Part shown: positions 1 to 23,314 of the stretch, one piece after another | How the letters are laid out: every line of letters begins with the position of its first letter | Numbering within the stretch: the first letter of the stretch is position 1 | IMG/VR virus record: IMGVR_UViG_2711768042_000009 | DNA length: 23,314 bases | Strand: one strand, 5' to 3' | Source of the DNA: a virus | Taxonomy: Duplodnaviria > Heunggongvirae > Uroviricota > Caudoviricetes | Made by a program: the position numbers and the translations under genes | Notes under the pieces: generated by a model | What the model saw: the letters and a program-made list of their open reading frames with translations, nothing else | Databases searched by the model: none | What the model was told of the DNA's origin: nothing

Positions 1-1017
1 TCACACTTCTAGCGTTGCGAGGGGGTTGAATCTCAGAGCCGTCTCAAGATGATCGGGTGCTAAATGGGCATAGCGCATAGTCATTTTTATATCGTGATGT
101 CCGAGGATTTTTTGCAAAGCAAGGATATTTCCACCCGACATCATGAAGTGCGCCGCAAACGTATGGCGCAGAACGTGTGTCAGTTGACCGCGAGGGAGCA
201 CGATAGACGTTTTTTCCATCACGGATAAAAATTGAAAATAGCAGTCTGTAAAGAAATTGAACCCATCAAGCGCCATGATCTCTTCGTAAAGCTCTTTACT
301 GATAGGGATGCTTCTGTTTTTCTTCCCCTTCGTTCTTACAAAGGTAATTCGGTATTTGGTCACTTGCGAGCGGGTAAGATTTATTGCTTCTCGCCAGCGT
401 GCGCCTGTGCTTAGGCATATCTTGACTACCAGTGCCAGAATTGGGTCCTGACGTTTGCAATCAGCCAGCAGTTCAACAATCTGCTCATGGGTAAGCCATG
501 CCATCTCTTTTTCTGCGATGGTGAATTTTCGCATGTTCTCCAGTGGGTTCGGATACGACCATTCGCCCAGGCGGGATAGTTCGCTAAAAACACTACTTAG
601 ATAGCTTTGCTCCAGGTTAATGGTGACCGGGCTTGCTCCTTTCTTCCATTTCTCGCTGAAGTAGATCTCACCTGTCAGGCGTTTATCTCGATAGTGGGCA
701 AACATTTTAGAGGTTAGATCAGTTGCAAGGGGATTGCCCAGAGCGTCAACCATCAACAGCAGTTTGTCATAGACATGCTGCCCAGCTGTCAGAGATTTAC
801 CATGTAGTTTGAACCATAGCTCAACCACGTCTTTCAATGTCCGACGATCCACTGATTCGCCCAGCCAGGGCTTTGCTTCGGTTTCTTCCATCGTGTGACG
901 CTCAAAAGCCAGAGCTTCGCCTTTGGTGGCGAATTGTTTACGCACACGACGTCCACTACGTCCGGCGGGGTAACATTCGCAAAGCCATTTTCCTGTGGTG
1001 AGTTTTCGTACTGCCAT
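1..1017 (-). CDS. int: Phage integrase, tyrosine recombinase (P2/186 Int family)
   Basis: ORF 1..1095 (-); probable start is the internal Met (MAVRKLTTGKW...), matching the N-terminus of P2-type integrases. C-terminal catalytic region has R...HxxR...Y-like residues (LRHTFA...HHDIKMTMRYAHL). Stop codon at bases 1-3, so the gene ends at the window edge. Confidence 0.9.
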   Translation of the reverse strand: MAVRKLTTGKWLCECYPAGRSGRRVRKQFATKGEALAFERHTMEETEAKPWLGESVDRRTLKDVVELWFKLHGKSLTAGQHVYDKLLLMVDALGNPLATDLTSKMFAHYRDKRLTGEIYFSEKWKKGASPVTINLEQSYLSSVFSELSRLGEWSYPNPLENMRKFTIAEKEMAWLTHEQIVELLADCKRQDPILALVVKICLSTGARWREAINLTRSQVTKYRITFVRTKGKKNRSIPISKELYEEIMALDGFNFFTDCYFQFLSVMEKTSIVLPRGQLTHVLRHTFAAHFMMSGGNILALQKILGHHDIKMTMRYAHLAPDHLETALRFNPLATLEV

Positions 1018-1203
1018 AAAAAATGCCCTCCAGTAGAGAGCATTTTTACTGTATGTATAACCAGTGTCAATGTATGAAATCCTGCGACCATACATCTCAC
1101 TGAAGCCATAATGAAGTTAGCTATTTTTTGCTATGTGAGTATGTGACTTTTGCGGTTAGCCTGCGGCTCATTGTTATATTAGGCGCAGATATAAAAGCAA
1201 AAT

Positions 1204-1395
1204 TTATCGCGAGTTTTTAGTACAGATTTTTTTTGATTTACTAATAGTTCCATCATTGCAAACGAACTTTCCATCGGAGGTACAGTGAGAGACACCTCCC
1301 TTTTTCCCAGAACAAGGATAATTTTTAGCATAGGTAGTTAGTGGGTTTAATAACAAAGAGCATGATAAAACCACAAAAAATACCTTACCAAGCAT
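1204..1395 (-). CDS. Small hypothetical secreted protein (predicted signal peptide, Cys-rich mature part)
   Basis: 63 aa ORF with ATG start preceded by GGGAGGA on the minus strand, immediately downstream of the repressor stop. N-terminus [23 protein letters not shown] looks like a Sec signal peptide; mature part has 5 Cys. AT-rich. Confidence 0.35.
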
Positions 1396-1410
1396 AGTTT
1401 CCTCCCGGTA

Positions 1411-1980
1411 TTACCTAACGTACTTAATTGTTAAACTTATAATTTTCCCAATTATTTCAACATCTTCTATCTTGCACTCGAAGGCTCTGTTTCCACCTTC
1501 AACGAAGATTCTTCCACCGGGTAAACGAGTAATGTCGCGGATTGTTATTTCGCCATCAATACTTATTACCCATTTACCATCACGTATATCATCAAATTCT
1601 TTATCACAAATAAATTCAGAATTGTTATCTGTGATGACAAAAGGTTTTTTAAACGTAGAGGGTAGAAATCCCTTATCAAAAATATAAAAACCGTCTTCAC
1701 GCAAGGCACCATCAGATAATACATATTTAGCAACTTCCATAGTATTTGTATTACCTGAAGTTTGCTTTGAACCATTTCCAGTTGTGAGCCAATTAAGCGA
1801 GGTGCCCGTTTCAAGGGCGCACTGGATTACCCAATCTGCCGGAAAAATATCACGCATATAGCGCGTTGCCATGGTGCTCTTAGAAACACCTAAATGATCA
1901 CAGAGAGCCTGACGGGTACCGAACCCATATGCTTCAACTAAACGTTCTATGGCTTTCTTACCGCCGCTATTGAAATCCAC
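1411..1980 (-). CDS. cI: Phage 186 CI-like immunity repressor
   Basis: Translation contains an N-terminal HTH region (LVEAYGF...QALCDHLGVSKSTMATRYMR...CALETG..LNWL.TG) that I recognise as the 186 CI family. The ORF is open up to 2067; I favour the GTG at 1978-1980 preceded by GGAGGA, which gives about 189 aa. The start is uncertain. Confidence 0.75.
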   Translation of the reverse strand: MDFNSGGKKAIERLVEAYGFGTRQALCDHLGVSKSTMATRYMRDIFPADWVIQCALETGTSLNWLTTGNGSKQTSGNTNTMEVAKYVLSDGALREDGFYIFDKGFLPSTFKKPFVITDNNSEFICDKEFDDIRDGKWVISIDGEITIRDITRLPGGRIFVEGGNRAFECKIEDVEIIGKIISLTIKYVR

Positions 1981-2007
1981 AAGTCCTCCAAAGAAATCCA
2001 AAATTCG

Positions 2008-2036
2008 TTGACAGATTCCAAAAGCGATCTTAAAGT
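2008..2036 (+). promoter_or_regulatory. Candidate early lytic promoter (pR-like): TTGACA-17 nt-TAAAGT in the cI/apl switch region
   Basis: TTGACA at 2008-2013 and TAAAGT at 2031-2036 with 17-nt spacer, about 90 bp upstream of the apl-like ATG and between divergent cI and apl. Confidence 0.3.
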
Positions 2037-2125
2037 TGAACCAGAAGTGTTCTTTTGGAGCCTTCACTACTAATCACGACAAACAACGGCTCGCCACAAG
2101 CCATATCTAAAAGGAATGTTGCCTT

Positions 2126-2329
2126 ATGACACCTAACATTTCAATTACTCTGAATACACCACATGTCACAATCGAACGTTATAGCGAACTGACTGGCCTT
2201 TCTATTGATACGATTAACGACATGTTGGCTGATGGCCGACTACCTCGTCATCGTCTTCGTAAAGACAAAAAACGTGAAAAGGTAATGATTAACCTGGCTG
2301 CTCTGACTGTTGATGCTTTGTCTGCTTAA
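2126..2329 (+). CDS. apl: Apl/Cox-like excisionase and transcriptional regulator (small HTH protein)
   Basis: 67 aa ORF divergent from cI and first gene of the rightward operon, the position of apl in 186. Sequence [22 protein letters not shown] resembles the excisionase/Cox-type HTH. RBS AAGGAA upstream. Confidence 0.75.
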
Positions 2330-2393
2330 TAGACGTCTATTTTCGCAATAAGACGCTGAGTTCGATTTTGCGATAAGTTCGGAGTTGAAAACC

Positions 2394-2903
2394 ATGTTTG
2401 ATTACCAAGTTTCCAAACATCCACATTTTGATGAAGCCTGTCGTGCATTCGCGTTGCGCCACAACCTGGTGCAACTGGCAGAACGTGCTGGCATGAATGT
2501 GCAGATTCTGCGAAACAAGCTGAACCCAGCTCAACCTCATTTATTAACCGCACCAGAAATCTGGCTGCTTACCGATCTGACTGAAGATTCAACGCTGGTA
2601 GATGGTTTTCTGGCTCAGATTCACTGCCTGCCATGCGTACCGATTAATGAGGTAGCAAAAGAGAAACTGCCGCATTACGTCATGAGTGCAACCGCAGAGA
2701 TCGGGCGTGTTGCTGCTGGTGCGGTATCTGGTGATGTGAAAACCAGCACAGGTCGTCGTGATGCTATCAGCAGCATTAACTCTGTAACACGACTGATGGC
2801 GCTGGCTGCTGTTTCATTGCAGGCCCGTTTACAGGCTAATCCTGCGATGGCGAGTGCAGTTGATACCGTGACTGGCCTCGGTGCTTCATTCGGTTTGCTG
2901 TGA
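2394..2903 (+). CDS. cII: Phage 186 CII-like lysogeny-establishment activator
   Basis: Translation from ATG 2394 ([24 protein letters not shown]...[26 protein letters not shown]...[21 protein letters not shown]) closely matches my recollection of 186 CII (about 169 aa). RBS GGAG 9 nt upstream. Confidence 0.85.
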
Positions 2904-2910
2904 GGTGCTT

Positions 2911-3207
2911 ATGCTGACGAAAGAACCATCATTTGCATCGCTGCTGGTAAAACAAAGCCCGGCAATGCACTACGGTCACGGCTGGATCATGGGTGAGGAT
3001 GGTAAACGCTGGCATCCGTGCCGTTCACAAGATGAATTGCTGTCTGAATTGACCACGGGGAAACGGAGAAAGTCAAAATGTATGCAGCGGAAAGTGAAGT
3101 GGTTTATCAGTTTCGTTACAGAGGGGAGAGTTATTCAGTACCTGAAGATGATTTGCTCTGTTGTTATCCGTCGTTGTCGGGCGATGGCAGTTACTTTTTC
3201 ACGCTAA
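2911..3207 (+). CDS. fil: Fil-like protein (phage filamentation / cell-division inhibitor family), 3' end uncertain
   Basis: ATG at 2911 with RBS TGAGGTG; N-terminal 50 aa (MLTKEPSFASLLVKQSPAMHYGHGWIMGEDGKRWHPCRSQDELL) resembles Fil-family proteins found after cII in 186-like phages. The last ~40 codons look atypical and overlap the next ORF in another frame. Confidence 0.5.
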   Translation: MLTKEPSFASLLVKQSPAMHYGHGWIMGEDGKRWHPCRSQDELLSELTTGKRRKSKCMQRKVKWFISFVTEGRVIQYLKMICSVVIRRCRAMAVTFSR

Positions 3208-3302
3208 AGGATGGGACGTTTTTACGGGGAGAGCAGGTTAAAGAGATGATACGAAAAAATATATCTCCTCTTGAGCGTTACCGTAAGAACAAAGAGCGAT
3301 AG
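3078..3302 (+). CDS. Hypothetical small phage protein
   Basis: 74 aa ORF with ATG start and GGAGA RBS 8 nt upstream; overlaps the 3' part of the fil frame. Confidence 0.4.
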   Translation: MYAAESEVVYQFRYRGESYSVPEDDLLCCYPSLSGDGSYFFTLKDGTFLRGEQVKEMIRKNISPLERYRKNKER

Positions 3303-3324
3303 TTGCGTTTTGGGGATATGAATT

Positions 3325-3666
3325 ATGGCAATTAATGGCGCTGCGGTGACTGTTCCATTAAGCCCAGGTGAACGCCTGAATGGACTTAATCATATTGCGG
3401 AATTAAGGGCGAAAGTATTTGGCCTGAATATTGAGTCAGAGCTTGAGCGGTTTATTAAAGATATACGTGATCCACGGGATGTTAATTATGAACGAAATAA
3501 ACGGGCACTGGCTGCTATATTCTTTATAGCAAAAATTCCAGCTGAACGTCATAGCATCAGCATTAATGAGCTGACCACTGACGAAAAGCGGGAGTTGATT
3601 AAAGTAATGAATCATCTTCGTGCAGTGGTGAGCTTATTTCCCAGACGGCTAGCCATGCCGAATTAA
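3325..3666 (+). CDS. Hypothetical phage early protein
   Basis: 113 aa ORF, ATG start with G-rich RBS, in the rightward early operon; no motif recognised. Confidence 0.6.
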   Translation: MAINGAAVTVPLSPGERLNGLNHIAELRAKVFGLNIESELERFIKDIRDPRDVNYERNKRALAAIFFIAKIPAERHSISINELTTDEKRELIKVMNHLRAVVSLFPRRLAMPN

Positions 3667-3733
3667 CCAATTAATGAAATTCATGGCGTAAACCCGCCGG
3701 GCATTCCTTTATCTAAATTCAGGAGAATTGATT

Positions 3734-3967
3734 ATGCGTAATATTGAAACCCTCTCGACTAAAACCGGACCGGATGACGCAGGACTTAATATTTTACTGA
3801 CAGAGGCTCGTCTGGAAGAACGTCGGGCAAGGGCTGAGGCAATGGCTGCCCGCCTTGATAGCCTTGCGTGTCATATTACATCCCGCCAGCTAAACCACGT
3901 CGAAGCAGCAGAACTGCTGCGTGTGACCGCTGAAGCAATCCAGAACGAAGCGCAGGAGGTCCACTAA
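3734..3967 (+). CDS. Hypothetical phage early protein
   Basis: ATG at 3734 preceded by AGGAG (8 nt spacing); 77 aa, helical/charged; stop overlaps next start (TAATG). Confidence 0.6.
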   Translation: MRNIETLSTKTGPDDAGLNILLTEARLEERRARAEAMAARLDSLACHITSRQLNHVEAAELLRVTAEAIQNEAQEVH

Positions 3968-4194
3968 TGGCTGATGCAATGGATCTCGTACAGCAGCGCG
4001 TTGAAGAAGAACGCCAGCGCCATATCCGTGCTGCCCGTACCAAAACGCCGGGCGTGTCCCGCGTACTTTGCATTGAATGTGAAGCGCCAATTCCGCCAGC
4101 ACGACGCCGCGCCATGCCGGGTGTGCAGCTTTGCATTACCTGTCAGGAAATCGCAGAGCTGAAAGGCAAACATTACAACGGAGGTGCTGTATGA
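3967..4194 (+). CDS. TraR/DksA-family C4 zinc-finger protein
   Basis: 75 aa with CxxC...(17)...CxxC (CIECEAPIP...CITCQE), typical of phage TraR/DksA-like proteins; RBS AGGAGG; start overlaps previous stop. Confidence 0.8.
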
Positions 4195-4493
4195 CAAGGG
4201 CAGTGCGTATCCATCAATTAAAAATTGCACCTAAGTATTTCAACGCTGTGGTTGCAGGTCAAAAGACGGCTGAACTTCGTAAAGACGATCGTGGCTATAA
4301 AGTTGGTGATGTTCTTTCTCTTTGCGAATGGAAGCATGGCGTATTTACGGGTAGGGAATGGGCCGCTGTTATCTCTCATGTGCTTCCGGTTAATGACGTC
4401 ATGGCAGTTTCAGAACAATGGGTGATGCTATCAATTCGCCCATTAACCCCATTAGAAGCTTTAGGATATGTTATTGCAGGAGGTGCTGTATGA
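4191..4493 (+). CDS. ASCH-like (DUF3850-type) small protein
   Basis: ATG 4191 (ATGA overlap with TraR stop). Sequence [22 protein letters not shown] fits the GxKxxExR signature of ASCH/DUF3850 proteins that I know often sit next to phage Dam genes. Confidence 0.65.
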
Positions 4494-5347
4494 GCACCAT
4501 CCTGAAATGGGCGGGAAATAAAACCGCCATTATGTCCGAACTGAAAAAACACCTTCCTGCTGGCCCGCGACTGGTTGAACCTTTCGCGGGTTCCTGTGCT
4601 GTGATGATGGAGACGGATTACCCCAGCTATCTTGTTGCGGATATTAATCCTGATTTAATCAACCTCTATAAAAAGGTTGCTGCTGATTGTGAGGCGTTTA
4701 TATCTCGTGCCAGAGCTTTATTTGAGGAAGCAAACAGGGAGGTGGCTTATTACAACATAAGGCAGGAGTTTAATTACTCCACTGAAATTACTGATTTCAT
4801 GAAAGCGGTATATTTCCTGTATCTCAATCGTCACGGTTACCGTGGTTTATGTCGCTATAACAAGAGCGGGCATTTCAACATTCCCTACGGTAATTATAAA
4901 AATCCGTATTTCCCTGAAAAAGAACTTCGCACATTTGCAGAAAAAGCCCAGCGAGCAACGTTTATCTGCGCAAGCTTTGATGAAACGCTGGCGATGCTGC
5001 AGGTGGGGGATGTGGTGTATTGCGATCCGCCGTATGACGGTACGTTTTCCGGCTATCACACTGATGGTTTCACTGAAGATGACCAGTATCACCTGGCATC
5101 CGTTCTTGAACATCGGTCATCAGAAGGACATCCGGTCATTGTTTCTAACAGTGATACATCCCTGATCCGTTCGCTGTATCGCAATTTTACTCACCACTAC
5201 ATCAAGGCAAAACGCAGCATCGGTGTAGCAGCTGGTGAGAGTAAATCTGCAACAGAAATCATCGCTGTTTCCGGGCCGCGCTGCTGGGTGGGATTTGATC
5301 CTTCGCGTGGCGTGGATAGTTCTGCCGTGTACGGAGTGCGTGCATGA
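4490..5347 (+). CDS. dam: DNA adenine methyltransferase (Dam family, N6-adenine, GATC-type)
   Basis: Starts [11 protein letters not shown] (Dam N-terminal SAM-binding motif), contains the catalytic DPPY motif ([10 protein letters not shown]). ATGA overlap with upstream gene. Confidence 0.9.
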
Positions 5348-7758
5348 GCCATGCTGATATGAACAACTGCAGCGGCTTTAACGAGGTCGCCGCAGCATTC
5401 TCATGGAACAGCCCGAAAAAGGCCATTAACCCTTATCTGGACCCGGCGGAAGTTGCGCCGGTTTCTGCGCTTTCAAACCTGATCACTCTGTACGCTACCG
5501 ATAACGAGCAGGAACAACTGCGCCGCGAGGTTCTGAGTGATCAGGTATGGGAGCGTTATTTCTTTAATGAATCACGTGATCCTGTCCAGCGCGAAATGGA
5601 GCAGGATGAGCTCATTAGCCGGGCAAAGCTGGCGCATGAGCAGCAGCGTTTTAATCCGGGCATGGTCATTCTGGCGGACGTTAACGCCCAGCCTTCCCAT
5701 ATCAGCAAGCCGCTGATGCAACGTATTGAATACTTCAGCAGCCTGGGCAGGCCAAAGGCTTATTCCCGCTATTTGCGTGAGACGATTAAGCCATGTCTGG
5801 AACGACTGGAGCATGTACGCGACAGTCAGCTATCCACTTCTTTTCGCTTTATGGCAAGCCATGAAGGGCTGGACGGTCTGCTGATCCTGCCTGAAATGAG
5901 TCAGGATCAGGTGAAACGCCTGTCCACCCTGGTAGCTGCGCATATGAGCATGTGCCTTGATGCCGCTTGTGGCGATTTGTATGCCACCGATGACGTTAAG
6001 CCAGAAGAAATCCGCAAGACATGGGAAAAGGTGGCGGCGGAAACCCTGCGACTGGATGTCATACCGCCTGCGTTTGAGCAACTCCGCCGGAAAAGAAACC
6101 GCCGTAAACCCGTGCCCTATGAACTCATTCCGGGGTCGCTGGCGCGTATGCTGTGCGCCGACTGGTGGTATCGGAAATTGTGGAAGATGCGTTGCGAATG
6201 GCGGGAAGAGCAGTTGCGTGCTGTTTGCCTGGTCAGCAAAAAAGCATCTCCCTATGTCAGCTATGAAGCCGTGATGCATAAACGTGAGCAGCGCCGTAAG
6301 TCGCTGGAGTTTTTCCGTTCTCATGAACTGGTGAACGAAGACGGCGACACGCTGGACATGGAGGATGTGGTAAACGCCAGCAGCAGCAACCCTGCGCATC
6401 GCCGCAATGAGATGATGGCCTGTGTTAAAGGTCTGGAGCTTATCGCGGAAATGCGCGGTGACTGCGCCGTTTTCTACACCATCACCTGTCCGTCACGTTT
6501 CCATTCCACGCTAAATAACGGCAGGCCCAACCCGACCTGGACAAATGCGACGGTAAGACAAAGCAGTGATTATCTGGTCGGCATGTTTGCTGCATTTCGT
6601 AAGGCGATGCACAAAGCCGGGTTGCGCTGGTATGGCGTGCGGGTGGCTGAGCCGCATCATGACGGCACAGTTCACTGGCACCTGTTGTGTTTCATGCGCA
6701 AAAAAGACCGCCGCGCCATTACTGCATTGTTGCGTAAGTTTGCTATCCGTGAAGACCGCGAGGAGCTGGGTAATAACACGGGGCCACGCTTTAAGTCTGA
6801 GCTGATAAACCCGCGCAAAGGAACGCCGACTAGCTACATCGCGAAATACATCAGTAAGAACATTGACGGGCGTGGTCTGGCTGGCGAGATCAGCAAGGAA
6901 ACGGGTAAATCTCTGCGTGATAACGCTGAATACGTTAATGCCTGGGCGTCTCTGCATCGTGTTCAGCAATTCCGCTTCTTTGGCATTCCGGGACGTCAGG
7001 CTTACCGTGAACTGCGATTGCTGGCTGGTCAGGCGGCAAGGCAACAGGGTGACAAAAAAGCAGGTGCGCCGGTACTGGATAACCCGCGCCTTGATGCCAT
7101 CCTGGCTGCAGCTGATGCTGGTTGTTTTGCCACCTACATCATGAAGCAGGGCGGCGTACTGGTTCCCCGTAAATATCACCTCATCAGAACCGCTTATGAA
7201 ATCAACGAAGAGCCGACCGCCTATGGCGATCACGGCATTCGTATTTATGGCATCTGGTCACCCATTGCAGAGGGCAAAATCTGCACTCATGCCGTGAAGT
7301 GGAAAATGGTTCGTAAGGCCGTTGACGTTCAGGAGGCGGCAGCCGACCAGGGCGCTTGCGCCCCTTGGACTCGTGGCAATAACTGTCCCCTTGCTGAAAA
7401 TTTGAACCAACAAGGGAAAGATAAATCAGCTGATGGGGATACCAGGACGGGCATTACCCGCATGGATGACAAGGAGTTGCACGATTACCTGCACAGTATG
7501 AGCAAAAAAGAGCGCCGGGAACTGGCAGCAAGGTTACGCCTGGTGAAACCGAAACGGCGTAAAGACTACAAACAGCGAATTACAGACCATCAGCGACTGC
7601 AGCTCGTGTATGAGCTGAAGTCCAGAGGATTTGATGGCAGCGAGAAAGAGGTCGATTTACTCCTTCGCGGAGGCAGTATTCCGTCAGGAGCAGGCCTGCG
7701 TATCTTCTATCGGAACCAGCGTTTGCAAGAAGATGATCAGTGGCGGAACCTGTATTAA
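5344..7758 (+). CDS. A: Replication initiation protein A (P2 gpA-like rolling-circle endonuclease)
   Basis: 804 aa; contains HUH-type metal-binding motif ([10 protein letters not shown]) and catalytic tyrosine motif ([10 protein letters not shown]) characteristic of P2 A / phiX174 A superfamily; position after the early genes matches P2/186. Confidence 0.9.
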
Positions 7759-7850
7759 TTACGCGGATTAACAATTCGTGCTCTTAATAATACCAGGCAT
7801 ATCAGGCTGATGAACGTAAAAAAACGTTTTACATCAGTAAGATTATTATA

Positions 7851-7870
7851 TACTGTAAATATAAACAGTG
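7851..7870 (+). promoter_or_regulatory. LexA (SOS) box overlapping a candidate promoter: TACTGTAAATATAAACAGTG
   Basis: Perfect CTGT-N8-ACAG core (CTGT 7853-7856, ACAG 7865-7868) with AT-rich spacer. TTTACA (-35-like) at 7828-7833 and TATACT at 7849-7854 overlap it. Lies upstream of the tum-like/DinI-like ORFs, as the LexA-controlled tum promoter does in 186. Confidence 0.6.
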
Positions 7871-7911
7871 GTTATACATACAGTGTTGCGTGTGGTGTCA
7901 TAGGAGGAAAG

Positions 7912-8100
7912 ATGCAGGACTATTTTTTGGAGTCTTTGAAGCTCCAGCGCATTGATTTTTTTCTTAAGCTTGTAGCGGCTAGTGAGTGTAGTGATGAAGA
8001 GAAGGGGCTGGCTCTGCAGTGGGTTTCTGAATTGACTGATGAACTCATGGCAAAAATCAGAACCCACGAATACAACCGCTCAATGGATGTCATCAGCTGA
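7912..8100 (+). CDS. Small protein, possible N-terminal part of a Tum-like SOS antirepressor
   Basis: ATG 7912 with AGGAGG RBS; 62 aa; directly downstream of the LexA box; followed in a different frame by a DinI-like ORF. Confidence 0.5.
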   Translation: MQDYFLESLKLQRIDFFLKLVAASECSDEEKGLALQWVSELTDELMAKIRTHEYNRSMDVIS

Positions 8101-8110
8101 GGTGACTTTT

Positions 8111-8344
8111 ATGCGCATTGAAATAATGATCGATAAAGAGCAGAAGATTAGCCAGTCTACCCTGGACGCCCTTGAATCCGAGCTTTACCGCAATCTGCGC
8201 CCCCTGTATCCCAAAACGGTAATTCGCATTCGCAAAGGTAGCTCTAACGGTGTGGAACTAACCGGACTGCAACTGGACGAAGAAAGAAAACAAGTGATGA
8301 AAATTATGCAGAAGGTGTGGGAAGACGACAGCTGGCTGCATTAA
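8111..8344 (+). CDS. DinI-family protein (DinI-like / Tum C-terminal domain-like)
   Basis: ATG 8111 with RBS GAGGTGA; 77 aa MRIEIMIDK...LDALESEL...KQVMKIMQKVWEDDSWLH aligns by eye with E. coli DinI (MRIEVTIAK...IDALAGEL...ETWESADDW). Confidence 0.8.
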   Translation: MRIEIMIDKEQKISQSTLDALESELYRNLRPLYPKTVIRIRKGSSNGVELTGLQLDEERKQVMKIMQKVWEDDSWLH

Positions 8345-8479
8345 GAAACGTTGCTGGCGTCTGAACTTGCTTCTGGCGTCAGCAAGGTTGAACAACGAGC
8401 CCTTGCGAGGCGTTAGCTCTGTAGTGCATGTCTATGCCGCATGAGATCGCATGATCGTTTGAGGATCGTTTTTGCTAAG

Positions 8480-8503
8480 GCCCGCCAGAACTGGCGGGCT
8501 TTT
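8480..8503 (+). terminator. Rho-independent terminator (GCCCGCCAG-AA-CTGGCGGGC-TTTT)
   Basis: Perfect 9-bp GC-rich stem, 2-nt loop and T-run on the + strand, downstream of the DinI-like gene and upstream of the cos-like sequence. Confidence 0.5.
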
Positions 8504-8548
8504 GCGTAGATCATGCAGGTGCATGAAAACCACTACATAAAGCGAGCA

Positions 8549-8567
8549 GGCGTGGCGGGGATACGAG
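8549..8567. other. Putative cos (cohesive end) site: GGCGTGGCGGGGATACGAG
   Basis: The first 13 nt are identical to the 186 cohesive-end sequence as I recall it (GGCGTGGCGGGGAAAGCAT; P2 is GGCGAGGCGGGGAAAGCAC). It lies between the replication/tum region and the portal/terminase genes, the expected prophage position. From memory, not verified. Confidence 0.45.
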
Positions 8568-8727
8568 CGCGCGCTCGCTAAGCTTTGTAACACATTGAGT
8601 CAAGTCACTTTTTAGACGCAAATGGCTTGCAAACTTTTTCAACATTAAGGTAATTTGTTAGATATTGATGGAAAAAATTAAGACAAGAGCGATTTTCAAT
8701 TGCTTTTGGGTTGACTAGGTGCATGTT

Positions 8728-9834
8728 ATGACAAGTGGTGTCCCAGTGGTGCTTTCTGACTTTGAGTTAAAGTCGATCTTAGCCTTAACTGAACGTTTTA
8801 CGTGGCATATCGCCAGACCAATTATTGCTTCTTTAGGGCTACCTACAGGTAGAGGGCGTGAAGCAACAAACGACAAAATACTAGAAAGCCTCATTGATTT
8901 TAAAAAGAAAGATAGGCAAAAATTTGACAAAATCATTGCAAGTGTAAATGATTTAGTCTTTGGGCAGGTTGTTTATGGTGAAAAAGCAATATTTAGTTTG
9001 TCTGTAGATAGTCAAGTAATTAAATTACTTGATGATAGATATGCTCTCCAATGGAATATGATGAAGCAACCAACATCATTAGTCGAAACGATTGTTGATG
9101 ATGTTCAATTACAGCATGCTATTAAAAATCAACTTGAGCTTGTTAATTACTCTAAGCAAAATACTCAGTCTATTTTGGTATTTTCATCTATCAGGGAGCT
9201 GGTTGTAAGAGAGAAAGTCCCTCCGTCAAAGTTAGCAGCATACAAACAGTTTGATGAAATCATTGCGAAGAGAAAAGAAAAACGTCAGTGTTTTGATGTG
9301 TGTATATTAGATTCAGCTTCAAATAAAATCCATGTATTAATTGATACTAATGGTAATGTTGTTGGTGATAATATCGTTTTTGCGAAAACGAATTTTATTC
9401 GTGAGTTATATAATTGCGCAGGTTATCAATTTAATTCATCGGAAAAGGATTTTTATCCATTAATTGAGCCAATTTTCAAGCAAAATGTAATGCCATATTC
9501 AAGTTTAAGTTATAAGGTGTTCGATTTGTCATTTTTAACTTATGAGGGAACCACTCATAAGGAAAAGAAAAATGTGGCTAAGAAAGACTTGCGTGATGAT
9601 CTGTTTAATAAAGAGGGCATTAAAGCTGTAGGTAATATTGGTTTATATCGTATTGGAATTAGAGTAGATAGGAATAATCCAAAATTGCAATTGGCGGATA
9701 GTGTAGAGCTTATCATTCCAGGAACATTACGCAGACATTTAGGTGGTAGTGGGTGCTCTCCTGTCAATTATGCTATATTAAGCAAATGTATATCCAAAGA
9801 TGATTTCGAAACCCTCACAAAGCTGATATTATAA
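8728..9834 (+). CDS. Cassette gene 1: large hypothetical protein (368 aa), no recognisable motif; candidate sensor/effector of an accessory system
   Basis: ATG 8728 (in-frame GTG at 8719) with RBS AGGTG. AT-rich: I counted 30% G+C in 9001-9060 versus 47% in a terminase sample, 12301-12360. No Walker A motif seen. Stop TAA 9832-9834 is immediately followed by the next gene's RBS. Confidence 0.8.
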   Translation: MTSGVPVVLSDFELKSILALTERFTWHIARPIIASLGLPTGRGREATNDKILESLIDFKKKDRQKFDKIIASVNDLVFGQVVYGEKAIFSLSVDSQVIKLLDDRYALQWNMMKQPTSLVETIVDDVQLQHAIKNQLELVNYSKQNTQSILVFSSIRELVVREKVPPSKLAAYKQFDEIIAKRKEKRQCFDVCILDSASNKIHVLIDTNGNVVGDNIVFAKTNFIRELYNCAGYQFNSSEKDFYPLIEPIFKQNVMPYSSLSYKVFDLSFLTYEGTTHKEKKNVAKKDLRDDLFNKEGIKAVGNIGLYRIGIRVDRNNPKLQLADSVELIIPGTLRRHLGGSGCSPVNYAILSKCISKDDFETLTKLIL

Positions 9835-9846
9835 TTGGAGTCAGCA

Positions 9847-10281
9847 ATGAAGGATGGTGATATGCCCCAGATCATCAAAGAAATATGTGCAGAGCGCCCT
9901 GATATAGGGGCGCTAGCTTGCTATTTGTATGATGAAATTGGTGTGAGAGCAAAGAAATCGCCTAATATAGCTCTGAGTTATAAAGATTTATTTAGTATCG
10001 TTAATGGTTATAAAGGATGTATACAACCTGAAGCATATGAGCAGGTTGTGTACCCAGCTATACAAATTCTTTGTAGTCCAAAGGTTGAGTTTTTAAAACT
10101 CAATTATTGGTTTATTGATGATTTTCATGATCCTATTGAGCTTGAGTTAGAAGATGTTATAGAGGCTGAAATTAATCAATCTTTAGTAAACCCATTTACA
10201 GGGGAGATTATGTATGACTATAAGTCCTTCGTCTTTCCTTTTTTTACATTAGATGAATCTAAATTAAAGGATATTGTCTGA
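9847..10281 (+). CDS. Cassette gene 2: small acidic hypothetical protein (144 aa)
   Basis: ATG 9847 preceded by GGAG at 9837-9840 (in-frame TTG at 9835); AT-rich; stop TGA overlaps the start of gene 3 (TGATG), indicating translational coupling. Confidence 0.75.
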   Translation: MKDGDMPQIIKEICAERPDIGALACYLYDEIGVRAKKSPNIALSYKDLFSIVNGYKGCIQPEAYEQVVYPAIQILCSPKVEFLKLNYWFIDDFHDPIELELEDVIEAEINQSLVNPFTGEIMYDYKSFVFPFFTLDESKLKDIV

Positions 10282-10946
10282 TGTTAAAAATGTCTGCACC
10301 AATGAGTTTAGCTGAAATTGATAATGATATTTTTCTTCAGCGTATCAATGCTTCTATTACTCGCGTTAGGTTTGCTCTCCAGTCGTATGAGAACTTCAAA
10401 CAGTTTGTAAGAATTGAGCTTGATTCTGCTGTACAGGCAATTGAGGAAAATTCAAATAAATTGAATTTTGATTTAACAGAAGATCAGCTTACTTTAATTT
10501 TACTGGCAAATATAAAAAATAAAGATATGGGAATTGAAGCATATCATGAAAATAATCAACGAGGTCATTGTGATATAACAATAAAGTTGAATAGATTTAC
10601 TTGGCATGGCGAGGCCAAAAAACACACTGGTTCATATAGTTATTTATTTAAAGGGTATGCACAACTCACTGAGCGATATAGCACTGGTACTGTAGACAGT
10701 GCAAGTGGTGGGTTAATTATATATACGCGTAATAAAAAATGTAATGAAATGATGACTAAGTGGAAGGCTCATTTAGATAAATCGGCTCCAAGAATTCATG
10801 CTTGTAAGTCTATCTCGATAACTCCTTGTAAGAGAAACCCATTGGTTTTTTACAGTCAACATACTCACACTGTTAGTCAACTTAATTATGAGGTTATACA
10901 CTACCCTGTAAACCTTTATCATGAGCCTGTAGACTCAGAGCTTTGA
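10281..10946 (+). CDS. Cassette gene 3: hypothetical protein with PD-(D/E)xK-like nuclease motif (221 aa)
   Basis: ATG 10281; contains ...GIEAYHENNQRGHCDITIKLNRFTWHGEAKKH..., which fits the E / hhD / ExK signature of restriction-endonuclease-fold nucleases (D and ExK 13 residues apart). Motif-level only. AT-rich, co-oriented with genes 1-2. Confidence 0.75.
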   Translation: MLKMSAPMSLAEIDNDIFLQRINASITRVRFALQSYENFKQFVRIELDSAVQAIEENSNKLNFDLTEDQLTLILLANIKNKDMGIEAYHENNQRGHCDITIKLNRFTWHGEAKKHTGSYSYLFKGYAQLTERYSTGTVDSASGGLIIYTRNKKCNEMMTKWKAHLDKSAPRIHACKSISITPCKRNPLVFYSQHTHTVSQLNYEVIHYPVNLYHEPVDSEL

Positions 10947-10981
10947 ATATGATTTTTGTTAGTTTTATAACTATATAATGT

Positions 10982-11005
10982 AAAAACCTGCATATGCAGG
11001 TTTTT
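10982..11005. terminator. Bidirectional rho-independent terminator (AAAAACCTGCATATGCAGGTTTTT)
   Basis: Perfect palindrome ACCTGCA-TA-TGCAGGT flanked by an A-run and a T-run, in the 63-bp gap between the convergent cassette gene 3 (+) and portal gene (-). Confidence 0.6.
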
Positions 11006-11009
11006 AAGA

Positions 11010-12047
11010 TTATTGAATATCTAAGTTATAATCCTCAAAATGTATTACATCCTCCTTTAACCAGTTGTTCAGCTCTAATAGGCTCTTTTGTAGTGGCCTC
11101 AATTCATTTCGCACAAAAACTCGACTCGCCTTCTCCACATCCCCAAAACCCCCAACATTATTCGGCATAATCCCCATCATTTGCGGCGGTACGCGGTGTG
11201 CTGCCATCATGTCATCGCGACTGACATTTTTGATATTCAGAAACTCATCCTTCGCCGCGACTTCTGACAGAGGAATGATCTGAAGCCCGTCCTTTTTGCC
11301 GTTAGGCGAGTACATAAACAGGTTGCGGAAGTTGCCTGGACCTTTGGCGCTTTTCATCGCGTTGCGGAGGTTGTTCACATCCTCCTGATTCTGCGCGGCG
11401 TCGGTCATGTACATGATGAAGCCTGCATGGCTGCCGTTGATGTAATACTTACGGCGGAACAGCGTGGCGGATTCGTTGAGCAGGGCGGATGGAATGGCAG
11501 AAAGATAGCCGGGCAAGCCGTAGATCTCCTGGTTGATGTCCGGTTCCATCAGATGAAAAATGCTGCCTTTCGTGAACTGATACGGCTGGGTTGTCATACC
11601 GTATTGCACAAACCAGTAGGTATCCAGGTCTAACCCGCGTCGGGTGTATTTTGCCAGCGCAGGCTCAAGGGCGATAACTTCACCGAAGCGGTTCGTGCGT
11701 TTCTCCAGGTAGGCGTTACCAAATACCAGGTAGTCCTGCACAAAACGTGAAAAAGCCTGCTGGCTGAGCAGCGGGTGAGGGATATAGGTACTGGTCAGAA
11801 TGTTGCACTTTACTGCAATCGGGGAACTGTGATGCACGGCAGCGCGGAAGGTGCGCGCCAGTCCGTCAAAGCTGACGGGCGGCTCATACCAACGGTCCAT
11901 CTGTACGCATTCCACATAGTCCAGTAATTCTCGGCGGTCCAGAACAGGAACGGGATCGCCGAAGCTGAATGCTTCGGCTGTAGTTTGACTTTTAAGCTGG
12001 ATCTGATTCGTCGCCGCAGCGCGGTTCTTCTTACTCTTTCCCATCAA
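11010..12047 (-). CDS. Q: Portal protein (P2 gpQ-like)
   Basis: 345 aa, size and position (downstream of and overlapping the terminase large subunit on the minus strand) match P2 Q (344 aa); sequence recognised as P2-family portal. Confidence 0.9.
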   Translation of the reverse strand: MMGKSKKNRAAATNQIQLKSQTTAEAFSFGDPVPVLDRRELLDYVECVQMDRWYEPPVSFDGLARTFRAAVHHSSPIAVKCNILTSTYIPHPLLSQQAFSRFVQDYLVFGNAYLEKRTNRFGEVIALEPALAKYTRRGLDLDTYWFVQYGMTTQPYQFTKGSIFHLMEPDINQEIYGLPGYLSAIPSALLNESATLFRRKYYINGSHAGFIMYMTDAAQNQEDVNNLRNAMKSAKGPGNFRNLFMYSPNGKKDGLQIIPLSEVAAKDEFLNIKNVSRDDMMAAHRVPPQMMGIMPNNVGGFGDVEKASRVFVRNELRPLQKSLLELNNWLKEDVIHFEDYNLDIQ

Positions 12048-13810
12048 AAAATCTCCACAATATTGCTGGCATTGGCGGATTCGCCCTGCAGCGGTTCGTT
12101 AAACAGTGCGTGCATCGTTGCCCAGGCCAGATCGGCGTGGCTGGCTTCTTCGCTGCGGCTGGCTTCATAGGTCGGGCGGTTGCCGCTGGCGGTGGTAGCG
12201 CGACGGATTGCCATAAATGATTGCGCAATGTCGGTGTGCCCGGCGTCAAACTCCAGACGGCGGTGGCTGATAATGTCGTAGGCCTTGAGCACCAGGGCGT
12301 TTTTAACGTTGGGGTTGTAGACAAACTCCCGGACGGCAGGAAAGAATGCTTTCACGTTCTCGTAAACCCCGTGACCAACGCCGGTTGAGTCGATACCGAT
12401 ATAAGTCACGTTGTACTGTTCGGTCAGTTTTTTGATGGCGTCAGCCTGAGCGCGGAAGTCCATCCCGCGCCACTGGTGACGCTCAAGAATGCGGAATTTA
12501 CCGCCCGGTACGGCTGGCGGTGCCACCACCACGCATCCGGCACTGTCGCCGTTCTGAGTACCTTTTGCGGGGTCATAACCGATCCATACTTCGCGCCAGC
12601 CAAACGGGCGCAGGGCCAGTGCATGAAAGTCGGTCCAGACTTCCCAACTGTCCACCATGCACGCCTGCAGTTCGCTGAGCGGGAACACGGACGCGAGATC
12701 GTCCACGAACTCACACATCAGCAGGTTCTGGTATTCGTCCGGGCTGTATTCCATGCGCAACTGGTCAAGGTCGAACAGGTTACAGCCGCCGCGCACCGCA
12801 TCTTCCACGGTGACTATCTGGCGGTATTGTCCGTCTGCGCACAGCAGGCCGGGGGCCAGATTGCTGTGGGACAGGTCGATGTCCACCTTATCGGCTTTGT
12901 TGCGCCCACGGTTGAACAGCGCACCGGACCAGAACGGATAAGCACTGTGTGTCAGGCTGGATGGCGTGGAAAAATAGGTCTGTCGCCATTTTTTGTGAAT
13001 AGCCATACCGGAAGCCACTTTGCGCAGCTCCTGGAATTTCGGTATCCAGAAATATTCATCCAGATACAGGTTGCCGTGATAACTCTGGGCCGTGCGGGCA
13101 TTGGTGCCGAGGAAGTAAAGCGTGGCCCCGTTAGGAAGCACCATCGGATCGCCTTTCAGCTCCACCTCCACTTCTTTAGCGAAGTCGATGATGTACTGCT
13201 TAAAGACGTGGGCCTGTGCCTTGCTGGCGGAAAGGAAAATCTGGTTACGTCCGGTAAGCAGAGCGTCAATCAGGGCTTCACGGGCAAAGTAAAAGGTCGC
13301 GCCGATCTGGCGTGACTTCAGCAGGTTGCGGATGCGGTTGGTTTTTCCGGCTTCCCACCAGTGGCGCTGGTAGTTGAACATGGAGGAATGGAAGATTTCT
13401 TCCAGCTTCTCAATCTGCTCATCGGTGAAAACATTCTTTTCCGGCTGACGGCGCGGGCCTTTGTTGCGGTTGGCGACGTTAGGGTTTAAGTCGGCTTCGT
13501 TGCCGCCATTGTTAAACTTGCCGATCCGCGCGTGGCGTTCCGACTGGCGCGCCAGCAGGTCAATCTCTTTGAAATCTTTCCCTTCTTTGTGCTCCTTCAT
13601 AATGAGCTGGCAGTAGCGTGCGGCGGTGGTGAGCTGCATCTGATCCAGCGGCCCATAGTCACCCCACTTGTCGCGTTTTTTCCAGCTGTGAACGGTTGCA
13701 ACTTTCTCGCCCAGCATTTCAGCAATGCGGGCTACGCGGTATCCCTGAAAGTACAGCAGCATGGCCTGCCGACGGGGATCGAGATCTGCGGGTGTCAGTG
13801 TGGTGTTCAT
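12044..13810 (-). CDS. P: Terminase large (ATPase) subunit (P2 gpP-like)
   Basis: 588 aa (P2 P is 590 aa); divergent from the O-N-M-L operon as in P2; stop overlaps Q start. Confidence 0.9.
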   Translation of the reverse strand: MNTTLTPADLDPRRQAMLLYFQGYRVARIAEMLGEKVATVHSWKKRDKWGDYGPLDQMQLTTAARYCQLIMKEHKEGKDFKEIDLLARQSERHARIGKFNNGGNEADLNPNVANRNKGPRRQPEKNVFTDEQIEKLEEIFHSSMFNYQRHWWEAGKTNRIRNLLKSRQIGATFYFAREALIDALLTGRNQIFLSASKAQAHVFKQYIIDFAKEVEVELKGDPMVLPNGATLYFLGTNARTAQSYHGNLYLDEYFWIPKFQELRKVASGMAIHKKWRQTYFSTPSSLTHSAYPFWSGALFNRGRNKADKVDIDLSHSNLAPGLLCADGQYRQIVTVEDAVRGGCNLFDLDQLRMEYSPDEYQNLLMCEFVDDLASVFPLSELQACMVDSWEVWTDFHALALRPFGWREVWIGYDPAKGTQNGDSAGCVVVAPPAVPGGKFRILERHQWRGMDFRAQADAIKKLTEQYNVTYIGIDSTGVGHGVYENVKAFFPAVREFVYNPNVKNALVLKAYDIISHRRLEFDAGHTDIAQSFMAIRRATTASGNRPTYEASRSEEASHADLAWATMHALFNEPLQGESANASNIVEIF

Positions 13811-13855
13811 GGAACAAACCTACAGCCTTGAATGAAGGCTTTCCCCGCCTGCGGT

Positions 13856-13873
13856 TTGTGTGGTTGTCGGTAC
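13856..13873. promoter_or_regulatory. Candidate late-promoter activator site (TGT-N12-ACA, Ogr/B-type) in the divergent P/O promoter region
   Basis: TGTGTGGTTGTCGGTACA lies about 80-95 bp upstream of the O start codon; P2-family late promoters carry a TGT-N12-ACA dyad centred near -55. Confidence 0.4.
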
Positions 13874-13952
13874 AAATACCGCGCATTGTTTCACTGCCCC
13901 TATCACCGCAACCATAAGGCTCCAGTAAGTTTTTTCTAACGGAGCACGGCTC

Positions 13953-14786
13953 ATGACAGTGAAAGCAAAGCGTTTTCGCATCGGGGTGGAAGGTGCCACC
14001 ACCGACGGACGCGAAATCCAGCGTGAATGGCTGGAACAGATGGCAGCCAGCTACAACCCGGCGGTGTATACCGCGCTGATTAACCTTGAGCACATCAAGT
14101 CTTATCTGCCGGACAGCACCTTTAACCGCTACGGCAAGGTGACGGCGCTGTTTGCTGAAGAAATCACGGAAGGTCCGCTGGCAGGCAAGATGGCGCTGTA
14201 TGCCGACGTTGAGCCAACGGAGTCCCTGGTGGAACTGGTGAAAAAAGGCCAGAAATTATTCACCTCTATGGAAGTCAGCCCGAAGTTTGCTGATACGGGC
14301 AAAGCCTACCTGGTCGGCCTGGCTGCCACTGATGACCCTGCCAGTCTGGGCACTGAAATGCTGACATTCAGCGCCAGTGCAGCCCATAACCCGCTGGCAA
14401 ACCGCAAGCAGAATCCCGCCAATCTTTTTACCGCTGCAGAGGAAACGGTGATCGAACTGGAAGAAATCCAGGATGACAAACCGTCCCTGTTTGCCCGTGT
14501 CACGGCGCTGTTCACCAAAAAAGAGCAGTCCGATGACGCCCGGTTCTCTGATGTGCATAAGGCCGTGGAACTGGTCGCCACTGAGCAGCAGAACCTGAGT
14601 GCGCGCACCGAAAAATCCCTGTCTGAGCAGGAAGAACGCCTGTCTGAGCTGGAGACTGCCCTGCAGGCACAGCAGACCGCCTTTAACGAACTGGTGGACA
14701 AGCTGAGCCATGAAGACAGCCGCCAGGACTACCGCCAGCGTGCAACAGGCGGTAACGCCCCCGCTGACACTCTGACCAATTGCTGA
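13953..14786 (+). CDS. O: Capsid scaffolding protein (P2 gpO-like)
   Basis: 277 aa (P2 O is 284 aa); first gene of the rightward head operon, RBS GGAG; acidic/coiled C-terminal half typical of scaffold proteins. Confidence 0.9.
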   Translation: MTVKAKRFRIGVEGATTDGREIQREWLEQMAASYNPAVYTALINLEHIKSYLPDSTFNRYGKVTALFAEEITEGPLAGKMALYADVEPTESLVELVKKGQKLFTSMEVSPKFADTGKAYLVGLAATDDPASLGTEMLTFSASAAHNPLANRKQNPANLFTAAEETVIELEEIQDDKPSLFARVTALFTKKEQSDDARFSDVHKAVELVATEQQNLSARTEKSLSEQEERLSELETALQAQQTAFNELVDKLSHEDSRQDYRQRATGGNAPADTLTNC

Positions 14787-14802
14787 TGGAGCACAAAACC
14801 TG

Positions 14803-15861
14803 ATGAAGAAGAATACCCGCTTTGCTTTTAACGCTTACCTGCAGCAACTGGCGCGTCTGAACGGTGTGGCAGTTGAAGAACTGTCCAGCAAGTTCACCGT
14901 AGAGCCGTCCGTGCAGCAGACATTGGAAGACCAGATCCAGCAGTCCGCCGCTTTCCTGACGCTGATTAACGTCACGCCAGTGACTGAGCAGTCCGGTCAG
15001 CTGCTGGGGTTGGGAGTTGGCAGCACCATTGCCGGAACCACTGATACCACCGCGAAAGAGCGTGAACCTGTCGATCCGACGCTGATGGTCGATGTGGAAT
15101 ATAAATGCGAGCAGACCAACTTTGACACGGTTCTGACCTACGCGAAGCTGGACCTGTGGGCGAAGTTTCAGGATTTTCAGGTGCGTATCCGTGACGCCAT
15201 CGTGAAACGTCAGGCACTGGACCGCATCATGATCGGCTTTAACGGCGTGAAGCGTGCGAAAACCTCCAACCGTAGCGAAAACCCGCTACTGCAGGATGTG
15301 AATAAAGGCTGGCTGCAGAAAATCCGTGAGGATGCACCGGATCACGTCATGGGCAGCACCACCACGGGCGGTGAAACCACACCGGGTGCGGTGAAAGTCG
15401 GGAAAGGTGGCGAATATGCCAACCTGGACGCCGTGGTGATGGATGCCGTCAATGAGCTTATCGACGTGGTCTACCAGGACGATGACGATCTGGTGGTGAT
15501 TTGCGGGCGTGAACTGCTGTCTGACAAGTATTTCCCGCTGGTTAACAAAGAGCAGGAAAACAGTGAAAAACTGGCTGCCGATATGATCATCAGTCAGAAA
15601 CGCATGGGGGGCCTGCAGGCCGTGCGTGCGCCGTTCTTCCCGCCGAATGCACTGCTGATCACCCGTCTGGATAACCTGTCCATCTACTGGCAGGAAGACA
15701 CCCGCCGCCGCTCAGTTATCGACAACCCGAAACGTGACCGGATTGAAAACTTTGAATCCGTTAACGAAGCCTATGTGGTTGAGGACTACCGCTGCGCCGC
15801 ACTGGTGGAAAACATCCAGATTGGCGACTTCAGCGCCGCCGCAGCAGAAGCCGGAGCGTAA
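14803..15861 (+). CDS. N: Major capsid protein (P2 gpN-like)
   Basis: 352 aa (P2 N is 357 aa), directly after the scaffold gene. Confidence 0.9.
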   Translation: MKKNTRFAFNAYLQQLARLNGVAVEELSSKFTVEPSVQQTLEDQIQQSAAFLTLINVTPVTEQSGQLLGLGVGSTIAGTTDTTAKEREPVDPTLMVDVEYKCEQTNFDTVLTYAKLDLWAKFQDFQVRIRDAIVKRQALDRIMIGFNGVKRAKTSNRSENPLLQDVNKGWLQKIREDAPDHVMGSTTTGGETTPGAVKVGKGGEYANLDAVVMDAVNELIDVVYQDDDDLVVICGRELLSDKYFPLVNKEQENSEKLAADMIISQKRMGGLQAVRAPFFPPNALLITRLDNLSIYWQEDTRRRSVIDNPKRDRIENFESVNEAYVVEDYRCAALVENIQIGDFSAAAAEAGA

Positions 15862-15864
15862 ACC

Positions 15865-16515
15865 ATGAGCCTGAGTCCCGCACGGCAGCATCGCCTGCGC
15901 GTTCAGGCTGAACAGGCCGCCCGTGAGGGCGGCAGTGTTCGCCACGCGTCGGGCTATGACCTGATGCTGCTGCAACTGGCGGAAGACCGCCGCCGTCTCA
16001 AGGGCGTTCAGTCCACGGTGAAAAAAGCGGAAATAAAGGTGGAGCTGCTGCCGAAATATGCCGCCTGGGCGGAGGGCGTCCTGGCTGCCGGAGGCGCTCA
16101 ACAGGATGACGTGCTGATGTACGTGATGCTGTGGCGCATTGATGCCGGAGATTATGCCGGGGCGCTGGAGATCGGGCGTCATGCCCTGCGTCATGGCTGG
16201 GTGATGCCGCTGGGTAACCGCAACGTGCAGACCGTGCTGGCAGAGGAAATGGCAGATGCAGCGCAGAGCGCAATGCTTGCCGCCACCGGCTTTGATGCCG
16301 ATCTGTTGCTGCAGACGCTGGAGCTGACAGACGGTCTGGATATGCCGGACCAGTCACGGGCGCGTCTGCATAAAGCGATTGGCGCTGTCCTGAGTGAAAG
16401 CAATCCGGCTTCCGCCCTTAATCATCTCAACCATGCGTTACAGCTCGATCCCCGCTGTGGCGTGAAAAAAGACAAACAGCAGCTGGAGCGCAGACTGCGC
16501 AATGACAGCCGCTGA
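15865..16515 (+). CDS. M: Terminase small (endonuclease) subunit (P2 gpM-like)
   Basis: 216 aa, Arg-rich N-terminus, position after N as in P2. Confidence 0.85.
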   Translation: MSLSPARQHRLRVQAEQAAREGGSVRHASGYDLMLLQLAEDRRRLKGVQSTVKKAEIKVELLPKYAAWAEGVLAAGGAQQDDVLMYVMLWRIDAGDYAGALEIGRHALRHGWVMPLGNRNVQTVLAEEMADAAQSAMLAATGFDADLLLQTLELTDGLDMPDQSRARLHKAIGAVLSESNPASALNHLNHALQLDPRCGVKKDKQQLERRLRNDSR

Positions 16516-16610
16516 CAGAACGTGCCCCCGCGCACGGGCGGCACGGGGTGGCGAAAGGCACTGCCACATCAAAACCCCGTCCACCGCCCTTTATTTCAGG
16601 AGAAAGCAGC

Positions 16611-17075
16611 ATGAAGTTTGTTGCGCCAGAACAGGCACCGGAACAGGCGGAAATCATCAGAAATACGCCGTTCTGGCCTGATGTGGACCTGTCGGAGTTT
16701 CGCTGTGTCATGCGCACTGACGGCACGGTGACGCAGCCGCGTTTAAAGCAGGTTGCGCTGTCGGCAATTTCGGAGGTCAACGCAGAGCTGTATGAGTTTC
16801 GCAGACGTCAGCAGATGCTGGGATATGCCTCGCTGGCAGAGGTTCCGGCGGAACAGTTGGACGGCAAAAGTGAGCGCATTCATCACTATTTCAACGCGGT
16901 TTACTGCTGGGCACGCGCCATGCTCAACGAGCGTTATCAGGACTATGACGCCACAGCATCCGGTGTGAAGCGGGGCGAGGAACTGGTAGAAGCCAGCGGT
17001 GATTTGTGGCGTGACGCCCGCTGGGCCATCAGCCGGGTGCAGGATGCGCCGCACTGCACAGTGGAGCTTATCTGA
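16611..17075 (+). CDS. L: Head completion/stabilisation protein (P2 gpL-like)
   Basis: Probable start ATG 16611 (MKFVAPEQ...) with RBS GGAGAAAG; 154 aa (P2 L is 169 aa); ORF open from 16548. Confidence 0.85.
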   Translation: MKFVAPEQAPEQAEIIRNTPFWPDVDLSEFRCVMRTDGTVTQPRLKQVALSAISEVNAELYEFRRRQQMLGYASLAEVPAEQLDGKSERIHHYFNAVYCWARAMLNERYQDYDATASGVKRGEELVEASGDLWRDARWAISRVQDAPHCTVELI

Positions 17076-17278
17076 TGAAAGTGCGTGCGCATCAGTATGA
17101 CACGGTGGACGCGCTTTGCTGGCGTCATTACGGGCGCACGCAGGGGGTCACGGAGCAGGTACTGAAGGCAAATCCGGGGCTTGCCGAATACGGCCCCTTT
17201 TTACCTCACGGGCTGCAGGTGGAGCTGCCGGACATACCGACAACCACCACCGTGCAGACCGTCCAGCTATGGGACTGA
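17075..17278 (+). CDS. X: Tail protein X (P2 gpX-like)
   Basis: 67 aa, the same length as P2 X; ATGA overlap with L stop. Confidence 0.8.
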   Translation: MKVRAHQYDTVDALCWRHYGRTQGVTEQVLKANPGLAEYGPFLPHGLQVELPDIPTTTTVQTVQLWD

Positions 17279-17281
17279 ATT

Positions 17282-17497
17282 ATGACGCTTGAGCGAATCA
17301 GCGCCTTTATCACGTATTGCATCGCCGTCGTGCTGGCCTGGCTGGGCGATTTGTCCATCAAGGATGCCTCAACGCTGGGCGGCCTGATGATTGGTGTGCT
17401 GATGCTGGCTATCAACTGGTACTACAAACACAAAGCCTACCAGCTTCTGCGCGACGGGCAGATCTCGCGGGAGGACTATGAATCCATCAATCGTTAA
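17282..17497 (+). CDS. Holin (two predicted transmembrane segments; probable pinholin partner of the SAR endolysin)
   Basis: 71 aa with two hydrophobic stretches (ISAFITYCIAVVLAWLG, LGGLMIGVLMLAINWYY) and a charged C-terminus; immediately upstream of the lysozyme gene. Confidence 0.7.
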   Translation: MTLERISAFITYCIAVVLAWLGDLSIKDASTLGGLMIGVLMLAINWYYKHKAYQLLRDGQISREDYESINR

Positions 17498-17990
17498 ACG
17501 CTGCCTTGTCGGGGCCGTGCTGGCTATTGCTGCCGCGCTACCGGGTTTTCAGCAGCTTCACACCTCCGTGGAGGGGCTGAAACTGATTGCCGATTACGAA
17601 GGCTGTCGTCTGCAGCCGTATCAGTGCAGCGCGGGTGTCTGGACCGACGGCATTGGTAATACATCTGGCGTCATTCCAGGCAAAACCATTACGGAACGAC
17701 AGGCCGCGGAAGGGCTGATCTCCAACGTGCTGCGTGTGGAGCGGGCACTGGAAAGGTGTGTGAAGCAACAGCCGCCGCAGAAGGTGTATGACGCGGTGGT
17801 GTCATTTGCCTTCAACGTGGGGACAGGCAATGCCTGCAGTTCCACGCTGGTGAAATTGCTCAATCAGCGGCGCTGGGCGGATGCGTGCCGACAGTTGCCG
17901 CGCTGGGTTTATGTAAAAGGTGTGTTTAATCAGGGGCTGGATAACCGCCGTGCGCGGGAGATGGCCTGGTGTTTACAGGGAGCAAACTGA
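17478..17990 (+). CDS. K: Endolysin, T4-lysozyme-like (GH24) with N-terminal signal-anchor-release (SAR) segment (P2 gpK-like)
   Basis: 170 aa; hydrophobic Gly/Ala-rich N-terminus (CLVGAVLAIAAALPGF) followed by a lysozyme catalytic region (EGLKLIADYEGCRLQPYQC...GVWTDGIGNT). Confidence 0.85.
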   Translation: MNPSIVKRCLVGAVLAIAAALPGFQQLHTSVEGLKLIADYEGCRLQPYQCSAGVWTDGIGNTSGVIPGKTITERQAAEGLISNVLRVERALERCVKQQPPQKVYDAVVSFAFNVGTGNACSSTLVKLLNQRRWADACRQLPRWVYVKGVFNQGLDNRRAREMAWCLQGAN

Positions 17991-17991
17991 A

Positions 17992-18369
17992 ATGAAAAAG
18001 AAATTAATCAGCGGACTGTTTCTGATGTTATGGATGGCGCTGTTAATCGCAGCAATGGTGTATCCGCAGGGGATTTTTCCGGTACTGGCAGCGTCCGGCG
18101 TTTGGGTAGCCTGTTTGCTGACATGGGCGGTAATTCCGGTAGCACTGGCTGCGTTAATTAAGAATGGCCCGCTCTGGCAGGAGTTAAGGGCATCTTTGCT
18201 GAAGACAATTACCCGAAAAGAAAACGTATTTATCAGTTGGGTGATGCGATTGCTGATTATCGTAAGTCTCGCCTGGACGGGGTGGGCCATTACCCTGGTC
18301 TTTTATCTGCTGACCGTTATTGCCTTCTGGATCACTCGTAACCAGATGGCGCAACAGGTAGCAGCATGA
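17992..18369 (+). CDS. LysA-like membrane protein (lysis timing/accessory), multi-TM
   Basis: ATG 17992 (MKKKLISGLFLMLW...); 125 aa, about four hydrophobic segments; position matches P2 lysA. Confidence 0.6.
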   Translation: MKKKLISGLFLMLWMALLIAAMVYPQGIFPVLAASGVWVACLLTWAVIPVALAALIKNGPLWQELRASLLKTITRKENVFISWVMRLLIIVSLAWTGWAITLVFYLLTVIAFWITRNQMAQQVAA

Positions 18370-18794
18370 ACCGGTTGCTGCTGGTTGTGCTGGCGTTATT
18401 ACTGGCGTCGCTGGGCTGGCAGACGTGGCGGCTGGCTGATGCCAGCCAGACCATCAGCACGCAGGCAGACGAGCTGCGGAGCAAAAGTCAGGCACTGGCA
18501 AAGAGCAACAGCCAGCTTATCAGCCTGTCCATTCTGACTGAAACCAATAACCGGGAGCAGGCGCGGCTCTATGCCGAAGCAGAACAGACCAGCGCGCTGC
18601 TGAGACAACGACAACATCGGATTGAGGAACTGAAACGTGAGAACGAGGATTTACGCCGCTGGGCTAATACTCCTTTGCCTGCTGACATTATCCGGCTGCG
18701 GGAACGTCCGGCACTCACCGGAGGTGCAGCTTACCGTCAGTGGTTGTCCGCGAGTGACGCCGTGTCAGCTGGATCAGGCAGCGCCACACAATAA
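18366..18794 (+). CDS. lysB: Inner-membrane spanin (LysB / Rz-like)
   Basis: 142 aa; N-terminal TM segment, then coiled-coil region rich in Q/E/R/L; ATGA overlap with the upstream gene. Confidence 0.7.
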   Translation: MNRLLLVVLALLLASLGWQTWRLADASQTISTQADELRSKSQALAKSNSQLISLSILTETNNREQARLYAEAEQTSALLRQRQHRIEELKRENEDLRRWANTPLPADIIRLRERPALTGGAAYRQWLSASDAVSAGSGSATQ

Positions 18795-18927
18795 CGGTGA
18801 TCTGAACGCATTGCTGGATGAAACGGAGGCCGCCTGGGCGGTCTGTGCAGACAAAGTGGACATGATTATTGCGTGTCAGGAGCGAAACAGTGAACAAACC
18901 ACAATCCCTGCGCCACGCCCTCAATAA
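18637..18927 (+). CDS. lysC: Outer-membrane lipoprotein spanin (LysC / Rz1-like), starting inside lysB in another frame
   Basis: 96 aa (same as P2 LysC); lipoprotein signal with lipobox LTLSGC; GTG start; overlapped-spanin architecture typical of P2. Confidence 0.65.
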   Translation: MRTRIYAAGLILLCLLTLSGCGNVRHSPEVQLTVSGCPRVTPCQLDQAAPHNNGDLNALLDETEAAWAVCADKVDMIIACQERNSEQTTIPAPRPQ

Positions 18928-19321
18928 AGCAGTGCCTTATGTCCGTAATAACCCGGACAAACTGCATCTGTTTGTGGATAACGGTTCGCTGGTTGCCACC
19001 GGGGCCAGCTCCATGTCATGGGAGTACCGCTACACCCTGAACGTGGTGATTGAAGATTTCAGCGGCGACCAGAATCTGCTGATGGCCCCGGTTTTGCTGT
19101 GGCTGCGGGATAACCAGCCTGATGCCATCAATAACCCGACGTTACGGGAAAAGCTATTCACATTTGAGGTGGATATTCTGCGCAACGATGTCTGTGATAT
19201 CAGCCTGAACCTGCAGCTGACGGAGCGTGTGCTGGTCAGCACTGACGGCAGTGTGTCGAGCGTTGAAGCGGTAGCGGAACCCGATGAACCTGAAGAAATG
19301 TGGACGGTGAAACGTGGCTGA
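18890..19321 (+). CDS. R: Tail completion protein R (P2 gpR-like)
   Basis: ORF open from 18869 (TTG); I favour the GTG at 18890 preceded by AGGAGC; about 143 aa versus P2 R 155 aa. Confidence 0.8.
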   Translation: MNKPQSLRHALNKAVPYVRNNPDKLHLFVDNGSLVATGASSMSWEYRYTLNVVIEDFSGDQNLLMAPVLLWLRDNQPDAINNPTLREKLFTFEVDILRNDVCDISLNLQLTERVLVSTDGSVSSVEAVAEPDEPEEMWTVKRG

Positions 19322-19760
19322 ACTGCAGAAGGTGGACGACTGGCTGAGTGCTTTGCTGGCGAATCTGGAACCAGCCGCAAGAAGCCGAATGATGCGCCAG
19401 CTGGCGCAGGAACTGCGCCGGACACAGCAGCAGAATATCAGGATGCAGCGCAATCCAGATGGCAGCAGTTATGAACCGCGCAGGGTCACAGCACGCAGCA
19501 AGAAGGGGCGCATCAAACGTCAGATGTTTACAAAGCTGCGCACCACAAAATACCTGAAAACTGCCGCCAGTGCCGACTCTGCCAGCGTGCAGTTTGAAGG
19601 CAAGGTACAGCGCATTGCCCGTGTTCATCACTACGGCTTACGTGATCGCGTCAGCCGCAAAGGACCGGAGGTCCGTTACGCAGAGCGTCGCCTTCTGGGT
19701 GTAAATGATGATGTTGAGGCAATGACCCGCGACATGATTCTGCAATGGCTGGCGGGGTGA
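19314..19760 (+). CDS. S: Tail completion / virion morphogenesis protein S (P2 gpS-like)
   Basis: 148 aa (P2 S is 150 aa); GTG start overlapping R stop. Confidence 0.8.
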   Translation: MAELQKVDDWLSALLANLEPAARSRMMRQLAQELRRTQQQNIRMQRNPDGSSYEPRRVTARSKKGRIKRQMFTKLRTTKYLKTAASADSASVQFEGKVQRIARVHHYGLRDRVSRKGPEVRYAERRLLGVNDDVEAMTRDMILQWLAG

Positions 19761-19764
19761 TTTT

Positions 19765-19782
19765 TGTATCAGCACTGATACA
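19765..19782 (+). promoter_or_regulatory. Candidate late-promoter activator site (TGT-N12-ACA) upstream of V (P2 P_V-like)
   Basis: TGTATCAGCACTGATACA, a perfect dyad (also TGTATCAG/CTGATACA), about 50-65 bp upstream of the V start codon in the S-V intergenic gap. Confidence 0.45.
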
Positions 19783-19828
19783 AGTTGCAGCACTGCCGCC
19801 TTTCTTCCCCTGATGGCAACCTTTCCCT

Positions 19829-20407
19829 ATGAACGCACAATTAACCGAAATCATGCGCCTTATCACCAACCTGATCCGCACTGGGGTAGTCACCGAAGTG
19901 GACAGGACAAACTGGCTTTGCCGGGTGAAAACGGGCGACCTTGAAACTAACTGGATTAACTGGCTGACGCTGCGCGCGGGTAATGCCCGCACATGGTGGA
20001 AACCATCAGAAGGTGAGCAGGTGGTGCTGCTGAGTCTGGGCGGCAATCTGGAGACTGCCTTTGCGCTGCCCGCTGTCTATTCGAAACAGTTCGCACCACC
20101 GTCGACGTCGGCGGACGCCTGCGTGACAGAACATCCTGACGGTGGCTGGTTTGAATACGAACCCGCCACCGGGCGCTGGTATGTCAGGGGCATCAAATCA
20201 ATGGTCATTGAGGCCGCTGACAACATCACCATGAAAACCAGTGAGTTTGTACTGGAGGCTGACCGCACGCGCATTAACAGCGAAGTGGTGATCAATGGTG
20301 GCGTTACCCAGGGCGGCGGAGCGATGAGTTCTAACGGGATCGTGGTTGATGCGCATCAGCATACTGGCGTCCTGAAAGGCGGCGATACAACCGGAGGCCC
20401 GGTATGA
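19829..20407 (+). CDS. V: Baseplate spike/assembly protein V (P2 gpV-like)
   Basis: 192 aa (P2 V is 211 aa); sequence pattern recognised as P2 V family (…WW.PS.GEQV…SSNG…H.H.G…). Confidence 0.85.
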   Translation: MNAQLTEIMRLITNLIRTGVVTEVDRTNWLCRVKTGDLETNWINWLTLRAGNARTWWKPSEGEQVVLLSLGGNLETAFALPAVYSKQFAPPSTSADACVTEHPDGGWFEYEPATGRWYVRGIKSMVIEAADNITMKTSEFVLEADRTRINSEVVINGGVTQGGGAMSSNGIVVDAHQHTGVLKGGDTTGGPV

Positions 20408-20763
20408 CGCTTTATAGCGGGATGAACAATACCAGCGGCAAAGTCATTACTGATATTGACCATCTGCGCCAGTCGGTGCGGGACATTCTGCTGACGCCGC
20501 AGGGTAGCCGCATTGCTCGCCGTGAATATGGTTCCCTGCTGTCGGCACTGATAGACCAGCCACAAAATCCGGCGTTACGCCTGCAGGTCATGTCGGCAGT
20601 GTATGTGGCGCTGAGTCGCTGGGAGCCACGGCTGACGCTGGATTCCATCACCATTAACAGCAATTTTGACGGTTCAATGGTGGTGGGACTGACCGGGCGG
20701 CGTAATAACGGTGTGCCTGTTTCCCTTTCCGTATCAACAGGAGCAGAGAATGGCAGTGATTGA
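20404..20763 (+). CDS. W: Baseplate protein W (gp25-like; P2 gpW-like)
   Basis: 119 aa (P2 W is 115 aa); ATGA overlap with V stop. Confidence 0.85.
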   Translation: MTLYSGMNNTSGKVITDIDHLRQSVRDILLTPQGSRIARREYGSLLSALIDQPQNPALRLQVMSAVYVALSRWEPRLTLDSITINSNFDGSMVVGLTGRRNNGVPVSLSVSTGAENGSD

Positions 20764-21658
20764 CCTTTCGCAGTTGCCTGCGCCGCAGATTGTCGATGTG
20801 CCGGACTTTGAGACGTTGCTTGCCGAACGCAAGGCCGAATTTGTTGCGCTTCATCCGAAAGATGAGCAGGAAGCCGTGATCCGCACGCTGGAACTGGAAT
20901 CTGAACCCGTCACCAAATTGCTGCAGGAGAACGCTTACCGTGAGTTGCTTCTGCGCCAGCGCATTAACGAAGCCGCGCAGGCGGTGATGGTGGCTTACGC
21001 GATGGGCGGCGATCTTGACCAGCTCGCTGCCAACTACAACGTGAAACGCCTGACGGTGACGCCTGCTGATAATGACGCTGTGCCACCCGTTGCGGCTGTG
21101 ATGGAAAGCGATGAAGCGTTACGCCTGCGTGTGCCCGCAGCCTTTGAAGGGCTTTCTGTTGCGGGGCCAACTGCCGCTTATGAATTTCATGCCCGAAGCG
21201 CCGACGGTCGGGTGGCGGATGCCAGTGCAACCAGTCCGGCACCTGCAGAGGTGGTACTGACTGTCCTGAGCCGTGAAGGCGACGGAACAGCAGAAAAAGA
21301 TTTGCTGGATGTGGTGGAGAAAGCCCTGAACAGTGAGAATGTCCGCCCGGTGGCTGACCGTCTGACGGTTCGCAGCGCAGAAATCATCCCGTACCGTGTG
21401 GAAGCCACCATTTTTCTTTATCCGGGACCGGAAGCAGAGCCGGTAATGGCAGCGGCAAAAGTCAGCCTGCAGAGGTACATCGCCAGTCAGACGCGGCTCG
21501 GTCGGGATATTCGCCGTAGTGCTATTTTTGCCGCGCTGCATGTTGAGGGTGTTCAACGTGTGGAACTGGCTTCTCCGCTGGCGGATGTGGTTCTGAACAA
21601 AACTCAGGCGGCATCATGTACGCAGTGGAGCGTGACCAACGGAGGAACGGATGAATAG
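20750..21658 (+). CDS. J: Baseplate assembly protein J (P2 gpJ-like)
   Basis: Start ATG 20750 (MAVIDLSQLP...) with RBS CAGGAGCAGAG; 302 aa, identical in length to P2 J. Confidence 0.85.
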   Translation: MAVIDLSQLPAPQIVDVPDFETLLAERKAEFVALHPKDEQEAVIRTLELESEPVTKLLQENAYRELLLRQRINEAAQAVMVAYAMGGDLDQLAANYNVKRLTVTPADNDAVPPVAAVMESDEALRLRVPAAFEGLSVAGPTAAYEFHARSADGRVADASATSPAPAEVVLTVLSREGDGTAEKDLLDVVEKALNSENVRPVADRLTVRSAEIIPYRVEATIFLYPGPEAEPVMAAAKVSLQRYIASQTRLGRDIRRSAIFAALHVEGVQRVELASPLADVVLNKTQAASCTQWSVTNGGTDE

Positions 21659-22256
21659 TCTGCTGCCACCGGGTTCAACTTCACTGGAGCGCCGACTGGC
21701 GCAGACCTGTAGCGGGATTTCTGATCTGCAGGTGCCGCTGCGTGACTTGTGGAATCCGGCAACCTGTCCGATCAGTTTCCTGCCTTATCTCGCCTGGGCG
21801 TTCTCTGTGGATCGCTGGGACGAGGGCTGGACAGAAAGCGTCAAGCGCCAGGTGGTGAAGGATGCTTTTTATATTCATCAGCATAAAGGGACCACCAGTG
21901 CCGTGCGGCGGGTGGTGGAGCCGTTCGGCTTTCTGATCCGCATTATTGAGTGGTGGCAGATCGGAGAGGCACCGGGCACGTTTCGTCTGGATATCGGCGT
22001 GCAGGACCAGGGCATCACTGAAGATACCTATCTGGAACTTGAGCGACTGATAAGCGATGCCAAACCATGTAGCCGTCACATGATCGGCATGTCCATCAAC
22101 CTGCAGACCAGCGGCCCGCATTGGGTGGGAGCCGCCAGCTATCTTGGCGAAGAAATCACGATCTATCCGTATATCAACGAAACAATTATTTCCGGCGGCA
22201 CCGCGCATGAAGGCGGGGCGGTCCATGTTATTGACACAATGAGAGTGAATCCATGA
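21651..22256 (+). CDS. I: Baseplate/tail protein I (P2 gpI-like)
   Basis: 201 aa (P2 I is 176 aa); overlaps J stop; immediately precedes the tail fibre gene. Confidence 0.85.
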   Translation: MNSLLPPGSTSLERRLAQTCSGISDLQVPLRDLWNPATCPISFLPYLAWAFSVDRWDEGWTESVKRQVVKDAFYIHQHKGTTSAVRRVVEPFGFLIRIIEWWQIGEAPGTFRLDIGVQDQGITEDTYLELERLISDAKPCSRHMIGMSINLQTSGPHWVGAASYLGEEITIYPYINETIISGGTAHEGGAVHVIDTMRVNP

Positions 22257-23314
22257 GCACAAAATTTTATACCCTGCTGACGGATATTGGCGCGGCGAAA
22301 CTTGCCAGCGCCGCCGCGCTCGGTGTGCCGCTAAAAATTACCCATATGGCGGTGGGCGATGGCGGCGGAGCATTGCCGACGCCGGACGCAAAGCAGACTG
22401 CACTGGTAAATGAGAAACGCCGGGCTGCGCTGAATATGCTTTATATCGACCCGCAGAACAGCAGCCAGATTATTGCTGAACAGGTGATCCCTGAAAACGA
22501 GGGCGGTTGGTGGATACGTGAAGTGGGCCTGTTTGATGAGTCCGGGGCATTGATTGCCGTGGGCAACTGCCCGGAAAGCTATAAGCCGCAACTGGCTGAA
22601 GGCAGCGGGCGCACCCAGACCGTGCGCATGGTGCTGATTACCAGCAGTACGGACAATATCACCCTGAAAATCGACCCTGCTGTAGTGCTGGCAACCCGTA
22701 AATACGTGGATGATGAAGTCCTGGAATTAAAGCTGTATGTGGATGACCAGATGAGAAACCACATTGCCGCACAAGATCCTCATACCCAGTATGCGCAGAA
22801 ACATAATCCGACATTTACCGGAGAACCAAAAGCGCCGACGCCTGCAGCAGGAAATAACACCACGCGGATTGCGACCACTGAGTTTGTTCAGGCCGCTATT
22901 ACTGCTCTGATTAACGGTGCGCCAGCCACGCTGGACACACTGAAAGAAATTGCCGCAGCCATTAACAATGACCCGAAATTCAGTACCACCATTAACAATG
23001 CGCTGGCACTAAAAGCGCCGCTGTCGAGTCCGGCACTCACCGGAACGCCAACAGCACCTACTGCGGCGCAGTCGGTCAACAATACACAGATTGCCACTAC
23101 GGCTTTTGTGAAATCGGCGATTGCAGGAATGGTGGGTTCTGCACCTGCGGCACTGGATACACTGAACGAACTGGCGGCGGCACTGGGGAATGATCCGAAC
23201 TTTGCCACGACAATGCTTAATGCGCTGGCAGGTAAACAACCGCTGGACAATACGCTTACCAATTTGAGTGGAAAGGATGTAGCTGGTCTTCTCACATACC
23301 TTGGTTTGGGAGAA
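22253..23314 (+). CDS. H: Tail fibre protein H (P2 gpH-like), 5' partial: runs off the right edge of the window
   Basis: ATG 22253 (ATGA overlap with I stop); open frame to the window end (MSTKFYTLLTDIGAAKLASAAALGVPLKITHMAVGDGGGALP...), conserved N-terminal region of P2-family tail fibres. Absent from the ORF track only because no stop is reached. Confidence 0.85.
   Translation, partial: MSTKFYTLLTDIGAAKLASAAALGVPLKITHMAVGDGGGALPTPDAKQTALVNEKRRAALNMLYIDPQNSSQIIAEQVIPENEGGWWIREVGLFDESGALIAVGNCPESYKPQLAEGSGRTQTVRMVLITSSTDNITLKIDPAVVLATRKYVDDEVLELKLYVDDQMRNHIAAQDPHTQYAQKHNPTFTGEPKAPTPAAGNNTTRIATTEFVQAAITALINGAPATLDTLKEIAAAINNDPKFSTTINNALALKAPLSSPALTGTPTAPTAAQSVNNTQIATTAFVKSAIAGMVGSAPAALDTLNELAAALGNDPNFATTMLNALAGKQPLDNTLTNLSGKDVAGLLTYLGLGE

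Follow-up and report, generated by a model that had tools for sequence, protein, structure and literature searches.

What is the short open reading frame (ORF) that separates the repressor gene from the integrase gene in this prophage, and what might its product do for the bacterium that carries it? The window, by which the whole analysed stretch of 23,314 nucleotides is meant, comes from a 186-like phage of the P2 family (Peduoviridae), an E. coli prophage integrated beside rcdA. The immunity region around the ORF contains the following features:

1..1017, minus strand: tyrosine integrase gene int, downstream of the ORF in the lysogenic operon that it shares with cI (Pfam Int_N and Phage_integrase; RefSeq)
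1204..1395, minus strand: ydcA-like coding sequence of 63 aa including the signal peptide, with an ATG start and the stop codon at 1204-1206 (ORF list, HMMs, RefSeq)
1396..1410, minus strand: 15-nt spacer between cI and the ydcA-like gene, sequence TACCGGGAGGAAACT, with the Shine-Dalgarno sequence GGGAGG at 1401-1406, 5 nt 5' of the ATG
1411..1980, minus strand: gene of the 186-type CI repressor, 189 aa, directly upstream and co-oriented (Pfam Phage_CI_repr and Phage_CI_C; RefSeq)
2008..2036, plus strand: pR-like lytic promoter TTGACA-17-TAAAGT, pointing away from cI, a marker of the immunity switch (promoter scan)
2126..2329, plus strand: apl/cox-like excisionase-repressor gene, the first lytic gene (phrog_575, E = 1e-29)
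2385..2903, plus strand: gene of the CII (CP76) establishment activator (Pfam PF06892, E = 3e-42)

The TAA stop codon of cI occupies 1411-1413 and its RefSeq start lies at 1980, and the location of the pR-like promoter agrees with that of pR in phage 186. To the right of cII, fil, a Dam methylase gene, a replication endonuclease gene and the morphogenesis genes were found. An earlier note on this DNA had described a 63-aa ORF with a strong ribosome-binding site directly after the repressor stop on the minus strand, and the 15-nt spacer with its GGGAGG bears this out. Likewise, the position between integrase and repressor was confirmed by the sequence and by RefSeq, where the product is identical to WP_001321204.1. 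In the E. coli, Klebsiella and Hafnia relatives, GGAG is kept at equal spacing, although the spacer sequence differs.

Promoter and terminator scans gave no terminator-like site in the gap between cI and the ORF and, on the minus strand, neither a promoter-like site within the 15-nt spacer nor a terminator-like site directly 3' of the ORF. In the ORF and over the C-terminal half of cI, the GC content is 33-38% (34% in the ORF region), compared with about 50% around them. A structured-RNA reading of the spacer was also considered and dropped, since the Rfam search returned no family anywhere in the window.

The predicted protein is made up of two parts:

1327..1395, minus strand: signal peptide, residues 1-23, with a predicted signal peptidase I cut after TYA (sequence features)
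1207..1326, minus strand: mature 40-aa peptide with the YdcA domain, containing 4 Cys, with a pI of 9.6 and 9 Lys/Arg versus 2 Asp/Glu

By inspection, the signal peptide consists of MLGK as a positively charged n-region, a 12-residue hydrophobic core and NPLTTYA, with KN following the cut; position -6 is Pro, and the residues at -3 and -1 are small. This n-h-c layout, together with the small residues at -3 and -1 and the lack of a lipobox, corresponds to a substrate of Sec and signal peptidase I. In the alignment of 46 close homologues, the signal peptide is freely variable with an A-x-A-like site retained, and the mature domain is almost invariant. A lipoprotein signal at VLSC (residues 9-12) was rejected, since Cys12 is too near the N-terminus and is not conserved. 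The signal peptide and the Cys-rich mature peptide noticed earlier are thus upheld, with a signal layout of 23 residues and 4 Cys in 40 aa; only the start of the mature part had been set 2 residues past the likely cleavage site, which is a trivial difference. AlphaFold2 (AF2) modelling with the family alignment gave a small beta-hairpin domain. The mean pLDDT was 78.6 for the full-length model, with about 90 across the domain, and 77.7 for the mature-only model.

Being short and located in an AT-rich region, the ORF might be spurious, as the earlier note had allowed, or it might serve the cI-int operon as a regulatory spacer that does not code for protein. Such a reading now carries practically no weight. 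The ORF product matched the curated NCBIfam model NF007463 (PRK10040.1-2) over model positions 1-58 of 58, with 116.1 bits against a cut-off of 93 (E = 4e-34), and phrog_6000 with E = 5e-34, its sole PHROG match. The identical protein cluster and its homologues bear the precomputed label Pfam PF27300 (YdcA); the local Pfam-A copy predates this entry, and the best match of the ORF there was 13-bit noise. In the newer RefSeq annotation, the product is named 'YdcA family protein'.

The exact protein is present on more than 1000 contigs. Of the 5426 complete E. coli genomes, 654 contain the gene DNA, 628 of them at full length, and the order is always cI-ORF-int. BL21, E. coli B and ATCC 8739 have the gene at 100% identity. 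Relatives are encoded on 523 viral contigs in IMG/VR, where the best 80 loci are all near-identical copies. The reading frame is conserved in related prophages, one of the two points on which the earlier note had made its case depend: the 87 full-length copies compared, which represent 10 alleles, contain no frameshift or stop. The codon variants among these copies comprise 17 synonymous and 4 non-synonymous ones. In the mature part, 14 synonymous variants stand against a single non-synonymous one (K24R), the other three non-synonymous variants being in the signal peptide. Taken together with the conserved Shine-Dalgarno sequence, the size of the family (1461 clusters, see below) and the empty Rfam search, this conservation pattern already refutes the spurious-ORF reading at the level of sequence comparison, and by the same comparison the ORF at 1204-1395 is a functional gene under purifying selection.

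By its sequence, the gene is a member of the YdcA family (PF27300; NCBIfam PRK10040.1-2 subfamily). This widespread family (PF27300/PRK10040) and the chromosomal paralogue of E. coli K-12 had both been overlooked in the earlier note. An exhaustive HMMER search gave 309 clusters at 50% identity, and a profile search matched 1461 of the 90% clusters. From 229 domains, the family motif is C-S-G-[KS]-K-G-G-[IV]-[SA]-H-C-x3-4-[KR]-F-[VI]-C-N-D-G-[ST]-x-S-x-S-K-[KR]-x-C. All of its positions are present in the window protein, in a 31-residue domain at residues 28-58, which places the protein within the family. The domain lies almost always directly behind a signal peptide, and its mean net charge in the 229 domains is +3. 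On the K-12 equivalog model NF007462, the window protein scored 68 bits, below the cut-off of 118. Since it fails this model and passes the sister model NF007463, it is assigned to a paralogous, phage-borne subfamily and not regarded as the K-12 orthologue.

Some further similarities and names were set aside. The genes called 'ydcA' in the gonococcal genetic island and in plasmid pS88 carry positional names and are unrelated (in pS88, an adenine methylase gene). LDL-receptor class A repeats matched the domain-only profile at E of about 0.01, a coincidence of the cysteine pattern that is limited to the motif's second half and is absent from the fold searches. DUF3761 (PF12587), whose motif we take to resemble the YdcA domain, appeared in one precomputed label (P0079) that was not reproduced by the local Pfam scan, and no kinship is claimed.

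The domain is also found in larger proteins. Among the best 120 of the 1461 profile matches, 17 are fusions of PF27300 with PF01223 (Endonuclease_NS); these fusions were confirmed, and a fusion to SNase (PF00565) was found as well. Other architectures include two or three tandem copies, a C-terminal VasL domain (type VI secretion system, T6SS) in one member, and low-complexity tails. In addition, a secreted SNase gene adjoins the ydcA-like gene in four alpha-proteobacterial loci and in Brucella pecoris. The SNase start overlaps the ydcA-like stop in one locus (L178), and another (L171) is a further example of an adjoining or overlapping SNase gene. The domains fused to nucleases retain exactly the residues that are conserved in the phage copies.

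How the gene came to lie in the lysogenic operon can be approached by comparison with phage 186, where the cI stop abuts the int start and the lysogenic operon is annotated as pL (with the CII-activated pE), cI, int, orf69 and a terminator. Since cI abuts int there, the ydcA-like ORF with its 128-nt tail is an insertion into this operon. The content of the slot varies among relatives:

ESSI2_ev129: empty, with a 77-nt gap only
Klebsiella phage 4LV2017: a 349-aa protein with no assigned identity
vB_EcoM-813R9: a 558-aa product recognised by the defence model PD-Lambda-1 (E = 3e-120)
E. coli IH5 and Klebsiella: a ydcA-like gene, then a KAP-family NTPase recognised by the model of the candidate system PDC-S20 (E = 1e-171)
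Hafnia: a ydcA-like gene, then a 347-aa protein with no assigned identity

As judged from these gene contents, the slot is in relatives a site for known or candidate defence genes. The ydcA-like gene stands where close relatives have none, as prophage cargo does. It had been called a possible moron, and this holds in the sense of cargo, at a slot that is empty in 186 and ESSI2_ev129, but not in the stricter sense of a gene with its own promoter and terminator, since it has neither and is embedded in the cI-int operon.

Two further segments of the minus strand lie between the ORF and int:

1076..1203, minus strand: 3' untranslated cargo tail, 128 nt, from the ydcA-like stop to the conserved int leader (boundary placed by alignment of the int leader behind differing cargos)
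1018..1075, minus strand: conserved int leader, 58 nt, with a TTGACA-like hexamer, a CACTG..CAGT repeat and a 12-bp hairpin with a T-run (1018-1047)

The terminator scan of 1076..1203 gave no terminator on the minus strand, and the RNA of this tail is structured according to folding. The int leader has a fold z-score of -3.9 and a promoter-like site at 1070-1042. It is kept regardless of the upstream cargo, and its hairpin shows compensatory substitutions between lineages. Since the leader is conserved whatever lies upstream, the cargo slot can be placed at roughly 1076-1410. The hairpin at 1018-1047 buries the ribosome-binding site of int in the predicted fold, and it is probably a partial terminator or a translational block that closes the cI-ydcA unit.

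The position behind a repressor is not particular to this prophage. An unannotated ydcA-like ORF of 60 aa is also present in the Haemophilus phages HP2 and S2 (NC_003315, 2407-2589, complement; L001, 2920-3102). In HP2, the order is cI, ydcA-like ORF, orf1(S), int, and the ATG of the ydcA-like ORF overlaps the cI stop. The orf1(S) product is a secreted OB-fold protein (Pfam tRNA_anti-like) that matches the phrog 'superinfection exclusion Sie-like' with E = 9e-9. Between the window and HP2, the CI proteins are 32% identical and the mature YdcA-like peptides about 73%.

A scan with one genome per species gave 121 loci in alpha-, beta- and gamma-proteobacteria, and the neighbouring genes were clustered for 79 of them. 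A PF07022-type CI lies upstream in 8 of the 79 loci and an integrase nearby in 9 (Escherichia, Buttiauxella, Yersinia, Pasteurellaceae). In another 8 of the 79, all beta-proteobacterial (Iodobacter, Deefgea, Comamonas, Hydrogenophilales, Aquabacterium), the upstream gene on the same strand encodes an XRE-type repressor, which in two of these loci has a Peptidase_S24 domain; these 8 lie in P2-like prophages, as recognized by Ogr/Delta and GPD matches. On the evidence of gene order, the gene is repeatedly placed in the transcription unit that maintains lysogeny, behind two unrelated repressor families. Other placements were also found. The ydcA-like gene of Moraxella and Acinetobacter phages lies amid tail genes, outside the immunity operon, and chromosomal copies include K-12 ydcA and those of Moraxella bovoculi, Citrobacter and Atlantibacter. 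Since many family members are chromosomal and lie outside prophages, the basic role of the family need not concern phages.

For the three-dimensional structure, the family profile was compared with the sequences in the PDB. The only match was 7muc_AN (7MUC/7MUD), Legionella Dis2 (Lpg0823), with E = 2.7e-4; without the signal peptide, the E-value was 0.011, no better than that of the chance-like LDL-receptor repeats. Foldseek ranked Dis2 first for both AF2 models, with a probability of 0.97 for the full-length and 0.82 for the mature-only model, the next match being at 0.14 or below, and the alignments showed about 38% identity over 38-39 columns. Dis2 is a subunit of the outer-membrane cap in Dot/Icm, a type IV secretion system (T4SS), where it lies in the periplasm beside the outer membrane, in contact with DotK, DotC and DotD (PMC8486379, PMC12716638). 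The literature calls it Legionella-specific and without structural neighbours. Dis2 is probably the only solved relative of the YdcA family, which is proposed here as a link and not as an established kinship.

The following course of events is proposed from this anatomy. In the lysogen, the leftward pL/pE transcript would carry the ydcA-like gene together with cI, and the gene would be translated independently of cI, since the spacer is 15 nt long, the gene has its own strong Shine-Dalgarno sequence and no terminator was found; the arrangement suggests that cI and the ydcA-like ORF are a constitutively expressed part of the operon in the lysogen. The transcript would probably end or be attenuated at the conserved hairpin before int. 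The 63-aa precursor would be exported by the Sec pathway, with cleavage by signal peptidase I behind TYA, and the basic 40-aa peptide would fold in the periplasm into the small beta-hairpin domain, with two disulfides. From comparative genomics, and with low confidence, the domain may then be described as a portable extracytoplasmic binding module, whose ligand would be polyanionic or envelope-associated, most likely nucleic acid. Nucleic acid or another polyanion was ranked first as ligand because of the fusions to two unrelated secreted nucleases, the co-operonic position with a third nuclease and the conserved basicity, and an outer-membrane-proximal protein complex was ranked second because of Dis2.

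As to the benefit for the lysogen, a protective role in the envelope, in which superinfecting phage or other DNA from outside would be excluded, is a possible function that we put forward tentatively. It was judged the likeliest because the free domain is found repeatedly behind repressors and near defence or Sie-like cargo. Several observations speak against exclusion. Dis2, probably the sole solved relative, is a subunit for protein-protein contacts and not a DNA binder (PMC12716638). The nuclease fusions would equally fit a module that anchors proteins to the cell envelope, and the placement among tail genes in the Moraxella and Acinetobacter phages also goes against it. In Pfam, PHROG and PADLOC searches, the window protein showed no similarity to the Sie, Ltp or Cor families, and no PADLOC defence model matched it. 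The main rival to exclusion is a host-physiological role, in which the protein would act in lysogenic conversion, as a host-fitness factor that doubles the periplasmic envelope or stress job of chromosomal YdcA, for example in acid or organic-acid tolerance, with no effect on phages or foreign DNA. This is consistent with the paralogue in the K-12 chromosome, 57% identical, whose gene is induced by acid through YdcI (as cited in PMC7642389) and whose deletion sensitises E. coli W to 3-hydroxypropionate (3-HP; PMC7642389), as well as with the many chromosomal members in Moraxella, Citrobacter and Atlantibacter and with the intact gene in the decayed prophage of BL21. However, a fitness factor of this kind leaves unexplained both the nuclease fusions and the repeated siting behind two unrelated repressor families with defence or Sie-like neighbours, and the phenotype known for K-12 ydcA has been described in one study and without a mechanism. 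We consider such a factor doubtful.

An adaptor role like that of Dis2 appears unlikely, though several matches point to it. The protein would dock on an outer-membrane-proximal lipoprotein or OmpA-like complex (T4SS, secretin, Pal/OmpA, Lpp), and would thereby modulate conjugation, type IV pili, competence or the route by which a phage crosses the envelope. The sole PDB sequence match and the top Foldseek match both fall on Dis2, with its place at the outer membrane and its contacts to Dot proteins, the UniRef label of the exact protein is 'Conjugal transfer protein', and the family member with the VasL domain points in the same direction. Still less probable is that the free domain recruits or restrains a periplasmic or secreted nuclease (e.g., EndA or one of SNase type). 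The fusions to Endonuclease_NS and SNase and the adjacent or overlapping secreted SNase genes of alpha-proteobacteria (L178, L171) would agree with a nuclease partner, but no nuclease gene was found in the immunity region of the window or beside the HP2, Klebsiella and Hafnia copies, and a fusion in cis is more simply understood as a substrate-binding or anchoring module than as a regulator. A bolder form of the exclusion proposal, which we rate as quite unlikely yet somewhat less so than a nuclease partner, would make the YdcA domain an unrecognised, disulfide-locked extracytoplasmic mini-domain that binds nucleic acid, is akin to the lobes of Dis2 and is co-expressed by phages with their repressor as a new kind of periplasmic factor for exclusion or against DNA uptake. 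This would apply to temperate phages of alpha-, beta- and gamma-proteobacteria, whose free copy would catch DNA on its way in, or the machinery that brings it, between the two membranes.

RefSeq, NCBIfam, Pfam and PHROGs already list the gene and its family, with no function assigned, and the literature search returned no functional study of YdcA or of the YdcA family. Absent from the literature searched are the pairing of cI with ydcA across phage lineages, the HP2/S2 gene, the nuclease fusions and the probable link to Dis2. About one-eighth of complete E. coli genomes, BL21 included, have the gene inside the operon that silences a prophage. The comparative pattern has three parts, namely the repeated position behind unrelated phage repressors, the joining of the domain to secreted nucleases and the probable relatedness to a supposedly Legionella-specific T4SS subunit. 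On this basis, what was an anonymous ORF can be treated as a testable candidate for a small envelope-level factor in immunity or DNA handling, and a family relationship is suggested for Dis2 as well. Should the gene do no more than double a housekeeping stress protein, it would be an ordinary moron.

Compared with known systems, the closest likeness in overall build is K-12 YdcA (b1419; NF007462, PF27300). Both proteins consist of a signal peptide and one basic domain with 4 Cys, share the motif CSGxKGG[IV]SHC... and are 57% identical over 53 residues. They differ in the signal peptide and in a 4-residue C-terminal tail on the window protein, and K-12 ydcA is chromosomal, between rydC and hokB, whereas the window gene is borne by a prophage. 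With Dis2, the window protein has in common its predicted character of a secreted, disulfide-rich mini-domain and the pattern CxxKxGGIxxC...G+xVCN[DN]GxxS. Dis2, however, has two lobes with five disulfides and belongs as a stoichiometric component to a T4SS, whereas the window protein has one lobe with four Cys, and no T4SS genes were found in the window. The secreted Endonuclease_NS and SNase proteins (P0191, P0148, P0229) also have the YdcA domain after the signal peptide, with the same Lys, His, Ser and Cys residues; in proteins of this type the domain is covalently joined to a catalytic nuclease, whereas in the prophage it stands alone.

With regard to gene position, the HP2/S2 ORF is a direct counterpart, since it also encodes a secreted YdcA-like peptide right after cI and before int in a phage of the P2 family; it differs in that a second secreted cargo gene, orf1(S), follows it in HP2. 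Ltp of Streptococcus phage TP-J34 and Sie2009 of lactococcal P335 phages are extracytoplasmic superinfection-exclusion proteins of temperate phages from Gram-positive bacteria, and their genes lie in the lysogeny module between int and the repressor gene. Proteins of this type are anchored to lipid or membrane and have been found experimentally to block DNA injection. The window gene resembles theirs in its small size, in its position between the repressor and integrase genes, and in its predicted expression in the lysogen and predicted export of the product to the outer side of the membrane or envelope; the difference is that Ltp and Sie2009 are anchored, whereas for the window gene a soluble, periplasmic product is predicted.

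The slot between the repressor gene cI and the integrase gene int, which holds the ydcA-like gene in the window, behaves as a defence-gene hotspot in 186-like prophages, since PD-Lambda-1 or a KAP-family NTPase matching the candidate system PDC-S20 was found there in relatives. PD-Lambda-1 lies in the slot of phage vB_EcoM-813R9 (L012 1291-2967, +), where its protein is annotated as 'chromosome segregation ATPase', and the PDC-S20-matching NTPases are found in E. coli IH5 (L009 456-1787, -) and in Klebsiella (L014 5198-6529, +).

Another stretch of the window was also considered:
8719-10946, (+), between the replication/DinI-like and portal/terminase genes: three ORFs in the same orientation, encoding 371, 148 and 221 aa

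These ORFs gave no Pfam or PADLOC match, and their PHROG matches (12777, 11490 and 9664) are all function-unassigned. They may be an uncharacterised three-gene defence or cargo module. In P2, the old/tin cargo hotspot lies at this position.

The ydcA-like gene is also present in a decayed prophage:
L010 2957-3792 (E. coli BL21 chromosome 844023-845468), BL21 prophage stretch

This prophage has a truncated cII and only a pseudogene for the replication endonuclease. Its int, cI and ydcA-like genes are intact, the last of these being identical to the copy in the window.

In many of the longer YdcA-family proteins, from beta- and gamma-proteobacteria and a Rhizobium plasmid (loci L142, L144, L147, L163-L165, L170, L172 and L179-L181), the C-terminal part has a second small motif rich in Cys, CxCRSGxxCTGPRGGxYCxxDSGxKSYxRR. 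With weak similarity to PBCV_basic_adap only, the motif is another uncharacterised mini-domain. In addition, the Legionella Dot/Icm subunit Dis2 (Lpg0823; PDB 7MUC chain AN) seems to be built from two lobes that are YdcA-like (PF27300-like). The literature describes Dis2 as Legionella-specific and as having no structural neighbours; if its two-lobe YdcA-like make-up is confirmed, Dis2 would have relatives throughout Proteobacteria.

The int gene is preceded by a conserved element:
1018-1075, (-), leader 5' of int

It contains a promoter-like site (TTGACA-17-AAAAAT) and a CACTG..CAGT inverted repeat, and its 12-bp hairpin with a T-run sequesters the int Shine-Dalgarno, directly 5' of the ATG. 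The leader is kept behind four different cargos, with compensatory changes in the hairpin, and is probably an attenuator or a translational control of int. Phage 186, in which cI abuts int, lacks this leader.

Follow-up and report, generated by a model that had tools for sequence, protein, structure and literature searches.

A split tum locus: the LexA-box operon of a 186/Fels-2-type prophage as a two-gene module

The window analysed here, a stretch of 23,314 nucleotides recorded as IMGVR_UViG_2711768042_000009, represents by its gene content a P2-family prophage of the 186/Fels-2 type. An integrase gene occupies positions 1-1095 on the minus strand and is followed on the same strand by the gene of a 186-type CI immunity repressor (1411-1980), which matches the Pfam families Phage_CI_repr and Phage_CI_C. 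The CI open reading frame spans 1411-2067, and a probable GTG start at 1980, accompanied by a GGAGG at 1985-1989, would give a protein of 189 aa; the start was chosen from the sequence and from the alignment to the 189-aa CI of E. coli HS. Genes for CII and a Dam methylase are also carried by the window, and the portal and terminase genes lie on the minus strand from 11010. On the plus strand, the gene of a P2 gpA-type replication endonuclease (replicase) extends from 5344 to 7758 (Pfam Phage_GPA, E 9.2e-128) and fixes the position of the SOS module that is the subject of this work. The module adjoins the 3' side of gpA in a prophage with a 186-type CI, which is the setting by which a split tumA/tumB operon is recognized, and the SOS operon of phage 186 is likewise positioned after gene A. 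Over positions 7760-8520 the window is 100% identical to four complete E. coli genomes. No RNA family was returned by an Rfam scan of the whole window.

All the features of the module are on the plus strand. A sequence-only reading of this DNA had proposed a LexA box over a promoter, a 62-aa open reading frame and, after an 8-nt spacer containing a ribosome-binding site, a 77-aa DinI-family open reading frame in a different frame. The two frames stand as drawn: ORF1, a tumA-like gene (named tum in E. coli HS) coding for a predicted two-helix antirepressor of 62 aa, is found at 7912-8100, and ORF2, a tumB-like gene coding for a 77-aa protein, at 8111-8344. The box, TACTGTAAATATAAACAGTG, also holds its place at 7851-7870, where LexA is predicted to bind. 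The spacer had to be corrected to 10 nt (8101-8110), and the ribosome-binding site of ORF2 (GAGGTGA, 8099-8105) is indeed present but overlaps the stop codon of ORF1, a TGA at 8098-8100. ORF1 has a site of its own, AGGAGG at 7902-7907, whose GGAGG is invariant in eight aligned phages. Two longer alternatives to these genes were rejected: a 96-aa frame from an ATG at 7810, because its start lies upstream of the SOS promoter, and a 101-aa frame from an ATG at 8039, because relatives do not keep the frame relation that it needs. Downstream of ORF2, the RNA fold of 8345-8515 (z = -3.5) contains an 11-pair hairpin ending in UUUU. This G+C-rich hairpin, at 8477-8503, probably ends tumA-tumB transcription as an intrinsic terminator and is analogous by position to t95a of phage 186; the terminator scanner missed it since its tail consists of only four T. 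Another hairpin, flagged by the terminator scan at 8089-8106 over the ORF1 stop and the ORF2 ribosome-binding site, was dropped as a regulatory element because its fold (z = -0.6) is no better than that of shuffled sequences.

The product of ORF2 falls within the DinI family, as it matches Pfam PF06183 along profile positions 1-63 of 63 with an E value of 6.6e-23 and a score of 81.3 bits (cut-off 24.2 bits), and it also matches the DinI structure 1GHH of the PDB (E 2.7e-6). It is 41% identical to residues 71-145 of 186 Tum, aligns to positions 71-148 of 151 in phrog_189 and shares 78% identity with PSP3 TumB. Judged by these alignments, ORF2 corresponds to TumB and, in 186 Tum, to the C-terminal half. 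Its score against the NCBIfam equivalog for host DinI (NF007893) is 42.7 bits, below the 111-bit cut-off, and the protein is best classified as a phage DinI-like paralogue, not as the chromosomal DinI.

The relationship of ORF1 to Tum is more remote. No similarity to 186 Tum or PSP3 TumA was detected by BLASTP, and the protein remained unmatched in sequence searches of Pfam, NCBIfam, PADLOC and the PDB. When a profile built from 27 diverse relatives was compared with 186 Tum by hhalign, residues 3-45 aligned to residues 3-45 over 43 columns (94.9%, E 4.7e-8); the profile match to PSP3 TumA was weak (7%, E 0.005). In the PHROGs collection ORF1 corresponds to phrog_698 (E 3.6e-38), and the N-terminal half of 186 Tum matches both phrog_698 (5.9e-6) and phrog_1993, the family of PSP3 TumA (1.5e-23). 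On the evidence of these profiles, the ORF1 product is distantly homologous to the N-terminal, antirepressor half of 186 Tum, a kinship visible to profile methods only. The proposed Tum-related, SOS-controlled reading of the locus is supported, and the alignment of the two ORFs to 186 Tum that had been suggested as a check places them on its two halves. The AlphaFold2 model of ORF1 comprises two helices, at residues 2-22 and 28-61, with a pLDDT of 85.7. A Foldseek search with this model against viral structures gave nothing significant (best E 0.55), as expected for a two-helix hairpin. As to annotation, most phage records and the E. coli genomes of RefSeq call the product of the 62-aa gene a 'hypothetical protein', ECHS_RS04495 of E. 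coli HS being itself a 62-aa 'hypothetical protein'; the label 'levan regulatory domain protein', which is sometimes met, results from a wrong upstream start codon.

Taken together, the region is very probably the intact SOS operon of a prophage of the Fels-2/DuoHS type within the P2 family, with tumA and tumB as two genes, the form usual for this operon. Host LexA would occupy the box at 7851-7870 in the lysogen, and, as the box overlaps the -10 element of a sigma-70 promoter, transcription would be blocked. Upon DNA damage, RecA would be activated, LexA would cleave itself and a short bicistronic tumA-tumB mRNA would be made, its probable end being the hairpin at 8477-8503. The 62-aa two-helix product would act as an antirepressor that binds the 186-type CI and keeps it off its operators, so that lytic growth can follow. 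The 77-aa DinI-like product would probably modulate the activity of the RecA filament, and with it how strong or how long the SOS signal is, rather than cause induction. The anatomy of the locus, its homologies, the kept two-ORF layout and the purifying selection on both ORFs are shown by the present analysis, and published work on a near-identical copy shows that induction needs the 62-aa gene and a cleavable LexA. Direct binding of LexA to the site in the window, contact of the ORF1 product with CI and the part played by the DinI-like protein are steps that we infer.

The importance of the first gene is manifested in the E. coli HS prophage DuoHS, where ECHS_RS04495 encodes a protein identical to the ORF1 product at 61 of 62 residues, with S where the window has T51. 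In the Phollow study, an in-frame deletion of this gene (tum) abolished the induction of DuoHS by mitomycin C (PMC12055606). The primers used for that deletion map exactly to positions 7892-7914 and 8098-8120 of the window, which means that only the 62-aa ORF was deleted, its ATG being fused to the TGA, and that ORF2 was left untouched. By analogy with this gene, ORF1 would be needed for SOS induction of the prophage studied here. It could be argued that the two genes are real but that ORF2 is the one driving induction, or that both products act as a complex, ORF1 being an accessory or exerting its effect through translational coupling. Such an arrangement would fit with phage 186, in which the shorter Tum products correspond to the DinI-like part and are annotated as modulating SOS induction, and with the better conservation of ORF2 across phage types, 78% identity to PSP3 against none detectable for ORF1. 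It would also fit with the overlap between the ORF1 stop and the ORF2 ribosome-binding site, owing to which the in-frame deletion in HS might lower the translation of ORF2 by coupling, a point that bears on the sufficiency of ORF1. However, the HS deletion leaves the ribosome-binding site and the start codon of ORF2 intact. Moreover, many phages carry a relative of ORF1 and a LexA box without a DinI gene: among the divergent ORF1 relatives (20-45% identity) of other P2-like phages the box is kept, and most of these loci lack any DinI gene. In PSP3, antirepressor activity was reported for the upstream gene, according to a personal communication relayed second-hand in a passage of PMC3121763, and non-polar deletion of dinI did not significantly alter the induction of the Gifsy prophages (PMC3121763). 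An ORF2-driven switch is consequently considered unlikely, and ORF1 is retained as the probable antirepressor.

The control of the operon by LexA depends on the significance of the palindrome at 7851-7870. Its core, CTGT-N8-ACAG at 7853-7868, is the sole such site in the window; taken alone, this 16-nt core is weak evidence, since 0.39 matches per window are expected by chance and 33 of 100 shuffles contain at least one. The full 20-nt site matches the LexA consensus at 17 of 20 positions, a level reached by none of the 100 shuffles. Of 80 IMG/VR loci whose ORF1 is identical, nearly all have the box 61 nt 5' of the ATG, and in the divergent relatives it lies 40-67 nt 5' of the start codon, or a one-mismatch box is found, as in the locus L097. 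LexA boxes are also present upstream in 186 and PSP3. Directly 3' of the box, a degenerate LexA-like half-site, TATACATACAGTG (7873-7885), can be read from the sequence; it is kept in Fels-2, SopEPhi and Yersinia MLG42, and it is absent from the 20-mer consensus matches at up to three mismatches, indicating that it is not a full LexA box.

As for the promoter, a putative -35 hexamer, TTTACA (7828-7833), was read by eye and is followed after 17 nt by TACTGT (7851-7856), which would serve both as the -10 hexamer and as the left arm of the box. The pair is the counterpart of 186 p95, annotated as TTCACA / TACTGT, in which TACTGT likewise combines the -10 with the left arm of the LexA box. The sequence between the hexamers differs in Fels-2, SopEPhi and Yersinia phage MLG42, while the hexamers themselves and their distance of 17 nt are kept. 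A consensus promoter scanner found no site at the SOS module, and TACTGT matches TATAAT at only 3 of 6 positions; the promoter assignment therefore rests on the analogy with 186 p95 and on conservation. The candidate hexamers of the sequence-only reading are thus backed by their conservation and by the -10 shared with p95, but not by the scanner, whereas the box over a promoter directly 5' of the first gene, as the operon model predicts, was upheld by the consensus match, the shuffles and its kept position in relatives.

A chance or vestigial palindrome, with both genes expressed independently of the SOS response, would be compatible with the frequency of the bare core and with the failure of the scanner to find a canonical promoter. 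Against it stand not only the score of the full site in comparison with the shuffles but also the distance from box to start, which is fixed across loci while the flanking spacer sequence varies. In addition, a lexA(Ind-) allele abolished the mitomycin C induction of DuoHS in E. coli HS, where the box is identical (PMC12055606), and the Fels-2 operon STM2726-2728 responded to the DNA-damaging mutagen MX, STM2727 being increased 5.5 to 14.8-fold (PMC2225428). This alternative is very unlikely, and LexA control of the tumA-tumB operon is maintained as the preferred reading.

The junction between the two genes was of special concern, given that the sequence-only reading had left open whether the locus is a two-gene variant or a frameshifted tum, and with it whether the prophage is still UV/SOS-inducible. 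ORF1 and ORF2 are in different frames, and no single continuous ORF of about 146 aa with both modules exists in the window, where the TGA at 8098-8100 and the 10-nt spacer are followed by a separate start, an ATG with its own ribosome-binding site. A stop codon separates the ORFs in all of the 85 loci carrying both. The stops are TGA, TAG or TAA and the spacers measure 9, 10, 11 or 12 nt, so that all three frame relations occur; a spacer of 9 or 12 nt puts both ORFs in one frame, and even then a stop separates them. When SopEPhi and the Yersinia phage were used for comparison, dN/dS was about 0.07 for ORF1 and about 0.06 for ORF2, values that point to purifying selection on both. When 1.84 billion representative proteins were searched exhaustively, 66 related clusters were recovered, all of them short, and none contained a fusion of ORF1 to DinI. 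Even the homologues of the 186-type N-terminal half are mostly stand-alone proteins of 63-78 aa, and only a few are fused; the fused Tum of 186 is the exception among relatives, the split form being the prevailing one. It has also been stated, in a passage of PMC3121763, that tum is split by a stop codon in Fels-2 and PSP3.

An inactivated, frameshifted single tum in a prophage that is no longer SOS-inducible could be defended on the grounds that 186 Tum is, as had been correctly noted, one protein of 146 aa whose halves (the C-terminal one DinI-like) match ORF1 and ORF2, and that the frame of ORF2 stays open as far upstream as 8039, so that one indel within 8039-8097 could in principle join the frames, but it is extremely unlikely in the face of a two-ORF layout found in every related locus examined, including those with in-frame spacers, the low dN/dS of both ORFs, their separate ribosome-binding sites, the lack of any fused member of the ORF1 family, the stand-alone 186-type homologues, and near-identical modules that are functional in E. 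coli HS and damage-induced in Fels-2. Neither intact single-ORF relatives nor relaxed selection, the marks of a frameshifted pseudogene, were observed; homologous prophages consistently show two ORFs with both products conserved, which is what had been named in advance as evidence against a frameshift. Of the two options initially raised, the two-gene variant is the one that survives: on the comparative data, the locus is a bona fide two-gene SOS module and not a frameshifted tum. The doubt about UV/SOS inducibility falls together with the frameshift, the 62-aa gene being required in E. coli HS.

The pairing of ORF1 with the CI repressor follows a pattern of its own. Among 71 loci with an identical 62-aa protein, the neighbouring CI proteins form 17 clusters by their C-terminal domain (under 80% identity) and six clusters by their N-terminal domain, and the C-terminal domains found beside an identical ORF1 are only 25-45% identical. 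The helix-turn-helix domain of CI retains many invariant positions and the C-terminal domain almost none. A simple specificity model of one antirepressor for one repressor does not predict an identical ORF1 accompanied by divergent CI proteins. Co-variation between ORF1 and CI was looked for and not found, in that ORF1 similarity does not track CI similarity in divergent loci; the idea that ORF1 divergence simply follows immunity type was dropped for this reason, and the mismatch argues against a tight one-to-one co-evolution. It is conceivable, and put forward only tentatively, that one invariant 62-aa antirepressor serves many heteroimmune CI repressors. There are hints, to be taken as a lead, that its target might be the conserved DNA-binding domain of CI, with an action across immunity types. 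If this were true, the antirepressor could cross-induce co-resident P2-like prophages of different immunity, comparable to the trans-acting crosstalk of the Gifsy prophages.

The module is widespread. The same layout is present in 1144 of 5426 complete E. coli genomes, and at least 593 loci in IMG/VR encode a relative of ORF1. Where the divergent loci reach far enough, nearly all of them have a gpA match a short way 5' of the ORF1 homologue; this match mostly ends some 150-400 nt, and up to about 1 kb, before the homologue. The same ORF pair is annotated in Fels-2 (STM2728 and STM2726.1), SopEPhi, Yersinia MLG42, Klebsiella phages, vB_EcoM-813R9 and E. coli HS. The finding matters for annotation only, in that a 62-aa gene makes a very common prophage family SOS-inducible, and it advances no open question; the prophage of the window is to be treated as DNA-damage-inducible and not as the carrier of a broken tum.

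Several known systems come close to the module of the window. In DuoHS of E. coli HS, besides the ORF1 counterpart, the DinI-like protein ECHS_RS04500 is identical to ORF2 at 77 of 77 residues; there is no difference from the window in the -35, the LexA box, the ribosome-binding sites or the ORF1/ORF2 junction, the module likewise follows gpA, and the CI is about 88% identical. DuoHS differs by a few leader substitutions, which fall between the box and the ribosome-binding site, and by its other downstream cargo genes. In Fels-2 of Salmonella Typhimurium LT2, ORF1 is 98.4% identical and ORF2 identical, and both Fels-2 and SopEPhi (orf10/orf11) show the same two ORFs with a spacing of 10-11 nt and the same LexA box as the window. 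Fels-2 resides, however, in another host genus and has other downstream genes, a 243-aa ORF being the next. A literature search on tumA/tumB gave nothing relevant, and these gene names are found in the PSP3 record, where tumA ('UV induction of prophage') and tumB reproduce the order seen in the window: LexA box, small gene, stop and 77-aa DinI-like gene. PSP3 TumA is a 60-aa protein of phrog_1993, whereas ORF1 of the window belongs to phrog_698, and the PSP3 spacer is 3 nt instead of 10.

Phage 186 offers the mechanistic precedent. Its LexA-regulated promoter p95 drives Tum, which sequesters CI (PMC7708051), and Tum has been described as binding CI and preventing its binding to the operator (Shearwin 1998, as cited in passages of PMC3121763 and PMC7708051). 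The homologues of ORF1 and ORF2 are its N- and C-terminal halves, respectively, but in 186 both modules are contained in one polypeptide of 146 aa, connected by a linker of about 25 residues without a stop, and in the window they are separate genes; in 186 a GTG start with its ribosome-binding site inside the gene also allows the DinI-like part to be translated alone. The Gifsy prophages (gfoA, gftA; PMC3121763) likewise have a LexA box and an operon that encodes a DinI homologue together with a small antirepressor, and their repressor is sequestered, not cleaved. The Gifsy operons differ in that dinI comes first, the phages are lambdoid and the repressor belongs to an unrelated family. The two-gene SOS switch of the window is therefore an already known one, described and genetically tested in near-identical prophages.

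At the level of the repressor, a hint at the target of the tumA-like predicted antirepressor gene ORF1 (7912-8100, + strand) came from the diversity of the CI immunity repressors found next to its product. An identical 62-aa antirepressor-like protein adjoins CI repressors belonging to 17 clusters of the C-terminal domain and 6 clusters of the N-terminal domain (loci L006-L085), and among these repressors it is only the helix-turn-helix domain that keeps many invariant residues. These sequence comparisons suggest that the antirepressor would target the DNA-binding domain of CI, and that P2-like prophages of different immunity may be able to cross-induce one another. The CI open reading frame of the window, on the - strand, contains no ATG, and its likely start is a GTG at 1980-1978 (- strand), with a GGAGG at 1989-1985. 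Translation from this GTG gives a CI of 189 aa (1411-1980, - strand), the length of the repressor in the near-identical prophage of E. coli HS.

Stand-alone relatives of ORF1 that lack a DinI gene (loci L086, L087 and L092-L112) conserve a glycine-rich C-terminal tail of approximately KKNPQxGGxxSGGGxLQ, and this tail is absent from the ORF1 of the window and from the remaining members, those with a DinI gene as partner. In several public records ORF1 begins at an upstream ATG at 7810, giving a 96-aa version (7810-8100, + strand) that some of them name 'levan regulatory domain protein'. This start is probably a mis-annotation, since it lies upstream of the SOS promoter. Directly 3' of the LexA box there is a degenerate LexA-like half-site, TATACATACAGTG (7873-7885, + strand), which is kept in Fels-2, SopEPhi and Yersinia phage MLG42. 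It may represent a second, weak point of contact for LexA, or simply a portion of the mRNA leader.

At the other end of the module, a strong hairpin, roughly 43 nt long (8347-8389, + strand), occupies the 3' untranslated region directly past the stop codon of the DinI-family gene ORF2, upstream of the terminator hairpin. The RNA fold of the region that includes it (8345-8515) has a z of -3.5, and a search of Rfam returned no family match for the hairpin. By eye, the same region is partially alike to the PSP3 sequence at the equivalent place.

Further downstream, three low-GC ORFs of 371, 148 and 221 aa run in the same direction (8719-10946, + strand), with a GC content of 0.30-0.37 versus about 0.52 in the flanks. 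None of them has a match in Pfam, NCBIfam or PADLOC, and their sole family matches are PHROGs 12777, 11490 and 9664, all of them function-unknown families. The 371-aa protein has a relative in one phage record only, that of Klebsiella phage KP12 (58% identity). These ORFs, candidates for uncharacterised defence cargo, lie within the hotspot between the replicase gene gpA and gpQ, which in P2-like phages is a site of anti-phage systems (PMC9122126).

Follow-up and report, generated by a model that had tools for sequence, protein, structure and literature searches.

A three-gene cassette at the P2 prophage hotspot is, by homology, a divergent member of the DS-21 anti-phage family

DS-21 is a three-gene system that was validated in the DefensePredictor study (DeWeirdt et al., Science 2026, PMC13092281; bioRxiv 10.1101/2025.01.08.631726). 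Its proteins DS-21A, DS-21B and DS-21C contain 365, 140 and 211 amino acids (WP_001532221, WP_021552536 and WP_001557682), and the system carries the working identifier TOXO; it is listed in the 'hit_proteins' table and, as MG1655 pCV1-TOXO, in the strain list, and is absent from the main text (PMC13092281). DS-21 protects E. coli against BASEL phages, with −log10 EOP values of 4.48 for Bas1 and 2.0 for Bas11, and gives smaller plaques for Bas3, Bas9, Bas67 and T3 (PMC13092281). No mechanism has been published for DS-21, and full-text searches with the WP accessions, with DS-21 and with RdgC plus anti-phage defence gave no mechanistic follow-up.

The cassette investigated here is encoded in a 23,314-nucleotide stretch of viral DNA (IMG/VR record IMGVR_UViG_2711768042_000009; hereafter the window), where it separates a cos-like site from the portal gene of a P2/186-like E. 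coli prophage. Its three genes (Table 1), whose products we call A, B and C, are co-oriented and packed head to tail as initially annotated, and RefSeq contains the same three coding sequences as our open reading frame calls. The mechanically called frames of genes 1 and 2 start slightly upstream of the ATG codons used here, at GTG 8719 and TTG 9835, respectively. The predicted ribosome-binding site and the overlap were also found where they had been described: the stop codon of gene 1 (TAA, 9832–9834) is followed by GGAG and then, 12 nt downstream of the stop, by the ATG of gene 2, and genes 2 and 3 overlap by 1 nt in the sequence TGATG at 10279–10283. Recounting the earlier G+C figures of 30% and 47% gave 30.0% at positions 9001–9060 and 46.7% at 12301–12360, and the complete cassette has a G+C content of 34.2% versus 52.4% in the rest of the window. 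Comparison with a variant of about 85% DNA identity resulted in dN/dS ratios of 0.13, 0.14 and 0.06 for genes 1, 2 and 3, which indicates that all three are real genes under purifying selection.

Table 1. Position and features of the cassette and of its neighbours in the window.
Feature	Position	Strand	Description
Replication endonuclease A	5344-7758		upstream neighbour of cassette
Terminator-like hairpin	8474-8512	+	GGCCCGCCAG-AACU-CUGGCGGGCC then UUUUG; left boundary of cargo region
cos-like site	8549-8573	.	GGCGTGGCGGGGATACGAGCGCGCG; pattern match GGCGTGGCGGGG at 8549; P2/186-type prophage
Candidate sigma-70 promoter	8627-8656	+	TTGCAA, 17-18 nt spacer, GTAATT/TAATTT; weak, inferred
Gene 1 (A)	8728-9834	+	368 aa from ATG; pI 8.9; RefSeq CDS WP_021580613
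Gene 2 (B)	9847-10281	+	144 aa from ATG; pI 4.4; RefSeq CDS WP_021580614
Gene 3 (C)	10281-10946	+	221 aa; RefSeq CDS
Bidirectional terminator-like palindrome	~10981-11006	.	AAAAACCTGCATATGCAGGTTTTT; between gene 3 and convergent portal gene Q
Portal Q	11010-12047	minus	downstream neighbour of cassette

Each protein of the window trio matched its positional counterpart in DS-21 alone when the two sets were compared by BLASTP. The match was strongest for C (34% identity over 217 amino acids, spanning the full length of the protein; 107 bits), followed by A (24% over 190 amino acids) and B (20% over 98 amino acids, 33.9 bits), the last being weak but reciprocal. Alignment of the A profile with DS-21A by hhalign gave a probability of 95.2 (E = 2.9e-8, 179 columns) that covers the C-terminal half only; the N-terminal halves could be aligned neither by BLAST nor by hhalign. 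Intermediate family members connect B with DS-21B, as does a motif common to their C-terminal parts, (H/N)P-x-(S/T)G-x-x-(V/M)-x-(D/N)(F/Y)...FP(F/Y)F. Homology to the DS-21 family was thus found for A, B and C, and the cassette shares with DS-21 the co-oriented A-B-C order, protein lengths within the family ranges (about 350–390, 130–160 and 205–250 amino acids), an identical PD-(D/E)xK site in C, and a rare occurrence on E. coli prophages (21 versus 12 of 5426 complete genomes). The two differ in that identities are merely 34% (C), 24% (A) and 20% (B), and in location, with the window clade residing in the P2 cos–Q hotspot and DS-21 adjoining the antiterminator gene Q of lambdoid prophages.

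By these alignments the cassette is a divergent member of the DS-21 family and not an undescribed kind of system. The initial annotation, which had regarded it as an undescribed candidate defence system, therefore fails on the first point, as A, B and C are each homologous to the protein at the corresponding position of an already validated system. Moreover, gene 1 itself (WP_021580613) is recorded as a 'Predicted novel defense gene' in Table S10 of the DefensePredictor study (PMC13092281), and the trio is found in Table S5 of Rousset et al. (2022), where it is catalogued as loci outside the tested systems. On the second point the annotation gains support: the homology to DS-21 and the log-odds score of 8.4 for gene 1, at a strict DefensePredictor cut-off of 4 (PMC13092281), make the cassette a strong defence candidate. 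DS-21 was assayed against Bas1 and Bas11, whereas defence by the window clade is a computational prediction, and because its identity to DS-21 is merely 20–34%, its activity and phage range are extrapolated.

The cassette had also been described as bracketed by a terminator and a cos-like site upstream and by a bidirectional terminator downstream, which was borne out by RNA folding and a match to the cos-like pattern. The upstream hairpin folds with a dG of −23.6 kcal/mol (z = −5.5; none of 200 shuffled sequences was as stable) and is predicted to be a terminator-like element that ends an upstream DinI-like transcription unit. The palindrome between gene 3 and the portal gene folds on both strands, with a dG of about −14 kcal/mol and z-scores of −4.9 and −5.4. 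A simple consensus scan flagged neither hairpin as a terminator, the upstream one being missed because its T-run is short, and returned no convincing promoter. At the candidate promoter, the window, the ~85% variant and two IMG/VR loci have the conserved block GGCTTGCAAAyTTTTTCAACATTrAGGTAAyTTG in common, while the bases around it vary. From P2 and 186 biology we take the cos-like site to be a functional cos. Its motif is also present, as the reverse complement, in pFR109, a cloned P2-hotspot fragment (Rousset et al., 2022). The sole methylase nearby is a backbone DNA adenine methylase upstream of the replication endonuclease gene A, which a related prophage carrying other genes at its hotspot encodes as well.

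Only 21 of 5426 complete E. coli genomes carry the cassette whereas 1246 carry the flanking portal gene, and about 1.7% of the prophages with the portal type of the window contain it. As had been proposed, the cassette belongs to the variable cargo of the P2 hotspot and not to the core phage genes. By megablast the cassette had no match in the phage collection, and relatives there were traced by tblastn instead. Among about 90 loci, nearly all (about 85 independent ones) have the genes in A-B-C order, with identities of C down to about 30%. Besides the P2 hotspot, the trio was detected in a P4-like satellite, beside Q (and stx) in lambdoid prophages, and in a chromosomal island that also encodes a WYL regulator. 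These locations bear on whether the genes might serve a purpose other than defence, such as a role in the phage life cycle (DNA processing near cos or modulation of RecA and the SOS response), or might constitute a selfish addiction module or an inert hitch-hiker. The cassette does adjoin cos and a DinI-like gene, and modulation of RecA by an RdgC-like protein is conceivable. We nevertheless consider these explanations highly improbable, given the low carriage among prophages with this portal, the occurrence of the trio at unrelated positions, the purifying selection on all three genes, and the phage resistance that the homologue DS-21 confers from a plasmid in prophage-free MG1655. The cassette occupies the same genomic niche as P2 tin/old and other P2-hotspot cargo and presumably has the same ecological role in inter-phage competition, but its proteins are unrelated to those of tin/old (Tin by sequence comparison; no OLD or ATPase domains were found).

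The initial annotation had further mentioned a three-hypothetical-protein system from P2 hotspots. That system is 3HP (hp+hp+hp; Rst_3HP on pFR109, from E. coli E1114), which is protective against P1 (Rousset et al., 2022). It resembles our cassette in its hotspot, in consisting of three unannotated proteins and in the length of its last gene product (226 versus 221 amino acids). However, BLASTP against the three pFR109 proteins yielded a best E value of 1.5 with no consistent pairing, and the pFR109 genes encode 341, 362 and 226 amino acids, so that the middle product is 362 rather than 144 residues long. With the proteins unrelated, identity with 3HP is refuted at the sequence level and we give it practically no chance. 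The cassette is absent from the tested and validated systems in Tables S2A and S2B of Rousset et al. (2022), and the DS-21 accessions were not among the entries listed from that supplement.

Searches against other collections gave no named system, consistent with the earlier failure to connect the cassette with a named system. PADLOC-DB v2.0.0, a library from 2023 that predates DS-21, contained no family matching the window proteins at E ≤ 1 or the divergent A, B and C relatives tested at E ≤ 0.1. Pfam and NCBIfam gave no matches for the three proteins, PHROGs gave matches to families of unknown function only, and PDB sequence searches with the A, B and C profiles gave none. Type II restriction-modification was rejected, as none of the three genes encodes a methyltransferase. 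Lamassu was considered as well, since HHpred analysis by the DefensePredictor authors matched DS-21C to LmuA_effector_PDDEXK with a probability of 94.7 (PMC13092281); the cassette has no LmuB SMC-like or ATPase gene, the PADLOC search was empty, and this candidate was also discarded. The P4 systems Crouga, Bandua, Aernus, Toga, Reve and Hailong (Moura de Sousa, 2026) are a misfit, set apart by their descriptions.

The nuclease-like motif initially noticed in gene 3 proved to be real and invariant throughout the family. By structural and sequence comparison C, the homologue of DS-21C, is a BamHI-like PD-(D/E)xK nuclease and the proposed effector. Its active site (D98/E111/K113) is intact, and these three residues belong to a set that is invariant across the family, DS-21C included (E67, D68, H89, H96, D98, E111, K113, Q128, R132 and Y133). 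Sequence identity to endonucleases of the BamHI/OkrAI/BglII type and to NucC, HamA and McrC is 8–16%, and unlike the systems of these enzymes the cassette has no methyltransferase, cyclic-nucleotide synthase, helicase or GTPase partner. The C family comprises 578 clusters and includes fusions in which the C domain forms the C-terminus of NACHT/NB-ARC-HEAT (NLR-like) proteins. These fusions keep D98/E111/K113 and nearly all other conserved site residues (two single substitutions). The window system thus has a nuclease domain, with its catalytic residues, in common with NLR-like STAND defence proteins (NACHT/NB-ARC, repeats and effector), but it lacks the NTPase and the repeats, and its nuclease is a separate polypeptide beside A and B.

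For A, the homologue of DS-21A, two methods pointed to an RdgC-type fold, although the TM-scores against RdgC were low (0.32–0.45). No likeness was detectable at the sequence level: hhalign of A with E. coli RdgC and lambda RexA gave a probability of 0.1, and no Pfam match was obtained. RexA was not among the structural matches listed for A. The protein is basic, and its family has few conserved residues, almost none of them invariant in a manner that would suggest an enzymatic effector. DNA binding by A is a guess from the fold, because sequence similarity to RdgC or RexA is lacking and the TM-scores are low; we propose that A may be a nucleic-acid-binding sensor. A prophage-encoded protein of this predicted fold recalls lambda RexA/RexB and the RdgC/RexA/Iml3-Chl4 fold group. 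Unlike in RexA/RexB, the partners here would be a soluble nuclease and a small adaptor and not a RexB-type membrane protein. No RexB-type multi-pass membrane partner was found among A, B and C in a test made through family matches, with B and C matching neither RexB nor any other family.

The product of gene 2 is small, acidic and translationally coupled to C, and alignment of its family, which takes in DS-21B, revealed no conserved functional residues. The alignment also takes in the C-terminus of a TIR-transmembrane (TIR-2TM) protein: in one relative (L005) A is absent and B is fused to this protein just upstream of the C homologue. The best match of the TIR-2TM partner in the defence library is ThsB of Thoeris. 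Replacement of A by a TIR protein can also be read as placing A in the effector role. We propose that B is an adaptor or restraint that docks onto C.

The layout of genes 2 and 3 would also suit a toxin-antitoxin-like abortive module in which C is a DNase toxin and B its antitoxin, phage infection removes or titrates B and so leaves C free to kill the cell, and A merely regulates or stabilises the pair. A small acidic protein (pI 4.4) whose gene overlaps that of its partner in a TGATG is a classic antitoxin-toxin arrangement, the B-C pair is intact even where TIR-2TM replaces A, and the structural neighbours of C include CdiA-CT DNase toxins. We consider this explanation unlikely all the same. 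That about 85 of the roughly 90 loci retain A, and that its gene is under purifying selection, implies that A is not dispensable. The NACHT-HEAT-C fusions carry C without a separately recognisable B, which suggests that the sensor scaffold controls the nuclease there rather than a labile antitoxin. Fusion of B to a membrane TIR protein is likewise untypical of a labile antitoxin.

We favour, with a probability of roughly 0.6, a prophage-borne DS-21-family anti-phage operon in which A is the sensor, B couples A to C or restrains C, and C cuts DNA; these roles are inferred solely from the folds and the domain swaps. In a lysogen the operon would be transcribed from its own candidate promoter. 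A, probably as a dimer, may act as the sensor by binding DNA or an intermediate of phage replication or recombination, with B physically linking A to C and probably holding C inactive. Sensing would then free or activate C for DNA cleavage. Cutting of phage DNA would block replication, and if host DNA is cut too, the infection would be aborted. By analogy with DS-21, the expected targets may include T1-like siphoviruses.

The domain swaps might be taken to argue for reversed roles, with C sensing a structure, an end or a modification of phage DNA and A acting as the effector, perhaps a clamp of the RdgC type that keeps phage DNA from replicating or recombining and can be exchanged for other effectors such as TIR NADases. 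Effectors are the most often swapped parts of modular defence systems, TIR domains are frequent effectors and one takes the place of A in L005, and RdgC inhibits RecA functions by binding DNA (PMC11077077). Against this, ThsB, the best match of the TIR partner, is the sensor and signal-generating TIR of Thoeris, and in the NACHT-HEAT-C fusions C is located at one terminus of a STAND NTPase whose repeats occupy the sensor position. In addition, the catalytic residues of C are invariant, whereas A is almost devoid of invariant residues suggestive of an enzyme. Role reversal is therefore decidedly improbable.

More tentatively, the sensor-adaptor-effector reading may be extended to a specific mechanism, in which A would be an RdgC-fold DNA clamp of a new kind, recognising intermediates of phage replication or recombination and licensing the BamHI-like nuclease via the acidic adaptor. 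B-C, an adaptor with its nuclease, would then be a portable effector cassette plugged into at least three types of sensor, namely the RdgC-like A, a membrane TIR protein and, by direct fusion to C, NACHT-HEAT NLRs. Unlike lambda RexA, a proposed detector of such intermediates, A would not open a membrane channel. If true, an RdgC clamp combined with a portable B-C pair would be a mechanistic class undescribed for any defence system.

Specialists would expect to meet such a system in a P2 hotspot, and carriers of the family now include P2-like phages, a P4-like satellite, lambdoid phages (Stx1a-converting ones among them) and chromosomal islands. One more unannotated P2-hotspot cargo can be assigned to an experimentally validated defence family. 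The predicted RdgC fold of A, the defined active site of the BamHI-like C, and the NLR-like and TIR links provide testable starting points for the mechanism of DS-21, and can guide the choice of residues for mutagenesis, of partners for pull-downs and of the first phages for challenge.

The window comes from a P2/186-like prophage whose host is E. coli. The initial annotation had described three translationally coupled ORFs of 368, 144 and 221 amino acids, bracketed by a terminator and cos-like site upstream and a bidirectional terminator downstream. All of these features were recovered (see table). The gene 1 (A) stop codon is separated by 12 nt containing GGAG from the ATG of gene 2 (B), which overlaps gene 3 (C) as TGATG. 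The earlier composition counts of 30% and 47% were exact (30.0% G+C at 9001-9060 versus 46.7% at 12301-12360), and the whole cassette has 34.2% G+C versus 52.4% for the remainder of the window. Using 8600-11010 as query, 100% identity was found to several complete chromosomes with the gene order int-cI-cII-...-Dam-like methylase-replication endonuclease A-small ORF-DinI-like gene, three hypothetical genes, convergent portal Q and terminase P. Upstream of gene 1, the block GGCTTGCAAAyTTTTTCAACATTrAGGTAA is kept among diverged variants, and an imperfect inverted repeat (AAGAGCrAT...ATTGCTTTT) lies within the putative 5' leader; these elements may represent a promoter plus either an operator or a hairpin of the leader.

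Features of the window cassette and coordinates of related loci
Feature	Position	Size	Remark
Stable hairpin	8474-8512		upstream of cassette
cos-like GGCGTGGCGGGG	8549		between hairpin and cassette
Conserved block and inverted repeat	8627-8712		upstream of gene 1
Gene 1 (A)	8728-9834	368 aa	ORF, + strand
Gene 2 (B)	9847-10281	144 aa	ORF, + strand
Gene 3 (C)	10281-10946	221 aa	ORF, + strand
Palindromic, bidirectional terminator-like hairpin	~10981-11006		downstream of cassette
Hotspot of E. coli ECONIH4	L002:5426-7416		~85% variant
Two-gene variant	L005:2765-4764		JGI metagenome 3300064044
Providencia manganoxydans trio	L006:6443-8666		P4-like satellite
Stx1a phage trio	L014:3475-5582	350+130+221 aa	opposite strand, between Q and stx1AB

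None of the three proteins had a match in PADLOC v2, Pfam or NCBIfam, and the three PHROGs families that match them carry no functional annotation. The exact proteins are catalogued as hypothetical + hypothetical + hypothetical among P2 hotspot loci (Rousset 2022, Table S5) and are absent from the tested systems (Tables S2A, S2B). Identity with 3HP, the validated 'hp+hp+hp' system pFR109, was rejected: its proteins of 341, 362 and 226 aa (Rousset 2022), as opposed to 368, 144 and 221 aa, have no similarity to those of the window. Gene 1 is WP_021580613 (strain STEC384), listed as 'Predicted novel defense gene' with a mean log-odds of 8.4, against a strict cut-off of 4, in the DefensePredictor supplement (Science 2026, PMC13092281). 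The cassette had already been flagged computationally, and its location is one at which cargo of this kind is expected.

The same study validated DS-21, a three-gene unit (working id TOXO in the validated hit protein table) with proteins of 365, 140 and 211 aa, close in size to those of the cassette (PMC13092281). Each window protein matches its positional DS-21 counterpart only. C is 34% identical to DS-21C over 217 aa (107 bits); A is 24% identical to DS-21A over 190 aa (profile comparison probability 95.2, E 2.9e-8, covering its C-terminal half only); and B is 20% identical to DS-21B over 98 aa, a pair bridged by intermediate homologues. By sequence homology to this validated defence system, the cassette is a divergent member of the DS-21 family, with a predicted role in defence. 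Calling the system undescribed was only partly right, in view of this homology and the earlier prediction of gene 1. Bas1-13 of the BASEL collection are T1-like Drexlerviridae. DS-21 in MG1655 lowered plating of Bas1 by ~10^4.5 and of Bas11 by 10^2, and plaques of Bas3, Bas9, Bas67 and T3 were smaller (PMC13092281). The main text of that paper does not discuss DS-21, and our literature search found no mechanistic follow-up. A cassette function other than defence is less well supported.

Of 5426 complete E. coli genomes, 1246 contain the portal gene of the backbone, compared with 21 for the cassette (12 near-identical, 9 at ~85%); therefore the counter-proposal in the initial annotation, that these are conserved core genes of 186-like phages, fails. 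The cassette is cargo, not core. Because dN/dS between the window and the ~85% DNA variant from the 9 other genomes is 0.13, 0.14 and 0.06 for genes 1, 2 and 3, all three genes are functional. Between the window and L002, dS is 0.61-0.84 for the cassette (8728-10946), roughly double the value of 0.36 for the neighbouring portal gene (11010-12047), consistent with different histories of cargo and backbone. Strains with the ~85% variant, such as ECONIH4, carry in the same hotspot, upstream of the trio, another small hypothetical gene and a DUF6694 lipoprotein gene, the latter apparently split by an IS1 element whose transposase has annotated DUF6694 fragments to its left and right; more than one cargo can therefore accumulate in this hotspot. 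The ~85% variant is also present in E. coli MS 115-1, source strain of the structure of the CBASS nuclease NucC (PDB 6p7p), which shows weak structural similarity to the gene 3 product.

Scanning the C-family alignment against IMG/VR identified 124 viral contigs. At fetched loci with sufficient upstream DNA, the order A (350-392 aa), B (129-161 aa), C (206-252 aa) was found in nearly all, with C identity down to ~30%. The trio occurs in P2-like prophages (the window, Klebsiella phage KP12), in Acinetobacter and Moraxella phages and in a Citrobacter island adjoining a WYL regulator. A trio 40-54% identical to that of the window lies in Providencia manganoxydans within a P4-like satellite (integrase, Toprim primase, Psu, Ogr/Delta), and one family is therefore found in P2-like phages as well as in a satellite of P4 type. 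This contrasts with a 2026 survey reporting that defence genes are almost never exchanged between P2 and P4 (PMC13586616). DS-21 itself adjoins the antiterminator Q gene in lambdoid prophages of 12 E. coli genomes. Seven Stx1a-converting phages (Stx1_499 and six relatives) carry a related trio between Q and stx1AB, so that the family has a second home at the lambdoid late-gene moron position. The A-B-C trio is conserved and mobile.

An exhaustive profile search assigned 578 clusters to the C family, of which 144 reach E <= 1e-30. Most members are standalone proteins of ~210 aa, and the window C is an intact nuclease. In several proteins of 700-1226 aa, among them P0108, P0137, P0151, P0155, P0164, P0167, P0218, P0217 and P0130 (712-1226 aa), the C domain occupies the extreme C-terminus behind NACHT or NB-ARC plus HEAT repeats. 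The D98/E111/K113 triad is intact in these proteins and almost every other site residue is kept, the sole changes being D68N (P0218) and H89R (P0217). They look like NLR-like defence proteins, architectures in which a terminal nuclease of this sort is the effector.

With a pI of 4.4, B is acidic, and it lacks conserved polar residues. In the two-gene variant, on a 9.3-kb phage-like contig, a 458-aa protein carries the entire B domain (327-456) at its C-terminus. It also has a TIR domain at 79-199, matched best by ThsB in the defence library, and a hydrophobic segment at ~232-293 that by eye resembles two membrane helices. The TIR-B gene overlaps the beginning of a homologue of C that shares 37% identity with gene 3, and no A gene is present. 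B and C form a constant pair; a toxin-antitoxin-like B/C pair with A as an accessory is less well supported than a three-part pathway. In that pathway A, which has an RdgC fold, would sense a nucleic-acid feature of infection, B would couple A to C and probably restrain it, and C would degrade DNA. The NACHT-HEAT-C fusions fit a variable sensor with a constant nuclease effector, and so does the ThsB-like TIR-B fusion. A reversal of the roles of A and C has less support. These observations provide mechanistic leads for the DS-21 family, which has a phenotype but lacks a mechanism.

Follow-up and report, generated by a model that had tools for sequence, protein, structure and literature searches.

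An acidic winged-helix protein as candidate adaptor for a PD-(D/E)xK nuclease in a three-gene cassette of an Escherichia coli P2-like prophage

What does a small, strongly acidic protein do when its gene is lodged in the middle of a short gene cassette, directly ahead of a putative nuclease gene? The question is raised by gene 2 (9847..10281, + strand) of a stretch of 23,314 nucleotides, to which we will refer as the window (IMG/VR record IMGVR_UViG_2711768042_000009, Caudoviricetes), and which is part of an E. coli P2-like prophage. The original prediction, made from the letters alone, had offered an inhibitor, an antitoxin or an adaptor for the nuclease encoded next door, and had suggested a toxin-antitoxin-like logic. 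The reading favoured here, to which we assign a probability of about 0.6, is that gene 2 encodes the acidic winged-helix adaptor of an uncharacterised three-gene anti-phage cassette, the conserved core of which docks the gene 3 nuclease and links it to a variable partner.

In the prophage, the replication endonuclease gene A (5344-7758) is followed by a 62-aa acidic ORF and a DinI-like gene (together at 7912-8344), the former belonging to PHROG 698, whose function is unannotated, and the latter matching Pfam DinI (E 7e-23). The portal (Q) and terminase genes (11010-13810), beyond which the capsid and later genes are found, are convergent with the cassette. Between DinI and the portal gene lies a 2.2-kb AT-rich block (32-37% GC vs about 54% in the flanks) composed of three ORFs on the same strand, namely gene 1 (8728..9834), gene 2 and gene 3 (10281..10946). 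A terminator-like GC-rich hairpin followed by TTTT (8474..8505, + strand; an inverted repeat with 15-nt arms, 87% complementary), which is not among the calls of a consensus terminator scan, ends the upstream orf62/DinI unit, and the cassette thus appears to be a separate transcription unit. On the distal side, a perfect palindromic hairpin of the form AAAAACCUGCA-UAUG-... (10981..11006, assigned to neither strand), with A and U runs on its flanks, reaches a minimum free energy of -17.6 kcal/mol (computed over 10960-11020; z -4.8, with 0 of 200 shuffles as stable), and likely terminates transcription from both sides, i.e., from gene 3 and from the convergent portal gene Q. As both hairpins bracket the block, genes 1-3 look like one transcription unit; a simple promoter scan gave no signal above chance.

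Positions 8545-8580 of the window read GGCGTGGCGGGGATACGAGCGCGCGC, which we take to resemble the cos region of the P2 family; if this segment is cos, the cassette is situated on its portal side and not on its gene A side. The reverse complement of the segment recurs in the clone pFR109 of Table S2 of Rousset et al. (2022). The cassette occupies the cos-proximal gpA/Q interval, a location described as a P2 defence hotspot (Rousset et al., 2022; PMC9122126); the same work lists it as the unnamed system 91, with 36 occurrences (Table S5B), includes both of its E. coli variants (Table S5A), and does not count it among the systems that were cloned. It is found in 21 of 5426 complete E. coli genomes, each time as three hypothetical proteins, and no near-identical copy is present in the INPHARED phage collection. 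An identical cassette in E. coli WY517-2 is accompanied by an extra 678-nt hypothetical gene (WP_000700647; L001:5099-5776) between DinI and gene 1, and its presence there and absence from the window point to modular turnover within the hotspot.

Gene 2 extends from the ATG at 9847 to the TGA at 10281 and encodes 144 aa, with N-terminal helices and a predicted winged-helix core. The small acidic product that had been predicted is correct in its coordinates, its length and the acidic stretch singled out: the protein has a pI of 4.38 and a net charge of -12.4 (25 D+E vs 13 K+R), and the acidic stretch DDFHDPIELELEDVIEAEINQ (residues 91-111; 10117..10179, + strand) covers a strand and the helix 101-110 (ELEDVIEAEI). 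Its N-terminus is uncertain by five residues, because a second in-frame ATG at 9862 (M6) corresponds to the start of the distant homologues. Gene 2 is a real gene and not a chance ORF, on account of its annotation in RefSeq (WP_021580614), its match to PHROG 11490 (E 3e-48), a dN/dS of 0.14 and a family of 78 cluster representatives, most of 130-150 aa, retrieved by an exhaustive HMMER profile search of 1.84 billion cluster representatives. The dN/dS values against an 85%-identical E. coli variant (0.13, 0.14 and 0.06 for genes 1, 2 and 3, respectively) indicate that all three cassette genes are under purifying selection. Acidity is a trait of the family, with a median pI of 4.74 over 67 gene 2 representatives (58 of them below 5.5) and median domain charges of -11.3 for standalone (n=61) and -7.9 for fused (n=22) forms.

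Gene 2 is also the fastest-diverging of the three genes: in L002, L003, L009 and L008, it is 83, 45, 31 and 29% identical to the copy in the window, compared with 90, 62, 58 and 54% for gene 3 and 84, 56, 48 and 40% for gene 1. The best-conserved part of the family is a C-terminal core (residues ~63-135; 10033..10251, + strand), marked among 83 unique domains by A71, L75, L83, F89, D91, the (H/N)115-P116-x-T118-G119 motif, P131 and F133, and supported by BLAST and HMM matches to fusion proteins. Genes 1-3 have no significant match in Pfam, NCBIfam or PADLOC, each of them matching a PHROG without assigned function (12777, 11490 and 9664, respectively), and in particular gene 2 matches no antitoxin or immunity family in the scans of those three collections.

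Of the coupling of gene 2 to both of its neighbours, as originally proposed, the downstream half is real: the stop codon of gene 2 and the start codon of gene 3 share one base in a TGATG (10279..10283, + strand; TGA at 10279-10281 and ATG at 10281-10283). The upstream junction is close but shows no overlap, as the TAA of gene 1 (9832-9834) is separated from gene 2 by a 12-nt spacer, in which a GGAG Shine-Dalgarno-like motif can be read (9837..9840, + strand, 6 nt 5' of the ATG). This asymmetry recurs in related loci. A gene 3-anchored scan drew on a single genome for each species (23 loci) and on JGI metagenomes (66 loci), with HMMs of the three families run over all ORFs. Among the 90 loci in which 450 nt or more precede the gene 3 homologue, 89 have a gene 2 domain directly upstream of it; since some of these loci are near-identical copies of the window's cassette, they are not independent, and the counts make them look more so than they are. 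In the one locus that departs from this rule, the gene 3 homologue is a fragment of 84 aa. In 75 of the 89 loci, the stop codon of gene 2 overlaps the start codon of gene 3 (by -4 in 42, -1 in 20, -8 in 10 and other values in 3). The junction between genes 1 and 2 is looser: of 62 loci, 49 have a gap of 1-30 nt, and in 10 the two genes overlap or directly abut. The loci with a gene 2 domain comprise 62 with gene 1, gene 2 and gene 3, 23 fusions, and 4 with a free gene 2 and no detectable gene 1, one of which (L099) carries upstream a 362-aa ORF of a size similar to gene 1. A look-up anchored on gene 2 instead, covering distant family members and among them the weakest match, returned a gene 3 homologue directly downstream in five of six contexts.

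The linkage is kept across very different genetic elements and hosts. The gene 3-anchored loci belong to Gammaproteobacteria, Alphaproteobacteria and an Acidimicrobiales MAG, and the same three genes in the same order are found in a Cronobacter lambdoid prophage (between lambda P and NinB), in a Citrobacter island beside a WYL regulator and a pyocin, in a Providencia P4-like satellite and in a Serratia P2 remnant; a metagenomic cassette with only ~20-30% identity still contains all three genes. The gene 2/gene 3 pair is a mobile module, of which we found no description in the literature searched. In the P2-like remnant of Serratia ureilytica (L009:2262-3900), a PRTase-CE and NADAR gene pair is located directly upstream of the cassette and may represent another defence pair in the hotspot. 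The cassette on a 2.9-kb contig of a 'Turicibacter' MAG (L014) shares 56% identity with the enterobacterial one, and its architecture is near-identical to that of a Plesiomonas MAG contig from the same study; it is probably a binning artefact rather than an occurrence in Firmicutes.

The designation of the neighbouring gene as a putative nuclease is borne out at the level of predicted fold and motif. Gene 3 (+ strand) encodes a protein of 221 aa, in which an N-terminal helical region is followed by a domain modelled with the alpha/beta core of restriction endonuclease-like proteins, i.e., a PD-(D/E)xK fold. Its catalytic-type motif (10572..10619, + strand) is found in the segment GHCDITIK...WHGEAKK and consists of D98 (10572-10574) and E111-A-K113 (10611-10619); in the model, D98 immediately precedes the strand 99-103, and E111 and K113 belong to the strand 106-115, so that the D ... 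(D/E)xK motif is placed on adjacent strands. Two alignments, of 31 and 21 sequences and extending down to 27% identity, show no variation at E67, D68, H89, D98, E111, K113, Q128 and Y133. Gene 3 is regarded here as a putative nuclease effector. Sequence and profile searches of the PDB with genes 1 and 3 returned nothing.

Regarding gene 2 itself, the predicted model, built on 8 sequences, consists of a helix bundle followed by a beta hairpin 'wing', as in winged-helix proteins (pLDDT of 86 for the best of five models and 65-71 for the other four). Its fold matches are mostly protein-binding, scaffolding winged helices, although this fold is common and membership of a family is not thereby established; no immunity or antitoxin protein figures among the 60 matches listed, and a BFVD fold search gave no informative match. 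Given the winged-helix model, weak matches of gene 2 to CRM1_C and armadillo repeats were discarded as helical or compositional noise. The protein displays no catalytic signature and, at the charge and pI given above, no basic DNA-contacting surface. DNA mimicry is frequent among the small, strongly acidic proteins encoded in phage accessory regions, and both this precedent and the winged-helix fold lend some appeal to the idea that gene 2 is a phage DNA mimic or anti-restriction protein, or else a winged-helix transcription factor for the operon, functionally unrelated to gene 3 in any of these guises. We consider it very improbable, as the link to gene 3 in 89 of 90 loci persists in chromosomal islands and non-phage contexts, gene 2 is situated mid-operon and coupled to gene 3, and a net charge of -12 argues against the DNA binding expected from a transcription factor; furthermore, an anti-restriction protein would not be expected at the C-terminus of restriction enzymes, where the gene 2 domain is also found.

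Indeed, in 23 loci the whole gene 2 domain (HMM positions ~1-133) forms the C-terminus of another protein, of 420-1836 aa in total, and a gene 3 homologue overlaps and directly follows every fusion type listed. The largest ones, of 1765-1836 aa, are complete Type ISP enzymes with Mrr_cat_2, helicase, coupler, MTase and TRD/specificity domains, one of them matching the full-length PADLOC model over residues 62-1696. In a complete Type III Res subunit, residues 1-1018 align with positions 1-987 of a 989-position profile, and the gene 2 domain is an add-on; it is likewise fused to ResIII helicases of 996-1026 aa. The loci noted for complete Type ISP and Type III enzymes with this extra domain are L062, L075, L078, L084, L085 and L088, with ORFs of about 1765-1836 aa, and L059:6236-9751. 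The Type ISP and Type III fusions keep their own nuclease domains (Mrr_cat_2 or RE_endonuc) beside the small BamHI-like nuclease encoded downstream, and the notion that Type ISP fusions have no nuclease of their own and use gene 3 as a substitute was ruled out, since the full-length loci retain Mrr_cat_2.

Other fusions involve proteins of a different nature. One partner is a TIR_2 protein containing a hydrophobic segment that appears to span the membrane. In fusions of 630-671 aa, the first 350-400 residues match PADLOC LmuA (E 8e-40 and 1e-27) and bear a Rossmann FAD/NAD signature; by sequence, this N-terminal domain is probably an FMO-type Lamassu effector, a kind of domain reported for long Lamassu (PMC12663957). 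Directly downstream of one such fusion and its gene 3 homologue (L011:3847-7569), a 315-aa protein with a weak match to HamA (DUF1837) was observed, together with a DEAD/ResIII helicase exceeding 1200 aa; these look like a Hachiman-like neighbour in a defence-island setting. Finally, a 422-aa ORF in a metagenome contig (Ga0189291_100275; L095:131-1399) joins EF-Tu, from about its residue 150 to its C-terminus, to the gene 2 domain; the EF-Tu part corresponds to domains 2 and 3, the C-terminal two thirds of the factor (Pfam E 7e-39 and 5e-19), and is followed by a linker of ~50 aa, the gene 2 domain and a gene 3 homologue. This fusion resembles a truncated EF-Tu wired to the nuclease module, where it possibly acts as a decoy.

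The near-constant neighbourhood of gene 3, the translational coupling, the lack of a catalytic signature and the occurrence of the domain either free or fused to unrelated proteins all argue for gene 2 as a docking or adaptor module, and it is this member of the original triad of inhibitor, antitoxin and adaptor that comparative genomics and structure prediction favour. The toxin-antitoxin-like logic attached to it found no support. In its classical form, gene 3 would be a nuclease toxin, stoichiometrically neutralised by gene 2 as a labile antitoxin that is degraded on infection. Pairs of a nuclease toxin and an acidic immunity protein, such as colicin E DNase-Im and CdiA-CT/CdiI, count among the closest known systems. 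Gene 2 belongs to no recognised antitoxin or immunity family, the genes are kept as a three-gene unit in 62 loci, and at identities as low as about 20%, instead of a two-gene unit with a small free antitoxin, and its domain forms the C-terminus of enzymes of up to ~1800 aa, a setting unlike that of a small labile antitoxin. The protein is, in addition, too acidic for a DNA-binding autoregulator. We therefore regard classical toxin-antitoxin logic as unlikely.

The adaptor reading calls for a partner, and in the window this would be the product of gene 1 (+ strand; WP_021580613), a basic protein of 368 aa (pI 8.9) matching PHROG 12777 (E 2e-113). It finds no match in Pfam (29 family members included), PADLOC, NCBIfam or the PDB, no Pfam ATPase family matches it, and on reading the sequence no Walker A-like GxxxxGK[ST] is seen. 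In DefensePredictor, gene 1 (entry WP_021580613.1 in NZ_CP091029.1) figures as a 'predicted novel defense gene' with a log-odds of 8.40; the text searched gives no sign that the gene was cloned. We infer that gene 1 is the variable partner of the cassette, as a sensor or specificity subunit, its place being taken elsewhere by the proteins to which the adaptor is directly fused.

The fusions alone do not reveal which component is the sensor and which the executor. As other systems use TIR and LmuA-type domains as effectors, genes 2 and 3 could be a sensing core in which gene 3 is a DNA-recognising PD-(D/E)xK protein and the variable partner is an effector tethered through gene 2, much as LmuA is by LmuB/C. 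Against this reversal of roles, which we judge improbable, stand the invariance of the catalytic-type residues of gene 3 down to 27% identity, arguing for an active nuclease, and the nature of some other partners, namely an EF-Tu fragment and complete restriction enzymes which already sense DNA, that are not effector-like. An additional argument is provided by a P4-like satellite (Logan SRR32633179; L106:2202-3987) without gene 3, in which the gene 2 member P0116 sits between an unrelated 233-aa gene and a gene for a 178-aa multi-transmembrane protein, i.e., a protein of a typical effector class in the downstream position. This locus suggests that the downstream effector can be swapped too, and its membrane protein, together with the invariant residues and the non-effector-like partners, favours the arrangement in which the partner senses or targets and gene 3 executes.

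P0116 is also the only basic gene 2 member examined (pI 9.06). In gene 2, a fold that usually binds DNA bears a conserved negative charge, which suggests contact with a basic surface on a protein. A hint that gene 3 provides this surface comes from the single basic exception, which lacks the nuclease as partner; gene 2 could then restrain the nuclease as well as dock it. By analogy with acidic nuclease inhibitors, and with this one counter-example, the conserved charge is compatible with a restraint of gene 3 by gene 2, which may thus form part of its role.

Under the adaptor reading, genes 1-3 would constitute one operon encoding an anti-phage system with the gene 3 nuclease as effector. The gene 2 core would dock the PD-(D/E)xK nuclease by binding protein, possibly the basic DNA-binding surface of the latter, and would link it to the variable partner, i.e., the gene 1 product here or the protein directly fused to the adaptor elsewhere. 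Gene 2 may also hold the nuclease in a latent state up to the point at which infection is sensed by gene 1 or by the fused partner, and the tight translational coupling between genes 2 and 3 would fix the proportion of adaptor to nuclease. That the cassette is an anti-phage system is plausible. As a more tentative extension, which we hold as a possibility and not as an expectation, genes 2 and 3 may be a portable plug-in, in which a docking domain and a latent nuclease are attached to diverse host proteins and act as a guard or second-line effector, to be set free once a phage engages or inhibits the attached sensor or the first-line defence. The hosts of such a unit could include gene 1, Type ISP and Type III enzymes, TIR-membrane proteins, Lamassu-type effector domains and, as a decoy, the truncated EF-Tu.

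How does the cassette relate to known systems? The systems of the P2 gpA/Q hotspot, such as old/tin and the three-gene 'hp+hp+hp', occupy the same slot between gene A and gene Q beside cos, and the cassette is likewise small, AT-rich and unannotated. The 'hp+hp+hp' system is presumably the Rst_3HP of DefenseFinder. Identity of the cassette with this published and validated system was ruled out by hmmsearch and blastp against the pFR109 proteins (bit scores of ~3 or less), and direct comparison excluded kinship of its proteins to Tin or P4 cII, with no similarity found. Lamassu (LmuA/LmuB/LmuC), Hachiman HamA/HamB, McrBC and PrrC on EcoprrI follow a like logic, with a partner that holds or recruits a nuclease. 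Unlike Lamassu, the cassette contains no SMC-like LmuB or any ATPase, and none of genes 1-3 has a PADLOC Lamassu match; LmuA-type domains appear only in the related fusion proteins, at their N-terminus, and the nuclease is a separate, small BamHI/OkrAI-type protein instead of the Cap4 domain of LmuA. With respect to Hachiman, McrBC and PrrC, the P2 cassette differs in having neither helicase nor GTPase and in that the link would be made by a dedicated winged-helix adaptor domain, free or fused; PrrC is, moreover, an anticodon RNase and not a PD-(D/E)xK protein like gene 3. In the literature searched, neither a functional study of the cassette nor a record of an anti-phage test was found.

From the point of view of annotation, this analysis gives provisional roles to three 'hypothetical proteins', with PHROG 11490 as a predicted winged helix and PHROG 9664 as a predicted PD-(D/E)xK nuclease fold. 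The natural fusions to restriction enzymes, TIR, a Lamassu-type domain and an EF-Tu fragment are ready-made test cases for the assembly of sensor, adaptor and effector, and could also show whether restriction enzymes carry back-up nucleases. If the main reading is true, an uncharacterised anti-phage system would be present in several bacterial phyla, on P2-like prophages, P4-like satellites, lambdoid prophages and genomic islands, and gene 2 would represent a new adaptor domain, whose only recognisable job is joining a BamHI-like nuclease to interchangeable partners. Should the plug-in extension also prove true, it would reveal a general, previously undescribed layering of an abortive nuclease onto immunity proteins by means of one winged-helix adaptor.
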